A stretch of 64,000 nt of DNA from an uncultured delta proteobacterium (GTDB lineage Bacteria > Desulfobacterota > Binatia > Binatales > Binataceae). The notes below the pieces were generated by a model, which saw nothing but the letters and a program-made list of their open reading frames with translations, made no database searches and was not told where the DNA came from. The DNA lies in assembly GCA_963724765.1 (NCBI GenBank), contig CAVRVY010000004.1, positions 288,001 through 352,000 on the forward strand, in the 5' to 3' direction. Position 1 is the first letter of the stretch; each line of letters starts with the position of its first letter. This document shows positions 1-64,000 of the stretch, one piece after another. A program made the translations under genes and the position numbers.

Positions 1-636
1 GATTCCAACATCGCACCCGAGCAATACGTCGAGGCCGCCGCGCGCGGCCCGCGCCGCCTCGACGCCATCTGCTTCACCGAGCATCGCCTGTTCCCCGCCG
101 ATCCGGAGCTCGACCGGCGCTATGCCGAGCTGACGCAGCAGTTCGGTGTGATGGTATTCAAAGGAATCGAGGCCGACACCAACCTGGGCCATCTGCTGCT
201 GTTCGGAGTGACGCGCGAAGTGATTCGCCGCTTCGATCTGAGTTCGCGGATGCTCAAAAGCGACACGCTGATCGAAGTCATCCACGGCGAGGGCGGAATC
301 GCGATCCCGGCGCATCCGTTTCGCGATTCGGGCTTCGGTCCGCAGCTCGACGATCTGCTCGCGCGCCACGGCGCCGCGCTCGGCGTAATCGAGGCGCTCA
401 ACGGACAGAACTCGCCGCGCGAGAACGACGCCGCGCTGGTCGCGATGGAGAAGCTCGGGCTGGTCGGCGTCGGCGGCAGCGACGCGCATTTCGTAACCCC
501 GAAATGGTTCCTCAGCTGCGCGACCGAGCTGGAGCGGACAGTGAGCGATATCGAGGGACTCTGTGCCGAACTGCGCGCCGGCCGCGCCCGCCCCTTCCGC
601 TTTGAGGACGAGACAACTCCGTCAGCGAACGAATAG
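1..636 (+). CDS. PHP-domain (polymerase/histidinol phosphatase-like) metal-dependent phosphoesterase, 5' truncated by window
   Basis: Frame open from base 1; motifs ICFTEH, GIEADT..GHLL, IPAHPFR, EALNG, GGSDAH. Confidence 0.85.
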   Translation, partial: DSNIAPEQYVEAAARGPRRLDAICFTEHRLFPADPELDRRYAELTQQFGVMVFKGIEADTNLGHLLLFGVTREVIRRFDLSSRMLKSDTLIEVIHGEGGIAIPAHPFRDSGFGPQLDDLLARHGAALGVIEALNGQNSPRENDAALVAMEKLGLVGVGGSDAHFVTPKWFLSCATELERTVSDIEGLCAELRAGRARPFRFEDETTPSANE

Positions 637-713
637 GCGCAGCGCCGCGCGTCGGTCTCTTCGGTCATCAACGAACGAACAGGCGGAGCGCCGCGCGCCC
701 TCTCTTCTGTGAT

Positions 714-1799
714 CTAGCTACGCCACGGCTCGACCAGGATTTTCGCGTGCCGCTCGGGTGACGCTAAATCCTCGAAGGCCTGCGCGACGCCTTCGACTCC
801 GACCTTGCCGGTCACCAGCGGGTCGCCATTGACCTTGCCCTCGCACAGGTTGCGCAGCGTGGCGGCGAACTCCTGGCCGGTATAGCCGAGTACGAACTGC
901 AGATTGAGTTCCTTGTTGATGCCGAACAGTGGCTCGATATGATCGCGCTCCATGCAGACGCCGACCACGACCATCCGCGCGTGGGCCGGGGCCGCGGCCA
1001 TTATCGACTCGATCACGCCCGGCACTCCGACACACTCGAAAATCACCGCGGGCCGCAGCGCCGGCCCGGGCATCCACGGCGGCAGTTGCGGCGCGCGAGC
1101 GGGGTCTTTGTAAGCGGCAAGCTCGCGCCAGCTCTCGTAGGGCGACTTCTCCTTGGGATCGATCACGACGTCGGCGCCCATCTGCAGCGCGAGAGCGCGG
1201 CGGCGGGGCGAGAAATCCGCTGCGACGATCGGATGCACCCCCTTGAGCTTGAGCGCCGCGATAACCGCCAGGCCTACCGGGCCGCATCCGATCACCAGCG
1301 GCGCGTCGTCCTGCTCCATCCGCGCCTTGGCCACCGCATGATAACCGACCGCGAGCGGCTCGGTCAGCGCAGCGCGCTCGGTCGGAAGTCCGTTGGGCAC
1401 TTCGAGCAGCAGCTTCTCGGTCAGCCGCATGTATTCGCCGTAGCCGCCGGGATGGTCGTTCGAGTAGCCGACCGTCTCGACACCGGTGGCGCGAATCAGC
1501 ACGGGCATCGCACACACTCGCGCGCCAGGCTTAAAGCGGCGCTGGGTTTGAGGTCCGTAGTCGACGACCTCGGCGCAGAACTCGTGGCCCATCACGATGT
1601 CGCGTTTGAGATCCATGATGAACGGGCCGCCAGAGCGCCGCGCCCCTTCGACCAGTTTCTCGGCGTGCTTGAGCGCATGCAGATCGGAGCCGCAGATTCC
1701 GCAGGCGAGCGTCTTGACCAGCGCCTCGCCGGGGCCCGGCGCGGGCGTGGCAATATCGTCGACCACGAGCTTCTTGTTACGCATCACGGCAGCGCGCAT
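714..1799 (-). CDS. Zinc-binding alcohol dehydrogenase (MDR family)
   Basis: CGICGSDLH, GHEF, GCGPVG Rossmann motif. Confidence 0.92.
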   Translation of the reverse strand: MRAAVMRNKKLVVDDIATPAPGPGEALVKTLACGICGSDLHALKHAEKLVEGARRSGGPFIMDLKRDIVMGHEFCAEVVDYGPQTQRRFKPGARVCAMPVLIRATGVETVGYSNDHPGGYGEYMRLTEKLLLEVPNGLPTERAALTEPLAVGYHAVAKARMEQDDAPLVIGCGPVGLAVIAALKLKGVHPIVAADFSPRRRALALQMGADVVIDPKEKSPYESWRELAAYKDPARAPQLPPWMPGPALRPAVIFECVGVPGVIESIMAAAPAHARMVVVGVCMERDHIEPLFGINKELNLQFVLGYTGQEFAATLRNLCEGKVNGDPLVTGKVGVEGVAQAFEDLASPERHAKILVEPWRS

Positions 1800-1882
1800 G
1801 AGGTAGTCCTCCGAATCGTGACGTTATCCCAGGAGTCGGTTGAGCAATAGCTAATCACTGAGCAATAGCCTTGGGCGCGCCG

Positions 1883-3907
1883 CTACAATTGCTCCAGCTC
1901 GCGCACGAAGCGGCGTAAATCGGACGGACGGCCGGCGGCCATAATGGTGTCGCCGGGATTGAGCTTGCGCTCGGGCGTAATCGGCACGAACCCGTCTTCG
2001 CTCGCGCCGGCTTTTTGCACCGCGAGCACGCTCACGCCGAAGCGCGTGCGCGGCGCAAGCTCGACCATCGTCTTACCTTGCGCGGTTGGCGGCACGATGA
2101 TGCGCATCAGACGATAGCCGGTCGCCCAGAAGATACTGGTGCCGGTGTTGGCGAGCGTCGAAAGCGACACCGCCATCCGGTTCAGCACCTGGCCAATCTC
2201 CTTGCGCGCGATAAGGCCGGCCAGGTGCCGGCCGCGCTGGCCGGCGGTGCTATCAACCACCGGCAATTCCTCGAGGTCCTCGGACTCCATCAGTTGCGCG
2301 GCCTCGTCGAGATTGGAATCGCCGCTCACCACCGGGCAATTGCGCCGGCAGATGTCGTAGGCGTTGACCAAGCCCACCACGTCGGCCTGGCTGCTCAGCA
2401 TCGCGACCAGGTCGCGCGTCACGATAAGGCCGGCCAGTCCGCCAGCGTCGTCGACCACCGGCAGCGTCGCCTGCGCGGTGTCGCCCGCCGCGCGCAAAAC
2501 TTCCGCGAGCGGGGCCTTGGATTGCACGACCGCCGGGTCGTGCGTCATCACGCTCTCGACCGGAATCTGCGTCAGCACCAGCCGTTCGCGGCCAATCTCG
2601 AGCGTCTTGCCTTCGCGCGCCAGACGATAGGTGTCGATCGACTCATGCTCGAGCGAGCGCGAAACTACCAACGCCGTCACCACCGCGATCATCGCCGGCA
2701 GCGCGACCTGGTAATTCTGGGTCATATCGAGCAGCAAAAAAAGCGCGGTCAACGGCGCGTGCGTCACGCCGCACAGGAAGGTGCTCAATCCGACCAGCGC
2801 GTACGACCCGCGCGGTCCGGTCAGCTTCGGCACTATCGAGGCCATCGCGCGCTGAAACGTCGCCCCCGCCATCGTGCCGATGAAAAACGTCGGGCCGAAG
2901 ACGCCGCCAGGCGCGCCGCACCCGAGCGACACGCTGGAGGTGAAGAACTTGGCCGCGGTCAGCGCGAACGTGATCCCGATGGCGAAGCGGCCCTCCATCG
3001 CGCGGTTGATCATCGGATAGCCGTCGGAGAGGTTCTGCGGCAATGGAATCGCGACCAGGCCGACGACCAGCAGGCCCAACGCCAGACGGGCCCACTGCGG
3101 CCCTTTCATCCTGCGGAAAGCCGCTGCGGTGGCATGGAAGAAATGGATGTAGCCAGCGCTGAGCGCGCCCAGCAGAGCACCCATCAAGGTGTATGACAGC
3201 AGTTCCCAATAACTGCGCATCACAAAGACCGGGGTCTGGAAGACCGCGGCGTCGCCGGTAATCGCACGCGAAAAGACCACTGCGCTCACGGTCGAGACCA
3301 GCAACAGCGTCAGGTTGCTAAGCTCGGTCTCGCCGAGCAGGACGATCTCCTGGGCAAAGAGCACACCACCGACCGGAGCGTTGAAGGTGGTGGCGATCCC
3401 GGCGCCCGCACCGGCGGCGATCAGGACCTTGGCGCGGTCGGCCGGCAAGCGGCGCAATTGCGCGACCGCCGAGCCGATCGCTCCGCCGATTTGCGCGATC
3501 GGCCCCTCGCGTCCGACCGAGGCGCCGCAGCCGAGCGACAACGCCGCGCCCACAGCCTTAAGCACGATCCAGCGCCGCTTGATCCGCGCGCTGCCGAGAT
3601 TCACCATTTCGAGGAAATTCGGAAAGCCGTAGCCGAGCACGTCGCCCGGAAACAGCCAGTTGAGCAGGATCATCCCAACGCCGCCGCTCAGCAGCACCAC
3701 CGGCACCAGCCCAAGCCGCAGGCCGCCGTGCGCGATTCCGAGCGCATCCCATTCCATGCCCAGGAACACCCAAGTGAAGAATTCGATCAGCGCGCGAAAG
3801 CCCAGATTGCCAAGCGCGGCCAGCACGCCGACCACCGCCGCCAGCAGAATCTGCAGCGTGTAGTTGAACTCGTCAGTACGTAACGATAGCGGCCGCAATA
3901 TCCGCAT
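1883..3907 (-). CDS. ClC-family chloride channel/transporter with CBS pair and C-terminal TrkA-C (RCK_C) domain
   Basis: GREGP, FNAP, GGVFGP, THAPLT motifs; CBS-like segments; C-terminal RFGVSVLAV...L.PGD. Confidence 0.9.
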   Translation of the reverse strand: MRILRPLSLRTDEFNYTLQILLAAVVGVLAALGNLGFRALIEFFTWVFLGMEWDALGIAHGGLRLGLVPVVLLSGGVGMILLNWLFPGDVLGYGFPNFLEMVNLGSARIKRRWIVLKAVGAALSLGCGASVGREGPIAQIGGAIGSAVAQLRRLPADRAKVLIAAGAGAGIATTFNAPVGGVLFAQEIVLLGETELSNLTLLLVSTVSAVVFSRAITGDAAVFQTPVFVMRSYWELLSYTLMGALLGALSAGYIHFFHATAAAFRRMKGPQWARLALGLLVVGLVAIPLPQNLSDGYPMINRAMEGRFAIGITFALTAAKFFTSSVSLGCGAPGGVFGPTFFIGTMAGATFQRAMASIVPKLTGPRGSYALVGLSTFLCGVTHAPLTALFLLLDMTQNYQVALPAMIAVVTALVVSRSLEHESIDTYRLAREGKTLEIGRERLVLTQIPVESVMTHDPAVVQSKAPLAEVLRAAGDTAQATLPVVDDAGGLAGLIVTRDLVAMLSSQADVVGLVNAYDICRRNCPVVSGDSNLDEAAQLMESEDLEELPVVDSTAGQRGRHLAGLIARKEIGQVLNRMAVSLSTLANTGTSIFWATGYRLMRIIVPPTAQGKTMVELAPRTRFGVSVLAVQKAGASEDGFVPITPERKLNPGDTIMAAGRPSDLRRFVRELEQL

Positions 3908-3994
3908 CAGCCAGCTCCCCTCCCCTGCCTCCCCGCGCTCGCGCGCGCCAACGTCCCGCGCACGCGGCTCCGCGCCTCACCCCGGGGCCGAGCG

Positions 3995-4888
3995 CTACAA
4001 ACCGAGGAAGCGATGGACCACGGCGAGGAACTCCGCGAGCTGATCGTGATGAACCCAGTGGCCGGCCTTGCGAATCGTCACCAGCTCGGAAGTGCGGAAA
4101 GAGTCCAGGCGCCCGTCGCGCTCCCAGTCGCCGGCCCACGACTCGTCACCGCGTACCAGCAGCGTCGGGCAGCGGATGCGGCTCCAGATTTCGGTCGCGT
4201 CCTTGAGGTTGAACAGGTATGGCGAATGGGCGCGGGTGTAATTGTCGAATTTCCATGAGTAGGTGCCGTTCTCGTTGCGCCGCACGCCGTGGATCGTCAG
4301 ATGGCGCGCCTGCTCGAGACTGAGATGCGGGTTGGCGACGCGCATTCGCTCCAGCGCCTCCTCGATATTCGGGTACTCGCGCGGCCTGCGCTGGGCGAGC
4401 GCGCGCATATCACCGACCCAGTTATCCATCCGCTCGTAGGCCGGGGTTTCACGCAGCATCGCGGAGGGCGGCCCCAGGCCCTCGATCGCGATCAGCGCCT
4501 TGACCAAATCGGGGAATACGCCGGCCACTTGCAGCGCGACGCCCGCGCCCAGCGAATGGCCGATCAGCGTGACCGGCCCGCCGGCGATCGCGTTGGTCAA
4601 CTGGTAGAGATCGAGCACGTGATCGATCATGGCGTAGCTGCCGCCAATCGCCCAATCGGAATCGCCATGGCCGCGAAGATCGGGGGCGACCAGATGGAAG
4701 TGCTGGCGCAACTCGAGCGCGACCCAATCCCAGTTGCGGCAATGGTCGCGTCCGCCGTGCACCAGGATCGCCATCGGCTTGTCCGCGTTGCCCCAGTCGA
4801 CATAGTGAAGCTTCAGCCGCTGGGAATAGAAGTAATGCGAAGTGGGGCCGATAATGTCCGTCATGATATTCGTGACGACCTCCGCCAT
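3995..4888 (-). CDS. Alpha/beta hydrolase
   Basis: HGGRD, PDLRGHG, GHSLG nucleophile elbow, AGHWVHH; ATG 4888 preceded by AGGAGG. Confidence 0.9.
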   Translation of the reverse strand: MAEVVTNIMTDIIGPTSHYFYSQRLKLHYVDWGNADKPMAILVHGGRDHCRNWDWVALELRQHFHLVAPDLRGHGDSDWAIGGSYAMIDHVLDLYQLTNAIAGGPVTLIGHSLGAGVALQVAGVFPDLVKALIAIEGLGPPSAMLRETPAYERMDNWVGDMRALAQRRPREYPNIEEALERMRVANPHLSLEQARHLTIHGVRRNENGTYSWKFDNYTRAHSPYLFNLKDATEIWSRIRCPTLLVRGDESWAGDWERDGRLDSFRTSELVTIRKAGHWVHHDQLAEFLAVVHRFLGL

Positions 4889-5024
4889 GGCGCCTCCTTG
4901 GGCCGTGCGCGCGCGGCCCTGACCCATCCGCGGCCATCCGCCAGGCCGGGGCGCGCGGGACCCGCCCTATAATCCAATGGAAAGCCGCCGCAGCCGCAAG
5001 AGGCCGGCTGCGAAACTCCGCGCC

Positions 5025-5061
5025 GGAATTCCTCGCTTCGCAGACTTCGCTCGGAATGACA
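5025..5061. repeat. REP-like extragenic palindrome (…cttcgctcggaatgaca)
   Basis: Resembles the GTCAT(T/C)C(C/T)GAGC..AGCGA family also present at 31556-31657. Confidence 0.5.
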
Positions 5062-5076
5062 TTGTCGACTTTTTCT

Positions 5077-5103
5077 AAAAAGGGCCGCTCGCGAGCGGCC
5101 CTT
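5077..5103 (-). terminator. Rho-independent terminator after aminotransferase
   Basis: aagggccgctc-gc-gagcggccctt hairpin followed by a T-run on the minus strand. Confidence 0.75.
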
Positions 5104-5117
5104 GCACCAGAACGGTA

Positions 5118-6458
5118 CTACCGCAGATTCGGGTGCACGTCGTCGAGCGTCGCACGCAGCCGACTCACGATGTATTCAATTTCGTCGGTGCCGATCACAA
5201 ACGGCGGCGTGACCATCACCGCGTCGCCGCCCGGCCGCGCCATCCCGGTCGCCGGATAGACGAACAGTCCGCGCTTGAGTCCCGCCGCGACCACTCTGCT
5301 CGCAACCTTCATCGCCGGCGGATACGGCGCGCGCGAGGCGCGGTCGCGCACCATCTCGACGCCCCAGAACATCCCGGTGCCGCGGATATCGCCGACCATC
5401 GGATGCCCCGACAGTTCCTCCTTGAGTTGCGCGCCCAGCCGCGCGCCCATCTCGGCCGCGCGCTCGATCAGATGCTCGCGCTCCATGATTTCGAGCACGC
5501 GGTCGGCGACCGCGCAGGCGGTCGGATGCGAGCTGTAGGTGTAGAACATGAAGTCGGCGCCCTTCGCTTCGCACTGCTCGACCAGGCTCTCCTGCACCGC
5601 GATCATGCCCATCGGCATGTAGCCGCCGGTCAGTCCTTTGCCGCCGACCAGGATGTCGGGGATGACGTTCCAATGGTCCACGGCGAAGCGGCGTCCGGTG
5701 CGTCCGAACCCGGTCATCACTTCGTCGGCGATCAGCAGCACGCCGTGGCGCTGGCAGATCTCGGCGAGGCGCGGCCAGTACTCCTTAACCGGCGGCACCG
5801 AGCCGCCCGCCGAACCCATCATCGGCTCGGCGATAAACGCCGCGATCGTGTCCTCGCCCTGGCGATCGATCTCCTCTTCGAGCGCATTGGCGCAATCGAT
5901 ATCGCATCCGGGGTAGGTCTTGTCCCACGGACAGCGGTAACAATACGACGGTTTGATCTTCGGCCAATCGAACAGCACGCGCTCGTAGTCGGCGCGGCGC
6001 AGGCTTGCGCCAACCGAAAGCGCGGCGATGGAGTTGCCGTGGTAGGAAGCCTCGCGCGCGATAATTTTCGTGCGCTCGGGGCGGCCGTGCACCTTGTGAT
6101 ACATCAGCGCGAACTTGAGCGCCGCCTCGACCGCCTCCGATCCGCCCGAAGTGAAGAAAAAGCGCGTGAGGCCCGGCGGAGTCCATCGCGCGAGCCGCTC
6201 GACCAGCCGCTGGCGCTGCGGCGTCGACCAGATCGGAACGACGTAGTTGGCGCGGCGCACCTCTTCGGCCATCAGTTGCGCGATTTCCTCGCGCCCTTGC
6301 CCGATGTTGGTCACCACGGCGCCGGCCGCCGCGTCGAGGATTTTTCCGCCGTCGGCGGTGTAGAGCCACGCCCCCTCGGCATGGTCGATCAGCAGCGGCT
6401 CATAGGGACCGCGAATGAAGGTTAACGGCAGCTTGGGTGACTCGGGTATCTCGGCCAT
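5118..6458 (-). CDS. Class III PLP aminotransferase
   Basis: SGGSEA, YHG, IADEVMTGFGRTG, GKGLTGG (PLP lysine). Confidence 0.92.
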   Translation of the reverse strand: MAEIPESPKLPLTFIRGPYEPLLIDHAEGAWLYTADGGKILDAAAGAVVTNIGQGREEIAQLMAEEVRRANYVVPIWSTPQRQRLVERLARWTPPGLTRFFFTSGGSEAVEAALKFALMYHKVHGRPERTKIIAREASYHGNSIAALSVGASLRRADYERVLFDWPKIKPSYCYRCPWDKTYPGCDIDCANALEEEIDRQGEDTIAAFIAEPMMGSAGGSVPPVKEYWPRLAEICQRHGVLLIADEVMTGFGRTGRRFAVDHWNVIPDILVGGKGLTGGYMPMGMIAVQESLVEQCEAKGADFMFYTYSSHPTACAVADRVLEIMEREHLIERAAEMGARLGAQLKEELSGHPMVGDIRGTGMFWGVEMVRDRASRAPYPPAMKVASRVVAAGLKRGLFVYPATGMARPGGDAVMVTPPFVIGTDEIEYIVSRLRATLDDVHPNLR

Positions 6459-6485
6459 TGCCACGCTCCTCACACCGATCGCGCC

Positions 6486-7691
6486 CTAACGGATCGCGCC
6501 CTCGGCACGCCAGCGCTCGATATCGTTCTGATTGTAGCCGAGGTCGGTCAGGATTTCGTCGGTATGCTGGCCGAGCTTGGGCGCGAGCGAGCGGATCGAT
6601 CCAGGGGTCTCGGAGAGCTTGACCGAAATTCCGACCTGCTTGACCTTTTCGCCGGTGGGCGCTTCGACCTCGACGATCATGTTGCGCGCGCGGATTTGCG
6701 GGTCGTGCTCGAGTTCGTCCAGCGTCAGCATCCGGCCCACGCAGATATCGGCTTTGGTCAGCACTTCCCACCACTCGTCGCGGGTTTTGGTCTTGAAGAT
6801 CTCGGCGAAGCGCAGCTTGATCTCGTCGAAGCGGGAGCTGTTGTACTCGTCTTGGATAAATTCCTCGGTGCCGAGCGCGCGGCACAAATTGGAGTAGAAC
6901 CACGGCTCGACAGAACCGATCGTGATATATTTGTCGTCCTTGGTCAGATAAAGGTTGTAATACGGCGCCGAGCCGTCCAGCGTGGTTGCGCCGCGCCGCG
7001 GAATCCATCCCTTGCCGTAATGGTTGGAGAGCGCCTGCGCGATCAGCAGCATCGTCCCGTCCAGCATCGCGATATCCACATACTGTCCGCGGCCGGTCTG
7101 ATGGCGCGCGAGCAGCGCCGCAAGCACGCCGATCGCCGCGTGCATCCCGCCCCCCGCGTAATCCGCGAGCAGATTCTGCGGAATCGTCGGTGGCTGGTCC
7201 TTGCGCCCGATCATCGAGAGCGCACCCGACTGCGCGATATAGTTGAGGTCGTGGCCGACGAAATCGCGATACGGCCCGGTTTGGCCGAAGCCGGTCACCG
7301 CGCAGTAGACCAGGCGCGGATTGCGCGCCGAGAGCATCGGGAAGTCGATTCCCAGCCGCTTGGCAACGCCGGGGCGGAATTCCTCGACCACCACGTCGGC
7401 GCGCTGCGCCATCCGCAGAAAGACCTCGCGCCCCGCCCCACTTTTGAGATTTAGCCCGATCGATTTCTTGTTGCGTCCAAGCGCGTTGTGCACGCCCAGG
7501 CCAGTCGCCGGGCGCTGCGTCTTGCCCGAGGCCGCGGCCTGCTCGGCGCGCCGTCCGGTGGGCGGCCCGGGTTCTTCGACCTTGATGATATCCGCGCCAA
7601 GGTCGCCGAGGATCATCGTGCAATGCGGTCCGGGAGCGAGCTTGGTGAGGTCGATAACCTTGATGCCGCTGAGCGGTGCGATTGAAGCCAT
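6486..7691 (-). CDS. CaiB/BaiF family III CoA-transferase
   Basis: PGP..LGDLGADIIKVE, RNKKSI, FRPGV, GHDLNY. Confidence 0.93.
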   Translation of the reverse strand: MASIAPLSGIKVIDLTKLAPGPHCTMILGDLGADIIKVEEPGPPTGRRAEQAAASGKTQRPATGLGVHNALGRNKKSIGLNLKSGAGREVFLRMAQRADVVVEEFRPGVAKRLGIDFPMLSARNPRLVYCAVTGFGQTGPYRDFVGHDLNYIAQSGALSMIGRKDQPPTIPQNLLADYAGGGMHAAIGVLAALLARHQTGRGQYVDIAMLDGTMLLIAQALSNHYGKGWIPRRGATTLDGSAPYYNLYLTKDDKYITIGSVEPWFYSNLCRALGTEEFIQDEYNSSRFDEIKLRFAEIFKTKTRDEWWEVLTKADICVGRMLTLDELEHDPQIRARNMIVEVEAPTGEKVKQVGISVKLSETPGSIRSLAPKLGQHTDEILTDLGYNQNDIERWRAEGAIR

Positions 7692-7840
7692 GAGCTTGCA
7701 GTGTCTCCTTCGTTACGGCGTGCGCGCGTCAAAGGCGCGCGCAATTGCATTGGTGATGATGTACTTTCTTTAAATCGTCGCGTCCACGCGCGCAAACCCT
7801 CGATGCCGGCCGTCGCGCTCCGCGGCCTCGCGCGTGTGGC

Positions 7841-8677
7841 TTAGACCACCGCCGCGCGCAGCCGCGAAAGCCGCTCGTTCAGCGCGCGCAGCCCCTCGAC
7901 CATGTGCACGCCGTACCAGTGCAGGTCGCGACCGCTGATCAGCAGCACCCGGCGCCCCAGCGCCGCCGGCAGCATCGCTTTAAGCTCATCGAGGTCGCCC
8001 TGGCCGAATTCGTACGGTTCGTCGGGCAACAGCACGATATCGGGGCGATGCTCGACGGCCTCTTCGATCGTGGTGCGCGGATAGCGCTCGCCGGCGGCAG
8101 CATAGACGTTGTTGAAGCCCATCATGCGCAGCACGTCATGCGCATAGGTATCGCCGTTGAAGGTCATCCAGGGCTTTTTCCAAATAGGACAGAACACGCG
8201 CAGCCGAAGCTTGCTCCAGACGCCGAGCCCGGCCTCGACTCCGCTCACCGAGAGCGTTATCTCGCGCGCGAGCGTCGCCGCCTGCGATTCGCGATCCAGC
8301 GCGCGGCCGATACGCAGGATCGATTCGACCGCGCCCGGCACCGTGCGCGGATAGGTGGTGAGCACCGGCACTCCCTGCTCACGCAGACGCTCGATATCCT
8401 CGCGGCGGTTTTCCTCCGCGTTGGCGATCACCAGGTCCGGCTTGAGCTTCGCGATCTCGCGCAGGTTGGGATTTTTGGTGCCGCCCACCTTGGGGATCGC
8501 CGCGAGTGCCTGGGCCGGCTCGACGCAAAAGCGCGTTGCCGCGACCACCATCTCACCCGCGCCCAGCGCGAACAGCGTCTGCGTCCAGCTCGGCACCAGT
8601 GAGACAACGCGAGACGGCGGGCGCTCGAGCTCAACCTTTAGACCGATATCGTCGCTGAGTTGAAGCCATAAGGCCAT
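7841..8677 (-). CDS. BtuF-like helical-backbone metal/cobalamin-binding protein
   Basis: RVVSLVPS, GGTKNP, PDLVIAN.EEN, PDEPY. Confidence 0.85.
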   Translation of the reverse strand: MALWLQLSDDIGLKVELERPPSRVVSLVPSWTQTLFALGAGEMVVAATRFCVEPAQALAAIPKVGGTKNPNLREIAKLKPDLVIANAEENRREDIERLREQGVPVLTTYPRTVPGAVESILRIGRALDRESQAATLAREITLSVSGVEAGLGVWSKLRLRVFCPIWKKPWMTFNGDTYAHDVLRMMGFNNVYAAAGERYPRTTIEEAVEHRPDIVLLPDEPYEFGQGDLDELKAMLPAALGRRVLLISGRDLHWYGVHMVEGLRALNERLSRLRAAVV

Positions 8678-8688
8678 CGGGGTTCGAC

Positions 8689-9030
8689 CTACCTGCCGCT
8701 GCTCTTTTGCCGCACTATCTGATCGAGCGCACGGCGGTCGGAGTCGGTCAGGCGCTCGGTCGTGCCGTCGTTCAACGGCTGCGCCGACTGCAACGGCTGC
8801 GCCGGCTGCAACCGCTGCGTCGACTGCAATGGCTGCGCCGGCTGGCCCGGCCGAGACTCGCCCGCTATCGCAGGCAACCGCGTCGCGCAGCGATGGGTCA
8901 GGAAATTCATCGCACGCGGCGCCAGCACGCGCCGGGTGATGAATCCGGCCACGAGCACGAGCAAGGCCACCATCAGGATCATGCTGGGACGCTTACGCCT
9001 GACGCGTGACCGCCGCCGCCGTTTTGCCAT
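8689..9030 (-). CDS. Small single-TM hypothetical protein with hexapeptide repeats
   Basis: Basic N-terminus, hydrophobic helix, PAQPLQ-type repeats, C-terminal E.LT.SDRRALD. Confidence 0.6.
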   Translation of the reverse strand: MAKRRRRSRVRRKRPSMILMVALLVLVAGFITRRVLAPRAMNFLTHRCATRLPAIAGESRPGQPAQPLQSTQRLQPAQPLQSAQPLNDGTTERLTDSDRRALDQIVRQKSSGR

Positions 9031-9193
9031 CGAGAAAAACCCCGCGCGAACCGTCAGACACCCCTCATCCGTCACACTTCCGCCATCCAATCCGCCGCCG
9101 CGGGCCGGATAACCCATCCGTCACAGATGCGGGCTGCGGAATCCTAGCGCACCGCGATGCTAATTAGAACCGGCCATACGCATCCACGTCGTC

Positions 9194-9232
9194 GAAGCGC
9201 GAGCTGGAAGCGCGAGCTGCAAGCGGGAGCTG
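9194..9232. repeat. 13-bp tandem repeat x3 (gaagcgcgagctg)
   Basis: Units at 9194, 9207, 9220 read directly. Confidence 0.8.
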
Positions 9233-9244
9233 AGTGACGTCGTC

Positions 9245-9297
9245 AAAAACGGCACGTGGCGGGCGGCTCCCCTGCTCCAGGGATACCCGCCCGCCGC
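9245..9297 (-). terminator. Putative terminator downstream of degQ
   Basis: ggcgggcgg/ccgcccgcc inverted repeat; T-run nearby on the minus strand. Confidence 0.5.
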
Positions 9298-9309
9298 TTG
9301 TTTTACTGA

Positions 9310-9430
9310 TCTCTTGGAAGGCCCGTTGGCGTCCCAGCTCAGTTCTTCGGTTTGGTGACCGTGCGCATCCTCTCTTGGAAGCCCGTTGGCGTCCAGCTCA
9401 GTTCTACGGTTTGGTGACCGTGTGCCTCAT
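9310..9430 (-). repeat. ~60-bp direct repeat x2 in degQ 3' region
   Basis: 9310-9370 and 9371-9430 nearly identical. Confidence 0.9.
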
Positions 9431-9441
9431 GGCGTTATCGC

Positions 9442-11058
9442 TCAGCCCGCTGGCTTGATCACCGTGTACATCGTGGCGTTGCCGCGCTGCACCAGGAGGA
9501 GAGCCGAGTTCTTGTCCTTCTTGGCCTCCTTGGCAGCCGACAGGAAATCGTCGACGGTGTTGACCTTTGCGTGATTGACCTCGAGCACGACGTCGCCCTG
9601 CTGGATTCCAGCGTCAGCCGCCGGGCTGTCGGGTTGCACGCCGCGAACCACCACGCCCTTGGTATTGTTTAGGTTGAGCTGGTTGGCGATGTCGGGCGTG
9701 ATAGACTGAACCTGGAGGCCCCAGTTGGAGCCGGGTTCCTCGCTCTTGGCGCTGGCGAGCTGCTCTTCCTTGAGCTCGGCGACTTTGACCGGGATCGTAA
9801 GATGCTTGCCGTTACGGATCACTTCGACCGAAACGGTATCGCCGATCGGCGTCTGCGCCACGAGTTCGGGGAGCTGATGCTCGTCCTGCACCTCGGTGCC
9901 ATTGAACTTGACGATGATGTCGCCGCGCAGGATGCCTGACTTGAGCGCCGGGCCCTCCTTCTCGACGTTGGCTACCAACGCGCCCTCGGGCTTGGGCAGG
10001 TTGAAGGACTGAGCGAGGTCAGGCGTGACTTCCTGAATTTCGACTCCCAGCCACCCGCGCACCACCTTGCCATGGTCCTTGAGCTGCTGCATCACCTGCT
10101 TGGCGATGTCGATCGGTATAGCGAAGCCGATCCCGGCGTTGCTGCCGGTGCTGCTGTAGATGGCCGTGTTGATACCGATTACTTGGCCCTTGGCGTTGAA
10201 CAGCGGGCCACCCGAGTTGCCCGGGTTTATCGACGCGTCGGTCTGGATGAAGTCGTCGTAGTTGCCGCCGAGCGCGCGCCCCTTGGCGCTGATGATCCCG
10301 GCCGTGACCGTCGAGTTGAAACCGAACGGGCTGCCGATCGCGATTACCCAGTCACCAACCTCCGCCGAGTTGGAATCGCCCAGCGGCGCCACCGGCAGGG
10401 GCTGCTTGGTGTCGATCTTGATAAGAGCAAGATCGGTCTTGGGATCTTTGCCGACGACCTTGGCGGTAAACTCGCGCTTGTCGAGCAGCCGGACGTGAAT
10501 CTCATCGGCGTGTCCGGCCACGTGATTGTTGGTCAGGATATAGCCGTCGGGCGAGACGATTACGCCCGAGCCGAGCCCGTGCTGCTTGTATTCATGGGGA
10601 ATCTGGCCGAAGAAGCGGCGGAACTGGTCGAAGGGATTTTGCTGCTGACCAAACGGCCCGCCGGGCCCCTGATCGTTAGGTCCATTCGGTCCGCCCGAAT
10701 CCGGTCCTTCGGGTCCGTCCGGTGAGTCACCCGGTCCAGCCTGGTCGCCGGGTCCGAATGGCGCCCCGGACTTCACCTGCTGAACCACGCTGACATTGAC
10801 CACCGAGGGCATTACCCGCTTGACCAACGGCGCGAAAGACGGAATCAGAACGCCGGCCTCGTTGGGTTCGGGCTGATTAGCCGGCGCAGGTTCGGGATTC
10901 GGCTCCGCTTGGGCAGTTCGTTCGGCGGGGGGAGACTGGGACTTGGCGTGCTCCTGCTGTGGGCTGGAACTCCAGAACGGAAAGGCTCCGGCGCGCGCAA
11001 AGGCTATTAGAATACCCAGGAACACGCCGCAGGATACTGCGGCGATCTTCTTAAACAT
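9442..11058 (-). CDS. degQ: DegP/DegQ (HtrA) periplasmic serine protease with two PDZ domains
   Basis: GSGVI, TNNHV, DLAL, QTDASINPGNSGGPL; signal peptide. Confidence 0.95.
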   Translation of the reverse strand: MFKKIAAVSCGVFLGILIAFARAGAFPFWSSSPQQEHAKSQSPPAERTAQAEPNPEPAPANQPEPNEAGVLIPSFAPLVKRVMPSVVNVSVVQQVKSGAPFGPGDQAGPGDSPDGPEGPDSGGPNGPNDQGPGGPFGQQQNPFDQFRRFFGQIPHEYKQHGLGSGVIVSPDGYILTNNHVAGHADEIHVRLLDKREFTAKVVGKDPKTDLALIKIDTKQPLPVAPLGDSNSAEVGDWVIAIGSPFGFNSTVTAGIISAKGRALGGNYDDFIQTDASINPGNSGGPLFNAKGQVIGINTAIYSSTGSNAGIGFAIPIDIAKQVMQQLKDHGKVVRGWLGVEIQEVTPDLAQSFNLPKPEGALVANVEKEGPALKSGILRGDIIVKFNGTEVQDEHQLPELVAQTPIGDTVSVEVIRNGKHLTIPVKVAELKEEQLASAKSEEPGSNWGLQVQSITPDIANQLNLNNTKGVVVRGVQPDSPAADAGIQQGDVVLEVNHAKVNTVDDFLSAAKEAKKDKNSALLLVQRGNATMYTVIKPAG

Positions 11059-11344
11059 TCAGTCTCCTCCTGGAGATGGCAACGTTCATGTCAACCCGCT
11101 TATGCACGGCAAGATATAAGGTTTAAGACGATACGGGGCGGCTTAAATTCAGGCGACGCGCCGCGAGCCAGTTTCCCGGCGGCAACGCCGCTTGCGTGCC
11201 GCTCGAACCGGCCGATTCATTTCGACTAATTAGTAAATCAGAAAAGCATCGCCAAGCAAAACCCCGCGCCGCCTTCGCTTCGTCGCACCGGTGCTCCGCG
11301 ATGCACCGCCAAGGGCCGGAGCAGCGCTTGGGCAAGACTGGTGA

Positions 11345-11470
11345 AAGAATGGAGCAAGCTTCGGACAAGACCGGAACAATACCTAAGGCAATGGACGGAC
11401 TAAGGGACGACTAAAAGGAAGGACCAAAAGGATGGACTGGGGCCTGACTCTGTCAGCGCGCCACAGAGAC
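11345..11470 (+). ncRNA. Candidate GGA-rich CsrB/RsmY/Z-like small RNA
   Basis: 10 GGA motifs (8 as ANGGA) between 11349 and 11436, then ctctgt/acagag hairpin. Confidence 0.35.
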
Positions 11471-11656
11471 CATCACTCATTCCCGTCCCGGCCCAGACCA
11501 CCCGGCCCTATGTACGATCGCAGGACAACCATGCGTGGGACCAGCCCGCTCTGCTTGCGCGGGGCGAGTCCCGCTCCACGCCCTTCCTTGTCGCGAGGTC
11601 GATTGGTGCGGGGTGGATTGCGCGCGCGTCGGCCGCCGCCATACGATATTGATGTG

Positions 11657-12199
11657 ATGAGCGTGGTTTGTATCGGCGGACTTTTCGGCGCGGGGCTCCT
11701 CACCTGGACCTTCCTGGAGTACGCGATTCACGGCTGGATGGGCCATCGGTTCGCGACTTTCGTGACCCCGCTCCACCACGTCCATCATCGCGATCCCCGC
11801 GCGGCTTTCGCGCTCGGCGCATGGCTGCCGGCCCTGCTCCCCTTACTTATCGGCGCCGCCCACGGAACGCACGGATGGACGATCTTCTACGGCGGCATCC
11901 TGGCCGGGTTCGCGATCTACGAGTTATTGCACTACCGGATCCACTTCAGCGCGCCGCTCTGCCGCGCGGAGGCCCGGATGCGCACGCGTCACTTAATCCA
12001 TCACTATTGCGCGCCGGCGCTGTGTTTCGGAGTCACCACGGCAATGTGGGACCGGGTCTTCGGAACCAGTGCGAGCGGCGCCAACGCTGCTCTGCTGGCG
12101 GCCCGCGTCGCCACGATAGCACCCCTTGAGGGCCCGTCGAACGTCGCCGCGCCGGGTGCCGTGATGCGCCGGCTGATAGCCACAATCGCGATTCGCTAA
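11657..12199 (+). CDS. Fatty acid hydroxylase / sterol desaturase family protein
   Basis: His boxes EYAIH..GH, HHVHH, YELLHYRIH, HLIHH; FGVTT..WDRVFGT. Confidence 0.85.
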   Translation: MSVVCIGGLFGAGLLTWTFLEYAIHGWMGHRFATFVTPLHHVHHRDPRAAFALGAWLPALLPLLIGAAHGTHGWTIFYGGILAGFAIYELLHYRIHFSAPLCRAEARMRTRHLIHHYCAPALCFGVTTAMWDRVFGTSASGANAALLAARVATIAPLEGPSNVAAPGAVMRRLIATIAIR

Positions 12200-12255
12200 T
12201 CCGTCCGAGCCGCGGGCGCGCCCCGGCGGCCCGGACGGCGCGTGAGCGGTGGTTC

Positions 12256-12383
12256 GAGCGGCAATATATTGTCACTTCCCTGGTCTGTTTGGAGCCAGTT
12301 TCTCGTCACTAGCTAATCCCGCGCCGTCTGCGCCGCGCAAATCCGCTCTTATTTCTACCTAATTTCCGGGCACGCTATGTGCT
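12256..12383 (+). promoter_or_regulatory. Sigma54 promoter (GG 12369/GC 12381) with upstream CAATATATTG enhancer, module copy 1
   Basis: GGGCACGCTATGTGCT; palindrome at 12262-12271; conserved in copies 2 and 3. Confidence 0.75.
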
Positions 12384-12587
12384 CCGGCGCAATGGGTCGC
12401 GCTAGAAGCGCGGGCGCGCGACACGTTGCGCGGACGATCCGCTCGAAGTCTTAACGCAAGGACGAGGGCACGCTGCTCAAGGCTCAGGTGGCCACGCGAT
12501 TCGTCCATAGCGCGGCGGCGTGAATTCGCCGGGGGGGGGTTGGTGGGGGAGTTCCGCCTAATCGCTTAAGCGCTTAGGCGCACGATT

Positions 12588-12650
12588 TCAATAGTCAGTC
12601 GGCGCCGGTGTACTACCGCGAGCGATTACTCGTCGCGCGGATCGCGCCGA
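12588..12650 (+). ncRNA. Conserved structured 5' leader element, copy 1
   Basis: TCAATAGTCAGTCGG; outer stem tcggcgc/gcgccga; apical GATTACT hairpin. Confidence 0.5.
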
Positions 12651-12678
12651 ACACGACGACAACGAGCAGGGAGTATCT

Positions 12679-14789
12679 ATGCGACGAGTCTTAGGCTTGG
12701 TCCCGGGTCCGATTCTGGTCGACGAAAGCGGACGTCACACGCGAGATATGCGGGCGCGCGCAACCCAGGCTCACGCGCTCCGGGCATACGCGCTCCGGGC
12801 ATACGCAAAGACGTGCCTGGCGAGCGCGGCGATGCTGATGACGGTTGGGCTCGGATGGGCGGTGGCCGCGCGCGCCCAGGCCAACATAACGCTCAGCAAC
12901 ACCGGCCTGACCGGCGCGATCGCCACCAATACGAACTGGTCGATTGCCAAAAGCGGGGGCGTCGCCAGCGGCACGGCGAGCTGGACGGTTGGGGTGACGA
13001 AGGTCTCCGTGAGCGATCAGATAATCGAGGTCGACGGCCAGGTCCGGATAAACAATACCGGCACGGGACCGGCCCCGCTCGGCAACATTATCGTCAATCT
13101 GCAGCGCCCCTGCGGTGCGGTATGGGTTTCGGCGGCGGCAGGCGTAGCCGACGCGACCTTCGGCCAGGCGGCAACTTACGGCAACTTTATCTCCACTGCG
13201 ACTTACGAGAACGCCACGCGCAACAGCCCGAGCTCGGCCTGCCGCGGACCGGGTAACTATGTGGTCACTACCACCGTCGACGGGCACGCAGTCAAGGAAG
13301 GCACGTTTTTCAGTACCGGCGCCTCGGGCAAGGTCGACTTCGTTAACGCGGCCGACAACTCGGTCTTCTCGATGGTGCCCGAAGTCCAACTGGCTGCCGG
13401 GGCATCGATCAGGCTCTTCTACACTGCGACCTTCGACAACACCATCCTGGGAATCGCGCCGGGAACCGAGCTGCGACCCGAGGTCATCGTCAGCGTGGCC
13501 GCCGCTCAGCAAACCGCCTTGAACGTGTCACGGCTCGTCGACGTCGACGACCAGGACGGGCCGGCCGGCGGAGACGACGCCGGATGGTCACAAAGCGCCG
13601 CGATACGGCAGTCGTTTAAGCCCAAACCAGCGCAGTGCAACCAGACCATCACGTTGAGCGACGCACGAAACAATAGCAATCCGGCGCTGACCGGAACCGC
13701 CACGATGACCAGCTTCACCAGCTTCAACGATACCGGGACGCTGACGATCGACGGCTCGTCGATGAGCGACGGGCAGACCAACACGCAGGACGTAAGCGCC
13801 GCGGTCAACGGCGGCGTCAGCGGCGGCACCATCACCAACTGCGCCGGCATCACCGGCCCCAACACGACCATCAAGCTTGTCGTGGGCAACTTCAGCAAGG
13901 TCTTCAGCGTATGCACCGGAGTAAACGATACCGCTTGCGATGAAGAGGACGTGCCCAGCAATGCGGGCCCGGCCACGCCTACTCCGGCACCGTCCCCGGT
14001 CGTGACGCCCACACCGGTTGTCACGCCCACTCCAGTCGTAACGCCCACTCCGGTTGTCACGCCCAGTCCAATCGTCACGCCCACTCCGGTCGTGACACCG
14101 ACGCCGACCGCCACGCCTACTGCTGTGGTACCGCCGTACAGCAAGAATGAGTTCTGCACCTACAGCGAGGCGCATTGGTCGCATACCTGCGGCGAATGCG
14201 ACGGCGGACGCTACGGCGGCGAAGAGCATAGCGCTGCGCAGAGCCTCAAGCACGGAGAGGATGATGACTGCGTCGGGGAGGGCAGTCAGGCCCATAACCT
14301 CTTGACCGAGAACTTCGACACCGTGTACGGCGCCAGCGGTGGCGTGCATGTAGGCCTCAGCTGCGCCAGCGATCAGTTCGGGATGACCTTCACCTCGGCG
14401 GCCGCGATCCAGAACTACTTGCCCGCGGGCGGACCGGCCGAAGTGCTCAACGCGTGTCTCGTCAACCCGTCAAGCTCGCACTCGGGCAATCTCGGCGGCG
14501 AAGTCCTGGCGCTGGAACTCAACGTCGACTTCAGCGCGGCCGGTATCACAGAGGGTACGGGTGGTCCGTTCGGTAACCTGAATCTGTGCGGCAGCGGCAC
14601 CTCGTTCGACGGCATGTCGATCGCGGAGATTCTCGCGGCCGCCAACAAGGCGCTGGGCAACGGCGGGATGCCCGCAGAGCTCGATCCAGACTCTCTGGCG
14701 ACCTGCTCCATCAGCTCAACAACTCGTTTGACGAATGCTATCCGCACGGTTTCGCCCAGAAGTACCTGACCGGCGGAGCTTGTCCGTAA
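12679..14789 (+). CDS. Secreted Cys-containing protein with Pro/Thr linker and uncharacterised C-terminal domain; apparent frameshift near 14697
   Basis: Signal peptide (…AARAQA), (VVTPTP)n linker; a more natural C-terminus GDLLHQLNNSFDEC…GGACP is in the shifted frame ending 14789 (unshifted ORF ends 14769). Confidence 0.75.
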
Positions 14790-14827
14790 AGCTGAGCCTG
14801 TCTGTAAAGCGATTTGTCCGCGACGAA

Positions 14828-14862
14828 CGAAAGGGCCGGCCCCTGTGGGCCGGCCCTTTTTC
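14828..14862. terminator. Bidirectional terminator between convergent genes
   Basis: gaaagggccggccc-ctgt-gggccggccctttttc. Confidence 0.85.
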
Positions 14863-14904
14863 ATTGCCTCGTTGTGAACCGAATCCGCCGTCAGCGATCG
14901 GCGC

Positions 14905-16941
14905 TCAGCTGACCGCCGCGGCGGCTGACGATGACTGGCACAGCAGCGTCCGCGCGCAATAGGCAGCGGTTATCCGCCACACGGTTAGCGAAAATTGCTT
15001 GCGCAGCCGCTTGCCCGAAGCATCGATCACTCGAATCGTCGGATGCCAGGTGCCCTCCCTGGTTGCGACTCCCATGATAGCGCCGGCGGCCTGGTCGATC
15101 GAAAGGCCTGGCGGCAGGTAACCCAGGATCACGGCGATCGTATAGGGCGCGCGGCCACCGCTGATATCCAGCGAAGTATCGTAGATAACCGTGGTATGTG
15201 CGCTGGGTAAAATCGCACTGGCGCCAATCTTCAGCGGCGATGGCGCCGGGGTCGGCGTCGATGTAGGGGCCGCAGTGGGCGTCGCGGTCGGCTTGGGTGT
15301 AGGCGTCGCCGCAGGAGTGAGTGTAGCGGTCGGCATCGGTGTCGCGGCCGACGCGCCAGGGGTTATCGAGCCCCACCACGTACCCCACATATTGCTTTGA
15401 CCGGCGTACTCCTGGATGGTCCACATCGAGGTGTCGTCGACCGGATCGACCACGGTCGCGGTGAAGTCGCCCCATCGGTTCTCGCCGGTGCCGAAGTCCT
15501 TGAAGTAGGACGCCTCACCCGCCTTCAGGATCACTTCGCTTCCCATCGTGTTCGGAGGGTCGCTCGCCAGGTGTATCGAGTAGGCCGCGCTCGCATATAT
15601 CCCGGTCCCGAAATGTGTATAGCCGAGCATCATGTCGCCGTACTGGTTAACGGCCAGCGACGGGTAGGCGTAAAAGTTGGCGGCGCTGGGATCGTCGATG
15701 CGTCCGAACTGCTGCACCTGGCCAAACGCCGAGGCGCTCATATTGATCTGCCACCATTGCGCGGCAGTGCGAGTCGGAGTTCCAGTCGCGGGAAGGTAGA
15801 CGGTATGCGAGGCCCAGAGAGAGCCATTGCGATACACGCAGCTCTGGATCCGCCCGTCCTCGGTCTGGATGTTCTCGCTGGAGCCGAGTTGCGGAGCGAA
15901 ATTAGCGACCGGCGAGAACGCCTGCCAGGCCGACGGCCCGGTCGGATAGGCTACGCCGCTCGTCAGCACTTCGGACCCGACCGGGCCCGTTATGGTGTCG
16001 ACCCGGAGCTCGCCGGCACCCGAGCTGCTCTGCTCCAGCAGGTACATGGTCGAAAGATTGGGATCCAACGTAGTGGCCGGGACCTGAGTATAGCCACTGG
16101 TCGGTGTGAGCACGGTATATTTGCCCGTGCCGCCGGCGTACAGGTCTGCCTTGTCAAAAGCCCAAATCATCGAGTTGACGAAATTGTTGCCGGCGACGGT
16201 GAAGATGTTGGCCTGCACGACGATCCAGTTCTTATTGAATCCGAGGGTCGGATAATCGACCCAATTGACTGACGAACCAAGGTTTATCTTGTAGATATTC
16301 CAGCCGGCGGTGGGATCGCTGGTTTGCGAGACACCGATCAGGATGGCCGCGTTCGAGGACATCTCTCCGGCGGCGGATGAGAAGATCCAGCGTTGGGCAT
16401 ACGGATCGTAAAGGATATGCGCGTCGAATGACTCGGTCACGCCCAGAGCCGACCAGAAGGTCCAGTTGGTGATTGCGCTCAGAACGTTGCCCGACCTGTC
16501 CTGGATCACGACCTGGCTGTTGAGCGCTTCCATCAGATGATGGGGCCCGACCGCTCCCTCGGAGTCGGGCGGAATCACCGTGCCGTTGTCAGCCACCGCC
16601 AAGAAGCTGTTGACGGGCGGGAGCGATTGCACGGTCGAAACTGCGGGCGGCGGCGCTTCGCTCTCGGGCGCGGCAACCGCTTCCTCACTCTCTGTGGTGC
16701 TTTCGATTTGCGGTGCGAACGGGCGATGAATTTTACGATGCTCATTGAGCGGCATCGGACCAAGCGCCTCGTCACGAGCGACCCCCTTGAAGTTTATTGA
16801 GGCGCGCTGCGCCGCCTCGCCTGCCGTGCCGTTTACCTGGACCGGAGACGCCCCGGCGAGTGTTTGAACGGCGGCGACGCCTACAAGCGCGATAGCCGCC
16901 GAGAAAATAAATTGCCGAATTCGCCGCGTGGTCGATATCAC
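14905..16941 (-). CDS. Secreted protein: large beta-rich domain (PPD..AVGP…RWGD), Pro/Thr stalk, putative Ig (He_PIG) domain
   Basis: Signal peptide; GG.APY…LPPGLSID…G.I.G motif; paralog of 22166-24583. Confidence 0.8.
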   Translation of the reverse strand: MISTTRRIRQFIFSAAIALVGVAAVQTLAGASPVQVNGTAGEAAQRASINFKGVARDEALGPMPLNEHRKIHRPFAPQIESTTESEEAVAAPESEAPPPAVSTVQSLPPVNSFLAVADNGTVIPPDSEGAVGPHHLMEALNSQVVIQDRSGNVLSAITNWTFWSALGVTESFDAHILYDPYAQRWIFSSAAGEMSSNAAILIGVSQTSDPTAGWNIYKINLGSSVNWVDYPTLGFNKNWIVVQANIFTVAGNNFVNSMIWAFDKADLYAGGTGKYTVLTPTSGYTQVPATTLDPNLSTMYLLEQSSSGAGELRVDTITGPVGSEVLTSGVAYPTGPSAWQAFSPVANFAPQLGSSENIQTEDGRIQSCVYRNGSLWASHTVYLPATGTPTRTAAQWWQINMSASAFGQVQQFGRIDDPSAANFYAYPSLAVNQYGDMMLGYTHFGTGIYASAAYSIHLASDPPNTMGSEVILKAGEASYFKDFGTGENRWGDFTATVVDPVDDTSMWTIQEYAGQSNMWGTWWGSITPGASAATPMPTATLTPAATPTPKPTATPTAAPTSTPTPAPSPLKIGASAILPSAHTTVIYDTSLDISGGRAPYTIAVILGYLPPGLSIDQAAGAIMGVATREGTWHPTIRVIDASGKRLRKQFSLTVWRITAAYCARTLLCQSSSAAAAVS

Positions 16942-17826
16942 CTTCGATAGCCTCCCAAGCGCGCCTTCGCTGGAGCGGGCTTGCTCGTTTCAAGGCTATG
17001 AAGCGCAATGATAGGACCACGCGAACCATTTTCATCTTCGACACACCATCACTGCTGGAATTAGAACAAGCCGGAGCACACGGCGAGACATCGAAGCGCA
17101 TAAAAGCGCTCATGCTTCGATTCGAATCAGAATGTCTGAACGAATACGGATTTATCGCACGACGGTCTTCGCCTCACGATGGCTCAGACAAGACCACCGA
17201 TCGCTGCCGCCCGATCCATCCAAACTGTGTCGGGTCCGAGACACGAATCGTTTGTGCGGTACCCAGCTCCACTGAAATCCGAGTGACTACTTGGATGAGA
17301 CTTGTGCTGCCCGGATACGAAACAGGATGCTTAAAGCTTATTCAGCCCGCCCCGGCTCGGGCCCGCCCTCGATGTAGATCGCGGGTAGATTTCGCCGCGC
17401 GAATCGACCGCGGCGGGGCCGTCGAGCCCGAGGCGCTCAGGCGTCGCCCCCCTGACCATTCCGCCGCCGCGCCCGCCGGCCGGCGCCGCCGACCGTCCGA
17501 CCATCCGTCGCTGCGCGGGGCTCTCCCTTGCGGCTCCTGCCCAGGGAGCGCCCAAAATCGCCGATCGCAAATCGCGCTAGGTCCCGTCCGTCAGCTAAGT
17601 TTCCCAGGATTTAAACAAGCCGCTTTCCATCCTCAACGCGCACAGCGACTCCCAGGATTTGATAGCCCCGTGAGCATCCGGACGTAGTTTCGCCCGACTG
17701 CACGCGCTTTCATTGCCTTGAGATACGGTCATAAGCATGTTAAAAGATAAGAATGATAGGTATTGCGTTTTAAGAATACGTGTATCATGATTAAGATGCG
17801 GCTGGACGAATAGGAGTTCTTAATTT

Positions 17827-18039
17827 ATGCGTCAGATTGTGGAGCTGAGAACGAAAGATGGCGGCAAAGTCAGCATTGTCCTTGATCACTGGGGCTCCGG
17901 GTTGGACGATGCGATGCGCCGTTGGGTACTGGTAGATGGTTACTGGAGGTGCACTGACAACGGAGACCTCGCAGAGGAAGCTCGCTTGAGTGGCCTCAAG
18001 GTTTTTAATGCTTCGCCCCCTTTGCTTGGCTTGAGATGA
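17827..18039 (+). CDS. Small hypothetical protein (70 aa)
   Basis: AGGAG RBS, sigma70-like TTGCGT/TATCAT upstream; degenerate paralog at 18924. Confidence 0.6.
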   Translation: MRQIVELRTKDGGKVSIVLDHWGSGLDDAMRRWVLVDGYWRCTDNGDLAEEARLSGLKVFNASPPLLGLR

Positions 18040-18085
18040 GAGTTCAAGACGAGCAAATCGCCGGCCGCGGGCTGGGCTAGTGCGG

Positions 18086-18436
18086 TTATCTTTTGCGATG
18101 GCCTCCGGTCAAATTATAGTCCCCGGTCAATCTCAAGCCCGTCGCGGGCATCTCCGTTACGGCCTCGACGTCCAGGTTCGACACTTTGTATTCGTAGCTG
18201 ATGTTCGACACCTCGAGACTCTTCAGTCCGAGCAAGATCAGCAGTTCGTCCCAGAACCGAACCTGCGGGACATACTCCTTGGCCAGAACTACATCGCCGG
18301 TCCAATAGTTGATGGAACCAACTTTCCTGGTTTCGGACCACATCTGACCAGAGCCATTGTCCCGAACACCGAAGTCGCTGTCTGTGCCTGGGAGACCGTA
18401 AATCCGCACTGACCCTGGGATGATGTACTTCCGCAT
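18086..18436 (-). CDS. Small hypothetical protein with DNGSG…GSINY.TG motif
   Basis: Plausible composition, AT-richer region. Confidence 0.5.
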   Translation of the reverse strand: MRKYIIPGSVRIYGLPGTDSDFGVRDNGSGQMWSETRKVGSINYWTGDVVLAKEYVPQVRFWDELLILLGLKSLEVSNISYEYKVSNLDVEAVTEMPATGLRLTGDYNLTGGHRKR

Positions 18437-18923
18437 GATCGGCCGTCGTCTCTCAGTGAAGATTTAACGTTGAGCCAGGCTGTTGGCGTGCCGATCGCAT
18501 AGCTCCCGCTGCCGAAGCGACCTGCCCTGATTGTCGGTGTACCGCGCGATCATGGGAACCCCGACTCGCGGAATTGCCAGCGGTAGAGCATCCCAAGTAC
18601 TCGCAGGCGAGTAGTTGAATCTCCGGAGCCACGCCAGCGGATCCTAACGAAACGGCTAAATCAAAAGAAAGGGCGGTTCCCAGCACAAGGACCCGCCCTC
18701 CCGCGCGGCGTCGGAATCGTCGGTACCAGGCCCCGCTCGGCGGTGAAAATGGGGCACTGGCTGGCGACGCGGCGGCGAGAGTCGCGGATCTACGAGGTCA
18801 GCCAGACAGGATCTCTGAAGGTATTCAAAAAGTATCAAAGAAGAGATTGAGACGTTATTGCATCATAAAAGTGAATCTGTAATCATTAACATCGTAAAGA
18901 GTGGCCATAGGAACACACGGACC

Positions 18924-19062
18924 ATGACACGACTAGTCAAACTGCGTACGAGCGATGGAAACACAGTCTGTGTCGTTCTTGAGCGTTGGGGCTCCGGCTC
19001 GGATCACACTTCTACGTCGCTGGACATTGGCCGGAAGCCACTAGGAGTGCATGAACGATGTT
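18924..19062 (+). pseudogene. Degenerate copy of the 17827-18039 gene
   Basis: MTRLVKLRTSDGNTVCVVLERWGSG then frameshift to LRRWTLAGSH*EC, versus MRQIVELRTKDGGKVSIVLDHWGSG…MRRWVLVDGYWRC. Confidence 0.65.
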
Positions 19063-19108
19063 CGCCGGATCTCCTGATTCGCTCTAACAGCAAATGAGGT
19101 CATTGGAG

Positions 19109-20629
19109 ATGAAGCTTCCTTACCGTCGGCAGTTCTCTGGCCAGATTCTCATACTGGCAGCCATATCCATGGTCCTTTTGCTCGGCTTCACCGCGCTGGC
19201 GGTGGATATGGGTTACCTCTACTCCACGCGGCGGCGCATGCAGACAGCGGCCGACGCGGCGGCCGTGGCGGGAGCTACCGCGCTTCGCGACGGAGAGGAT
19301 TACACCAAGGCCGCCGATGACGTTAGTTCATTCAACGGCTTCGTCAACTCACAGAACAATGTAGCGGTGACGGTTAGCGAACCAACGCTGCCGTCGCCGT
19401 ATCCGAGCGATGTGACCTACGTCGAGGTCGACATCTCGCAGAACGTACCGACATTTTTCCTGCGCGTGCTGGGCTACAATTCCATGAAGGTGGCCGCGCG
19501 GGCGGTGAGCGGCGCCGTAGCCGGACCGGCCTGCATATACACACTTGCCCCGAGCGGTTCCGACACCTTCAGCTTAACCGGCAATGCCAACGTCACCGCC
19601 CAGTGCGGCCTAATCGACAATTCGAGTTCCTCATCCGGGCTTTCACTTACCGGCAACATCACACTGAAGGCCACGTCGATCGGGGTGGTCGGGAGCAGCT
19701 TTTCCAAGTCCGGCAATGTCACCATCTCGCCGCAGCCGGTCGAGAATCTCGCAGCGCTATCTGACCCGCTCGCGGGACGCGCCGCGAGCGCAGCGCCCAG
19801 CGCCGGCACCTGCACTCAGCAGACCGGCGCCTCCGGAAGCGAAAGCTGGAGTGGCAATATCGGCACGCTCACGGTCCCTGCCGGAGTATACAAGGACGGC
19901 GTCAGCATCAGCGGCAACGTCACCGCGGTAACCTTCTCCGCCGGCAACTATGGAAACACTGTCGACTTCAACGGCAACGGCGGCAACCTGACTTTCAATC
20001 CTGGCCAGTACCAGAATGGTGGCAGTGGCAACAGCATCACGCTGAGTGGAAATACCGCGACCACCTTCAATGCCGGAACGTACACGTTCTGCGGCGCGGT
20101 CGATATCACCGGCAACAGTAGTGTCACCCTGCAGCCGGGCACGTATTTTGGTGGAATCAGCATAACCGGCAACGCCAACGTGACCTTCAGTCCCGGCACC
20201 TATATCCTGGCGGGCGGCGGACTGACGGTTACCGGCAACTCCGCCTTGAAGGGAACCGGGGTCACCTTCTACAACACGAGCGCGACCGGCTATGCATACG
20301 CGCCGATCGATTTGACCGGCAATGAAACCGCAAATCTGAGTGCTCCCACCTCGGGGACCTTCGAGGGCTTCCTCTTCTTCCAGGATCCGTCGATCCCGGT
20401 CGGCTCATCCGGCATCACCGTAGTTGGCAACTCGTCGTCGACTTTCGATGGCATCGTCTACTCGCCCACCACCGCGATCACATACGTCGGCAACTCCAGC
20501 GGCTCCGGCTATACGATTCTGATCGGATATACCATCTCGGTGACCGGCAACTCTTCGTTTACCATCGGTAACAACTATTCTTCGCTGGCCGACGGCGCAC
20601 CGATAAAGTCGAGCGCACTCTATGAATAG
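19109..20629 (+). CDS. TadG-like pilus-associated protein with Gly/Asn beta-solenoid C-terminus
   Basis: GQ.LIL…LAVDMG…QTAADAAAVAGA Tad N-terminal motif; repeated (I/L)TGN. Confidence 0.85.
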   Translation: MKLPYRRQFSGQILILAAISMVLLLGFTALAVDMGYLYSTRRRMQTAADAAAVAGATALRDGEDYTKAADDVSSFNGFVNSQNNVAVTVSEPTLPSPYPSDVTYVEVDISQNVPTFFLRVLGYNSMKVAARAVSGAVAGPACIYTLAPSGSDTFSLTGNANVTAQCGLIDNSSSSSGLSLTGNITLKATSIGVVGSSFSKSGNVTISPQPVENLAALSDPLAGRAASAAPSAGTCTQQTGASGSESWSGNIGTLTVPAGVYKDGVSISGNVTAVTFSAGNYGNTVDFNGNGGNLTFNPGQYQNGGSGNSITLSGNTATTFNAGTYTFCGAVDITGNSSVTLQPGTYFGGISITGNANVTFSPGTYILAGGGLTVTGNSALKGTGVTFYNTSATGYAYAPIDLTGNETANLSAPTSGTFEGFLFFQDPSIPVGSSGITVVGNSSSTFDGIVYSPTTAITYVGNSSGSGYTILIGYTISVTGNSSFTIGNNYSSLADGAPIKSSALYE

Positions 20630-21107
20630 CCATCGCTCGAACGCCAAGACGCCTGTGCCGGGACGGCGGCGCTTTTGGGCCGCGCGTGGCCAGAGCTATG
20701 TCGAACTGGCTTTCGCGCTGCCTGTGCTCGCGCTCATTCTGGTGGTGGCAGCCGACTTCGGACGGCTCTTCTACGCCTATCTCGAGGTGATCAATGCCGC
20801 GCGGGCGGCGGCACAGTACGGATCGAATAGCGTCATCACCGCCGCCGACTCAACCGGGATGGTCGCGGCGGCCAAGCAGGACGGTATTAATGTTGCCAAT
20901 CTGACGGTCACCGCCAGCCAGTGCACGTGTGGAACCGCGACCGCATCCGTTCCCGCCTGTTCGTCGAATTACTGCACCAATGACCCGCAGGGGAACTATG
21001 TTGTGGTCAATACACAGGCTCTCTTCAACACCCTGGTAAAATACCCTGGGGTTCCTTCCTCGGTCACGCTGAAAAGCCAGGCCGTGATGCAGGTTCAACA
21101 ACAATGA
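20622..21107 (+). CDS. TadE/TadG-family pseudopilin
   Basis: RGQSYVELAFALPV…DFGR…NAARAAAQY. Confidence 0.88.
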   Translation: MNSHRSNAKTPVPGRRRFWAARGQSYVELAFALPVLALILVVAADFGRLFYAYLEVINAARAAAQYGSNSVITAADSTGMVAAAKQDGINVANLTVTASQCTCGTATASVPACSSNYCTNDPQGNYVVVNTQALFNTLVKYPGVPSSVTLKSQAVMQVQQQ

Positions 21108-21538
21108 AGCGACCGTTCATCTCTGCGCTGGCGAAGCATTCTTCAGGCGCGACGGCGGTGGAGTTTGCGTTAGGCAGCACGATCTTTCTCCTGCTGACGT
21201 TCGCGACCATCGAGTTGGCGATGGTGGTGTATTCGTACAACACCATCAGCCATGCCGCCCGCGAATGCGTGCGCTATGCGATCGTACATTCGCCGACCGG
21301 CCCGAATCCCGCGACCACCTCGCAGATCAAGAGCATCACGGTTGCTTATGCTGATCTGCCGGCGCCAAACCAGCTATTACCCGGTGATGTCGCGGTAACC
21401 TGGCCGGCCGATCCCAATCTGCCCTCCTCCGACGATGCGCAATGCACCGTCTCCCTGAATTACAGTCTGCGAATACCTTTTCTGCCGTCCAAGACCCTGC
21501 CCCTGACCGCGACCGCGCGGATGCTCGTTTCCCAGTAG
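21104..21538 (+). CDS. TadE-family pseudopilin
   Basis: SGATAVEFAL…AARECVRYA. Confidence 0.88.
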   Translation: MKRPFISALAKHSSGATAVEFALGSTIFLLLTFATIELAMVVYSYNTISHAARECVRYAIVHSPTGPNPATTSQIKSITVAYADLPAPNQLLPGDVAVTWPADPNLPSSDDAQCTVSLNYSLRIPFLPSKTLPLTATARMLVSQ

Positions 21539-21548
21539 GGGAGCAGGT

Positions 21549-22133
21549 GTGATGGCTAATCGACGGTTCACCCAACTATCGCCTCGCTGGCGAATGACGC
21601 TGGTTGTGCTTACCCTGATCGTTTTACCGGCCGAATTGCTAGTGCATGGTATTCTGGCCAAGGAATATTATTACCTCAACATCAAGAACCTTCAGCTTGT
21701 GGCTCTTGCGTCGGTAAAGATGGGAGCCCAATATCTGCCGACGGATCCGCGTGCTGCGGTATGGGTCGCAGATGCATATGCGCAGAGTCAAGGAATCGCG
21801 CCGGCCGAGATCGTCTTCACGAGACCCTCTTCTAATAACAGCGAGCTGACAATCAGGTTTGACTGCAAGATTCCTCGATACCTCGCGGTGCTCGCGATGG
21901 GAGGGCTGCCGGCGCGAGATATCAGCGTGACGGCCTCGGCATGGCGGCAAGGCGCACGAGACTCTTTGCGCACTCAGATCCTTGATGTTCCGGGTCGATC
22001 CGCCCATCGCGAGTGTTTGTTGCTCCAAGGCATCCCACGCGCGCGAAAGGTATTATTGTTCGGCATTGCTGCCGTTCCGCGTGTCCGCCGACTATCTAAC
22101 CGACCTGCTCGTTCACTTCGCGAATATCAGTAG
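21549..22133 (+). CDS. Divergent TadG-N-terminal-like membrane protein
   Basis: TM helix then LQLVALASVKMGAQYLP (cf. LQ.AADAA.LAGA..LP); ISVTASA. Confidence 0.55.
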   Translation: MMANRRFTQLSPRWRMTLVVLTLIVLPAELLVHGILAKEYYYLNIKNLQLVALASVKMGAQYLPTDPRAAVWVADAYAQSQGIAPAEIVFTRPSSNNSELTIRFDCKIPRYLAVLAMGGLPARDISVTASAWRQGARDSLRTQILDVPGRSAHRECLLLQGIPRARKVLLFGIAAVPRVRRLSNRPARSLREYQ

Positions 22134-22165
22134 CCATTTGAGACTAGTGCTGCGCGGAATTGAGA

Positions 22166-24583
22166 TTACGAACCGATCGATATCTGAAACGTCCGGCTCG
22201 CCGATGCGTGACCCCGGTCAGTGACGTAGACCGTGAAGCTCGAGACCCCCGCGAAGCCCGGCGTCCCGCTGATCTCGCCGCTAAAGGTATTGAGCGCGAG
22301 TCCGCGCGGCAGCGCACCCGCACTGACGTAGACGAGATAGGGCGGCGTACCGCCGCTCAACTCCAGCGAGGCGTGATAGAAGATGCCGACGCTGCCGCCG
22401 GAAAGCGTCGCGGCGCCGATCGTCAGCGTCGGAGTGGGCGTCGCGGTCGGGACCGGTGACGGCGTGGGATTGGGTGTAGGCGAAGACGTCGGCGCCGGGG
22501 TCGGCGTTGGAGTCGGAGTCGGCGATGGTGATGGCGTTGGGCTTGACGAAGAAACCGGTGTCGGTGTGGGCGTGGGGGTGGAGGTCGGCGTCGGTGATGG
22601 CGTTGGAGTCTTCGAAGGCGTTGGAGTCGGAGTCGGGGTTGCCGTGGGCGTTGGAGCTGGGGTCGGCGACGGTGACGGCGTGGGCGTAGGCGAAGCGGTG
22701 GCGGTAGGCGTTGGCGAAGCGGTGGTGGTCGGTGTCGCCGTGGGCGTTGCACTGGGTGTAGGGCTAGGGGTCGGCGTCGCTCCTCCTCCTATAGATAGCT
22801 CGGCCCACCAGGTGCCCCAATCGTTGTCGGTCGCTGCATACTCCTGGAGCGTCCATAAGCTGAGATCGTCGATCGGATCCACCATCGTGGTGCTAAAATC
22901 GCCCCATCGATTGTCTCCGGTGCCGAAGTCCTTGAAATAAGGCGCCTGGCCCGCCTTGACCACGGTGCTTGGGGCGCGCAATGTACTGGGCGCGTCAGTA
23001 CCCATCCGCATCGAGAAGCTGGCGCCCGCGTACTGCGCCGCCGAAAACTGAGCGTACCCGACCATCGCGTCGTTTTCCGAATTGACGCCGATCGAGGGGT
23101 ACGCGAAAAACTGTTGCGCAGTCGGGTCGTCGATCCGCCCAAGCTGCTGGATTCCGCCCAAGTCGCCCGCTGTTGTGTCGATCTGCCACCACTGCACCGA
23201 GCATCGATTGGGCGTACCGCTGGCGGGCAGGAAAATGGTCTGCGCGGTCCACAGCGAGCCGTTTCGATAGGCCGTCCAATCCAACCGATCGTCGTCGGTA
23301 TCGATGTCTTCGGTCGATCCCAGTTGCGGTGCGAAGTTGATCGTAGGCTCTACCGCCTGCCACGGCTGCGGTGAAGTCGGCAAGGCGACGCCGGTAGTGA
23401 GGACCTCGGAGCCGACCGCGCCGGTGATCGTACTCATCCGCAGCAGGCCGTTGGCCGAGCTCCACGACTCCAGAAGATAGAGCGTCGTGAGATTGGGATC
23501 ATAAGTTAGCGCCGGATTCATCGAGAAACCGCCGGTATCGTCCTGCATCAATGTAAAGAGCCCGGAACCACCCGCGTAGAGGTCCGCCTTGTCGAAAGCA
23601 TAGATGTTCTCATACTCGAAGAAAGTGCCCTGGATAGTGAACAGGTTGATCCCGACCACGATCCAGTTTTTGTTGAACCCAACGATGGGAAAGTCGCCCC
23701 ATAGCTGGCCCGTAGCATCGACCGGCACACGGTAGAGATTCCAGCCCGCGGTCGGGTCACTGTTCTGCGAGACGCCAATCAGGACCGCGGAGCCTGAAGT
23801 CTGCGGGTCACCCGCGGTGATGATAATCCATCGCTGACCGTACGGATCGTATACCACTCGCGGATCGGTGATGGCGCCGACGCCCAGGCTGGACCAGAAA
23901 CTGAGCAGGCTGGCGGTGCTTATCGGCGTACCCGTGCGGGTCTGAATTTCGATCTGACTATTGAGCGCCAGGACCAGATTGTCCGGTCCCACGGCACCGT
24001 CGGCGTCGGGCGGAATCGCGGTGTTATTGTCGCCGAGTCCCGCAAACCCGCTGAGCGTTTCGTCCGTCAGGTTTTTGGCAGGCGTGAGGATCGCCGGCTT
24101 TTTCGGCTGCACCAGCGGCACTTCAACGAGGGCCGGAGTCGCAACAAATGGATTGCCTTGCGGGCGTACGCCGAGATGACGGCGCGCCGGCATAAGGATA
24201 CCGCGCGCTTCGTCACGGGCGAGCGCCCTGAAGTTTATCGTGACATGAACGGAAGCGTGGTCGGAGCGTCCGGCGATCCGTCGCGCGACGGGAAACGCCT
24301 GGCGTGACGCAACCGCTCCCGAAGCGGCAGCCGCTCCTGAGGTGACAGGAGCCGCGGAATATGCGTTGGAATTGCCACCAGGAGTACTCTCGGCGCTGGG
24401 CTCGTTTGCAGCGGGGGTGTTTGCTGAGCTTGCCGTCGTGCCCGTCGCGAGACTTGTCTCAAAATTTCTCTCGAGACTTGCCGCGGCCCATGGCCGGGCG
24501 ACAACGAGAGCCGTCCATCCCGTTATCAGCAGAACCATCAGCCGCACAACGGTCGCAGACCGCTTGCGGATAGGTTTTGTCAA
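22166..24583 (-). CDS. Secreted protein paralogous to 14905-16941, long Pro/Thr stalk and He_PIG Ig domain
   Basis: Shared motifs [40 protein letters not shown]. Confidence 0.82.
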
Positions 24584-24781
24584 ACGCCGCCCGCGCCCTT
24601 TGGCTCTCGTTGCCGCCTTGGCTCAACAGGGTCGGAGTTTTTCGATCGGTCGTCTCCCCTTGCGGTCGGTGCGGCTCCGGCCAAGCGAAACCAAACGGTT
24701 CCGACTGTCCCCCCGCCGCCTCACCTGCGAAGCCGCGCGCAACCTCCGGCTCGATCGATAACTCCTTCCGCAGGCTTTTCG

Positions 24782-24854
24782 AGCAAAAGGCGGGCCGCTG
24801 AAAATCGCCCTTCGAGACAAGTGTTTCCGTGCCGGGGCGCCAAAAAAATGACGC
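24782..24854 (-). promoter_or_regulatory. Putative sigma54 promoter and enhancer for 22166-24583
   Basis: Minus strand CGGCCCGCCTTTTGCT (GG-N10-GC); GCGCCAAAAAAATGACGC at 24837-24854. Confidence 0.5.
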
Positions 24855-24917
24855 CCGCGCTACACGCGGGGTTGAGTTCCGGTAGTGCTTCGCTGTGAAA
24901 CGGCTGCGCGCTCGCCC

Positions 24918-26078
24918 TCAGATGCGGTTGCGATTGAGCAGGCCGCGCGCGATCACCAACGCCTGAATCTCGCTGGTCCCCTCTCCGATGATCATCAGCG
25001 GCGCATCACGGTAAAAGCGCTCGACCGGAAACTCGGCCGTGTAGCCATAGCCGCCCAGCACGCGCATCGCGTCCAGCGTTACTTTGACGCAAGCCTCCGA
25101 GGCAAACAGCTTGGCCATCCCCGCCTCGACGTCGCAGCGCTCGCCCGCGTCCTTCTTCTCGGCCGCGCTCTGCACCATCAGCCGCGCCGCCTCGACTCGC
25201 GTCCCCATATCGGCCAGCAGCAGTTGCACCGCCTGATGCTCGCAGATCGGTTTGCCAAAAGTGGTGCGCTGCTGTGAGTAGCGGATCGCGTTCTCGAACG
25301 CCGCCTGCCCGACTCCGACCGCGCGCGCGGCAACGTTGATCCGCCCGACCTCGAGCGCGCTCATCACCTGCTTGAAGCCCTGTCCCTCCTGGCCGCCGAT
25401 AAGATTGCCGGCCGGGACCTCGAGCTCCTCGAACAGCACCTCGCAGGTGTCGACTCCCTTGTAGCCGAGCTTCTTGATGTTGCGGCTGACGGTCGGCCCG
25501 TGCTCGTTTTTCTCCACCGCGAACATGCTGATCCCGGCGTAAGCCGGCTTAGCCTTGGGATCGGTCTTGGCTGCGACCGCCAGCATCGTGCCGTGGCGGG
25601 CGTTGGTGATGAACATCTTGCTGCCCTTGAGCACGTAGTTGTCGCCGTGGCGGACCGCCGTGGTGCGGATCGATTGCACGTCGCTGCCGGCGTGCGGCTC
25701 GGTGAGCGCCAGGCCGCCGCGTTTCTCACCGGCCGCCATCGCAGGCAAAAAGCGCTTGCGCTGCTCGTCGGTGCCGTGATGCGTGATGACGTAGGCCATG
25801 ATGAGATGGCTGTTGATCACGCCCGCCAGGCTCATCCAGCCGCGCGACAGCTCCGTCATCAGCCGCGCATAACTGACGAAGCTCAGTCCCAAGCCGCCAT
25901 GCTCGACCGGGATGGTCGCGCCGAACAGCCCCAGCTCGCGCATCGTGGCAACCAGCGCGTGCGGGTATTCGTCGGCATGCTCCAGCTCGGAGGCGACCGG
26001 GATGACGTCGCGCTCGACAAAGCGGCGCACTGCCTCGATTACGTCGTAATCCATCGTCTCTGCCATCTCGTGTGCCAT
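24918..26078 (-). CDS. Acyl-CoA dehydrogenase
   Basis: LTEPHAGSD, GSKMFIT, GGYGY, IGEGTSEIQ. Confidence 0.95.
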   Translation of the reverse strand: MAHEMAETMDYDVIEAVRRFVERDVIPVASELEHADEYPHALVATMRELGLFGATIPVEHGGLGLSFVSYARLMTELSRGWMSLAGVINSHLIMAYVITHHGTDEQRKRFLPAMAAGEKRGGLALTEPHAGSDVQSIRTTAVRHGDNYVLKGSKMFITNARHGTMLAVAAKTDPKAKPAYAGISMFAVEKNEHGPTVSRNIKKLGYKGVDTCEVLFEELEVPAGNLIGGQEGQGFKQVMSALEVGRINVAARAVGVGQAAFENAIRYSQQRTTFGKPICEHQAVQLLLADMGTRVEAARLMVQSAAEKKDAGERCDVEAGMAKLFASEACVKVTLDAMRVLGGYGYTAEFPVERFYRDAPLMIIGEGTSEIQALVIARGLLNRNRI

Positions 26079-26502
26079 CTCGCAGTTCCTTTCAACGATC
26101 CAACAAATTGATAAAAATCAGCGGGCGCCGGACGCCCGTGCGGCGAGAGACTAACAGAACGAATCAGTGGGCTGCCAACCGGGAGGGAAAGCCTCCGAAA
26201 ATCTGGTCCGCAGGATCAGCAAGCCGTCAGCGGGCCGTCAGTGGGCTGTCAAAGGGGCTTGCGAAGCGTCAGAAACCTGGCCGGAGCGACGAGGATTTGG
26301 CGGCCAGTGCGGTCGGAGGCGCCGCCGACCTTGTAACTCCAGCGCTGGCGACGACCGCGGCGAGCAGGTGCGTGCGCAATAACGCGCGATCAGAACCCAG
26401 CTCGGTCTGGACTGAAGCTCCCCGGCCTTCGCATGCGTCCACATGCGTCGGCGAGCTACCGACTCCATCGCCCTTGCAAGCGCGGTCGGCGTGTTGATAG
26501 AC

Positions 26503-26523
26503 TAAATGTCAAATTGACGCAAA
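26503..26523 (+). promoter_or_regulatory. Putative NrtR operator upstream of nadA
   Basis: TAAATGTCAAATTGACGCAAA (GT-N7-AC core) just after TTGCAA/TAGACT promoter boxes. Confidence 0.65.
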
Positions 26524-26539
26524 CTATGGGAACTCTCAG

Positions 26540-27562
26540 ATGACGCTTGAAGTGCAATCCTCGACCGTAACCGCCGCCGCCGCGCGGCTCCATCACAAGC
26601 TCGCCGCCCTCGGACAAGACGGCTACGACCAGGTGGCGTGCGAGCGCTACGCCGTGCAGATCGACGAGATCAACCGGCTCAAGGCCGAGCGCAGCGCGGT
26701 CGTGCTCGCGCACAACTACCAGCGCCCGGAGATCTTCGAGGTCGCCGACTTTATCGGCGACTCGCTGGAACTCGCGTACAAGGCGCGCGAGGTCCGCGAC
26801 GCAGGAATCATCGTGTTTTGCGGCGTCCATTTCATGGCCGAGACCGCCAAGGTTTTCAACCCGGATCGAATGGTGCTGCTGCCGGACATGCGGGCCGGAT
26901 GCTCGCTGGCGGAGAGCATCACGGCTGAGGCGCTGGCCGAGCGCAAGGCCGAGTTACGTGAAATCTATCCCGACCTCAAAGTCGTCTCCTACGTCAACTG
27001 CACGGCCGACGTTAAGGCCGAATCCGACGCCTGCTGCACGTCGGCCAACGCGCTCAAGGTGGTCGAGGCGATCGACTCCCGTCACGTGTTGTTCGTCCCC
27101 GACCAGAATCTCGCCAACTACGTGCAGAGCCAGACCAGCAAGCAGATCATCTCATGGGACGGCAACTGCTACGTACATCATCAGATAACCGCCGAGGAGG
27201 TAGACCGGGTCAAGCGCGCGATTCCCGGAATCAGGGTGCTGGCCCATCCTGAATGCCGCACCGACGTGCTGCGGCTGGCCGACGCGGTGCTCTCGACCAG
27301 CGCGATGGTGCGCTATGCCGAGAACAGCGAAGCCGATAAGTTCCTGGTGGTGACGGAGTGCGGGCTTTCGGACCGGTTGCTGATGGAGATTCCCAACAAG
27401 CACTTTTACAAGGCGTGCAAGCTCTGCCGTTATATGAAAATGATAACGCTCGGCGGTACGCTCGATTCGCTGCGCAACCTGCGCTTCGAGATTGAACTGC
27501 CCGAAGAGGTGCGCGAAGGTGCGCGCCGCGCGCTGGAGCGAATGCTCGAGCTGGGCGCGTAG
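26540..27562 (+). CDS. nadA: Quinolinate synthase A
   Basis: LAHNYQ, GDSLEL, CGVHFMAETAK, AGCSLA, CTSANA, HPEC. Confidence 0.97.
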   Translation: MTLEVQSSTVTAAAARLHHKLAALGQDGYDQVACERYAVQIDEINRLKAERSAVVLAHNYQRPEIFEVADFIGDSLELAYKAREVRDAGIIVFCGVHFMAETAKVFNPDRMVLLPDMRAGCSLAESITAEALAERKAELREIYPDLKVVSYVNCTADVKAESDACCTSANALKVVEAIDSRHVLFVPDQNLANYVQSQTSKQIISWDGNCYVHHQITAEEVDRVKRAIPGIRVLAHPECRTDVLRLADAVLSTSAMVRYAENSEADKFLVVTECGLSDRLLMEIPNKHFYKACKLCRYMKMITLGGTLDSLRNLRFEIELPEEVREGARRALERMLELGA

Positions 27563-27585
27563 CCAGCCGCGGCTACTGACCTGTC

Positions 27586-27636
27586 CTGCTCGAGCAGCGT
27601 CATCTTCGCGTCTTTCAGTTTGGAGGTATCGAGGCC
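27586..27636 (-). pseudogene. Remnant of AAA-ATPase/adenylate cyclase-TPR C-terminal tail
   Basis: GLDTSKLKDAKMTLLEQ resembles the GFDTADLKDAKALLEEL tail. Confidence 0.5.
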
Positions 27637-27714
27637 AGCCCGTTGGACTGCGAAATCGGGCTCGAACTTAGCGTTTGCCAAACCTGGCGCCGGTGGAAGT
27701 CTGAATCAGAATTT

Positions 27715-29178
27715 ATGAAAATCCCGATAAAAAGAAAGTGTAACGCGGGGGTCGCGAGCAGGCGGACATCGGTCGCGCTGAGCATAGTTTTACTATCGGG
27801 TTTACTTTCGGCGTTAGGTCTGAGCGGCGTCGCGGCTGCGCAGGACCTCCCGACGCGGGCGGACTACACCGCGTGGCTGGCCAAATATGCCCAGGCCGCG
27901 CCATCCTTCAAGCCTGGCGACGTCCTGACCCGCAAAGACCTCGAACGGATGCGTCCGTTCGTGCCGCCCGGATACCTCGAGCAGCTCGACTTCCCCGACG
28001 TTCGGATGGAAATCGGCGCCCCGCAAGATCACACGCCGCGCATGGACTTCATGGAGTGCACGGAAAAGTACTCGGACCAGGTGCGGCTCGGCGCTGCCGG
28101 CGACCTGCAGAACTACATCTGCGGCCAGCCTTTTCTGGGCGACGCGATCGTGCCGTCGGACCCGCAGGCGGGAATCGAAACGGCGTGGAATTTTGAATAC
28201 CGTTGGCAGAACTTTGGCTTCGCGGCGTACAGCGTGCCGTGGATCTGGGTGAAGTTTGGCGGCTCTCACTCGCCGGTTGAGATCGAAAAGCCGCCGGTAA
28301 ACTGGAACACCACCGGTTTCAACGCTCCGCTGCCCACCACTGCCGAAACCGCGACGATGTTCGCGGGTGGCGGGACTTTCCAGCGGATGCTGCAGTCCAC
28401 TTTTCAACGGGTCTATTTCAACCACCTGGCGGCGCTGATGAACGCGCACGGGGTGCTCCCCGTGCCGGACGCCAGTCAGTTCGAGTTCAAGGATTTCCTC
28501 GGCTTCTTCGATCCCTTCGATATACGCGGCGCGGCGTTCATCATTTACCGCTACAACGACCCGTTGCGCGCTGACGACGCCTGGGGCTATCTCCCCAACC
28601 TCAGGAACGTCCGCCGCATATCGGTCGAGATCAAGTCAGACTCGGTTCTGGGCACCGACCTGACGTTGGAGGATTTCTTCGGCTTCTCCGGCCGCGTTCT
28701 GGAGTGGCATTGGAAGTTCCTGGGCTGGAAGGATGTGCTGGCGGTCATGAATTCGAAGTACGACGACGCGCACTATTTCGGACCCAACGGAACCATCCCC
28801 AACGATCGCTGGACCGTGCGCAGATTCGCGGTAGTCGAACGCACACCGATAAGGAGCGGGCATCCCTATAGCAGCGCGATCGAATTCCTGGACGCTCAGA
28901 ACTGGGATGCCTCCTACCTGGTCGCCTTCGACCACACGCAGCACCTCTGGAAGATCTTTCAGTTCACCGACGTATGGAGCGAGGATCTCAAGGCGCCAGC
29001 CTTGCAGAAGATCAACGCAGGCATTCACGCCAGTCACCTTCAAGGCACGGTGGCCCTGGATTTGCGGAATCGACGCGCCACTCTGTTTTCGACCTACGGA
29101 GGAGGCTTTCCCGAAGTTACAGCAGAGCATGTGAACTCAATCTTCGATCCCAACTCACTGGAGCAAAGCCACCGCTGA
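27715..29178 (+). CDS. DUF1329-family secreted protein
   Basis: Signal peptide; AWNF.YR, DDAWGYLPNLRNVRRIS, TDLTLEDF.GFSG, HPYS. Confidence 0.8.
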   Translation: MKIPIKRKCNAGVASRRTSVALSIVLLSGLLSALGLSGVAAAQDLPTRADYTAWLAKYAQAAPSFKPGDVLTRKDLERMRPFVPPGYLEQLDFPDVRMEIGAPQDHTPRMDFMECTEKYSDQVRLGAAGDLQNYICGQPFLGDAIVPSDPQAGIETAWNFEYRWQNFGFAAYSVPWIWVKFGGSHSPVEIEKPPVNWNTTGFNAPLPTTAETATMFAGGGTFQRMLQSTFQRVYFNHLAALMNAHGVLPVPDASQFEFKDFLGFFDPFDIRGAAFIIYRYNDPLRADDAWGYLPNLRNVRRISVEIKSDSVLGTDLTLEDFFGFSGRVLEWHWKFLGWKDVLAVMNSKYDDAHYFGPNGTIPNDRWTVRRFAVVERTPIRSGHPYSSAIEFLDAQNWDASYLVAFDHTQHLWKIFQFTDVWSEDLKAPALQKINAGIHASHLQGTVALDLRNRRATLFSTYGGGFPEVTAEHVNSIFDPNSLEQSHR

Positions 29179-29235
29179 TTGGCTGCGGCTGATCTGTGGC
29201 CGAGACCTGACAGATCGCCCAAGCTCGGCCGAGCC

Positions 29236-29313
29236 TGGCGTGTCGAAGCCTTCCGTGAACCAGCCGTAATCGGAGCGAGCATCGCCCGCGTTTCGGCGCG
29301 GCGTAGCCTGCTC
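29236..29313 (-). pseudogene. Frameshifted remnant of AAA-ATPase/adenylate cyclase-TPR C-terminus
   Basis: RRAETRAMLAPI / YGWFTEGFDTP across a frameshift. Confidence 0.65.
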
Positions 29314-29439
29314 TGAGGCTACGCCGGAGGGATCCATCGCTTTGAATTCGGAGCGACTTTCTCGCTATGCTCGCATCGACGGTCCCGTTGAGCAGCTCCA
29401 CGCAGCCGCTTGTAACTACGTGACAAACGGGGAGGGACA

Positions 29440-31497
29440 ATGTCGAACTCGGCCCAATCGTTGTCCGACGAACGGCAGGTTTCCGGGGTCCATCTGGTAG
29501 GCAGTGTTCCGCTTGCGGATGCCGACCAGGTGTTTCGAAGGGTAAGTGCGGATCTCGGCGACCGACTAAGACGCATCCCAGATGGCGAGACCGGTCCGCG
29601 AGCGGACTGGATCATCTGGCAGTATCCGGTTCTCAGTTCGCGGCCGGAGTTCGAGATCTGCCCTCCCGGGCCGGACCATTATCGGGCGCTGCCGAGGCTG
29701 CGTCTTGGTGAAGGTGTCTCGGCCGCGGATATCGCCTTCGAACGGCTCGGCTACGCACAAACGGCGGTCGCGTCTTACCGCTTATTCGCAACCCTCAAGC
29801 GTGACGGAGTAGTGCCGGGGCATTGCCGCTTCCAGGTCTCGTTGCCCACTCCGCTGGCGCCCATCAGCGCCTTCGTTGCGAGCGACGCCCAGAGCGCCGT
29901 CGAGCCGGTCTATGAAGCCAGGATGCTGGAAGAGGTGGCGCTGATCATACAAGCGATTCCGGCCGATCAACTTGCTATTCAATGGGATACGAATGTCGAG
30001 TTTGCGATGCTGGAGGGCTCGGTCCCGGCATGGTTCGAGGACGTGCGCGGGGGCATCATGGAAAGGCTATTGCGCCTGAGCCGCCGCATACCGCCCCCGG
30101 TCGAACTGGGTTATCACCTGTGTTATGGCGACGGCCGCCATCGCCACACCGCCGCCAAAGACGCGCGCAAGCTGGTTGAAATCGCAAACGCGCTCAGCGC
30201 CAGTCTGGACCGACCGCTGAACTGGTTGCACATGCCGGTGCCCGCGCGGGCCGAGGAGTCCTACTTCGCGCCGATGGCTAACTTGATACTGCGTCCGGAG
30301 ACCGAACTTTATCTCGGGATAATTGATCCGTCGGACGGACTCGAGGGCGCGTTCGGGCGGATCGGGATGGCCCGGTCTTTCGTTGACGGGTTCGGAGCCT
30401 CCACGGTGTGCGGATGGGGGCGGCAACCCGAGCGGATCGTTCCTGACCTGATCAAGCTGCACGCCGCGGTTGCACGACCCGTGGTCTCGTCCACGGACCC
30501 GCACGTATCGTTCTTATGGCCGAGCGGCTTCGATCGAATACCTGACGAGGATTGGACTCATCAGCCGGTGGAACGTTTCGGCCTCGCCTATGACAAGGTC
30601 GAGCGGCACAGTTGGTACCGGAACCTCGATCCGATCGTCGAGGACCTTGCCGGCAATCTGAAAGAAAACGACATCATGGTGGATTATTCGGGCGGCACCG
30701 GGATCCTCCTCGATCGCCTGAAGTTGAGGATTTTCGACCGCGGCGCCGGCATCCTTATCGTCGACAGCTCGCCCCGGTTTTTACGGGTCGCGGTCGAGAA
30801 ATTCGCCGCCGACCCCCGCGTTGCCTTCCGCCTGCTGCGCTTCCTGAAAGAGGAAAAACGCCTCCAGCGAATCAACGAGGTGCTGAGCCCGTCGCTGCTC
30901 GAGCGCGGAGTTGACAAAATTGCATGCACCAACGCCGTCCATCTCTATACTGATTTCGAGGATACCGCTTGCGCATGGGCTTCCGTGTTGCGGCCCGGCG
31001 GTAAGTTGTTCCTCAATTCCGGAAACATCCGTAACCCTCGCGCGAAGCCTAATCAGTGGATCCTCGATGAAACCGTATGGGTCATTAATGACCTTGCGGA
31101 GGGTATCGTCAGGAGCGATCCCCGCTACGCGGCGTATCGATCCATCCTCGACGACGGAGAACGCATGGAGGCGCATAGCGCGTTTCGAAATCGAGTGTTC
31201 GTCGATCCTCGGCGGCTCGACTTCTATCTGAACACCCTGCGAAGCGCCGGCTTTCAGATCGAGGCAGTGACGGAACACAACATCCGCGCCCGCGTTGACG
31301 ACTGGTACGAATTTTTGAGTGCCTACCATGACGCAGTCCTGGGATGGGTCGGCGGCAATGAGAAAGTCGACGGCCGGGCGCCGGCCGCGGAGGCTATCGC
31401 CGACAGGCTCTCACTAATCCGACAGGCAATAGATACTCTGTTCGGCGGCCGCACGGAGTTCGATGCCTGCTGGACCTATATCAACTGCACGCGTTGA
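29440..31497 (+). CDS. Fusion: cobalamin-independent methionine synthase-like (MetE-type) barrel + class I SAM methyltransferase
   Basis: HLVGSVP…IPDGETG, QWD, GYHLCYGD, CGWGR; then VDYSGGTG, NAVHLY, LRPGGK. Confidence 0.72.
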   Translation: MSNSAQSLSDERQVSGVHLVGSVPLADADQVFRRVSADLGDRLRRIPDGETGPRADWIIWQYPVLSSRPEFEICPPGPDHYRALPRLRLGEGVSAADIAFERLGYAQTAVASYRLFATLKRDGVVPGHCRFQVSLPTPLAPISAFVASDAQSAVEPVYEARMLEEVALIIQAIPADQLAIQWDTNVEFAMLEGSVPAWFEDVRGGIMERLLRLSRRIPPPVELGYHLCYGDGRHRHTAAKDARKLVEIANALSASLDRPLNWLHMPVPARAEESYFAPMANLILRPETELYLGIIDPSDGLEGAFGRIGMARSFVDGFGASTVCGWGRQPERIVPDLIKLHAAVARPVVSSTDPHVSFLWPSGFDRIPDEDWTHQPVERFGLAYDKVERHSWYRNLDPIVEDLAGNLKENDIMVDYSGGTGILLDRLKLRIFDRGAGILIVDSSPRFLRVAVEKFAADPRVAFRLLRFLKEEKRLQRINEVLSPSLLERGVDKIACTNAVHLYTDFEDTACAWASVLRPGGKLFLNSGNIRNPRAKPNQWILDETVWVINDLAEGIVRSDPRYAAYRSILDDGERMEAHSAFRNRVFVDPRRLDFYLNTLRSAGFQIEAVTEHNIRARVDDWYEFLSAYHDAVLGWVGGNEKVDGRAPAAEAIADRLSLIRQAIDTLFGGRTEFDACWTYINCTR

Positions 31498-31555
31498 CCG
31501 GTGCGGCGAATCGAATCTGCCAGGCTATCGAGAAACATAAAAATCGCTTCGCGTC

Positions 31556-31657
31556 GATCCTGCACACTTCGGTAACCCTTGTTCAGGATGACAGCAAAAA
31601 GGCGCCCTTTCTGTCATCCTGAGCGTCAGCGAAGGATCTCCGCGAAGCGATGGATCT
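31556..31657. repeat. REP-like palindromic element pair
   Basis: ttcaggatgacag…ctgtcatcctgagcgtcagcgaaggatct inverted arrangement. Confidence 0.65.
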
Positions 31658-31759
31658 TTTTCCCAGCATTTATCAACACCCGGCTCCAGGCCCAGGTTTT
31701 CTCTTCTGTAGGGGCCGCTGGGGAGCGGCTCTCTTTGAACAAGACACGATTTGGCGGAT

Positions 31760-32500
31760 ATGCTTGCGTCGGTGAACGCCGAATCGCCGCCGCCGCGATC
31801 GAGAAGGGCGAACAAGGCCGCCGACCTCGCCGCCGCGCGAAGCCATCGCGCGGCGCGGCCCAAGGTCGCCGTCGATACCGTGGTGTTCGCGGTCGAGGGC
31901 GGCCGGCTCAGGACCTATCTCGTGCAGTTGCGCCGCGGCGCGGTGCGTGGGCGATGGGCCTTTGCCGGCGGCCTGGTGCGGATGGGCGAAATGCTCGACG
32001 AGGCGGCACATCGCGAGCTTTTCGCCTCGACCGGTATCCGCGAGGCCTACCTGGAGCAACTGTTCACCTTCGGCGACCCCTCGCGCGACCCGCGCGCCCA
32101 CGTCGTTTCGGTAGCCTACATGGCGCTTATCGCGGACGCGCGAAGCGCGGCGGCGCCGGGCGGCAAGTACCTGGACGGGCGTTGGTTCGAGGTTTCGGCA
32201 TTGCCGGCGCTTGCGTATGATCATCAACAGATGGCGCAATACGCGCTCGGAAGGCTCAAGGCGAAACTCGAGTACACCAATATCGCCTGTAACCTGTTGC
32301 CTGAGACCTTCACCTTCGCCGAGCTGGAGGCGTTGTACGCGATGATCCTGAAGCGGCCGATTGACCGGCGCAATTTTCGCCGGCGGATTCTCTCGATGGG
32401 AATCCTGCGCCGGCTGCCGGCCACGCGCCGCGGCGCCCATCGCCCGGCCGCGCTTTACAGTTTTGTCCGGCGCGACCCACAGGTCGTGGAAATGCTATAG
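31760..32500 (+). CDS. nrtR: NrtR Nudix-related transcriptional regulator
   Basis: Degenerate Nudix box (GG.V..GE.LDEAAHREL), LEQLFTF..RDPR, LAYDH, wHTH with FT..EL, NFRRRIL, HRPA.LY. Confidence 0.88.
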   Translation: MLASVNAESPPPRSRRANKAADLAAARSHRAARPKVAVDTVVFAVEGGRLRTYLVQLRRGAVRGRWAFAGGLVRMGEMLDEAAHRELFASTGIREAYLEQLFTFGDPSRDPRAHVVSVAYMALIADARSAAAPGGKYLDGRWFEVSALPALAYDHQQMAQYALGRLKAKLEYTNIACNLLPETFTFAELEALYAMILKRPIDRRNFRRRILSMGILRRLPATRRGAHRPAALYSFVRRDPQVVEML

Positions 32501-32515
32501 TGATGCGAGTAATGG

Positions 32516-32962
32516 GTGAGCATCATGTCCAAGACCAAAAACCCGCTGCCAGACGGCAAGCAGCGAAGCAAACCAAGATGGATCGTCGCGGCCGTGGCCA
32601 CGGCGGTGATCCTGTTGGTCGGCGTGGGCGCGTGGACGATGCGCTCGGCGGCTGACCCGGCGGCCGCGACCGCCAAGAGCGAGCGCGTGACACTGGATCC
32701 CGCGCGCTTCACGGGGGCGGCGCGTCAGGCCTATGAGGTCGCGGCGAAAAATCCGGCGCTGCTCGCGCAGCTTCATTGCTACTGCGGGTGCGACAAGGAA
32801 ATCGGTCATCAGAACCTGCTCGACTGCTATCGCGACGAGCACGGCGGACATTGCCCGATCTGCACCGGCGAAGCGCTCGAGGCTGCCAAGCTGGCGGACG
32901 AGGGGTTGCCGGTCGAACAGATCCGCCGCGTTCTACGCGATCATTACGCGCAGGGGAATTGA
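32516..32962 (+). CDS. PCYCGC-motif-like membrane-anchored protein
   Basis: TM helix, HCYCGC, H.NLLDCY, HGGHCPIC. Confidence 0.8.
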   Translation: MSIMSKTKNPLPDGKQRSKPRWIVAAVATAVILLVGVGAWTMRSAADPAAATAKSERVTLDPARFTGAARQAYEVAAKNPALLAQLHCYCGCDKEIGHQNLLDCYRDEHGGHCPICTGEALEAAKLADEGLPVEQIRRVLRDHYAQGN

Positions 32963-32965
32963 CGC

Positions 32966-33577
32966 TTGGCGGGTCTGGTCTCGGTTTACATCCAGCACTT
33001 CACTTACGCTGGATTGCTGGTGGTCCTGATACTGTGCGGGATGGGCCTGCCGATTCCCGAGGACGTGGCGCTGCTCGCGGGCGGTTTCCTGGTCCATCGC
33101 GGAGTCATCCAGTACCCGACGACGCTGGTGGTCGCGCTGGTGGGCGTGGTCGCGGGCGACAACTCGTTGTTTTTCCTGGGCCGGCGTTTCGGAACCGGGC
33201 TGGTCAAGTACCTCGGCATCGGACGGCCCCGCTCGCAACGCCAGATCGATTGGCTCAAGCGTTTCATGCAGCGTTACGGCCATCGGGCGATCTTCTACGC
33301 GCGCTTCGTCGCCGGCCTGCGCGCGCTGGTCTATCTAACGGCCGGATCGTTTGGTGTAAAACCGCTGCGGTTTTTTCTGTACGATTTGGCCGGCGCGGTG
33401 ATCTCGGTGCCGATCGTGGTCACGCTCGGCTATCTCTTCGGCAACGAGATCGAGGTGGTGCTGCATTATATCGGCGGGATCGAAAAACTGGTGTGGCTGG
33501 TGGTGGCGCTCTCGCTCGGCGTTATCGCGATGCGGATGCTGATGTTTACGCGCGAACGGGGGCAAACCCCGACCTAA
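32966..33577 (+). CDS. DedA family membrane protein
   Basis: GLPIPED, GDN..F.LGR, ARFV.GLR. Confidence 0.92.
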   Translation: MAGLVSVYIQHFTYAGLLVVLILCGMGLPIPEDVALLAGGFLVHRGVIQYPTTLVVALVGVVAGDNSLFFLGRRFGTGLVKYLGIGRPRSQRQIDWLKRFMQRYGHRAIFYARFVAGLRALVYLTAGSFGVKPLRFFLYDLAGAVISVPIVVTLGYLFGNEIEVVLHYIGGIEKLVWLVVALSLGVIAMRMLMFTRERGQTPT

Positions 33578-33688
33578 TCCATGCCAGCCGCGCTCGTGCG
33601 CATGCCCGCCTGCTTCTTTCGCCCAGGCGTTGCCGTGCACCGGCGGACTTGAAAATTATCGATCACCGATCCTCTGTCTACCAGGGAA

Positions 33689-35152
33689 ATGAGACTTCCG
33701 GCGCTTAATCTTAAAGCCAAGCTGATGGCACTGATGGTGGTGCTGCTGGGGTTGACGCTCGGCGCCGAGCTGATGGTCAGCCTCAACACCCAAAACCGCA
33801 TCGTGGAGGCGACCCAGGACAACGTCAAGGAACTCGCAAGCGCGATCCAGATCAGCGTGCAGGAGCTGACCTCGGTCGGCACGTTCGATCGCGATCGCCT
33901 GCAAAACTACGTCAACTCGCTGCACAACAACGGACTCGAAGTCTCGATTGCCTCGAGCAAGGACCTGATCATCAACAGCTCCAACCCGGCGCTGATCGGC
34001 GAGGCGATCAACCGCGGCGCGGTCCACGTCGTGGCGGCGCAAAACGCAACGCGCGGCGGCGACCCGCTCTCAGTGCCGGCCTTCACCGTCGGCCCGGCCG
34101 GCGAGCAGACCGTCTACCTGATCCCGGTCGAAGTTGAAGACCACCTGCTCGGCTACGTCCAGGTGGTGGCTGACTTCGCAGATTTTGCGCGGCCGCTGGA
34201 GGAGCATCGCATCCACCTGTTGACGGTGGCCCTGGCGATCTTCGCGATCGGGCTGGTGTTCTCCTACGTGCTGGCCGATCGCTACGTCGAACCGATCCAC
34301 GCGGTCGCCGCCGCCGCACAGAACATCGCCGCGCGCGGCCTCGAACCGGTGCCAGAGGCGCACCGGCGCGACGAGATCGGGCTGCTCACGCGCAGCTTCA
34401 ACGAGATGGTCGACCAGTTGCGCCGCGCGCGCGAGCGCGAGGCCGAACTCAACCGGCTGGAGCGTTTCACCGCGCTCGGCCAGCTCGCCGGCGCGTTGGC
34501 GCACGAGATCAAGAATCCGCTGAATTTCATCAGCCTCGCGATCGACCAGCTACGCGCCCGCTACGCGCCGCAACTGCAAAACGACCAGGATAATTATCGC
34601 CGCCAGCTGGCAATCATGAAGGACGAGGTCCATCGCCTCTCCGAGCTGATCCAGAGCTTCCTCAACTACGGCCGCCCGATCGAGATCCATCCCGCACCCA
34701 CCGACGTGCGCGCACTGGTCGACAACGTGCTGGAGCTCTCGGACTCCAAGCTGCGCAGCCAATCGATTCACGCACTCAAGCGAGGCGCCGAGGCGCCCGT
34801 GGTACTCAACGTCGACGCGGAGAAGCTTCATGCCTGTTTCATCAACGTAGTGGCGAACGCGATTCAGGCGATGCCCGAGGGCGGAGAACTCAGCGTCGCG
34901 TTCAAGCGCGACAGCGACAACGAGGTGATAACCTTCTCTGACACTGGCGCGGGCATCGACCCCGAAGTCGCCAGCCACGTCTTCGAGCCGTTCTTCACCA
35001 CCAAGCGCGAAGGTATCGGCCTCGGCCTGTTCTTCTCGCGTGCGATCGTCGAGCGCCACGGCGGCACGATCACGATCGGCTCCAACCCGGCCGGACGCGG
35101 CACCACGGTGACTTTCATCCTGCCGCTCGGCGCACTAGGTAGACATACATGA
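33689..35152 (+). CDS. HAMP-domain sensor histidine kinase
   Basis: Two TM helices, HAMP, AHEIKNPL, FEPFFTTK..GIGLGL. Confidence 0.95.
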   Translation: MRLPALNLKAKLMALMVVLLGLTLGAELMVSLNTQNRIVEATQDNVKELASAIQISVQELTSVGTFDRDRLQNYVNSLHNNGLEVSIASSKDLIINSSNPALIGEAINRGAVHVVAAQNATRGGDPLSVPAFTVGPAGEQTVYLIPVEVEDHLLGYVQVVADFADFARPLEEHRIHLLTVALAIFAIGLVFSYVLADRYVEPIHAVAAAAQNIAARGLEPVPEAHRRDEIGLLTRSFNEMVDQLRRAREREAELNRLERFTALGQLAGALAHEIKNPLNFISLAIDQLRARYAPQLQNDQDNYRRQLAIMKDEVHRLSELIQSFLNYGRPIEIHPAPTDVRALVDNVLELSDSKLRSQSIHALKRGAEAPVVLNVDAEKLHACFINVVANAIQAMPEGGELSVAFKRDSDNEVITFSDTGAGIDPEVASHVFEPFFTTKREGIGLGLFFSRAIVERHGGTITIGSNPAGRGTTVTFILPLGALGRHT

Positions 35153-36570
35153 GCCAACCGTCGGTACTGGTGGTCGAGGACAACGACCTGGAGCGGCAAG
35201 TAACCGTCGAGACGCTGCGCGAGGAAGGCTTCCTGGTCGACGAAGCGCCCAATGGCAAGCGCGCGATGGAGCAGCTCGCGCTGGGCAGCTTCGACGTCGT
35301 GCTGACGGACCTGATGATGCCCGGGATGACCGGCGAGGAGTTGCTCGCCGCCGTGCGCCAGGCCTATCCGGGCAGCCAGGTCGTGCTGCTGACCGCGCAC
35401 GGCACTATCGAGAGCGCGGTCAAGGCGACCAAGAGCGGCGCCTTCGAATATCTGACCAAACCGACCGACCGTGAGAAGCTGGTGATGACGGTCGGCAAGG
35501 CGGCCGAGTTCGCGAGCCTCACGCAGGAGAACATCCTGTTGCGCACGCGGCTTGAAGGCAAATTCCAGGTCGAGGGCATCATCGGGCAGCATCCCGCGAT
35601 CGAGGACGTCATCCGCGTGGTGCGCAAGGTCGCGCCATCGTATTCGACGGTGCTGATCCAGGGCGAGAGCGGCACCGGCAAGGAGGTCATCGCGCGCGCA
35701 ATCCACAAGCTGTCGCCGCGCGGGACACGCCCCTTTGTGGCGATCAACTGCTCGGCGATTCCCGACAGCCTGATCGAAAACGAACTGTTCGGCCACGAGC
35801 GCGGAGCCTTTACCGGAGCCAACGAGCGCAAGATCGGGCTCATCGAAAGCGCCGACAAGTCGACGCTCTTCCTCGACGAGATCGCCGACCTCAACATCGG
35901 CCTGCAGGCCAAAATTCTGCGCGTGCTTCAGGAGCGCGAGTTGCGTCGCGTGGGCAGCAACGAATCCATCCGGGTCGACGTGCGCCTGGTCGCCGCCACC
36001 AACCGCGACCTGTCCGAAGAGGTCGCCCAGGGGCGCTTTCGCGAGGACCTCTACTACCGCATCAACGTCGTCACCATCACCCTGCCGCCGCTGCGCGATC
36101 GCCGCTCGGACATCCCGTTGCTGGCGGAAAACGCGCTCAAGAACCGTTTCGCCCACCTCGCGCAGAACCGGGTCAAGGAGATCAGCCGCGAGGCGATGGA
36201 GGTGCTGCTCGACTATTCGTGGCCGGGCAACGTGCGCCAGCTCGAATCAGCGATCGAACGCGCCCTGCTCCTGTGCGAGGGCGAGCGCATCATGCCCAAG
36301 GACCTGCCGCAGGAAGTCCTGGCGCGCAAGATGCCCGCCCGCGCCGCCGAGCGCGCGCGCGTAGAGCGCTTCGAGATGCCCGCCGAGGGAATCAATTTCG
36401 AGAATCTCGAGCGCGACCTTATTCTGCAAGCGATGGAACGCGCGGAGTGGGTGATCGCCAAGGCGGCCAAGATGCTCGGCATGAGCTATCGCACGCTGCA
36501 GTACCGGCTGGACAAGTTCGGGATCAAGAAACCCGACGGACGCTCGCAGCCAGCCGACATCAAAGCTTGA
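35149..36570 (+). CDS. Sigma54-dependent response regulator (NtrC/AtoC/PilR family)
   Basis: Receiver domain, [24 protein letters not shown], Fis-type HTH. Confidence 0.96.
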
Positions 36571-36584
36571 GTGGCGCGCTGCGC

Positions 36585-36941
36585 TCAGGCCGTGGTCCCG
36601 AGCAGCGCCGGCGTGGGAAGATAAACCCAGCATCGGAGCGCCGCGCCACTTCCAGCGTCCGCTACTTCGATTTTCACCCGCGTATACAGCCGCGGTAATT
36701 CCTCGTAACGATCGAGCACGGCGAAGTCGTGCGCGCCAAGTCCGCTCAGCACGACTCCCGGGGTCTCGGCCCCCGTGCACTCGACGATATAGAAATAGCG
36801 GCCGCGCCGGCGCTCGTAGCCCTTAAGCCGCGCCGGAGTTGCGGCGACCTCGCGCCCTAGCAACGCGGCGCGATGCGCCGGGTCAAGTAGCGAACCGTAG
36901 ACAAACAGGGCTTCATCGCTATCCGCATCCGATGTGCTCAT
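36585..36941 (-). CDS. Gamma-glutamylcyclotransferase family protein
   Basis: LFVYGSL, LDRYE..LY.R, WVY. Confidence 0.85.
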   Translation of the reverse strand: MSTSDADSDEALFVYGSLLDPAHRAALLGREVAATPARLKGYERRRGRYFYIVECTGAETPGVVLSGLGAHDFAVLDRYEELPRLYTRVKIEVADAGSGAALRCWVYLPTPALLGTTA

Positions 36942-37028
36942 CGCAATCTTCTCCCGCGCGGCGTCGCGACCCGGTTGCCGCGCCCCGCGGCTTCACCTAC
37001 GCTTTCGGCGTTGGGCCGCGGCTAAACG

Positions 37029-37787
37029 ATGGGTCAAGCCTTCAAACGTTTCCTCGAACAACTCGGCGACATCGGTCTGCTGACCCGCGAATGCGTTCGC
37101 CAGGCGCTCAGCCGCCCGTTCGAGGGCGGCCTGCTGATAGATCAGCTCGACAGCGTCGGCGTGCGCTCGCTCAACGTCGTCAATCTTACCGCAATCTTTA
37201 CCGGGATGGTGTTGGCGCTGCAGATGGGGCAGTTCCTCGCCCGCTTCGGCGCCAAGATTTATATCAGCCGCATCATGGGACTGTCGCTGTTTCGCGAGAT
37301 GGGCCCGGTGCTGACCGCGCTGATGATCGGCGCGCGCGTCGGCGCCGGCATCACGGCCGAGCTGGGCAGCATGAAAGTCACCGAGCAGATAGACGCGATG
37401 CGTGCGCTGGCGACCAGTCCAGTCAAAAAACTGGTGGTGCCGCGGGTGCTGGCGACGGTGCTGATGCTGCCGGTGTTGACTGTCATCTCGGACGCGGTCG
37501 GACTGGTCGGCGGGCTGATAATCGCGGTCACCCAGCTCGGAATCGGCGCCGGGTATTTCTTTACCTCGATGATACAAAACACGCGGCTGGGCGATCTGAC
37601 GAGCGGGCTTGGCAAGGCGGTGTTCTTCGGCTACCTCATCTCGATCATCGCGTGCAGCAAGGGACTCGGCGCAAGCGGCGGCGCCGACGGCGTGGGGCGC
37701 GCGACGACCTCAGCGGTGGTGGCGGCATCGATCGGCGTGCTGGTGTCGGATTTCTTTCTGACCAAGCTGTTCATGGCGATCGGATGA
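37029..37787 (+). CDS. mlaE: MlaE-family ABC permease
   Basis: REMGPVLTA, AELGSMKVTEQIDA, GVGRATT.AVV. Confidence 0.93.
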   Translation: MGQAFKRFLEQLGDIGLLTRECVRQALSRPFEGGLLIDQLDSVGVRSLNVVNLTAIFTGMVLALQMGQFLARFGAKIYISRIMGLSLFREMGPVLTALMIGARVGAGITAELGSMKVTEQIDAMRALATSPVKKLVVPRVLATVLMLPVLTVISDAVGLVGGLIIAVTQLGIGAGYFFTSMIQNTRLGDLTSGLGKAVFFGYLISIIACSKGLGASGGADGVGRATTSAVVAASIGVLVSDFFLTKLFMAIG

Positions 37788-38530
37788 AAGACGAGGCGCG
37801 TCCGTACATCAGCGTGCGCGGGCTGTGCAAGAGCTTCAACGGCAAGCCCATTCTGCAGGGCGTTGACTTCGACGTTCACCAGGGCGAGACGCTGGTGGTG
37901 CTGGGCGGCAGCGGCGAGGGCAAGAGCGTGATTTTGCGCCACTTAAACGGCCTGATCGCGCCCGACCGCGGCGAAGTCTGGATCGACGGGCGCTCGCTCG
38001 ACGGGCTGGATGAAAACCAGCTCTACGACGTGCGTCGGAAGGTGGCGATGGTCTTTCAGCTCGGCGCGCTGTTCGACTCGCAGACGGTATACGGCAACAT
38101 CAGCTACCCGCTGCGCGAGCACGGCGCGCTCACCGAGCCGCAGATCGCCGCGCGCGTCGCCGAGCTGCTTGCGATGGTCGATCTGAAGGGCACCGAGCGG
38201 CTTTTTCCGGCGGAGCTGTCGGGTGGGATGAAGAAGCGGGTCGCGCTGGCGCGAGCGATCGCGCTGGAGCCGCGCGCGGTGCTCTATGACGAACCGACCA
38301 CCGGACTCGATCCGATCGTAACCCTGCACATCAACGAGCTGATCCGCGGCATGCAGCAGCGGCTCGGGTTCACCTCCGTGGTGGTGACGCATGATCTCAA
38401 AAGCGCATTCACGGTGGGCGACCGTTTCGCCCTGCTCGATCATGGGCGCATACGTTTTTCGGGAACCGCGCAAGAAGTGCGCAGTACGCGCGACGAACTG
38501 ATGCAGCAGTTTCTCAAGGCCGCGTTCTGA
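37784..38530 (+). CDS. mlaF: MlaF-family ABC ATPase
   Basis: GGSGEGKS, LSGGMKKR, YDEPTTGLDP; ATGA overlap with mlaE. Confidence 0.93.
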   Translation: MKDEARPYISVRGLCKSFNGKPILQGVDFDVHQGETLVVLGGSGEGKSVILRHLNGLIAPDRGEVWIDGRSLDGLDENQLYDVRRKVAMVFQLGALFDSQTVYGNISYPLREHGALTEPQIAARVAELLAMVDLKGTERLFPAELSGGMKKRVALARAIALEPRAVLYDEPTTGLDPIVTLHINELIRGMQQRLGFTSVVVTHDLKSAFTVGDRFALLDHGRIRFSGTAQEVRSTRDELMQQFLKAAF

Positions 38531-38567
38531 TTCGGGCGCGCGGGCCGTTATCAAGAGGATTTAGACC

Positions 38568-39758
38568 ATGGCGGAACAGAGCAGTCATTCACTGCGCGTG
38601 GGTATCGTGATGGTCGCCGCAATCGCGATCCTGGCGGGCGCGATCTTTTCGATCGGCGGGGGGCTGCGATGGCTCAGCGGCAGCGAGGAGCTGAGAGTGC
38701 ATTTCCAGCGCGTCAACGGCCTCCAGACCGGGGCGCCGGTTTATCTCTCCGGCGTGAACATCGGCTCGGTGGCCTCGATCCGGTTCCCCGATGACCGGCG
38801 CGCCAACTACGTCGTCGTGCGGCTAAGAATCGAGGCCAACGCGGTCGCGCGCGTGCGTACCGACTCGGTCGCAAAAATAGAATCGCTCGGATTGCTGGGC
38901 GACAAATTCCTGCTGCTGACGGCGGGCTCGCCCGATGCGCCCTCGGTACAAGGCAACGCTCTGCTGCTGAGCCAGGACCCGGTTAACTATGCGGCGCTGC
39001 TGCAGGCCCGCGGCACTGGCGACCTGGTGGCCAACGTGCTCGCGATCTCCAACTCGATGCGCCAGTTGCTCGACACGGTCAACCAGGGCAACGGCATCCT
39101 TGCCGAGCTTATCAGAGGCCCCTCCAATCCAAAGGAAAAGACGCTCACCCTGGAGTCGATCAGAGAGACGCTGGACAACCTCCAGACACTGACCGACAAA
39201 CTCGACCTCGCGGTCGATCGCGTCGACCGCGGCCAGGGCGTGATCGGCGCGATGCTCAGTCCCGAGACCAACGGCAAGCGCGTGGTGGCGAACATCGCTA
39301 ACGCGGCGGACTCGATGCGCACGGCCTCGGCAAATCTCGAGGAGACCTCGCTTCAGCTTCACGACCTGGTAGCGCGGATGGACCGCGCCCACGGTCTGCT
39401 GCCGCAGTTGATGGAAGACCAGAAGTACGCGGGCCAGGTGATGCGCGATCTGCACCGCTCTTCGGAGGACATGCGCGAGGTGCTCGACAAGATCAACAGC
39501 CGGCAAGGAACGCTCGGCCTGTTGGTCAACGATCCTGCGCTCTACGACAAAACCACCAACCTGGTGAGCGCGAGTGGATGGGGCTTCTCGCTGTTCAGGG
39601 GCGCCTACAGCCTGACGCATCCGTTCAGCACCACGGCCTCGCCGAGCTATGCGCCCGCGCCACCGTCCGAATCGACTAATTATAGCCCCGCGGTCAACAG
39701 CGCATCATCCGCGGCCGGGCCGAATCCCGCGCCACCGGCCACCTCGCAGCCGAACTGA
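38568..39758 (+). CDS. mlaD: MlaD/MCE-domain protein with long helical tail
   Basis: N-terminal TM, GL..GAPV.LSGV.IG.V, GLLGDK. Confidence 0.9.
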   Translation: MAEQSSHSLRVGIVMVAAIAILAGAIFSIGGGLRWLSGSEELRVHFQRVNGLQTGAPVYLSGVNIGSVASIRFPDDRRANYVVVRLRIEANAVARVRTDSVAKIESLGLLGDKFLLLTAGSPDAPSVQGNALLLSQDPVNYAALLQARGTGDLVANVLAISNSMRQLLDTVNQGNGILAELIRGPSNPKEKTLTLESIRETLDNLQTLTDKLDLAVDRVDRGQGVIGAMLSPETNGKRVVANIANAADSMRTASANLEETSLQLHDLVARMDRAHGLLPQLMEDQKYAGQVMRDLHRSSEDMREVLDKINSRQGTLGLLVNDPALYDKTTNLVSASGWGFSLFRGAYSLTHPFSTTASPSYAPAPPSESTNYSPAVNSASSAAGPNPAPPATSQPN

Positions 39759-39761
39759 TGA

Positions 39762-40059
39762 TTAGGGATGCGGCGTGATCGCCACGATCGTGATTGACTC
39801 GGCGCCCGGACCGTTGAACCAGAAGATGCGGTAAGCGGCGCGAGTTTTATTTTCCGCGTAAGCCTCGAAAATTTCCTCGCCGCGCGGGCCGCTGAGAGAT
39901 TGGTATTTGTGCGTATGCAGCGACGGGTGCCGCTGGTTCGTCTGGAGCAGACCGAGCGCCTTTTGGACCGACTTAAGCCGCTTCAAGCCGCGCCGCATCC
40001 TTACCAAGCTCCTGCAAGTCTTTCGCTGCTCGGAGTGTAAACGTGAGCCGGACGTTCAC
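39762..40059 (-). pseudogene. RelE/ParE-like toxin, frameshifted near 39990
   Basis: MNVRLTFTLRAAKDLQEL… joins by frameshift to …KRLKSVQKALGLL…HPSLHTHKY…FEAYAEN…YRIFW…IVAITPHP. Confidence 0.7.
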
Positions 40060-40119
40060 GATGCGCCACTTGCACGATACGCAAGGCGCGCACATGCGCG
40101 TCGCCAGCGGAGATTTTCC

Positions 40120-40460
40120 CTAATCGATTTCTTCGTCAGCGTATTTCGCGAACGAGCCGAGGTTGCGGACCTTCACTTCCGCCGCCTCGGCCAGCCCCTC
40201 GCGAACTTTCCGAGCGCGACCGGATTGCGGTAGAGCCACATCTCCCGTACCGGCACCGTGAGCGCGGGGTCGAGCAAGACCTGCCCGTCGGAGTTTACAT
40301 AGACGCGGAAATGCAGATCCTCAAGCGGCGCGCCCAGCTCGCCGAGGCGCTCCTTTAGCGTTCCCAACGCTTTAGCTAGTGAGAGCCGCTTTCGCTCGTC
40401 GATTCCGCCCTCGCCGACGAACTCGAACTCTTCCTTGAGCGCTTTCGCCTTGCGGGACAT
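40120..40460 (-). pseudogene. Putative antitoxin (AbrB-like N-terminus), frameshifted near 40208
   Basis: IDERKRLSL…GQVLLDP…PVREMWLYRNP then shifted frame VREGLAEAAE…GSFAKYADEEID*. Confidence 0.68.
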
Positions 40461-40491
40461 ATGCAATAAGCGTACACCGACTGGGAGAATG

Positions 40492-40516
40492 GGTAATGGG
40501 TGTTGCCCACTACCCC
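40492..40516. promoter_or_regulatory. Inverted repeat, candidate TA autoregulatory operator
   Basis: gggtaatggg-tgttg-cccactaccc (9/10 palindromic) upstream of the antitoxin; coordinates approximate. Confidence 0.45.
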
Positions 40517-40532
40517 CCCACCACCCGCCCAT

Positions 40533-41216
40533 TTATTTCGCCGGCTCCGGCTTCTTCAGCCCCAGGCGCTCGTAGTACTTGGCCGGCACCTTCGAGCGAT
40601 CCTTATAGATGATGAAGTTGCAGTGCTCCTTGCCGAGTTCGTGCGCCGGCTCGACCACCACGAAGGGCGCGCCGTGGGCCTCGATATCCTGGCGCTCCAT
40701 CACCGGCTCGTGCGCGCAGTAGACGGGGAAGCTGTCGCGCCCGTAGGTCAGGAACTGCTTGCCCTTGACCGTCAACAGCGCGTCGGGGCCCTCGTATTTG
40801 CCCTCGAGCACTAAACGGCCGCCGCTCCCGCACGGACGCATCTGGATCACGACCTTCTCGTCGTCCTCCTCGATATGCAGCGGCTGGAGATGGCCGCGCA
40901 GTCCGGCGGCGAACATTTTGACGCGCGCGCGCAGGTCCTGCGGCATCTTGTCCAGGTTAGGTCCCCACCACGCCTTCACCCCCTCGTCCATCGCCTCTTC
41001 GAGCGCCTTGTCGCCGAAGCGCCGGCCGACAAAGCTGAGCGTGGCGGAGGTCCAGTTGCGGTAAAGGTCATGCATGCTGAGAAACTCGTTATACATTCGG
41101 CGCGCGAGTTTCTTGGCGCCCTCGCGGTCGCCGCGATCGATGCTTTCGACCAGGCGGTCGACCGTGAGTTTTTCCATCTCGGCTATTTCGTCGTTGCTGA
41201 GTATCCGCTCGGCCAT
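40533..41216 (-). CDS. Hypothetical protein with CGSGGR and YCAH motifs
   Basis: ATG 41216 after GGAGG; coherent soluble protein. Confidence 0.7.
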   Translation of the reverse strand: MAERILSNDEIAEMEKLTVDRLVESIDRGDREGAKKLARRMYNEFLSMHDLYRNWTSATLSFVGRRFGDKALEEAMDEGVKAWWGPNLDKMPQDLRARVKMFAAGLRGHLQPLHIEEDDEKVVIQMRPCGSGGRLVLEGKYEGPDALLTVKGKQFLTYGRDSFPVYCAHEPVMERQDIEAHGAPFVVVEPAHELGKEHCNFIIYKDRSKVPAKYYERLGLKKPEPAK

Positions 41217-41587
41217 CGCTGCCTCCCGTTGTGCCTCTGTTTTAACTGTTGGCTCCGAACCTAGCGCAATTGCCTCGCGGTGGCGAAGCGCGCAAGGCCG
41301 GCCCCGGAGCCTGTCGGCCGGCATTGGGCGTAGCGCCACCGGATCGGCTGCGTAAATGCGCCCTTTCGGTTGGCAAGTGGAAAGCGGCTGCGCTATAGTC
41401 CGTCCGTTTGGCCATCTTCGGTGTTTCGCCTCACGCCGGAGGGATGCCCGCGCGAGACGCTGGCCGCGATGCAATCGCGAGCGATGGCGGGGAGATCGCC
41501 TGGATTGAAATCCGGCTTATATGAGTATCTTATTGAGAAGTAGCGGCGCTTATCGTAGGGTGGCGCAGGCCGAGGTCTGAAACAACC

Positions 41588-43360
41588 GTGGAAACGTCTT
41601 CGCATGATGTTCTTCTGGTCGGTGGCGGCGGCGCCGCTTTGCGCGCCGCGATCGCCGTTTCCGAAATCAATCCCAAGCTCAGCGTCGCGGTGGTCTCCAA
41701 AGTCTACCCGATGCGCAGCCACACCGTGTCCGCCGAGGGCGGCGCCGCCGGCGTAATCGCCGAGGACGACACGCTCGACGAGCACGCCTACGACACCATC
41801 TCCGGCGGCGACTGGCTGAGCGATCAGGACGGCGTCGAGATCTTCGTCAACGAGGTCCCCAGGGAGCTGTTGCGGCTGGAGAACTGGGGATGCCCGTGGA
41901 GCAGGCGCGACGACGGCAAGGTCGCGGTGCGCCCGTTCGGCGGGATGAAGAAGATGCGCACATGGTTCGCCGCCGACAAGACCGGCTTCCACATGCTGCA
42001 CACGCTCTTCCAGACCTCGCTGCGCTATCCCGTCACGCGCTACGACGAGACCTTCGTCACCAAGCTGATGGTCGAGGGTGACCGCGTATGCGGCGTGGTC
42101 GCGATCGAGCTGAAGACCGGCAAGGTCCGCGTGATCACGGCCAAGGCGGTGATTATCTGCACCGGCGGATGCGGCCGGGTATTCCCCTACACCACCAACG
42201 CCAACATCTGCACCGGCGACGGGATGGCGCTGGCTTACGAGGCTGGCGCTCCGCTCAAGGACATGGAGATGGTGCAGTACCATCCCACCGGCCTGCCCTT
42301 CACCGGCATCCTGATAACCGAGGCCTCGCGCGCCGAGGGCGGCTTGCTCGTCAACAAGGACGGCTACCGTTACCTGCAGGACTACAATCTCGGCAAGCCA
42401 CAGAAGGAACCGGTGCTGCGCAGCATGGAGCTCGGCCCGCGCGATCGCCTCTCGCAGGCCTTCGTAAAGGAGATGGAGAAGGGGCGCACGATCAAGGGCC
42501 CCTACGGCGACGTGGTCCATCTCGACCTGCGCCATCTCGGCGAGGAAAAGATCAACGCCAAGCTCCCGATGGTGCGCGAGCTGTGCGTGAAATACGAGAA
42601 CATCGATCCGGTTCATGAGATGATTCCGGTGCGCCCGGTGCAGCATTACATGATGGGCGGCGTCCATACCGACACCAACGGCGCGACTCCGCTCAAGGGA
42701 CTGTACGCCGCGGGCGAGGCGGCCTGCGTAAGCCTCAACGGCGCCAACCGGCTGGGCTCGAACTCGCTCGGCGAGCTGCTGGTGTTCGGCGCGCGCGCCG
42801 GCCGGGCCGCGGCTGAGTACGCAAGCCAGACCTCGACCCCCGCGGCAAACCCGATACTGGCGCTCGGCTCCGACGAGGAGCGGCGAATCGAAACCCAGTA
42901 CCTGCTCAAGACCGGCGGGAGCGAGAAAATTTCGACGCTGCGCGAAGCGATGCAGCATACGATGGAAGCTGGCGCGGGCATCTACCGCGTCCGCGCCTCG
43001 CTGGCCGAGGCGGCGGGCAAGATCGCCGAAATGCAGGAGCGCTACAAGGCGATCTCGATGGAAGACCACAGCCTCGCCTTCAACACGCAGCTGGTCGCGG
43101 CGCTGGAGCTGGGCTTCCTGCTCGACGTCGCCGAGACCATCCTGCAATGCGCCCTGCAGCGCGAGGAGTCGCGCGGCGCCCATCAGCGCACCGATTTCCC
43201 CGAGCGCGACGACAAGAAATTTCTGGCCCATTCACTGGTGTCACGGGGAAAAGAAGGACGGCCGGTGGTTTCCTATCTGCCGGTAACGATCACGCGCTGG
43301 CCGCCGGGCAAGCGGGTATACGGAGAGCAAGCGACCGATGGCGGACACGATAGTCATTGA
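41588..43360 (+). CDS. frdA: Fumarate reductase flavoprotein subunit
   Basis: [43 protein letters not shown]. Confidence 0.93.
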
Positions 43361-44078
43361 GGTGGCGCGGTACTCGCCCGAGACCGACGCCGAGCCGCAC
43401 TTTCAAAGGTACGAGGTTCCGCTGCGCGGGGACTGGATGGTCCTCGACGCGCTGAACTACATCAAGGACAAGCTCGACGGCTCGCTCACTTACCGATGGT
43501 CGTGCCGGATGGGCATCTGCGGCAGTTGCGGGATGGTGGTTAACGGCTACGAGCGGCTGACCTGCGAGACCCTGCTCGCGCAGTTCGCGCCGGGGCCTGT
43601 GCGAGTCGAACCGCTGCGCCACTTCCCGATCGCGCGCGACCTCGTGATCGACATGACCGATTTCCTGGAGAAGCTGACCCGGGTCAAGCCATGGATCGTG
43701 CGCAAGGACAAGACGCCGCCGCCGCGCGAATACCTCCAGAGCCCAGAGCAGCTAGCCACCTTCAAGCAATACAGCAACTGCATCAATTGCATGCTTTGCT
43801 ACTCGGCCTGCCCAGTCTACGGAATCGATCCGCACTTCGTCGGCCCGGCCGCCCTCGCGCTGGCCGAGCGCTACAACCTGGACTCGCGCGACCAGGGCAG
43901 CGGCGAGCGGCTCGACATCCTCTCGCAACACGACGGCATCTGGGACTGCACCGTGATCGGCGAATGTTCGGTGGTCTGCCCCAAGGAGGTCGACCCGTCG
44001 CTGGCGATCCAGGAATTCAAGCTCACCGCCACCAAGGAATGGTACAAGTCCTTCCTGATGCCGTGGGGAGGCAAGTGA
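43338..44078 (+). CDS. frdB: Fumarate reductase iron-sulfur subunit
   Basis: [35 protein letters not shown]. Confidence 0.93.
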
Positions 44079-44082
44079 CACG

Positions 44083-44490
44083 ATGGCCTCGTACTCGCAA
44101 TCTGAACCCCGGGAGTATCACCGTTCCTTTTCGAATTGGTGGTGGCTCGGACGCCGCAACTACCTGATCTTCATCCTACGCGAGTTCTCGAGCGTCTTCG
44201 TCGCCTACTTCCTGGTCGTCACGCTGCTTCAGGTTTGTGCGCTGGCGCATGGACCCGAGGCCTACGCGGAGTTTCGACAATGGCTGCGCGAGCCCCTGAT
44301 GATTGTCGTCAACATCATCGCGCTCGCCTTCCTGGTCCTGCATACCATCACCTGGTCCAAGCTGGTGCCCAAAGCGTTTTACCCGCGCAGACACGGCCAT
44401 CCTCTGCCCGAGATGACGACCGCACTGCCGAGCTACATCCTGTGGGCGGTCGCCACGATAGTGGTGGCGGCCTTCATCCTGGGGGCCTAA
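44083..44490 (+). CDS. frdC: Fumarate reductase subunit C
   Basis: WW…ILREFSS, LHTITW..L.PK; three TM helices. Confidence 0.88.
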   Translation: MASYSQSEPREYHRSFSNWWWLGRRNYLIFILREFSSVFVAYFLVVTLLQVCALAHGPEAYAEFRQWLREPLMIVVNIIALAFLVLHTITWSKLVPKAFYPRRHGHPLPEMTTALPSYILWAVATIVVAAFILGA

Positions 44491-44491
44491 G

Positions 44492-44842
44492 ATGACCAAG
44501 CGCGCCAACGAACCCGCGGTATGGTTCCTGTTCGGCACGGGCGGCTTCATCGCGGGCTACCTGCTGCCCATTCACATCCTGCTCTTCGGCATTCTGTTCC
44601 CGCTCGGGATCTTGACCGACCCGGGTTACGCGGCGACGCTTCACTTGTTCGAGCATCCGCTCGCGCGCCTGTACCTGGTGGTGTTGTGCTTCTTCGGCTT
44701 CTTTCACGCCGCACATCGGCTGCGCCTGACGCTGGTCGATTTCCTGCGCGTCAAGCATCTGGAAAACGTGCTCGGCTTGGTGCTGTATATCGCGGCGCTG
44801 GTGGGCACAGCATTCGCGATCTACCTAGCGATCGTCGTTTAG
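44492..44842 (+). CDS. frdD: Fumarate reductase subunit D
   Basis: KR.NEP..WFLFG.GG, FHAAHR. Confidence 0.9.
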   Translation: MTKRANEPAVWFLFGTGGFIAGYLLPIHILLFGILFPLGILTDPGYAATLHLFEHPLARLYLVVLCFFGFFHAAHRLRLTLVDFLRVKHLENVLGLVLYIAALVGTAFAIYLAIVV

Positions 44843-44863
44843 GCGCGCACCGCGAGTGACGCA

Positions 44864-44913
44864 AGCGACGGCGGGGCGGGGCTGCGATGCAGCCCCGCCC
44901 CGCCGTCGCGTTT
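44864..44913 (+). terminator. GC-rich hairpin terminator after frd operon
   Basis: gcgacggcggggcggggctgc-gat-gcagccccgccccgccgtcgc then gttt. Confidence 0.75.
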
Positions 44914-44944
44914 GGGCGGCCTGATCAGGGCACAACTGCCGCTC

Positions 44945-45042
44945 CAGCGCCAATATATTGTCACTCCCCTAGCCAATCCATTTCCTCTTCTCCGCGCAGA
45001 TCTTAGTTATTTCAATCTCATTTCTCGGGCACACAACGTGCA
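44945..45042 (+). promoter_or_regulatory. Sigma54 promoter (GG 45028/GC 45040) with CAATATATTG enhancer, module copy 2
   Basis: GGGCACACAACGTGCA; palindrome 44951-44960. Confidence 0.75.
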
Positions 45043-45119
45043 ACTGCTCGCGCCCGGTGGGTGCGCATTCGAGACACGCTGCGACGTGTCGGCGAAAAGC
45101 ATGGACGGGGGCCTTCACT

Positions 45120-45197
45120 TCAATAGTCAGTCGGGGCCGACGCGCTCGCGATGATTACTAATCGCGGGTATCGCGCGCTCAGCCATCGGGCCCGACG
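45120..45197 (+). ncRNA. Conserved structured 5' leader element, copy 2
   Basis: TCAATAGTCAGTCGG; outer stem gtcggggccga/tcgggcccgac; cgcgat-GATTACTA-atcgcg. Confidence 0.5.
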
Positions 45198-45255
45198 ATG
45201 ACTTTTAACAAAGGCACGAATCGCCACGTAACCAAGTGATGAGGAGAGCAGGCGG

Positions 45256-47123
45256 ATGCGCAAGGGCAAACTCAACAGAATATGGTTCATGGCGTTGCCC
45301 ATGTTCGTTTTTATGGTCTTCATGACGGCGTGCAGCGGCGGCCATAATGGAAATGAAGGACCGCATCCATCGCCCCCAACTGCCACCGTCATTCCAACTG
45401 CCACCGTCATCCCGACTGCGACTGTCGCTCCGACTGCCACCGCCACCGCTACTGGCACCGCAACTGCCACCCCCACCGCGACCCCAACCCCGGTGGCACC
45501 CACGGTGATTTCGGTCGACCCTCCCATCGTAGGCTGTGGGGGGCAGGGGATGCCTGTCAATCGGAAAGTCACCGCGACCTTCAGTGAAGCGATGAAGCTC
45601 TCAACCATCACCGAATCAACCTTCACGGTGACTGGGCCTGGCCTGACTCCCGTTGCCGGAACTGTTACCTATGATGCGACCAACCACATCGCGATCTTCG
45701 CACCACCTGGCACTTTCGCAGCCGGCACAGAATTTACTGCGACGATTACAACCGGGGCTCAGAGTCTGGCAGGCGCTCCGTGGCGGCCAACTTCGTGTGG
45801 ACCTTCACAACCGGTGCGAGCTCTGACACGACCGATCCAACGGTGACCTCCACTAACCCCGCCAATCTTGCCGTCGATGTGGCCACCAATCAGAAGATCA
45901 CCGCAACCTTCAACGAAGGGATGAATTCTTCAACCCTCACCGCCGCGACCTTTACTTTGACCGGACCTGGCGCAACACCCATTCCAGGCACGGTGACCTA
46001 CACTACCATTGGTACAAGTGCGACGTTTAAGCCGAGCAGCGCTCTCGCATCCAATACTCTGTTTACGGCGAAGATTACCACGAGCGTCAAGGGTCTCGTC
46101 GGAAATCCGTTGGCAAGCGCGTTTACCTGGAGCTTTACCACCGGTGCGATCCCCGACAGCACCGCACCCACAGTGAGCTCCACGACCCCTACCGATGGCG
46201 CCACGGGTGTGTCCCTCAGCGCTGCAGCCAACGCAACGTTCAGCGAGGCGATGGACCCTGCAACCATCACCACCGCGACGTTTGCGGTTACTGGGCCTGA
46301 CACGACTCCCGTAACAGGAAAAGTCTCTTATGATGTGTCGTCCCAGATCGCGACCTTTACTCCTGCAAGCGCTCTCGCAGCCAGCACGACATTTACCGCC
46401 ACGATTACAACCGGAGGCAAAGACCTGGCAGGCAATGCACTGACGAGTGACTTTGTATGGAGCTTTACCACCGGTTCAACAGCGGGTCCGGCACCGATAG
46501 ACCTCGGGGCAGCGAGTAGTTTCGCGGTTCTGGCTCAAGCCACAGTCACCAACGCCGGCCCGACTGTGCTTGATGGAGATCTTGGATTGAATCCCGGGGG
46601 CTCGGTGACCGGATTTCCACCGGGAACAGTGAACGGGACAATTCAAATTGACAATGCTCCTGCAATCGCGGGCATTGCCTCTCTGATGACCGCGTACAAC
46701 ACCGGGATCTTGCTACCAGCAGGAACCGCAGTGTCGGGCGATATTGGCGGGCAAGTCCTTCCCCCCGGCCTCTACACGGCTCCGACATCACTGTTCATAA
46801 CGTCGGGGGATCTCACTCTCGACGCCCATGGCGACGCGAATGCAATCTGGATCTTCCAGATCGGGTCCACCCTAATAACCACCACCGACGTCGGCAATGT
46901 TATACTGGCCAACGGCGCGCAAGCTTCCAATGTCTTTTGGCTGGTCGGCAGTTCGGCGACGATTGGCATCGGAACTACGTTCCAGGGAACCATCCTGGCT
47001 AATACGTCAATTACGGTGACGACCGGCGCAACGCTGAACGGCAGAGCGTTGGCAGGTGCCGTCGCTTCGAGTGGCGCGGTCACCTTGGACACCAACAGTT
47101 TCACGCTGCCCGTCTGTCATTGA
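45256..47123 (+). CDS. Lipoprotein with Pro/Thr stalk, three Big_5 (SbsA-like Ig) domains and C-terminal ice-binding-like DUF3494 domain; frameshift near 45780
   Basis: Lipobox-like MTAC; ATFSEAM/FVW.FTT repeats; [40 protein letters not shown]; ORFs 45256-45846 and 45780-47123 join as AGAP(L)AANFVW. Confidence 0.85.
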
Positions 47124-47165
47124 TGAGGCATTGGGTGTGAGCGCAGGATGAGCGGTGCTCGAGAA

Positions 47166-47199
47166 CGTGGAAGCGGGGCTCTTTTGCCCCGCTCCCACG
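47166..47199 (+). terminator. Hairpin after first DUF3494 gene
   Basis: cgtggaagcggggc…gccccgctcccacg; no clear T-tail. Confidence 0.45.
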
Positions 47200-47364
47200 T
47201 CGTGCCCAGCCACACCAATTTAGACTCTATGAGCGGCGTATCGCATCTCATCACGTCCGACAAATCAGGATACTATCCGCGCGCCAAGGGTCAGATCAGG
47301 GTGGTTACCCAGTAGTCCACCTCGGCCGGGCCACGGTGGCTTGATCGGTGCATATCCTGCCGCT

Positions 47365-47490
47365 CCAGCGGCAATATATTGTCACTGCCCGATAGGTTTG
47401 CGGCCGGCTTTTAGTCACTAGCCAGTCCGTTTCCTCTTCGCCGCGCAAATCGAACTTATTTCACGTCGTCTCCTGGGCACGCAACGTGCT
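47365..47490 (+). promoter_or_regulatory. Sigma54 promoter (GG 47476/GC 47488) with CAATATATTG enhancer, module copy 3
   Basis: GGGCACGCAACGTGCT; palindrome 47372-47381. Confidence 0.78.
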
Positions 47491-47560
47491 CCAAACCAGT
47501 TCCTTCCGCCATCGCGGCGCGCGCCGTGTGGTCAGGAAGCATCCGAGGCGGAGCTTCGCC

Positions 47561-47642
47561 TCAATAATCAGTCGGGGCCCGCGCGATCGCGATGATGACT
47601 CATCGCACGCATCGCGCGTTCAACTACCTGGTCCGCGGCGAC
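47561..47642 (+). ncRNA. Conserved structured 5' leader element, copy 3
   Basis: TCAATAATCAGTCGG; cgcgcgat…gcgatga-TGAC-tcatcgc…atcgcgcg. Confidence 0.5.
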
Positions 47643-47688
47643 GCGCCCGTCGCACGCGTGGCCATGCGGTTTGCAAGGGCAGGAACCC

Positions 47689-50082
47689 ATGTCATCAAAT
47701 GCGGAGCGAAGCACGCGGATATGCAAGAGCAAACTTCTCCAGGCGTGGTCCATGGCCTTGCTGATATCCGTCTTTATGCCCTTCGTTGCCGCTTGTGGCA
47801 AAAGTAGCGAACGCGCAGGGCCCACTCCACCGCTCCCAACCGTTACTGCCACCCCGATCACTCCAACTGCCACCGCTACTCCAACCGCAACTGCCTCACC
47901 CACTGTCACCCCAACCCCGGTTCCGAGTCGTACGCCAACGCCTACGCCAATTCCGACGCTGACTCCGACCCCAACTCCAACTCCGACGCCAACGCGGACA
48001 CCGACGCCGACGCCAATTCCGATAACAACTTCAACACCAACGCCAACACCGACACCGACTCCAACTTCAACTCCAGCCCCGACTCCAACACCAATTCCGA
48101 CCCCGACTCCGACGCCAGTCCTGACCCCGACCCCGACCGCCACCCCAACACCCGCCTCGCCTACCGTGACTTCAACGGTCCCGGCTGAGGCTGCCTCCGG
48201 AGTGCCGGTCAGCAGCGCCGTCTCCGCGAGCTTCAGTACGGCGATGGATGCCGCAACCCTCGACGCAACAACCTTTACGGTGACAGGACCCGGCGGAGTT
48301 GGAGTAGCGGGAACCGTCGCCTATGACGCGCCAACCAACACTGCGACCTTTACGCCGTCGAGCAGTCTGGCGCCCAACGTCACCTTCACGGCCACGATTA
48401 CCACCGGAGCCGAGGACGCCGCACACGACGCGCTGGCGAGCGACTTTGTTTGGAGCTTCACGACCCTTGCGCCCACGGTGACATTTACGACTCCAGCCAA
48501 CGGCGCCACAGGTGTGCCGCTCAACCAGAACGTCACCGCCACCTTTAGCGAGGCCATGGACCAGACCACCATCAACACGACCACCTTTACGCTGACAGGA
48601 CCCGACGCCAGCCCAGTCAGCGGCAACGTGAGTTACGTTGCGAACGGCTCGGCAGCGATCTTTGCGCCAACAGATGCGCTCGCTGGCAGCACCACGTACA
48701 CGGCCACGATTACAACCGGCGCCACCGACACGACGACCAATCCGCTTGTGACCAGCTTCGTATGGAGCTTTACTACCGGCGCGGCTCCGGTAGCTATTCA
48801 TCCGGACGTGACTTCAGAGGCACCACCCGTTGACGGATCCGTACTTGTACCGATCAACACCCGGCTCACCGCAACGTTTAGCGAGGCGATGGAGCCGGCA
48901 ACTATCGACGCAACAACCTTTACCGTGCAAGGACCCGGCATAACGCCGGTTTCAGGCGCCGTGAGCTATGCTGACGGAGGCGCGACCGCGACCTTCGCCC
49001 CAGCAGGGAATCTCGCCGACAGCACCACGTATACTGCCACGATTACAACCGGCGCCACCGACACGGCAGGGAATGCGCTGTTAAATGACTTCGTATGGAC
49101 TTTTACAACCGGCACCGCTTCAGACACGATCATCCCGACCGTGCTCTCCACGAACCCGGCTGCCGCCGAAACCAGTGTGTGCCTCAACCAAAGCGTGAAT
49201 GCCACTTTCAGTAAGGCGATGGACCCGACGACCATCAACAGCGCAAACTTCACAGTGACAGGACCGGGCGTCTCTCTCGTGACCGGAACGGTTTCCTACG
49301 ATCCGGTAAATTTCATCGCGACCTTTACTCCACAGAGCGAGCTCGCTGCGAATACCCAATTTGTTGCGATGATTGCCACCGGGGTCAAAGACACGGCCGG
49401 CAATGCACTGGCTAGTAACTTCGTATGGAGCTTTACAACCGGAGCAACATCGACACCGTCATGTCAGGCGACGGTGCCTCTTGGAGCGGCGGGCACATTC
49501 GCGGTTCTGGCCGGCTCGACGGCTACCAATAGTGGCCTTACTATGGTTATCGGGGATATTGGTGTGAGCCCTGGAACGGCGGTGACCGGGTTCCCGCCCG
49601 GAATACAGAACGGGACGATGCACGATGGCGATGCGGTCGCCGCCCAGGCCAAAGTGGACCTTGCCACGGCGATTAGCCTGGCCACGGACCGTTCCAATCC
49701 TGGGCTCTTGCCGATCGAGATAGGCGGACTCACTTACACGCCTGGCGTCTATATGGCCGGAGCCGCACTTGGCATAACCACAGGGAACCTCACTCTCGAC
49801 GCGCAGGGCGATGCGAACGCCGTCTTTATTTTTCAGATAGGGTCGTCACTTACGACGTCAACATCAAACCAGATTATCCTGGCCGGCGGCGCCAAGCCCG
49901 CCAACATCTTTTGGCTAGTGGGCAGTTCGGCGACTCTTGGAGGAGGCTCCATCTTCCAGGGGAATATACTGTCGGCGGTGTCGATCACCGTAAATTCGGG
50001 TGCAACGATTAACGGCAGACTACTGGCACAGAGCGGCGCGATCACCCTATTGACTAATGCCGTCACAATACCCGGCCCGTAG
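47689..50082 (+). CDS. Lipoprotein with long Pro/Thr stalk, four Big_5 Ig domains and ice-binding-like DUF3494 domain
   Basis: Lipobox VAAC; (TP)n; four ATFS.AM…FVWSFTT repeats; DUF3494 motifs. Confidence 0.9.
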
Positions 50083-50196
50083 AGCGATAGCGTGCGGACT
50101 TCTACGCCGACTTGCTGTAACGCAGTATCGACAAGTCTTTCTTGCTGAGTTACCACCGTTGATGCCATCGCTAAATGGCGGCGCATGCGGACAAGG

Positions 50197-51039
50197 TCAC
50201 CGGCCTTTGGTTTCGGGCACGCCGATGCCCGCGAGAAAATCGGTGCGCGCCTTCATCGCATCCTCAGCCACGGCTTTGTTGTACGCGTTCATCGTGACGC
50301 GCGCGTCCTCGGTGCACATCACGTCGCGCATCTCGGCGCGCTCGATATAAAGTCCCTCGGCCAGCGGCAGGTCAGCGCCGAGGTAGACTGCACGCTTGAT
50401 CGCGGCGACCGAGCGCGGCGCGCGTTTGGCCAGCGTCCGCGCCCACCCCAACGCGAACGACATCAGCGTGTCCGGCGCGAGCACGCGGTTGACCATACCC
50501 ATCCGTTCGGCGTCGCGTGGCGAATAAACGTTGCCGAACAACATCACCTCGAGCGCCTTTGCCCGCCCGATCAGCCGTGGCAGCCGCTGCGTCCCGCTGC
50601 CACCCGGCAGAATGCCGAGCACCGCCTCGGGCAGCCCGATTTGGTACGGCCCGTCGGCCGCGAGGCGGAAGTCGCAGGCCAGCGAAAGTTCGTAGCCGCC
50701 GCCCATGCAGTCGCCGTTGATCGCCGCAATTACCGCCTTGGGCATCAGCATGATGCGGTCGAGCATCCGATGGTACCCGAGCTCCATCTCGGGGAAGATG
50801 CGGGCGCACTCGGCCGGATCGGCGGCCATCTGCGCCAGCTCGTCGACGCTGTAGTGGGTGATGAACTTGCCTTCGATTCCGCCGGTCAAAATGATGGCGC
50901 GGAGCTCGGCGTCGGCTTCGGCCTTGCCGATGAGCTCAAGCAGCTCGCCGGCGCCTGGCCCGATGAAGTAGTTCATCGGCGGATTGCGATAGGTCCACAC
51001 CTCGACGCGATCGTGACGCTCGACGGTCCAGTGTTTCAT
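50197..51039 (-). CDS. Enoyl-CoA hydratase/isomerase
   Basis: IAAING..GGGYEL.LACD, PE..LGILPG.SGTQRL. Confidence 0.93.
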   Translation of the reverse strand: MKHWTVERHDRVEVWTYRNPPMNYFIGPGAGELLELIGKAEADAELRAIILTGGIEGKFITHYSVDELAQMAADPAECARIFPEMELGYHRMLDRIMLMPKAVIAAINGDCMGGGYELSLACDFRLAADGPYQIGLPEAVLGILPGGSGTQRLPRLIGRAKALEVMLFGNVYSPRDAERMGMVNRVLAPDTLMSFALGWARTLAKRAPRSVAAIKRAVYLGADLPLAEGLYIERAEMRDVMCTEDARVTMNAYNKAVAEDAMKARTDFLAGIGVPETKGR

Positions 51040-51158
51040 GACATATCTCCTCGCCGCTGGCCTAGCTTGCGGGCGCTTCGGCTGTCAAGGCGATTGGGAG
51101 TAGAGTAGTCGCATGGTGCGTGCTCTGACTACCAAACGGCCGACGACGAGGCAAAATC

Positions 51159-51419
51159 ATGAAAGTTGATATCGACCTCAAGGCCGGCTTCCTGCAGAAC
51201 CTCAAGCGCGAGGTGCTGGCGCAGCTCACGCCCGAGGAGCGCGCAGTTATCGAGGTTTCGACCGGAGAGATGGGCAACAAGCCCGATGCGGTCAAGCTCG
51301 GATGGCTCAAGATGCGCACCAAGGAGGGCTGGACCAAGCAGCGCTACACCCGCGCACTGGACCGCGTGATGACGCGGCTTAGGGAACTGGTGGCGGCGGA
51401 ATCGGCGAAGAAGGAATGA
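51159..51419 (+). CDS. Small hypothetical protein
   Basis: GAGG RBS, typical high-GC codon usage. Confidence 0.65.
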   Translation: MKVDIDLKAGFLQNLKREVLAQLTPEERAVIEVSTGEMGNKPDAVKLGWLKMRTKEGWTKQRYTRALDRVMTRLRELVAAESAKKE

Positions 51420-51682
51420 CGCATGATGCGCGCCCAGAAGAGTTCTCAGACCCCTTTCGAAGCGGCCCAGCGCTTGTAGCGCTGTCATCGCGCATCATGC
51501 TTGCGCTACCGAGCGGCGCGCCAATCAACTGCGGTGCGCCCTGGCTGAGATGCCATGACCTCCGTCCATGGAAATGGTTTCGACGCAGACCGATCACTGA
51601 AGGCACCAATTGGTAATGTGGATAACGAACATCGTCGAATGAAAGGTATCTAATCGATTTCTTTTCCTGCGACTCTGGTGAG

Positions 51683-52414
51683 ATGCGCACTAAGAGAATC
51701 TCAGAAGTCCGGGACCTGAAGAAACTCAAAAACATGGCCTGGCTTTCGGCGCAACGGGTCGACAGATTCGCCCGTGCGCTGAACGTGACCACAGTCGAAG
51801 AACGCAAGGTCATTTTCGATGAGAACAATGTTCCCGAGTCCGTCCATATCCTGCTCTCCGGCGTCGCGGGCATCACTTGCCGAAACCGCAAGGGGCAGCG
51901 CAGATTGGTGATCATTGTGGCGCCCGGAATGATTCCCGGATTCCCGGGTCCGGTGAACGGAATCAACTATGACTTCCGCTGCGAGGCGCTCACCAGCTGC
52001 CAGATCGGAAGAATCGATTTGGAGACGTTCATACAAATCTCCCTCGGCATCGAATCGATCGATTTCAAGCGAATGGCGTTCAACTATCTTGGGCGATGGA
52101 ACCTGGTCCAATTGCGTTGCTCGAATTTTATGGGCTGTACCCTCAAGGAACGTCTGGCGCTGGCGTTAATCGAACTCAGCGAAGATTTCGGAATCCGCGA
52201 TAGCGAGGGCTTACGGCTCGGCCTTTCGACGCGCCATAGCGATTTGGCCGAATTGGTGGGAGCCTCGCGGCCGCGGGTCACGGAGCATCTGAGCCAGTTC
52301 GAGAAGGATCGCTTGATCGCACGAAAGGATCATCAGCTGATTGTGCAACGTAGCCGAATCGAGAGCTTTCTGTCTCAGGCGCAAGCCGCCCTGAGCGGCC
52401 GCGGACCCGAATAA
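51683..52414 (+). CDS. Crp/Fnr family transcriptional regulator
   Basis: cNMP-like N-terminus; ERLA..L..L..FG, DLAELVGASRPRVTEHL HTH. Confidence 0.88.
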   Translation: MRTKRISEVRDLKKLKNMAWLSAQRVDRFARALNVTTVEERKVIFDENNVPESVHILLSGVAGITCRNRKGQRRLVIIVAPGMIPGFPGPVNGINYDFRCEALTSCQIGRIDLETFIQISLGIESIDFKRMAFNYLGRWNLVQLRCSNFMGCTLKERLALALIELSEDFGIRDSEGLRLGLSTRHSDLAELVGASRPRVTEHLSQFEKDRLIARKDHQLIVQRSRIESFLSQAQAALSGRGPE

Positions 52415-52520
52415 GTTTCAAGTTGTTGCCGCAGCATTTGCCCGGCCGCTGGACGGCGGCAATAAAATCGAACCGCGCGCAAGGCCTCGGCGCGACCACG
52501 CCCGCGTCTGCTCTAAAGCG

Positions 52521-53705
52521 CTAGGGCTCGATGCGGGCGACGCGGCGTTTGCCGACTTCGAGGATGCGATGCTGGCCGGGGACGAAATGGAAATTGAGGT
52601 CGGTGACGGTCTGACGGTCGACTCTGACGGCCCCCTGCCCCACCAGCCGGCGCGCCTCGTTGGTCGAGGCGGCGAAGCCGAGCTGCTTTAACAACTCGCA
52701 GATCCAGAGCTCCGCGGCGATGCGAAATACCGGCACGTCCTGCGGAACCTCGCGGCGCTGAAACTTGCTCTCGAAGTAGTCGCGCGCGTCGCTGGCGGCG
52801 TCGCTATCGTGATACTCGGCGACGATAGTGGTGGCGAGCCGCTTCTTGGATTCCATCGGATGCGCCTTGCCGGAGCGGATCGCGGCCAGCTCGGCGGGCG
52901 CGGCGTCGGTCAGAAGCTCGAAGTAGCGCGGCATCATCCGGTCCGGAATCGACATCAGCTTGCCGAACATGTCGCGCGGCGCGTCAGTCAGCCCGACCGC
53001 GTTGCCGTAGGACTTCGACATTTTGCGCACGCCGTCGAGCCCCTCGAGCAGCGGCATCGTGATGACGATTTGCGGGAGCTGGTTAAACGCGCGCTGCAGT
53101 TCGCGCGCGACCAGCATGTTGAATTTCTGATCGGTGCCGCCGAGCTCGACGTCGGCGCGCAACGCGACCGAATCGTAACCCTGGACCAGCGGATAGAGCA
53201 GCTCGTGCAGGAACAGCGGCTGTTGCTCGGCGAGGCGCTTTTCGAAGTCGTCGCGCTCGAGCATCCGCGCCACGCTCAGCTTGGCGGCAATTTCGATGAG
53301 GCCGCGGACGTCGAGCTTGTCCATCCATTCGCTGTTGAAGCGGACCTCGGTGAGCGCGGGATCGAGGATTTTCGAGACTTGGCGCTGGTAGGTTTCGGCG
53401 TTAGCGACGATCTGCTCACGCGTGAGCGGCTTGCGCGTCTCAGAGCGCCCGGTCGGATCGCCGATCATCGCGGTGAAGTCGCCGACCAGAAAAATAACGG
53501 TATGCCCGCGGCGCTGGAAATCGCGGAGCTTCTTGAGGGTTACGGAATGGCCCAGGTGCAGGTCGGGCGCGGTCGGATCCATCCCGAGCTTGACCCGCAG
53601 CGGGCGGCCTGCGCGAAGCCTGACCGCCAGTTCCTCGCCGGAGATGACTTCGGAGGCGTTGCGCCCCAGCTCCTGCGCCTGCTCTTTGGCTTCGTTCTCT
53701 TCCAA
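52521..53705 (-). CDS. tyrS: Tyrosine--tRNA ligase
   Basis: DPTAPDLHLGH, QGYDS, GGTDQ, KMSKS, C-terminal S4 domain. Confidence 0.97.
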   Translation of the reverse strand: MEENEAKEQAQELGRNASEVISGEELAVRLRAGRPLRVKLGMDPTAPDLHLGHSVTLKKLRDFQRRGHTVIFLVGDFTAMIGDPTGRSETRKPLTREQIVANAETYQRQVSKILDPALTEVRFNSEWMDKLDVRGLIEIAAKLSVARMLERDDFEKRLAEQQPLFLHELLYPLVQGYDSVALRADVELGGTDQKFNMLVARELQRAFNQLPQIVITMPLLEGLDGVRKMSKSYGNAVGLTDAPRDMFGKLMSIPDRMMPRYFELLTDAAPAELAAIRSGKAHPMESKKRLATTIVAEYHDSDAASDARDYFESKFQRREVPQDVPVFRIAAELWICELLKQLGFAASTNEARRLVGQGAVRVDRQTVTDLNFHFVPGQHRILEVGKRRVARIEP

Positions 53706-53754
53706 CGCGTCCGCTCCGGCCCGGCAACGCCACCGTCCGTTCGTCCGTTTCGAC

Positions 53755-55068
53755 CTAGTGCATCAATTGCGTCAGGCCGTTGGGATTCTGAAACTTCGAG
53801 ATGTTGTCATACTGCGGCGAATAGCGGTCGGCCCACAAATCCTCGCCGTTGGTGTCGGCGGTAAAAACGTGGCTGGCGTGCTGGTCCTGGATGTTCCAGT
53901 ACTGCTCGATGATCCCGCCGCCAAAGTACTGCGGCCCCCACTCCGGATGCAGTTTGTCCTGGCGCGCGCGCAGCCCGATGTTCACGACCTTCCACAGATT
54001 CATGCTCGAGTCGTACAGGTCCTCATGCACGTTGGCGAAGTAGGCCTCGGCCGTGTACATGATGCGCTTGCCGTAGCAGTAGCCCGAGCGCATCGACTCG
54101 ATCCGGCGCACGTCGGTCACCCATACCGGCAGCACTTCCCATTTGCCCCACGACGGTTTCGCCCAACCCAGCGGCATATCGTAGTTGTCCGGGAACTTGC
54201 CCATCGCGGTGGTCATGTCGACCAGCGCGAGAACATTCTGCTCACGGAGGAACTGGCCCTCGAACACTGAAGCGCCGCCGTTCCATCCCACTCGCTGGTC
54301 GTCGTGGGTGACGTCGCTGTCGAACAGCGGCGAGCATCGCGCCGAGGTCGAAAGCCGCATCGTCTGGCGCAGCGACGGGATGAAAACGTAGTCGTCGGGC
54401 AGCCGGGTCACGTCCTGCCAGAACAGCGTCAGGTCGGCCGAGTACTTCGCCTCGTCGGGCACCTCGACCATCAGCCATTCGCCGTACCACGCTCCCATTG
54501 AGCCGGGTTCCGTGTGCGAGATACCCGGGAACCAGTTGTAGGCGAGCTGGCGATAATTGTAGTCGACGCGAGTGCAGGACTTGCTGCCGAACTTGTCCAT
54601 GGTGCAAAACGACGCTGGAGTCCCCGAATCGGGCATGCCGACATAGAGATGGCCGCCGGGACGAAAGGTGACGTCGGCCGCAATTTCGGTCCCCTTGTCG
54701 GGGCCTGACGGATGCGGGAACGGAACGCCCGAGACATAGTTCTCGAGCTTGTAAGCGCCGTTGGGCAACTTCAGGAAGCGGGTCTGCGCGGAGTACTTCT
54801 CCACCGCATCCCAGAAGGGCTTGGGGAGCGGATGCGTGGTCGTCGGGCCGACGTCCATCTCAACGTCGGGTGGCATCTTCCAGCTGAGACTGCCGTCGAA
54901 CAGCGCAGCCATGCCGTCGGGCATGAAAGCTTTGTACTGCCGCCAGTTCTTCAAGGTGATTATGGTGCCGGGCGCAATCGTGTTCTCCGCGGCCTGGGCC
55001 GTTCCGAGACCCAGGCCACATAGCGCCAGGCCGATGATTCCGGGCAACAGTCTGCGAATGCCGCTCAT
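53755..55068 (-). CDS. DUF1329-family secreted protein
   Basis: Signal peptide; PGT.IT..NW.QY, G.PFP.P, D.YVFIPSLR…RLS, Y.YGKR..Y. Confidence 0.8.
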   Translation of the reverse strand: MSGIRRLLPGIIGLALCGLGLGTAQAAENTIAPGTIITLKNWRQYKAFMPDGMAALFDGSLSWKMPPDVEMDVGPTTTHPLPKPFWDAVEKYSAQTRFLKLPNGAYKLENYVSGVPFPHPSGPDKGTEIAADVTFRPGGHLYVGMPDSGTPASFCTMDKFGSKSCTRVDYNYRQLAYNWFPGISHTEPGSMGAWYGEWLMVEVPDEAKYSADLTLFWQDVTRLPDDYVFIPSLRQTMRLSTSARCSPLFDSDVTHDDQRVGWNGGASVFEGQFLREQNVLALVDMTTAMGKFPDNYDMPLGWAKPSWGKWEVLPVWVTDVRRIESMRSGYCYGKRIMYTAEAYFANVHEDLYDSSMNLWKVVNIGLRARQDKLHPEWGPQYFGGGIIEQYWNIQDQHASHVFTADTNGEDLWADRYSPQYDNISKFQNPNGLTQLMH

Positions 55069-55120
55069 GTCGAGGTCCCTCCTTGTTCCTATCGAGGAAA
55101 CTCACGCTCCCGGCGCGCGA

Positions 55121-56020
55121 TTAAACACGGTCGAGCACAATCACCAGGAATACGATCGGCAGATAGAAGAGCGAGGCGAACATCACGCGGCGCGCAGCCG
55201 CGGCGGCGTTCGGTGTGCGCGCGAGCCTTAGCCCGAAAGTCAGCATCATCAGGCCGAGCGCGACCGCTACCAGCAGCGAGACCCGCCCGGCGAATCCCAG
55301 CAGCGTCGGCAACGCGCCCGCCGCGATCAGCGCCATACAATCGAGCAGGATCAGCTTGTCGACCGGATTACCGCGCCCGCCCGCCAGCGGCAGCATACTG
55401 ATACCGGCGCGCGCGTAATCGTTCTGGTAGAGCCGCGCGATCGAGAGCGAATGCGGAAGCTGCCACAGGCACATGATGAGGAAGAGGATCAACGGCTCGA
55501 TGCCGAGCCTCCCGCTGGCCGCGGCCCATCCCGCAACCGGCGGCAGCGCCCCCGGCACCGCACCGACCGCATGGCAAATCCACGACACCCGCTTGAGCGG
55601 CGTGTAGGCGAACAAGTAGAGCAACGCGATGGCAGCGGTTACGGCGGCGGAGAGCAGGTTCGCCGCCACCCACAGCCAGACGCATCCGGCGACCGTCGCG
55701 ACGACGCCGAAGACCAGCGCCTCGGGCGGGCTCAGGCGTCCCTCGGGCAGCGGGCGATGCTGCGTGCGAAGCATCAGCGCGTCGATGCGCCGCTCGAAGT
55801 ACTGGTTGAGCGCGAGCGTGCCGCCGGCGGCGAGCGCCGTGCCGGCGAGCGTATTCAGCGCAAGCCACAAATCGAAGCGCTCGGCGCTGCCGAGGTAGAA
55901 GCCGACCAGCGTGGTCAGTAGAACCATCGCGAGCACGCGCGGCTTGGTCAGTTCAAGATAGGCCGCGGCGCGCTTGCGCGCGCCGCTCACCGGTGCGAGC
56001 GCGACCGCTTCGACGCTCAT
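55121..56020 (-). CDS. ctaB: Protoheme IX farnesyltransferase (heme O synthase)
   Basis: LTKPR, D.LM.RT..RPLP.G, YTPLKR, GA.PGALPP, WQLPH. Confidence 0.95.
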   Translation of the reverse strand: MSVEAVALAPVSGARKRAAAYLELTKPRVLAMVLLTTLVGFYLGSAERFDLWLALNTLAGTALAAGGTLALNQYFERRIDALMLRTQHRPLPEGRLSPPEALVFGVVATVAGCVWLWVAANLLSAAVTAAIALLYLFAYTPLKRVSWICHAVGAVPGALPPVAGWAAASGRLGIEPLILFLIMCLWQLPHSLSIARLYQNDYARAGISMLPLAGGRGNPVDKLILLDCMALIAAGALPTLLGFAGRVSLLVAVALGLMMLTFGLRLARTPNAAAAARRVMFASLFYLPIVFLVIVLDRV

Positions 56021-57075
56021 GCGCCCACCTCGTGCCGCGCCGCCGCGTCCAACCGTGGCGCGCGCACTCGCGCACTATCCGAGACGCCGGCCGCGCGCGC
56101 CGCGTGCTCGAGATGCCACGCGCGCAAGGTCAGTGCGAGACAGGCCGCGAGCACCGCCGCGCCGACCGCAACGTGCGAGGTCGTCGGGATAACCGCGCGG
56201 CGGCTCAGAATCGTCGCCGCGCCGAGGCCTATCTGTATCGCGAGCAGTACCAGCAACCCCAGCGCGGGGCGACGCAACGCCGGCTCATCGCCATACTGCC
56301 GCAGTACGCGCGCGACCGTCCATAGGACCATCGCCGTGACCACCACCGCGCCGCATCGATGGGCGAAGTTGACCGCGATCGGCACCGAGAACATCGGCGG
56401 CACCAGGTGGCCGAAGGCGAGCGGAAAATCGGGAATCGCGAGCCCGGCGTGCATGTGTCGCATCAGCGCGCCGACAATTATCTGAAGATAAATGATTCCT
56501 GTGGTCGTGGCCGCCAGCACCGTCACAGACGGCCGGCCCGACACCCGCGCTACCGGCGTCATAGTCTCCCAGCGCGGGTTGGTGAACAGCGCCATCGCGA
56601 CCATCAGGCAGAAGAACGCTTGCCCGGTCATCGCGTGTGTGACCGCCAACGCAAGCGGCAGGTCGAAGAGCACGGTTATCCCGCCGAGCACGGCCTGCAC
56701 GACCACCAGGGCGAAGGCGGCGAGCGCCGTGTACCTGACCCATGCGCGCCGCTCGGCCATCCAGACCCACAGCGCCAGCGTCAGGGTGAGAATCGAGACC
56801 GTGCCGGCGATCACGCGATGGCCCCACTCGAAGAGCACTCCCGCGCCCCACTGCTGCGGTATCAGGCGGCCGGCGTCGAGCGGCCACGACGGCACTGCCA
56901 TTGCGGAGCCGGTCGAGGTCACCAAGCCTCCGGCGAAAACCAGGACAAAGGTGGCGACGGCAGCGCCGATAGCGAAACGATGGAGCGCCCTCAGCGCGGT
57001 AGGCGTGCGGACCGAGTCGGACGAAGCTTGAGAGTCAGATCGTGTCGTCTGTGAGAACCCGCTCACGTTATTCAA
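56017..57075 (-). CDS. ctaA: Heme A synthase (COX15/CtaA family)
   Basis: GGLVTSTGS, FEWGHR, Q.VLGG.TV, HA..GQ, FAHR, HVA.GA. Confidence 0.9.
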   Translation of the reverse strand: MNNVSGFSQTTRSDSQASSDSVRTPTALRALHRFAIGAAVATFVLVFAGGLVTSTGSAMAVPSWPLDAGRLIPQQWGAGVLFEWGHRVIAGTVSILTLTLALWVWMAERRAWVRYTALAAFALVVVQAVLGGITVLFDLPLALAVTHAMTGQAFFCLMVAMALFTNPRWETMTPVARVSGRPSVTVLAATTTGIIYLQIIVGALMRHMHAGLAIPDFPLAFGHLVPPMFSVPIAVNFAHRCGAVVVTAMVLWTVARVLRQYGDEPALRRPALGLLVLLAIQIGLGAATILSRRAVIPTTSHVAVGAAVLAACLALTLRAWHLEHAARAAGVSDSARVRAPRLDAAARHEVGA

Positions 57076-57261
57076 TTCCCGCCCGCGCGGCGTGCGTCCG
57101 AGCCGCGTGACTGGACCTCATATCATTAGAATCTTGAACAATACGCTCGTCGAAAAACAATCCAGGCTAACGCACGATATCAGCCCCCGCGGACTGTTCC
57201 AAGTTTCCCCGATCGTTTGGCAGCGGGCTCCCCGGCCTATTTTGCCGGCCGATTCTTGGCC

Positions 57262-59646
57262 TCACGCGACCCGCTCGGCAGGGCTTGAGACCTGCGCAGC
57301 CTCCAGTGCCTGAGGCGGTTCAAAGCCACGCGCTACGAACGCTGGCCGCATGATCGAGAAAATCGACGGCACCAGCGTTATCGCCGCCAGCCAGTGCGTG
57401 AGCATCAGCAGCGCCAGCAACAACGCCATCTCGGCCGAGAAACGCAGGCTCGACATCCAGTACCATGGCAGCACACCGCCGACCAGCGTCGTGGCCGTGA
57501 ACGTAACGGCCATCCCGGAGGTGTTGATCGCGCGCTTGATCGCGGCGTCGTAATCGCCGAGCCGCCCGTACTCCCGTTTGATACGGTCCACAACGTACAG
57601 GATGTAATCCACCCCGATACCCATTCCGACCGCGGTCACCGGCAAAGTGTTGATATTGATCCCGACGCCCTTGAGTCCGATGTATAAAAAGCTCACCACG
57701 CCGGCCGCGATGAGCGTCATCAGCACCATCGCGCCCGCGGTCAGCGAGGCGTAACTCAGCGCCACCAGCGTGAAAACTACGGTCAGGATGAGCAACGTGC
57801 TGACGCGGTCGGAATACGCGATTTCGTCGTTGAGCGCCGCGGTCAGGCCGATGCTGCCGCCGGCGAGGACAAATTTCACGTGCGGCATCGGATGGGCCGC
57901 GATGAATTTTTTGGCGCGGCTCAGCGCCTCAAGCACGGTCGAGCCCTCGAGGTCCTTGTAATAGATGACGAACTGGCCGTCGCGGGCCATGTAGTCCATG
58001 TACTGGAAGATGATCGTCGGCGACGGCGACGAGGACTGGTACATGAAGATCATCTGGCCGATGCCGTTCAAATCGTTCGGATACACCTCCCACACGGGAT
58101 CGTTGTAGTGAAAGAGACTGTTCAGCCGCCGTACCAGGCTCGTGATATAGCGGCTGCCGCTCGCCTGCGGCTGTTCGAGCATGTAGTGGCTGAAGTCGTC
58201 GAGCAGGGCGAGCAGCGCCGGATCCTTCATCGCGTTTTCGCGGTCGCCTTCGAGATAGATCACCAGCTCGTTGAAGCCGCCGTAGGAGCGGTTGATGTGG
58301 CGTGAGGAGACGTTGTAGTCGGAATTCTGCCACAAAAGCGGCGATCCCGGCTCTGTATAGCCAATCGGCAGCTTGATCGCCTGCTGAACCCCCAGCGCCA
58401 CGATCACCGCCGCAATTCCGAATACCACCCATCTTCCGCGCCGGCTGGTGCAGCTCTCGCCCACCCAGTGCAGACCCGACGCCATCCAGTGCGGGACGTA
58501 GTGCCTGGTCACCTTAGGCGTGGGCAGGACGTCGAGCAGCAGCGGCAGCAAAATGAGGATAGTGAAAATGTTGGAGAAGCCCCAGAAGCTCGCGAAGAAG
58601 GCGACCTTGCGTACCAGCGGGATGGTGGCGACGCCCAGCACCAGGATGCCTCCGGCGTCGGCGAGGATGCCGATCGCGCCGGGCAAAAAAAGCTCGTCCA
58701 TCGATTTGCGAACGGCCTGATGGCGGTCGCCCGTGCGCTCGAGCTCCTCGAAATAGCGCTCAAGTAACTGCACCCCGTGGCTCGCGGCTCGCGCGGTCAC
58801 CAGCAAGGGAATAACCAGGACCAGCACGTCGAGGTTGTAGCCGAGCAGTCCCAGGAAGCCCAGTCCCCAGATGACCTGCGCCGCCGCTCCGGCGATCGGC
58901 AGCAGCACCCCGTAGGCTCGGCGAAAATAGAGCACCAGCGACACCAGAATGAATAGTCCGGTGACGCCGAAAATTTCCGCCAGCTCGCCCTTGTAGTACC
59001 AGCACCAGGCCTTCAGTACTGGCTCGCCGGTGGCGTACATGACCGTATTGTCGTCTTCCACGGCCCGCTTGATACTCGCCAGGCGCCGATGCATCTCACC
59101 GTAATCCACCTGGCCTTCGTTGAATCCGGCCGTGACCAAAGCGCTGGTGGCGTCGGCCGAAACCAGGAGGCCGTAGGCGAGGCTGTGCAGCACGTCATAT
59201 TTCAGGCGGGCGAGGTCAGCGCTGGAGGTCGGAATCTTGTCGGCCAGGAGCGGCCGCGAGATGATCAATCCGCCGTTAGTCGCAGTAACCTTGCGCGCGT
59301 TAGTGCCGGTGATCGAGTTGATCAGGTTGTGATCGACACCATCCATCAGGTCGAGCTGCTGGTGGATGAATCGGATCTTGTTCAGAGTTTTGTTGGTAAA
59401 AATGTCGCCGCGTTTGACCTGCAGCTCCACGGTCATCACGTTGGCGGTGCCGAAGATCTGCCGGTAGTGGTTGTAAGCGGCGACGTAAGGATGAGCCTGC
59501 GGCAGCAGGTCGCTGAACTTGCTGTACATCCGCACCGCGAGCGCCTGGTAGGCGAAAAAAATCGTCAGCGCCGCAAGGAGCGCGAGCGAAAGCCAGCGAT
59601 GTTTCAGCGTCAGCCGGACAATCGAATGAACCAGGTGTTCAACCAT
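57262..59646 (-). CDS. MMPL/RND-family membrane transporter
   Basis: Two halves each with a large loop and TM helices; SHGVQ, GIGVDY motifs. Confidence 0.88.
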   Translation of the reverse strand: MVEHLVHSIVRLTLKHRWLSLALLAALTIFFAYQALAVRMYSKFSDLLPQAHPYVAAYNHYRQIFGTANVMTVELQVKRGDIFTNKTLNKIRFIHQQLDLMDGVDHNLINSITGTNARKVTATNGGLIISRPLLADKIPTSSADLARLKYDVLHSLAYGLLVSADATSALVTAGFNEGQVDYGEMHRRLASIKRAVEDDNTVMYATGEPVLKAWCWYYKGELAEIFGVTGLFILVSLVLYFRRAYGVLLPIAGAAAQVIWGLGFLGLLGYNLDVLVLVIPLLVTARAASHGVQLLERYFEELERTGDRHQAVRKSMDELFLPGAIGILADAGGILVLGVATIPLVRKVAFFASFWGFSNIFTILILLPLLLDVLPTPKVTRHYVPHWMASGLHWVGESCTSRRGRWVVFGIAAVIVALGVQQAIKLPIGYTEPGSPLLWQNSDYNVSSRHINRSYGGFNELVIYLEGDRENAMKDPALLALLDDFSHYMLEQPQASGSRYITSLVRRLNSLFHYNDPVWEVYPNDLNGIGQMIFMYQSSSPSPTIIFQYMDYMARDGQFVIYYKDLEGSTVLEALSRAKKFIAAHPMPHVKFVLAGGSIGLTAALNDEIAYSDRVSTLLILTVVFTLVALSYASLTAGAMVLMTLIAAGVVSFLYIGLKGVGININTLPVTAVGMGIGVDYILYVVDRIKREYGRLGDYDAAIKRAINTSGMAVTFTATTLVGGVLPWYWMSSLRFSAEMALLLALLMLTHWLAAITLVPSIFSIMRPAFVARGFEPPQALEAAQVSSPAERVA

Positions 59647-59894
59647 CGAAATCCTGTGGTGGAGTCGGGCATCAGCGCATCTTTCCCGAACCTTTCGACC
59701 CAGGCTCAGAGGAGGATGCGAGCAGAACCGAAGCCAGTCGATCGACGTACCATATCAACCCCGGCTAAGGCTCGCCAGTGGTCGGCCAATCGCCGCCGCG
59801 AAAATTCTGCGCACGCTTCAAGCAGGTTTGGCGCGACACCCCGCTTTGAGATAGTAAACTCGATTGCCAGAAGCATGGCGTGGAGGTTTCGCGG

Positions 59895-61682
59895 GTGAAC
59901 AATTTCGCGACGCTGGCCGAACTCTTCAGCGCACAGGCTGAGCGGCTTGGCGATCGGGTCTTCTTACGGGCCAAGACCGCCAAGGTATGGCGCGACCACT
60001 CCTGGAACGACATCGCCGATGAAGCGGGGCGTCTGCGCGCCGGCCTGTTCGACCTTGGACTGGAGCGCGGCGATCGGATCGCAATCCTGTCGGAGAACTG
60101 TCCGCGCTGGGTGGTGGTCGACCAGGCGGCGCTCGGGATGGGCGCGGTGGTCGTGCCGTTGTACACCACGGCCGGCGCCGAGGAGACGCGCCATATCCTC
60201 GCCGATTCCGCCGCGAGTCTCGTCGCGGTCAACGGCGATGCGGCGGCGGCCAAGATCGTGGAAATGGCGCGGCAGCTGCCCGACCTCCAAGGCATCATCC
60301 AGATGACGCCCTCCCAAGGTGCGCCGCCCTCATACGGCGCGATGGGCAAACTCAGGAGTTTCACCTTCTCGCAGGTGACCGCCCATCCCGTAGAACCGCC
60401 GATCGCCGGCTCGCGCGAGGACCTGGCGACGCTCATCTACACCTCCGGCACCACCGGACCATCCAAGGGCGCGATGCTCACCCATGGCAATCTGCTGGCC
60501 AATAGCGAATCGTCGCAGGCGGCGCTCGATCTCAATGAGCAGGACACGACGCTGTCATTCCTGCCGATCGCCCACTCGTTCGAGCGCACGGCCGGCTACT
60601 ATACGGTGGTGCTGGCGGGCGGCACGATCTCCTACGCCGAAGGGTTGGGGCAGATCGCACAAAATCTGCTCGAAGTGAACCCGACTATTGTGCTCACCGT
60701 GCCGCGGGTGCTGGAGGCCGTCTACGCGCGCGTGATGCGCACGGTGGAGGCGGGATCGGGGGTGCGGCGCGCGCTGTTCAAAGCCGCAATCGCGACTGGA
60801 GCGCACGCGGCGGCCTATCGGCACGAGGGCCAGAGCGTGCCCGTCCGCTTGGCGGCCCCGATGGCGCTGTTTCGCAGCCTGGTGTTCGATCGCATCCGGG
60901 CGATCTTCGGCACCCGGCTGCGCTATCTCATCTCAGGCGGCGCGCCGCTGCCGCGCGATATCTTCCGCTTCCTGGCCGCCGCCGAAGTCCCGATCGTCGA
61001 GGGCTACGGGCTGACCGAGGCCTCGCCGGTGGTCTCGGTGAACCTGCACGGCCACACCAGGATTGGCACCGTGGGCCGCGCGATCAGGGACGTCGAGGTC
61101 CGCACCGCGCCCGACGGCGAATTGCTGGTGCGCGGGCCCAACGTGATGGCGGGCTATTACAAGCTGGAGGCCGAAACCCGCGAGGCGCTCGACCACGACG
61201 GATGGCTCTATACGGGCGACATCGCGCGCATCGACAGCGACGGCTACATCACCATCACCGACCGCAAGAAGGAAATCATCGTGCTCTCCGGCGGCAAGAA
61301 CGTCTCACCCGCCAACCTGGAGAGCCGGTTGAACTCCGATCCGGCGATCGCGCAGGCCTGCGTAATCGGAGATCGGCGCAAGCACCTGGCCGCCCTGCTG
61401 GTGCCTGACTTCGAGTTCCTGGCCACGCAGCCCGCGTTAAAGCTGATCGCAATGCGCCCGCCTGAGCAGGCGGTCGCCGACCCCGCGCTGCGCGCGTTCT
61501 ACCACGCCCGGGTACGCGAGCTTAACAAGGGATTGTCGGACATCGAGACGATCGTCGCCTTCGCGCTGCTGGCGCGCCCGTTCGGGCAGGAAAACGGCGA
61601 GCTTACGCCGACGCTCAAGCTGCGGCGCAAGGTGGTAATCGAACACTACCGTGACTTGATCGAATCGCTATACGGAGCATAG
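59895..61682 (+). CDS. Long-chain fatty acid--CoA ligase
   Basis: YTSGTTG.SKG, EGYGLTE, WLYTGD, DRKKE, TPTLK. Confidence 0.95.
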   Translation: MNNFATLAELFSAQAERLGDRVFLRAKTAKVWRDHSWNDIADEAGRLRAGLFDLGLERGDRIAILSENCPRWVVVDQAALGMGAVVVPLYTTAGAEETRHILADSAASLVAVNGDAAAAKIVEMARQLPDLQGIIQMTPSQGAPPSYGAMGKLRSFTFSQVTAHPVEPPIAGSREDLATLIYTSGTTGPSKGAMLTHGNLLANSESSQAALDLNEQDTTLSFLPIAHSFERTAGYYTVVLAGGTISYAEGLGQIAQNLLEVNPTIVLTVPRVLEAVYARVMRTVEAGSGVRRALFKAAIATGAHAAAYRHEGQSVPVRLAAPMALFRSLVFDRIRAIFGTRLRYLISGGAPLPRDIFRFLAAAEVPIVEGYGLTEASPVVSVNLHGHTRIGTVGRAIRDVEVRTAPDGELLVRGPNVMAGYYKLEAETREALDHDGWLYTGDIARIDSDGYITITDRKKEIIVLSGGKNVSPANLESRLNSDPAIAQACVIGDRRKHLAALLVPDFEFLATQPALKLIAMRPPEQAVADPALRAFYHARVRELNKGLSDIETIVAFALLARPFGQENGELTPTLKLRRKVVIEHYRDLIESLYGA

Positions 61683-61710
61683 CTGTGATGCGGCGCGGCC
61701 GAGGAAACAG

Positions 61711-62478
61711 TTACTCGGCCAGGTAATAATCGATGGTCGATACCAGGCGCAATTTCTTTTCGATCGACGCGCGCTCCTCGACCTGATTGGGCACTTCGCC
61801 GTCGCGGCTCATCACCTGGAAGACGCCCTCACTGGCGCGCCGGATTGCGCCGAGATGGCTGTTGGAATCGGTCGCGAACTGCTGCGCCAGGGAGCGCGCG
61901 CTCTTGGTCGCCTGCGCCAGCATCGCGGGCCGGATATCGCCCAGGCGCGTGAAGAGATAGGCGGGGTTAGCGGCGCCGCCATCGATCGGCCGCCCGTCAA
62001 GTACTACGCCCTGTCGAATCAGTTCGCCAGTCATCTGGCTCGCGGCGCGCACCGCATCGACCTTGGTGGTACGAATCTCGAAGCCCGCGGTGATGACGTA
62101 GCGCCGGGCGGCCTCGATGTTGGGCGGCCCAATCAAAGTGGCGAAAGCGAACTGGTCGTTGATCCGGGTCGGCAGAGGCTCGATTTCGCGGTCGGTAAAG
62201 CCGGACTTTGCGATGAACGCGCGCACCAGGTCGAGGTCGCGCTCGCTGGCGGTGCTGACCGCGCTGACATCGGCGCCAGTCGCGTTGAAGCTCAAGCTCC
62301 ACACGGCGAGGTCGGCCTTGACGTAGCGTTCGGCCAACCCCTTGACGCTGACGTAGCGCTCGGCGCGCCGTCCCTGGTAGAAGCCCTGGCCGACGAAGTA
62401 GCCGCCGAGCGCCGCTCCGACCCCGACCAAAAGGCCGAGAATCACCGCGGCTGGAAACGAGATCGATCCGCGTGCCAT
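61711..62478 (-). CDS. SIMPL (DUF541) domain protein
   Basis: R.VSVKGLAER.VKAD, A.QFA.DS, KKLRLVSTIDY. Confidence 0.88.
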   Translation of the reverse strand: MARGSISFPAAVILGLLVGVGAALGGYFVGQGFYQGRRAERYVSVKGLAERYVKADLAVWSLSFNATGADVSAVSTASERDLDLVRAFIAKSGFTDREIEPLPTRINDQFAFATLIGPPNIEAARRYVITAGFEIRTTKVDAVRAASQMTGELIRQGVVLDGRPIDGGAANPAYLFTRLGDIRPAMLAQATKSARSLAQQFATDSNSHLGAIRRASEGVFQVMSRDGEVPNQVEERASIEKKLRLVSTIDYYLAE

Positions 62479-62492
62479 TTTTTTTGCGGAAA

Positions 62493-62996
62493 TCAGCTCT
62501 GCGAGTTCTCGTCGCTCTCAAGCGCGAGGATCGTGTGAATGGTGACCAGGCGCTTGACCATGTAAGAGCGTTTGCCGCGCGGCGTCTGGACCTCGATGTC
62601 GTCCTGCTCGGCCTTGCCGATCAATGCGCGCCCCAGCGGCGAGGAGAGCGAGATACGATTGGCGGCTCCGTCGACTTCTTCCGGCACCACTATCTCGTAT
62701 TCGACTCTGACGCTTTCGTCGAGGTCTTCGAGCTCGACCCGGCTTCCCAGGCCCACCGTGTCGCGCGGGATTGAGTCGAGGTTGATTCGCGCAAGCTCGG
62801 AGACGCGCTCCTCGAGGTTGGCCAACCGCGCGCGCAGGAATTCCTGACGCTGCTTGGCCATCGCCCACTCGGCGTTCTCCGAGAGGTCGCCGTGCGCGCG
62901 CGCCCGCTCCAACTCCTTGGGGAGTTCGACGGTCAGCTCGCGCTTGAGATTATCCATGTCCTTGCGCAGCCGCTTGACTACTGGAAGTTCAGCCAT
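62493..62996 (-). CDS. greA: Transcription elongation factor GreA/GreB
   Basis: AHGDLSENAE, IS..SPLGRALIG. Confidence 0.92.
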   Translation of the reverse strand: MAELPVVKRLRKDMDNLKRELTVELPKELERARAHGDLSENAEWAMAKQRQEFLRARLANLEERVSELARINLDSIPRDTVGLGSRVELEDLDESVRVEYEIVVPEEVDGAANRISLSSPLGRALIGKAEQDDIEVQTPRGKRSYMVKRLVTIHTILALESDENSQS

Positions 62997-63069
62997 TGCT
63001 CTCCTGAAGGCGCGACTTCTAAATATGGGATCGTTCGAAGTGGCCCGACTGCTGCGCGCCGGCGCGCCG

Positions 63070-63303
63070 CTAGTCGGCGACGATCGAAGTCAGGCTGCGA
63101 TTAACCCCTGGCACGCTCTGGATTTTCTGCACCACCAATTCGCCCAGCGAAGAGACGTCGTTCGCCTCGGCCACGGCGATGATGTCGTGGGGGCCGGTGA
63201 CCGCGTGGGCACTGGAGATTCCCGCCACCTGCCGGAGCTTGGTTGCCACTTCCCTGGCCTTGCCCGGCGAGGTGTCGACGAGGATGAACGCTTTGACCGA
63301 CAT
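63070..63303 (-). CDS. Stand-alone Lrp/AsnC ligand-binding domain protein
   Basis: KAFILV…VTGPHDII…GV.RSLTSI; ATG after GGAGG. Confidence 0.88.
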   Translation of the reverse strand: MSVKAFILVDTSPGKAREVATKLRQVAGISSAHAVTGPHDIIAVAEANDVSSLGELVVQKIQSVPGVNRSLTSIVAD

Positions 63304-63395
63304 CTGCTGTTCCTCCTTGAATAATCTGCTTGGCGAATTTCGCTGACCAGTTCGCCCGGCGAAATTTACACCGGCCCCCGCGCGCCGAAACTCTG

Positions 63396-64000
63396 CTAGC
63401 GCGCCACCGGCGGAATTGCGACGCCCTGTTCCGTGTACATATAAAAGCCGCGGCCGGCCTTGCGCCCCAGGTAACCGGCATCGACGTATTTCTTGAGCAA
63501 CGGACACGGCCGGTACTTGTCGTCGCCGAACGTGCGATGCATCACCTCCATGATCGCAAGACAGGTGTCGAGCCCGATGAGGTCCGCCAGCTCCAGCGGG
63601 CCCATCGGCTGATTGGTGCCGAGCTTCATCGCGATGTCGATATCGCTGACACCGCCGACGCCCTCGTACATCGTGTAGATCGCCTCGTTGATCATCGGCA
63701 GCAGCACGCGGTTGACGATAAAGCCGGGGAAGTCCTCGGCGGTCATCGTGGTCTTGCCCAGCCGCTCGGCCAGCGTGCGAGTCTGCTCGAAGGTCTCCTG
63801 CGAGGTCGCCAGGCCGCGGATGATCTCGACCAGCCTCATCGCCGGCACCGGATTCATGAAGTGCATCCCGATGAAGCGCGGCGCGCGACTGGTGCGCGCG
63901 GCCATCCTGGTGATTGAAATCGAGGAAGTGTTGGAGGCAAAAATGATTTCGGGCGGGCAGACCTTGTCGAGCTTGTGGAACAGCTCGATCTTGGCCTCTT
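63396..64000 (-). CDS. hbd: 3-hydroxybutyryl-CoA dehydrogenase, 5' truncated by window
   Basis: ASNTSSISIT, GMHFMNP, PGFIVNR, PMGPL.LAD.IGLD, LGRK.GRGFY. Confidence 0.93.
   Translation of the reverse strand, partial: EAKIELFHKLDKVCPPEIIFASNTSSISITRMAARTSRAPRFIGMHFMNPVPAMRLVEIIRGLATSQETFEQTRTLAERLGKTTMTAEDFPGFIVNRVLLPMINEAIYTMYEGVGGVSDIDIAMKLGTNQPMGPLELADLIGLDTCLAIMEVMHRTFGDDKYRPCPLLKKYVDAGYLGRKAGRGFYMYTEQGVAIPPVAR

Follow-up and report, generated by a model that had tools for sequence, protein, structure and literature searches.

Among the enhancer-binding proteins, FleQ is a regulator of adhesin and matrix genes. In the part of the source available to us, the FleQ box of Pseudomonas is given as GTCaNTAAAtTGAC and this consensus is characterized as a poor predictor, with 536 genome matches (PMC6120874). 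For Geobacter sulfurreducens, the accessible sections of the corresponding source assign pili and surface functions to the RpoN regulon, quote TGGCACG-N4-TTGCW as consensus and report that validated promoters match 9-11 of 13 consensus bases (PMC2725144). Our literature search retrieved no work linking the ice-binding domain DUF3494 with sigma-54 and, among the matches listed, no account of transcriptional control in the Binataceae, which are an uncultured lineage. We analysed a 64-kb stretch of DNA from a soil bacterium of this lineage (the window). Three of its intergenic regions carry a cassette that looks like a sigma-54 promoter combined with an activator-binding palindrome and a conserved leader stretch.

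An ordered cassette in three intergenic regions

The three intergenic regions are located on the plus strand at 12.25, 44.94 and 47.36 kb, and in each of them a 20-bp imperfect palindrome is followed by an A/T-richer block, by the motif GGGCAC-N5-GTGC and by a leader box (Table 1). A first-pass annotation of this DNA had listed shared ordered blocks and, when we inspected the sequence and the alignment, all of them were found at the positions given. The homology continues past these blocks into the 5' leader. The 15-mer CAATATATTGTCACT occurs as exact plus-strand match at exactly three sites (12262, 44951, 47372). When imperfect reverse readings were included, there were 6 matches with up to 3 mismatches (0.24 expected), and none of 100 shuffled sequences reached this number. 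GGGCAC-N5-GTGC is present in exact form at 12368, 45027 and 47475, and the GG-N10-GC spacing is also exact. For the leader box TCAATA(G/A)TCAGTCGG we counted 3 matches (12588, 45120, 47561) vs 0.11 expected, and no shuffled sequence out of 100 had as many.

Table 1. Features of the window that are discussed in the text
Feature	Position	Strand	Sequence or content	Remarks
Copy 1, putative activator site	12257..12276	+	AGCGGCAATATATTGTCACT, core CAATATATTG at 12262-12271	centre 102 bp upstream of GG
Copy 1, possible weaker second activator site	12291..12310	+	ends GTCACT (12305-12310)	34 bp after first
Copy 1, A/T-richer spacer block	12327..12355	+	TCT..CCGCGCAAATC..TTATTTC	about 15-40 bp upstream of GG
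Copy 1, sigma-54-type promoter	12368..12383	+	GGGCACGCTATGTGCT	GG 12369-12370, GC 12381-12382; predicted start ~12394
Copy 1, leader element	12587..12647	+	box TCAATAGTCAGTCGG (12588-12602)	HMM E 5.9e-15
Gene 1, secreted protein	12679..14789	+	ORF 12679-14769, 696 aa	no Pfam or NCBIfam match
Sensor kinase and NtrC-family response regulator	33689..36570	+	kinase 33689-35152, regulator 35149-36570	Pfam
Copy 2, putative activator site	44946..44965	+	AGCGCCAATATATTGTCACT	centre 72 bp upstream of GG
Copy 2, spacer block	44992..45013	+	CCGCGCAGATC..TTATTTC	alignment
Copy 2, sigma-54-type promoter	45027..45042	+	GGGCACACAACGTGCA	GG 45028-45029, GC 45040-45041; predicted start ~45053
Copy 2, leader element	45119..45176	+	box TCAATAGTCAGTCGG (45120-45134)	HMM E 1.2e-16
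Gene 2, lipoprotein	45256..47123	+	lipobox FMTAC, Pro/Thr linker, Big_5 repeats, Ice_binding (DUF3494)	Pfam
Copy 3, putative activator site	47367..47386	+	AGCGGCAATATATTGTCACT	centre 99 bp upstream of GG
Copy 3, second GTCACT	47414..47419	+		33 bp after first
Copy 3, spacer block	47441..47462	+	CCGCGCAAATC..TTATTTC	alignment
Copy 3, sigma-54-type promoter	47475..47490	+	GGGCACGCAACGTGCT	GG 47476-47477, GC 47488-47489; predicted start ~47501
Copy 3, leader element	47561..47617	+	box TCAATAATCAGTCGG (47561-47575)	HMM E 1.6e-15
Gene 3, lipoprotein	47689..50082	+	lipobox FVAAC, ~130-aa Pro/Thr linker, four Big_5, C-terminal Ice_binding (DUF3494)	Pfam

A profile search with the copies had been proposed earlier. 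For the window, we built such profiles as a 3-sequence HMM and as 7-sequence HMMs, and the scans of all 64 kb recovered only the three known copies. Here, the next best matches had E-values of at least 0.7 (3-sequence) and at least 1 (7-sequence) when reverse readings of the palindrome were set aside. These window scans detected no further cassette copy in front of other secreted genes or of Tad-like genes.

The palindrome had originally been described as perfect. A perfect 10-bp core does exist, but it is the middle part of a longer dyad of 20 bp, which is imperfect: AGCG(G/C)CAATATATTGTCACT. The distances from the start of this core to the GG (107, 77 and 104 bp) were read from the sequence and agree with those reported before. 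Copies 1 and 3 carry the second GTCACT that had been noticed downstream of the first one (Table 1), and the alignment also bears out that copy 2 lacks about 30 bp at this second half-site. By hand count, the second site of copy 1 equals the main 20-mer at 13 of 20 positions. In copy 3, the left arm is shared with a second small dyad, TGCCGC-TCCA-GCGGCA (47358-47373). A function of the palindrome as terminator was rejected, since no T run follows it in the window; the one weak terminator call, in copy 3, corresponds to the small dyad (TGCCGC/GCGGCA) that overlaps the left arm. Among the literature matches listed for the palindrome core, there was no bacterial regulator site of the cassette type.

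Related loci and downstream genes

We searched for the 20-bp dyad AGYGRCAATATATTGYCRCT in 185,579 species-representative genomes by an exact-pattern scan, which yielded 21 loci. The source genome of the window was not among them. We found the whole cassette at 5 of these 21 loci, all of which originate from four MAGs titled 'uncultured delta proteobacterium'. At these five loci, the nhmmer E-values were between 3.6e-32 and 6.6e-17 for the promoter part and between 3.8e-10 and 1.7e-5 for the leader, and GG(C/T)AC-N5-GTGC follows 82-94 nt after the dyad in each case. The remaining 16 loci belong to unrelated taxa (e.g., Vibrio, Shewanella, Bacteroidales); there, A and T runs surround the 20-mer in most cases, in a terminator-like manner, and the rest of the cassette is absent.

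Two of the five loci (L002, L014) represent the orthologous locus of copy 1 and gene 1, and the upstream flank aligns in both. According to Pfam, the genes upstream of L002 encode a trypsin-like protease and a fatty-acid hydroxylase. The other three (L010, L013, L020) are mutually 97-99% identical. Downstream of L010 and L020, a lipoprotein is encoded that resembles the products of genes 2 and 3 in its Pro/Thr linker and its Big_5 repeats, and both loci have thiC upstream on the opposite strand; by DNA identity, L013 is of the same locus type. All eight copies, six of which are distinct, face the gene downstream. At the second half-site, the aligned stretch ...TCTCGTCAC... is retained in L002, L014 and the L013 group and is missing from copy 2. 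A count on the alignment places the second GTCACT-type site of the L013 group about 24 bp after the first.

The sequence elements of the cassette, their conservation and their geometry can be seen directly in the alignment of the copies. Overall identity between the copy types among the six distinct copies is 51-71%, and at least three consecutive columns are invariant only in AGCG, CAATATATTG, TCT, TTA, GTGC, TCAATA, TCAGT and TCGC; the GG is invariant too. AGCG together with CAATATATTG thus makes up the invariant part of the dyad, TCT and TTA that of the spacer block, in which GCGCAAATC is kept in 5 of the 6 distinct copies, and TCAATA and TCAGT that of the leader box. When we compared the window with L010 and L020, the coding DNA of gene 2 was about 80% identical and the intergenic DNA could not be aligned by blastn, with the blocks being exact. 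Exact blocks in a diverged spacer are the pattern of selected sites, which argues for selection acting on the cassette. Decaying neutral duplications, the scenario that had been put forward as counter-explanation, are contradicted by the conservation of the cassette at orthologous genes in four MAGs.

As to the products of the downstream genes, the earlier description as secreted, Pro/Thr-stalked proteins was correct, since each of them has a signal peptide or a lipobox plus a Pro/Thr-rich linker. The product of gene 1 carries a Sec-type signal ending in AQA. Its N-terminal region is beta-rich, and a Pro/Thr linker is followed by a C-terminal domain that belongs to an unnamed family. The reading frame contains a frameshift near 14700, so that the last ~30 codons are out of frame when compared with the homologues, and the homologue-like end stops at 14789. 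Orthologues of gene 1 are 58-81% identical, and the L002 protein is 70% identical over its full length (MAFFT). BLASTP of gene 1 against this L002 orthologue gave only a 105-residue match, which we took for an effect of composition adjustment. In a word-index search the protein appeared orphan-like (6 close relatives among 37 matches), but this classification was overturned by a full profile search: 2376 representatives reached E <= 0.001 and 226 reached E <= 1e-30, and the halves of the protein occur separately. Among 25 relatives scanned, 11 carried cell-surface-type domains (Big_9, cadherin-like, He_PIG, HYR, SdrD_B, thrombospondin, Ig repeats, type IX secretion tails), 1 showed only a chance-level match and 13 had none. 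Structure prediction for the C-terminal domain was confident, with a mean pLDDT of 79.5 and a core above 90, and no fold match in the PDB was obtained for this domain at E <= 0.001. For the whole protein, AlphaFold2 with 7 sequences reached a mean pLDDT of 31. Structural feature matches of the N-terminal part (up to 0.88, CARDB/DUF11-like) are to be taken as a lead only.

Genes 2 and 3 are tandem paralogues. Gene 2 is divided into two ORFs by a frameshift near 45780; Pfam detects Big_5 in both of them (1.5e-14, 1.4e-49) and Ice_binding at 1.2e-52. The corresponding values for gene 3 are 4.6e-84 (Big_5) and 5.4e-59 (Ice_binding), and its product matches the PDB entry 6eio at 2.9e-52. The best BLASTP alignment between gene 1 and gene 3 had an E-value of 0.44, so that these two are not similar. 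Since the cassette is carried by two unrelated gene families, in the relatives as well as in the window, the module is indeed reused irrespective of the coding sequence. The step from there to a dedicated surface-protein regulon was not supported: the window has only three such promoters, and two other secreted proteins with Pro/Thr linkers, encoded on the minus strand at 14905-16941 and 22166-24583, have no cassette. These two are further paralogues, and He_PIG was detected only in the 14905-16941 product. Proteins of this kind are therefore not generally marked by the cassette.

Putative promoter, candidate activator and leader

The arrangement described above leads us to infer the use of sigma-54, the binding and looping of an activator, the position of the start site and the co-regulation of the genes; each copy is probably a complete, separately transcribed sigma-54-dependent regulatory cassette. 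The 20-bp dyad and, where present, the weaker site about three helical turns downstream would be bound by an enhancer-binding protein that acts as a dimer and has a Fis-type helix-turn-helix. The A/T-richer intervening DNA with its conserved block would allow this activator to loop onto an RNA polymerase-sigma-54 complex, which would wait as closed complex on GG-N10-GC, and ATP hydrolysis by the activator would then open the promoter. Transcription would start about 12 nt past the GC and yield a leader of 190-285 nt, in which the conserved box may constitute a second layer of control. In the Binataceae, the cassette would drive at least two unrelated families of exported proteins, the gene 1 type and the Big_5/DUF3494 lipoproteins. 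Since one cassette precedes both families, these genes would be switched on together by one signal.

The assignment to the sigma-54/enhancer-binding protein architecture made by the first-pass annotation is supported in part, by the GG-N10-GC element, the consensus match, the enhancer distance and the conservation; the missing IHF consensus and a promoter core that is itself a dyad speak against it. When compared with TGGCACG-N4-TTGCW, copies 1, 2 and 3 agree at 10/12, 9/12 and 10/12 bases, which corresponds to 2, 3 and 2 mismatches to TGGCACGNNNNTTGCW. All three window copies have G in place of two consensus bases, namely the T that precedes GG and the initial T of TTGC. GG and GC with their exact spacing are invariant in all eight copies. 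The 20-bp dyad has the arrangement expected of an enhancer, which is a dyad-symmetric site 70 bp or more upstream, conserved in position and often paired with a second site: its centre is 72-104 bp away from the GG, and a second GTCACT-type site follows in copies 1 and 3 and in the L013 group. In the six distinct copies, the distances from dyad centre to GG are 102, 72, 99, 104, 103 and 92 bp, or 9.71, 6.86, 9.43, 9.90, 9.81 and 8.76 helical turns. Relative to copy 1, the distance is shorter by 30 bp in copy 2 and by 10 bp in the L013 group, and copy 3 is off by about one third of a turn. The 30-bp and 10-bp changes, which are two independent events, roughly preserve the helical face, but this is suggestive only. 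The IHF consensus is WATCAANNNNTTR. Its best matches in the enhancer-promoter spacers of the six distinct copies had 2-4 mismatches; of 500 shuffles, between 124 and 500 were equally good.

A candidate for the activator of the cassette is the response regulator that is encoded next to a sensor kinase (Table 1). It contains a Sigma54_activat domain (2.4e-72), an HTH_8 domain of the Fis type (7.8e-16) and the GAFTGA motif, and its best NCBIfam models are AtoC/NtrC-like, all of them under the cut-off. This protein is the only enhancer-binding protein of the window, and its gene lies 8-21 kb away from the cassette copies. The closest named relatives come from Candidatus Binataceae (76-94% identity). 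With 5219 proteins at E <= 1e-100, the regulator has a much wider conservation than the dyad, which was found in four related MAGs. rpoN was not found in the 64-kb window, and the GAFTGA activator encoded there suggests that the organism uses sigma-54.

The leader box could act as an RNA site or as a third protein site in the DNA. In copies 1, 2 and 3 it is located 205, 78 and 71 nt downstream of the GC element and 91-136 nt upstream of the start codons; copy 1 contains about 115 additional nt between promoter and box, which are missing from its orthologues. That the box is invariant at 11 of 12 positions in the six distinct copies, while its distance to the promoter varies between 71 and 205 nt, speaks for a reading in which the main control resides in the RNA leader. 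Box and flanking hairpins would then form a cis-regulatory RNA with a binding site for a ligand, a protein or a small RNA, and the retention of the cassette in front of unrelated genes would be due to this RNA element. Such a leader would be compatible with sigma-54-dependent transcription. In every copy, the leader flanks are able to pair around the box and they use different sequences to do so. However, when the box was held unpaired and the 20/16-nt flanks of 7 sequences were compared with shuffled flanks, the z-scores of the pairing energy ranged from -3.0 to +0.2, fewer than 5% of the shuffles were as good in 1 of 7 sequences, and only copy 1 was clearly better. RNAalifold did not reveal a convincing common leader structure, neither with 3 nor with 7 sequences, and the distinct copies are too few for covariation. 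Rfam 15 gave 0 matches at gathering score in the window, and at E <= 5 only two eukaryotic families at chance level were reported (17.6 and 19.5 bits vs cut-offs of 80 and 75). By reading the sequence, we found no conserved upstream ORF in the three leaders. A leader peptide was rejected: a short ORF spans the box in copy 2, but in copy 1 a stop is found right upstream, and an in-frame start is missing from copy 3. On balance, we consider it rather unlikely that the main control is exerted by the leader RNA.

A more far-reaching proposal is that, in the Binataceae, a small group of exported surface proteins specific to the lineage, with the DUF3494 lipoproteins among them, is turned on by one enhancer-binding protein through the cassette, and that the invariant leader box is a new element, either a cis-regulatory RNA or a site for protein binding, that gates their translation or stability. 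This proposal is speculative and we hold it with little confidence. If true, it would tie sigma-54 signalling to ice-binding-like adhesins.

Alternatively, the dyads might be operators of sigma-70-type regulators, with the real promoter, a weak or lineage-specific sigma-70 or ECF promoter, being located elsewhere (e.g., near the leader box) and the likeness to sigma-54 promoters being incidental. It is in keeping with this scenario that the promoter core GCAC-N5-GTGC is an inverted repeat itself, which matches on the reverse strand too in copy 2 and could serve as repressor or activator site, and that the leader box is conserved as well as the promoter. Moreover, sigma-54 consensus matches with up to 3 mismatches are no commoner in the window than by chance (93 vs 108 expected), and owing to this lack of enrichment the case for sigma-54 rests on conservation and not on the match alone. 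On the other hand, the GG is invariant and the base following GC is A or T in every copy, which agrees with the sigma-54 consensus, whereas a symmetric operator would have C at this position. A consensus scan found 0 sigma-70-like promoters in the three regions, with no sigma-70-like hexamer pair in any of them, and by eye there is no conserved -35/-10 or ECF-like pair near the leader box. Finally, the distance of 72-104 bp and the roughly phase-keeping length changes suit looping. With these data at hand, operators of sigma-70-type regulators appear improbable.

Functionless leftovers of a recent segmental duplication or of a small mobile repeat, for which one might quote that genes 2 and 3 are tandem paralogues whose upstream regions were duplicated along with them, are highly improbable, since copy 1 precedes an unrelated gene, the cassette occupies orthologous positions in other species with flanks diverged beyond blastn and exact blocks (L010, L020), all copies share the orientation towards the downstream gene, and neither terminal inverted repeats nor target duplications, the marks of a MITE-like element, were seen in the three regions.

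Comparison with known systems

A sigma-54-dependent cassette, which is the reading that we prefer, has its closest counterparts in the classical sigma-54 promoters (NtrC/glnAp2, NifA/nifH, PilR/pilA). Like these, it combines a GG-N10-GC element of good consensus match and no -35/-10 pair with a dyad 70-105 bp upstream, a weaker second site about 3 turns away and an NtrC-family GAFTGA activator in the genome. It differs from them by a spacer without IHF consensus and by a long leader with an extra conserved box. The dyad sequence itself is different from the sites of NtrC, NifA and PilR. With the RpoN promoters of Geobacter sulfurreducens, as far as they are covered by the accessible sections of the source, the cassette promoters share the range of consensus match. 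In this bacterium, the same sections describe activator genes that often adjoin their targets (PMC2725144), whereas here the sole activator of the window is encoded 8-21 kb away.

The similarity to the FleQ box consists in a 14-bp dyad with G-N-C-A, an A/T-rich centre and T-G-N-C, and the window sequence GGCAATATATTGTC shares 11 of 14 positions by hand count, which should be regarded as a lead only. Unlike in the FleQ system, no FleQ-type protein was identified in the window.

The products of genes 2 and 3 resemble DUF3494 ice-binding proteins with tandem Ig-like domains in that Ig-like repeats are followed by a C-terminal DUF3494. A match to the Shewanella frigidimarina protein of PDB entry 6bg8, which we take to be an ice adhesin, was obtained at 2e-25. 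Unlike in the Shewanella frigidimarina type, the repeats are Big_5 and not Big_2, and the NCBIfam ice-binding equivalog scored 107 bits vs a cut-off of 400. This architecture is very widespread across phyla, with at least 7945 of 8000 candidates scored reaching E <= 1e-20, and ice binding is therefore not implied.

The cassette allows us to predict which surface proteins are co-expressed, and its conservation among species makes it a test object for pairing an activator with its targets. With 12-15 nt, the leader box is a defined element that can be tested for post-transcriptional control. Judged by its sequence, the cassette has the architecture of a textbook sigma-54 promoter with upstream activator sequence, here from an uncultured lineage. 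It also exemplifies how one promoter cassette is reused with genes that are unrelated. The sole part that the sigma-54 architecture leaves unaccounted for is the leader box.

Dyad architecture and leader region of the cassette

The 20-bp dyad of the cassette, which we consider a candidate activator site, shares its left arm in copy 3 with another, smaller dyad, (T)GCCGC-TCCA-GCGGC(A) (window 47358-47373). The small dyad is also present in copy 2, in L002 (a relative's locus orthologous to copy 1) and in the group of L013 (a locus of the gene 2/3 type). Because the two dyads have this arm in common, the hexamer GYCRCT occurs three times in alternating orientation. Judged from the sequence, the candidate activator site may have a more complex layout than a single dimer site.

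Among the six distinct copies (window and relatives combined), 11 of the 12 positions of the leader box are invariant, and its distance from the promoter varies between 71 and 205 nt. No Rfam family matched the box, a hairpin at this site found no clear support and no leader peptide was found there. The copy 1 leader carries, in the region ~12396-12586 of the window, about 115 extra nt, which are absent from the orthologues L002 and L014. This stretch involves a G run (GGGGGGGGGTTGGTGGGGG) and, at 12467, a second GGGCACGCT 9-mer, which may be the trace of a partial promoter duplication.

Features of the window and their positions
Feature	Position (strand)	Remarks
Leader box TCAATA(G/A)TCAGT, copy 1	12588-12602 (+)	Box also in L002, L010, L013, L014, L020
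Leader box, copy 2	45120-45134 (+)	
Leader box, copy 3	47561-47575 (+)	
Gene 1, C-terminal domain	14131-14766	~170 residues
Secreted protein, C-terminal Pro/Thr linker	14905-16941 (-)	First of two paralogues
Secreted protein, C-terminal Pro/Thr linker	22166-24583 (-)	Second of two paralogues

Reading frames and borders of the genes downstream of the cassette

Two of the three genes downstream of the cassette (genes 1 and 2) carry a frameshift. When gene 1 was compared with four homologues, its final ~30 codons (window ~14695-14789) were out of frame, and the homologue-like C-terminal end (...LLHQLNNSFDECYPHGFAQKYLTGGACP) was found in another frame with a stop at 14789. In gene 2, a Big_5 + DUF3494 lipoprotein, the frame changes near 45780 (window ~45775-45785) relative to its L020 homologue, so that gene 2 is either a pseudogene or affected by an indel in the assembly. 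For gene 3 (47689-50082), the database entry P0165 comprises 626 residues and starts downstream of the Pro/Thr linker. This public call is probably too short, because a start at the upstream ATG (47689) brings in a lipoprotein signal as well as the linker.

GC-rich hairpins at 44867-44907 and 47172-47191 directly follow frdD and gene 2, respectively, and immediately precede copies 2 and 3, which fits with separate transcription units. Having no T run, these hairpins were not picked up by the terminator scan. The contigs of L013 and L020, which belong to one MAG, share a 2390-nt overlap (98.6% identity) located at the end of one contig and at the start of the other. This overlap is either a collapsed tandem duplication resembling genes 2 and 3 or an assembly duplicate.

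Other secreted proteins and the C-terminal domain of gene 1

The two secreted paralogues, the first of which involves a He_PIG Ig domain, flank TadG/TadE-like pilus genes (19094-21538, +). The cassette is absent from both paralogues, and a weaker sigma-54-like match (CGGCCCGCCTTTTGCT, two mismatches; 24797-24782, -) lies upstream of the 805-residue one.

For the C-terminal domain of gene 1, Pfam holds no model. Its AlphaFold2 model was confident (pLDDT 79.5), and a PDB fold search with this model gave no match. Relatives of the domain number in the hundreds, and proteins from other phyla combine it with Big_9, cadherin-like, He_PIG and HYR domains and with type IX secretion tails.

Follow-up and report, generated by a model that had tools for sequence, protein, structure and literature searches.

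Among the candidate structured RNAs listed in Rfam are orphan cis-regulatory leader motifs, which precede genes of particular families. The element described here resembles them as a short, hairpin-capable element in the 5′ leaders of a specific gene set in narrow taxa, but differs from them in having no Rfam match and no covariation support, and in being confined to one genus. It consists of a 15-nt word (box 1) and a palindrome (box 2) that can cap a GC-rich hairpin. An A/U-containing single-stranded word immediately 5′ of a stable stem–loop, within the long leader of an envelope-protein mRNA, also resembles the 5′ stabiliser hairpins of the ompA and papA type and RNase E sites, although the hairpin here is weak or absent in several orthologues. 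At the Escherichia coli promoter glnAp2, ‘governor’ sites are low-affinity NtrC sites flanked by the enhancer and the promoter and outside the transcribed leader; weak look-alikes of an activator site near a sigma-54 promoter could similarly limit expression here, in that box 1 and a block 61–64 nt 5′ of the promoter motif share words with the upstream palindrome, a likeness drawn post hoc. REP and BIME palindromes likewise carry a GC-rich imperfect palindrome after a short conserved tag containing TAG, and the core word of the present element also occurs at gene ends and in a terminator-like hairpin; REP and BIME sequences, however, number tens to hundreds of copies, compared with 3 here that are tied to one promoter type. 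The number of dispersed copies (3 at ≤1 mismatch in 5.4 Mb) does not fit a REP- or MITE-like repeat. Finally, as in pseudoknot riboswitches of the preQ1 or SAM-II type, a 5′ strand could pair with the hairpin loop in some copies, but this complementarity is not conserved, and there is neither an Rfam match nor an expression platform.

The window—the whole 64-kb stretch of DNA that was analysed—is G000:C4:288001-352000, part of a genome (G000) of 5.4 Mb and 62% GC in four contigs. A sequence-only reading of the window had reported TCAATA(G/A)TCAGTCGG at positions 12588, 45120 and 47561 of the + strand, each 3′ of a promoter, and we confirmed all three copies, which we call c1, c2 and c3, respectively. 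The 15-mer TCAATARTCAGTCGG matches the window three times at ≤2 mismatches against 0.11 expected, and none of 100 shuffles reached three. Genome-wide, its matches at 0–1 mismatch are c1, c2 and c3 only; there are 18 matches at ≤2 mismatches and 169 at ≤3 in the 5.4 Mb. Over all leaders compared, the invariant core of box 1 is CAATAG..AG.CG, and its consensus as RNA is (U)CAAUAG-YN-AG-YYGG.

Each copy lies 85–219 nt 3′ of a GGCAC(G/A)-N4-GTGC motif of the sigma-54 type (Table 1). Sigma-54 promoters have a TGGCAC-N5-TTGC-like consensus; the three motifs have the ten-base spacing between −24 GG and −12 GC, with GTGC rather than TTGC in the −12 region, and the genome encodes RpoN (Sigma54_DBD, E 4e-60). 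A palindrome, G[GC]CAATATATTGTCAC, begins 79–109 nt 5′ of each motif. Exact copies of this 16-mer are found in the genome at the three promoters only, and it is presumed to be the enhancer site for a sigma-54 activator. A candidate for that activator is the NtrC-family response regulator encoded with a sensor histidine kinase between the copies of the element. An orthologue of the activator is present in all 17 genomes of the genus, and in 10 of 11 it lies 14–29 kb from a leader of the c1 type on the same contig; the exception, G123, is fragmented.

A scan of the three leaders found no sigma-70-like promoter, and a consensus scan found no terminator-like site in them; the sole terminator-like match in the three scanned regions lies 5′ of the c3 promoter, over its upstream palindrome, and a UUUU near the end of the stem is present in c2 only. 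Because the copies stand 3′ of the sigma-54-type motifs and no other promoter was found, the element is placed in the predicted transcribed leader, and transcription would start 5′ of both boxes. The gap between hairpin and ATG in c1 is just 29 nt, which requires co-transcription of the element with its gene. The comparison thus supports the earlier placement of the element in the predicted leaders of three paralogous promoter–gene units, which in G000 share the entire promoter cassette. The c2 gene reads as two overlapping open reading frames (45256-45846 and 45780-47123), and the c3 gene is likely to start at the ATG at 47689.

Table 1 Features of the three promoter–leader–gene units and of nearby regulator genes, in positions of the window.
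Feature	Position	Strand	Remarks
c1 upstream palindrome, GGCAATATATTGTCAC	12260..12275	+	presumed enhancer (UAS) for a sigma-54 activator
c1 sigma-54-type −24/−12 motif, GGCACGCTATGTGC	12369..12382	+	
c1 box 1, TCAATAGTCAGTCGG	12588..12602	+	
c1 GC-rich hairpin	12599..12650	+	outer stem TCGGCGC/GCGCCGA
c1 box 2, CGCGAGCGATTACTCGTCGC	12617-12636	+	
c1 gene	12679..14769	+	696 aa; hydrophobic segment at the N terminus; no match by sequence in Pfam, NCBIfam or PDB
Sensor histidine kinase and NtrC-family sigma-54 activator (response regulator)	33689..36570	+	Pfam, NCBIfam; candidate activator of the three promoters
NtrC-type activator gene alone	35149-36570		
c2 upstream palindrome, GCCAATATATTGTCAC	44949..44964	+	
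c2 sigma-54-type motif, GGCACACAACGTGC	45028..45041	+	
c2 box 1, TCAATAGTCAGTCGG	45120..45134	+	
c2 hairpin, GTCGGGGCCGA ... TCGGGCCCGAC	45130..45197	+	best-folding copy
c2 box 2, CGCGATGATTACTAATCGC	45147-45165	+	
c2 gene	45256..47123	+	lipoprotein; Big_5 repeats and ice-binding-like (PF11999) domain
c3 upstream palindrome, GGCAATATATTGTCAC	47370..47385	+	
c3 look-alike block, TCACTAGCCAGTCCG	47415..47429	+	61 nt 5′ of promoter motif; 12/15 box 1 positions
c3 sigma-54-type motif, GGCACGCAACGTGC	47476..47489	+	
c3 box 1, TCAATAATCAGTCGG	47561..47575	+	
c3 hairpin region	47571..47641	+	
c3 box 2, CGCGATGATGACTCATCGC	47588-47606	+	
c3 gene	47671..50082	+	lipoprotein; 4 Big_5 repeats and ice-binding-like domain
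Crp/Fnr-type regulator gene	51683-52414		

Box 2 has the consensus GATGA-TTAC-TCATCGCGCG (GAUGA-UUAC-UCAUCGCGCG as RNA) and sits at the tip of the hairpin, about 36 nt past box 1. Its dyad is a 5-4-5 palindrome, GATGA-N4-TCATC, extended by CGCG, and a second ATCGCGC often follows on its 3′ side. A genome-wide search for palindromes like box 2 or for ATCGCGC-N2-ATCGCGC repeats found nothing related. The outer stems and apical sequences that had been quoted for the three hairpins are present as described: the stem GTCGGGGCCGA/TCGGGCCCGAC of c2 has one mismatch, the stem of c3 is GTCG..GGGCC/GGTCC..CGAC, and the apical loop is GATTACT in c1 and c2 and GATGACT in c3. From the start of box 1 to the centre of box 2 the distance is 36–37.5 nt in c2, c3, the G138 group, G135, G125, L269, L286 and L278, and the sequence between the boxes differs among these leaders; in the leaders of c1, G137, G133, G134 and G129, the distance is 40, 48–50 or more nt. 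In leaders of the c1 type the element is closely followed by a conserved CGGCGGCAACGAGCAGGGAG that contains the Shine–Dalgarno sequence (SD), and intact ones have 87–110 nt between box 1 and the ATG. On the other side, the stretch from the promoter motif to box 1 ranges from about 30 to 210 nt and cannot be aligned among leaders, in agreement with the earlier description of a conserved element behind a non-conserved spacer; across the genus it is the element that is conserved.

The promoter block was found in 12 of the 16 other genomes of the genus, with short, weak matches only outside it, and a promoter-anchored scan of metagenome contigs yielded 19 loci. We built a covariance model from 20 leaders and ran it over 151 genomes of the family. 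Strong matches (E ≤5.6e-6) were confined to the genus, in which G000 and 9 of 16 further genomes had them; the best match outside had an E value of 0.0025, and the 8 outside matches that were read are unlike the leaders, several of them resembling coding sequence. (The promoter-block and covariance-model tallies include the unpublished genomes G017, G018, G102, G157 and G162; the conclusions are independent of them.) The element is therefore genus-restricted. In the parts available of the Binatota/Binatia literature and of the literature on DUF3494 and sigma-54, nothing was found on it.

Few or no changes are seen in box 1 across c1–c3, G135, G138, G136, G125/G131, G137, G133, G134, G129 and metagenome contigs. 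Among leaders of the c1 type, both boxes are present in G000, G125, G129, G131, G133, G134, G135, G137, G138 and several metagenome contigs; G123 has box 2 only, G136 has box 1 only and G130 lacks the element. Box 2 was deleted in G136, and its close relative L286 does not have that deletion. Leaders of the c2/c3 type contain both boxes in G000 (twice) and L278, a degenerate element in front of the first gene of G131 (L041), and no element in front of the second gene of G131 or in L270 and L285. The element is thus dispensable though conserved, given that some orthologues lack it and the gene is kept.

As a family-wide motif, the 15-mer (≤1 mismatch) occurs in 86 of 165 genomes of the family, clearly above a reversed-word control; the 30 loci that we read are mostly a few orthologous loci counted repeatedly across many genomes, for which reason the 15-mer was not taken as a general element. 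Many of these loci are intragenic or coincide with the end of a gene, at which TAG or TCA acts as the stop codon. (This tally includes the unpublished genomes G017, G018, G102 and G157, on which no conclusion rests.) An exact 14-mer gave at least 119 matches in unrelated phyla in a broad collection of genome contigs; given word length and collection size, this is the chance level, so the scan was uninformative. The core TAGTCAGTC occurs 23 times in the genome, compared with 17 times for the reversed word. At another site, G000:C4:1258672, it supplies both arms of a terminator-like hairpin, and the TAG within it closes a real-looking open reading frame in 4 of the 23 cases, against 4.4% of all TAG triplets, a weak excess. 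Contigs from four public DNA runs, whose cover of the leaders is low, contained no variants there.

The sequence-only reading had proposed that the element is a new structured RNA whose pairing is kept while the sequence of the stem changes. It had also suggested a covariance-model scan against Rfam, and had seen by eye no match to the c-di-GMP-I/II or c-di-AMP riboswitches, which Rfam release 15 curates. That scan agrees with it: all families of release 15 gave no match in the 64-kb window at gathering scores, and no known family was matched. Scans of the leaders by E value returned only C/D snoRNA or miRNA models at 9.8–19.5 bits, against gathering scores of 40–75 bits; the best was GlsR7 (19.5 bits against 75), the rest reached ≤12.2 bits against ≥40, and c1 had none.

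Hairpin potential is present in about half of the copies. Compared with dinucleotide shuffles, the fold z-scores were −1.0 (c1), −3.3 (c2) and −1.7 (c3) with the ends first chosen, and −2.05, −3.8 and −1.0 (minimum free energy) with slightly different ends. Orthologues in G134 (−3.7), G125 (−3.2) and G137 (−2.5) fold better than shuffles; 5 of 12 copies do not (G135, +1.0; G138, −0.4; G123, −0.3; c3, −1.0; G133, −1.3), the values for G129 (incomplete sequence) and G136 (no hairpin) not being comparable. The sense strand is the more stable in only 11 of 20 leaders, with a mean difference of +0.28 kcal/mol, and the antisense strand folds better by 2.5–8.9 kcal/mol in the group of G135, G138, L271, L272 and L274.

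Covariation was tested on hand-drawn helices in a 20-sequence alignment: a basal helix P1, in which GUCAGUCG of box 1 pairs with CGRCGRC, and an apical helix P3. Together, 83.6% of their cells pair, against 83.8 ± 0.7% in column shuffles; the covariation score is 0.157 against 0.151, a value equalled or exceeded in 173 of 500 shuffles; and two pairs change on both sides, where 1.7 are expected. RNAalifold on a MAFFT alignment of 10 orthologues returned no consensus pairs. The claim of kept pairing was accordingly not upheld, as covariation among homologues—the absence of which the reading had itself named as counting against it—is at shuffle level; with every homologue drawn from a single genus, the power of this test is low. 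Helix P1, between the 3′ half of box 1 and CGGCGGC before the SD, was rejected as a feature of its own: it is formable in most copies but no more so than in shuffles. Duplexes between the 3′ half of box 1 and downstream sequence have z ≤−1.7 in 4 of 20 leaders and a positive z in 7 of 20.

Individual substitutions point both ways. Pairing-keeping changes in the apical stem include C-G and G-U pairs in c1 where others have U-A and A-U, one G-U in L273, two in L269, and, once its register is shifted by eye, a G-C and a C-G in L278. Most variable positions of the 3′ half of box 1 are U or C opposite G, and the two varying pairs are of the UG, UA and CG types only (18 of 18 cells each), with no C-A cell. 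L277, L279 and L282 have two uncompensated changes in a long apical stem.

We conclude that the three promoters of a sigma-54 regulon for surface proteins share a genuine two-box leader element that is under selection and specific to the genus. This conserved sequence, with its GC-rich hairpin between promoters and secreted-protein genes, is probably regulatory; it belongs to no known RNA family, and nothing shows a new kind of device. Our tentative preference, held at somewhat less than even confidence, is for a factor-binding, processing or stability site that acts in the leader RNA. Three promoters with the same upstream palindrome would drive an uncharacterised secreted protein and two Big_5/ice-binding-like lipoproteins; in their transcripts, box 1 would be a largely single-stranded word beside the hairpin, and the two together may be the place at which a protein, small RNA or RNase docks or at which the RNA is processed, so as to tune the stability or translation of the three mRNAs. 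The conservation of box 1 behind a variable spacer speaks for such a site, as does a sigma-54-type promoter as the sole detectable upstream signal. The nil covariation, the equal folding of the two strands and the loss of the element in orthologues that keep the gene speak against it. We infer both the action at the RNA level and a trans-acting partner. We do not think that a metabolite-sensing aptamer is the better description.

The same observations could also arise if boxes 1 and 2 were double-stranded DNA sites for a transcription factor, either a roadblock repressor or secondary low-affinity sites of the regulon’s own sigma-54 activator, the hairpin potential then following incidentally from palindromy in GC-rich DNA. 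The sequence-only reading had itself named a DNA alternative, with inverted half-sites. We regard a DNA operator as a serious alternative, somewhat less probable than a site in the leader RNA. What is conserved is sequence and not pairing, sense and antisense strands fold without asymmetry, box 2 is palindromic, with its CGCG extension, and genes for regulators of the Crp/Fnr and NtrC types are at hand (Table 1). Box 1 and the upstream palindrome CAATATATTGTCACT have CAATA and GTCA(C/G)T in common. Furthermore, a look-alike of box 1, TCACTAGCCAGTCCG (12 of 15 positions), is present in 6 of 13 regulatory regions, 61–64 nt 5′ of the promoter motif and hence beyond the predicted transcript. The 8-mer class [AT][AGT]GT[CA]A[CG]T, which covers these words and averages 0.10 per kb per strand in the genome, appears two to three times, invariably on the + strand, in 5 of the 13 regions. 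Box 2 of the G138 group (ATAGTCACTC) directly repeats box 1 in 9 of 10 positions.

These resemblances were found post hoc, however, and the geometry does not fit a DNA site well. Box 1 stands anywhere from about 30 to 210 nt past the promoter, but at a conserved distance from the start codon. The spacing between the boxes is mostly 36–37.5 bp but reaches 40, 48–50 or more in c1, G137, G133, G134 and G129; as it is not constant, helical phasing is not kept. The look-alike block scores 12.1 bits, a level (≥12 bits) at which the genome holds 96 sites over 10.8 Mb of both strands, and it is degenerate (<8 bits) in c1, c2, G138 and G135, all of which have a perfect box 1. Changes in the upstream palindrome do not go together with changes in box 1. 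Both arms of box 2 are changed with pairing kept in c1 (and in L278, re-registered by eye), which a protein site on DNA does not need.

Less probable still, and in our view improbable, is a functionless relic, carried along when the promoter–leader cassette was duplicated or left by a decaying palindromic insertion of the REP or MITE type. The element is lost or degenerate in G130, G136, G123, L041 (the G131 locus), L270 and L285, the whole promoter cassette is common to the three copies in G000, and TAGTCAGTC serves as terminator-like hairpin arms at another site of the genome. Set against this history, box 1 is identical in 15 of 15 positions between lineages whose adjacent spacers are saturated with changes, the three copies of the genome are far below the numbers of REP or MITE sequences, and the family-wide excess of the 15-mer consists, in the 30 loci read, largely of a few orthologous loci recounted, many of them intragenic.

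The most specific proposal of the earlier reading, a new riboswitch or protein-binding leader with a possible pseudoknot, stands in part: the leader element is conserved, whereas the riboswitch finds neither covariation nor an expression platform. The pseudoknot would pair UAGUCA with (U/C)GAUUA, which is possible in all three copies (6 of 6 positions in c2, 5 of 6 in c1 and c3) and in G125/G131 and L269 (6 of 6). The complementarity is absent, however, from the groups of G138/L271/L272/L274, G135 and G137/G133/G134, and G138 has a box 2 that repeats box 1 directly instead of complementing it. A ligand- or temperature-sensing switch in which the 5′ UAGUCA and the apical UGAUUA close a small aptamer that controls the downstream gene is thus a very doubtful reading. 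In its favour, box 1 of L269 forms its best duplex, of 9 bp, with the 5′ side of box 2 (z −3.0), and the 3′ arm of box 2 in c1 complements the start-codon region (z −3.4), which would allow an arrangement of the 1:2 / 2:3 / 3:4 type in that copy. Start-site pairing, however, does not exceed shuffles in 14 of 15 leaders and has a positive z in 10 of 15, and masking of the start codon by box 2, significant in c1 only, was rejected as a general feature. No terminator and no conserved helix sequestering the SD or AUG was found in the leaders, in which SD/AUG accessibility is inconsistent; nor is there a multi-helix junction with conserved unpaired bases, and several orthologues have lost the element. 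We give a correspondingly slim chance to a new RNA switch formed by boxes 1 and 2, in which the UAGUCA–UGAUUA pairing, or its displacement by a small RNA or a dedicated protein, would leave the 3′ arm of box 2 available for masking the start of translation, an arrangement that c1 permits. Were it true, sigma-54-transcribed, ice-binding-like surface lipoproteins would also answer to a second signal acting after transcription, for example cold or a nucleotide messenger.

Translation of a leader peptide, ending at the TAG in box 1 (TAA in c3) or running through it in the frame F-N-S-Q-S, is scarcely credible: c3 does have TAA where others have TAG, and c2 and c3 share one frame, (F/L)N(S/N)QSGP(T/A)RSR*, in which 2 of 3 differences are synonymous, but the frame that ends at TAG has no ATG, GTG or TTG in c1 and G138, the F-N-S-Q-S frame has an ATG 6 codons 5′ of box 1 in c2 and none in c1, c3 or G138, and its length and end are not conserved. 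A leader peptide was rejected as a candidate, the leaders having no conserved start, frame and stop codon.

The main value of the analysis is the finding that stems that look ‘compensated’ to the eye in DNA of 62% GC may fail controls for covariation, shuffling and strand asymmetry. As it stands, the element is a further lineage-restricted leader motif without a known partner, and it supplies a defined 15-nt word and a palindrome as targets for mutation in reporters. If functional, it would add a second layer of control to a compact, genus-specific sigma-54 regulon for surface proteins in an uncultured lineage of soil, peat and sediment.

The three promoter-leader-gene units c1, c2 and c3 share a window with a putative regulatory pair, a sensor kinase and an NtrC-family sigma-54 activator, encoded between the c1 unit and the c2 and c3 units. 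Orthologues of the activator are present in all 17 genomes of the genus. In 10 of 11 genomes the activator orthologue and the c1-type leader (that behind the sigma-54-type promoter of the c1 gene and its orthologues) are syntenic, lying 14-29 kb apart on the same contig.

Promoter-associated palindromes and genes between the units
Feature	Window position	Strand	Placement
Palindrome G[GC]CAATATATTGTCAC	12260-12275	+	ahead of c1 promoter
Palindrome G[GC]CAATATATTGTCAC	44949-44964	+	ahead of c2 promoter
Palindrome G[GC]CAATATATTGTCAC	47370-47385	+	ahead of c3 promoter
HAMP/HisKA sensor kinase and NtrC-family sigma-54 activator	33689-36570	+	between c1 and c2/c3 units
Tad/Flp-pilus-type genes (Tad, TadE, TadE)	19094-21538		between c1 unit and activator
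Large protein without any family match	14905-16941	-	between c1 unit and activator
Large protein without any family match	22166-24583	-	between c1 unit and activator

The c2 lipoprotein gene (window 45256-47123) is read as two overlapping open reading frames (45256-45846 and 45780-47123) that are out of frame with each other. Either a frameshift or an error of assembly within the gene's repeat-rich part accounts for this split; none of the public contigs compared with the gene reaches across the junction between the two frames. Short tandem repeats were also observed in the non-conserved spacer that separates box 1 (the conserved 15-nt leader word) from the promoter; their units resemble TTCMGGAAG in another genome of the genus (G125, locus L132) and GGAAGCRGTTG at loci L271 and L272.

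The core word of box 1, which contains TAG, recurs outside the window. Two copies of GCATTAGTCAGTCGG with a spacing of 28 nt occur at G000:C4:1212184-1212226 in the genome under study, where a reading frame of 926 open codons terminates at the TAG within the first copy. Five other genomes of the same genus also carry the variant TCATTAGTCAGTCGG, and the family genome G044 has it five times. At G000:C4:1258672-1258718, directly 3' of the stop codon of a 249-codon frame, TAGTCAGTC and GACTGACTA make up the two arms of a hairpin with a T-rich run behind it; the arrangement looks like a terminator made from the core word. In G035, which belongs to a different genus of this family, the gap between two genes of the same orientation (approximately 1470-1515 of locus L023) is filled by three head-to-tail copies of GACTGACTA at intervals of 11-12 nt. 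The upstream gene's stop codon is overlapped by the first copy, and the third adjoins the next ATG. Another use of the core word may be represented by G000:C4:760511-760590, where CAATATATAGTCAGTCG and ATAGTCAGTCG are spaced 21 nt apart and a small signal-peptide gene in a low-GC3 stretch has ATAGTCG immediately ahead of its ATG.

Each of the sigma-54-type motifs of c1, c2 and c3 lies 79-109 nt after the start of the palindrome. Across the whole 5.4-Mb genome, exact copies of this palindrome occur only at these three promoters, and it defines a predicted three-promoter regulon.
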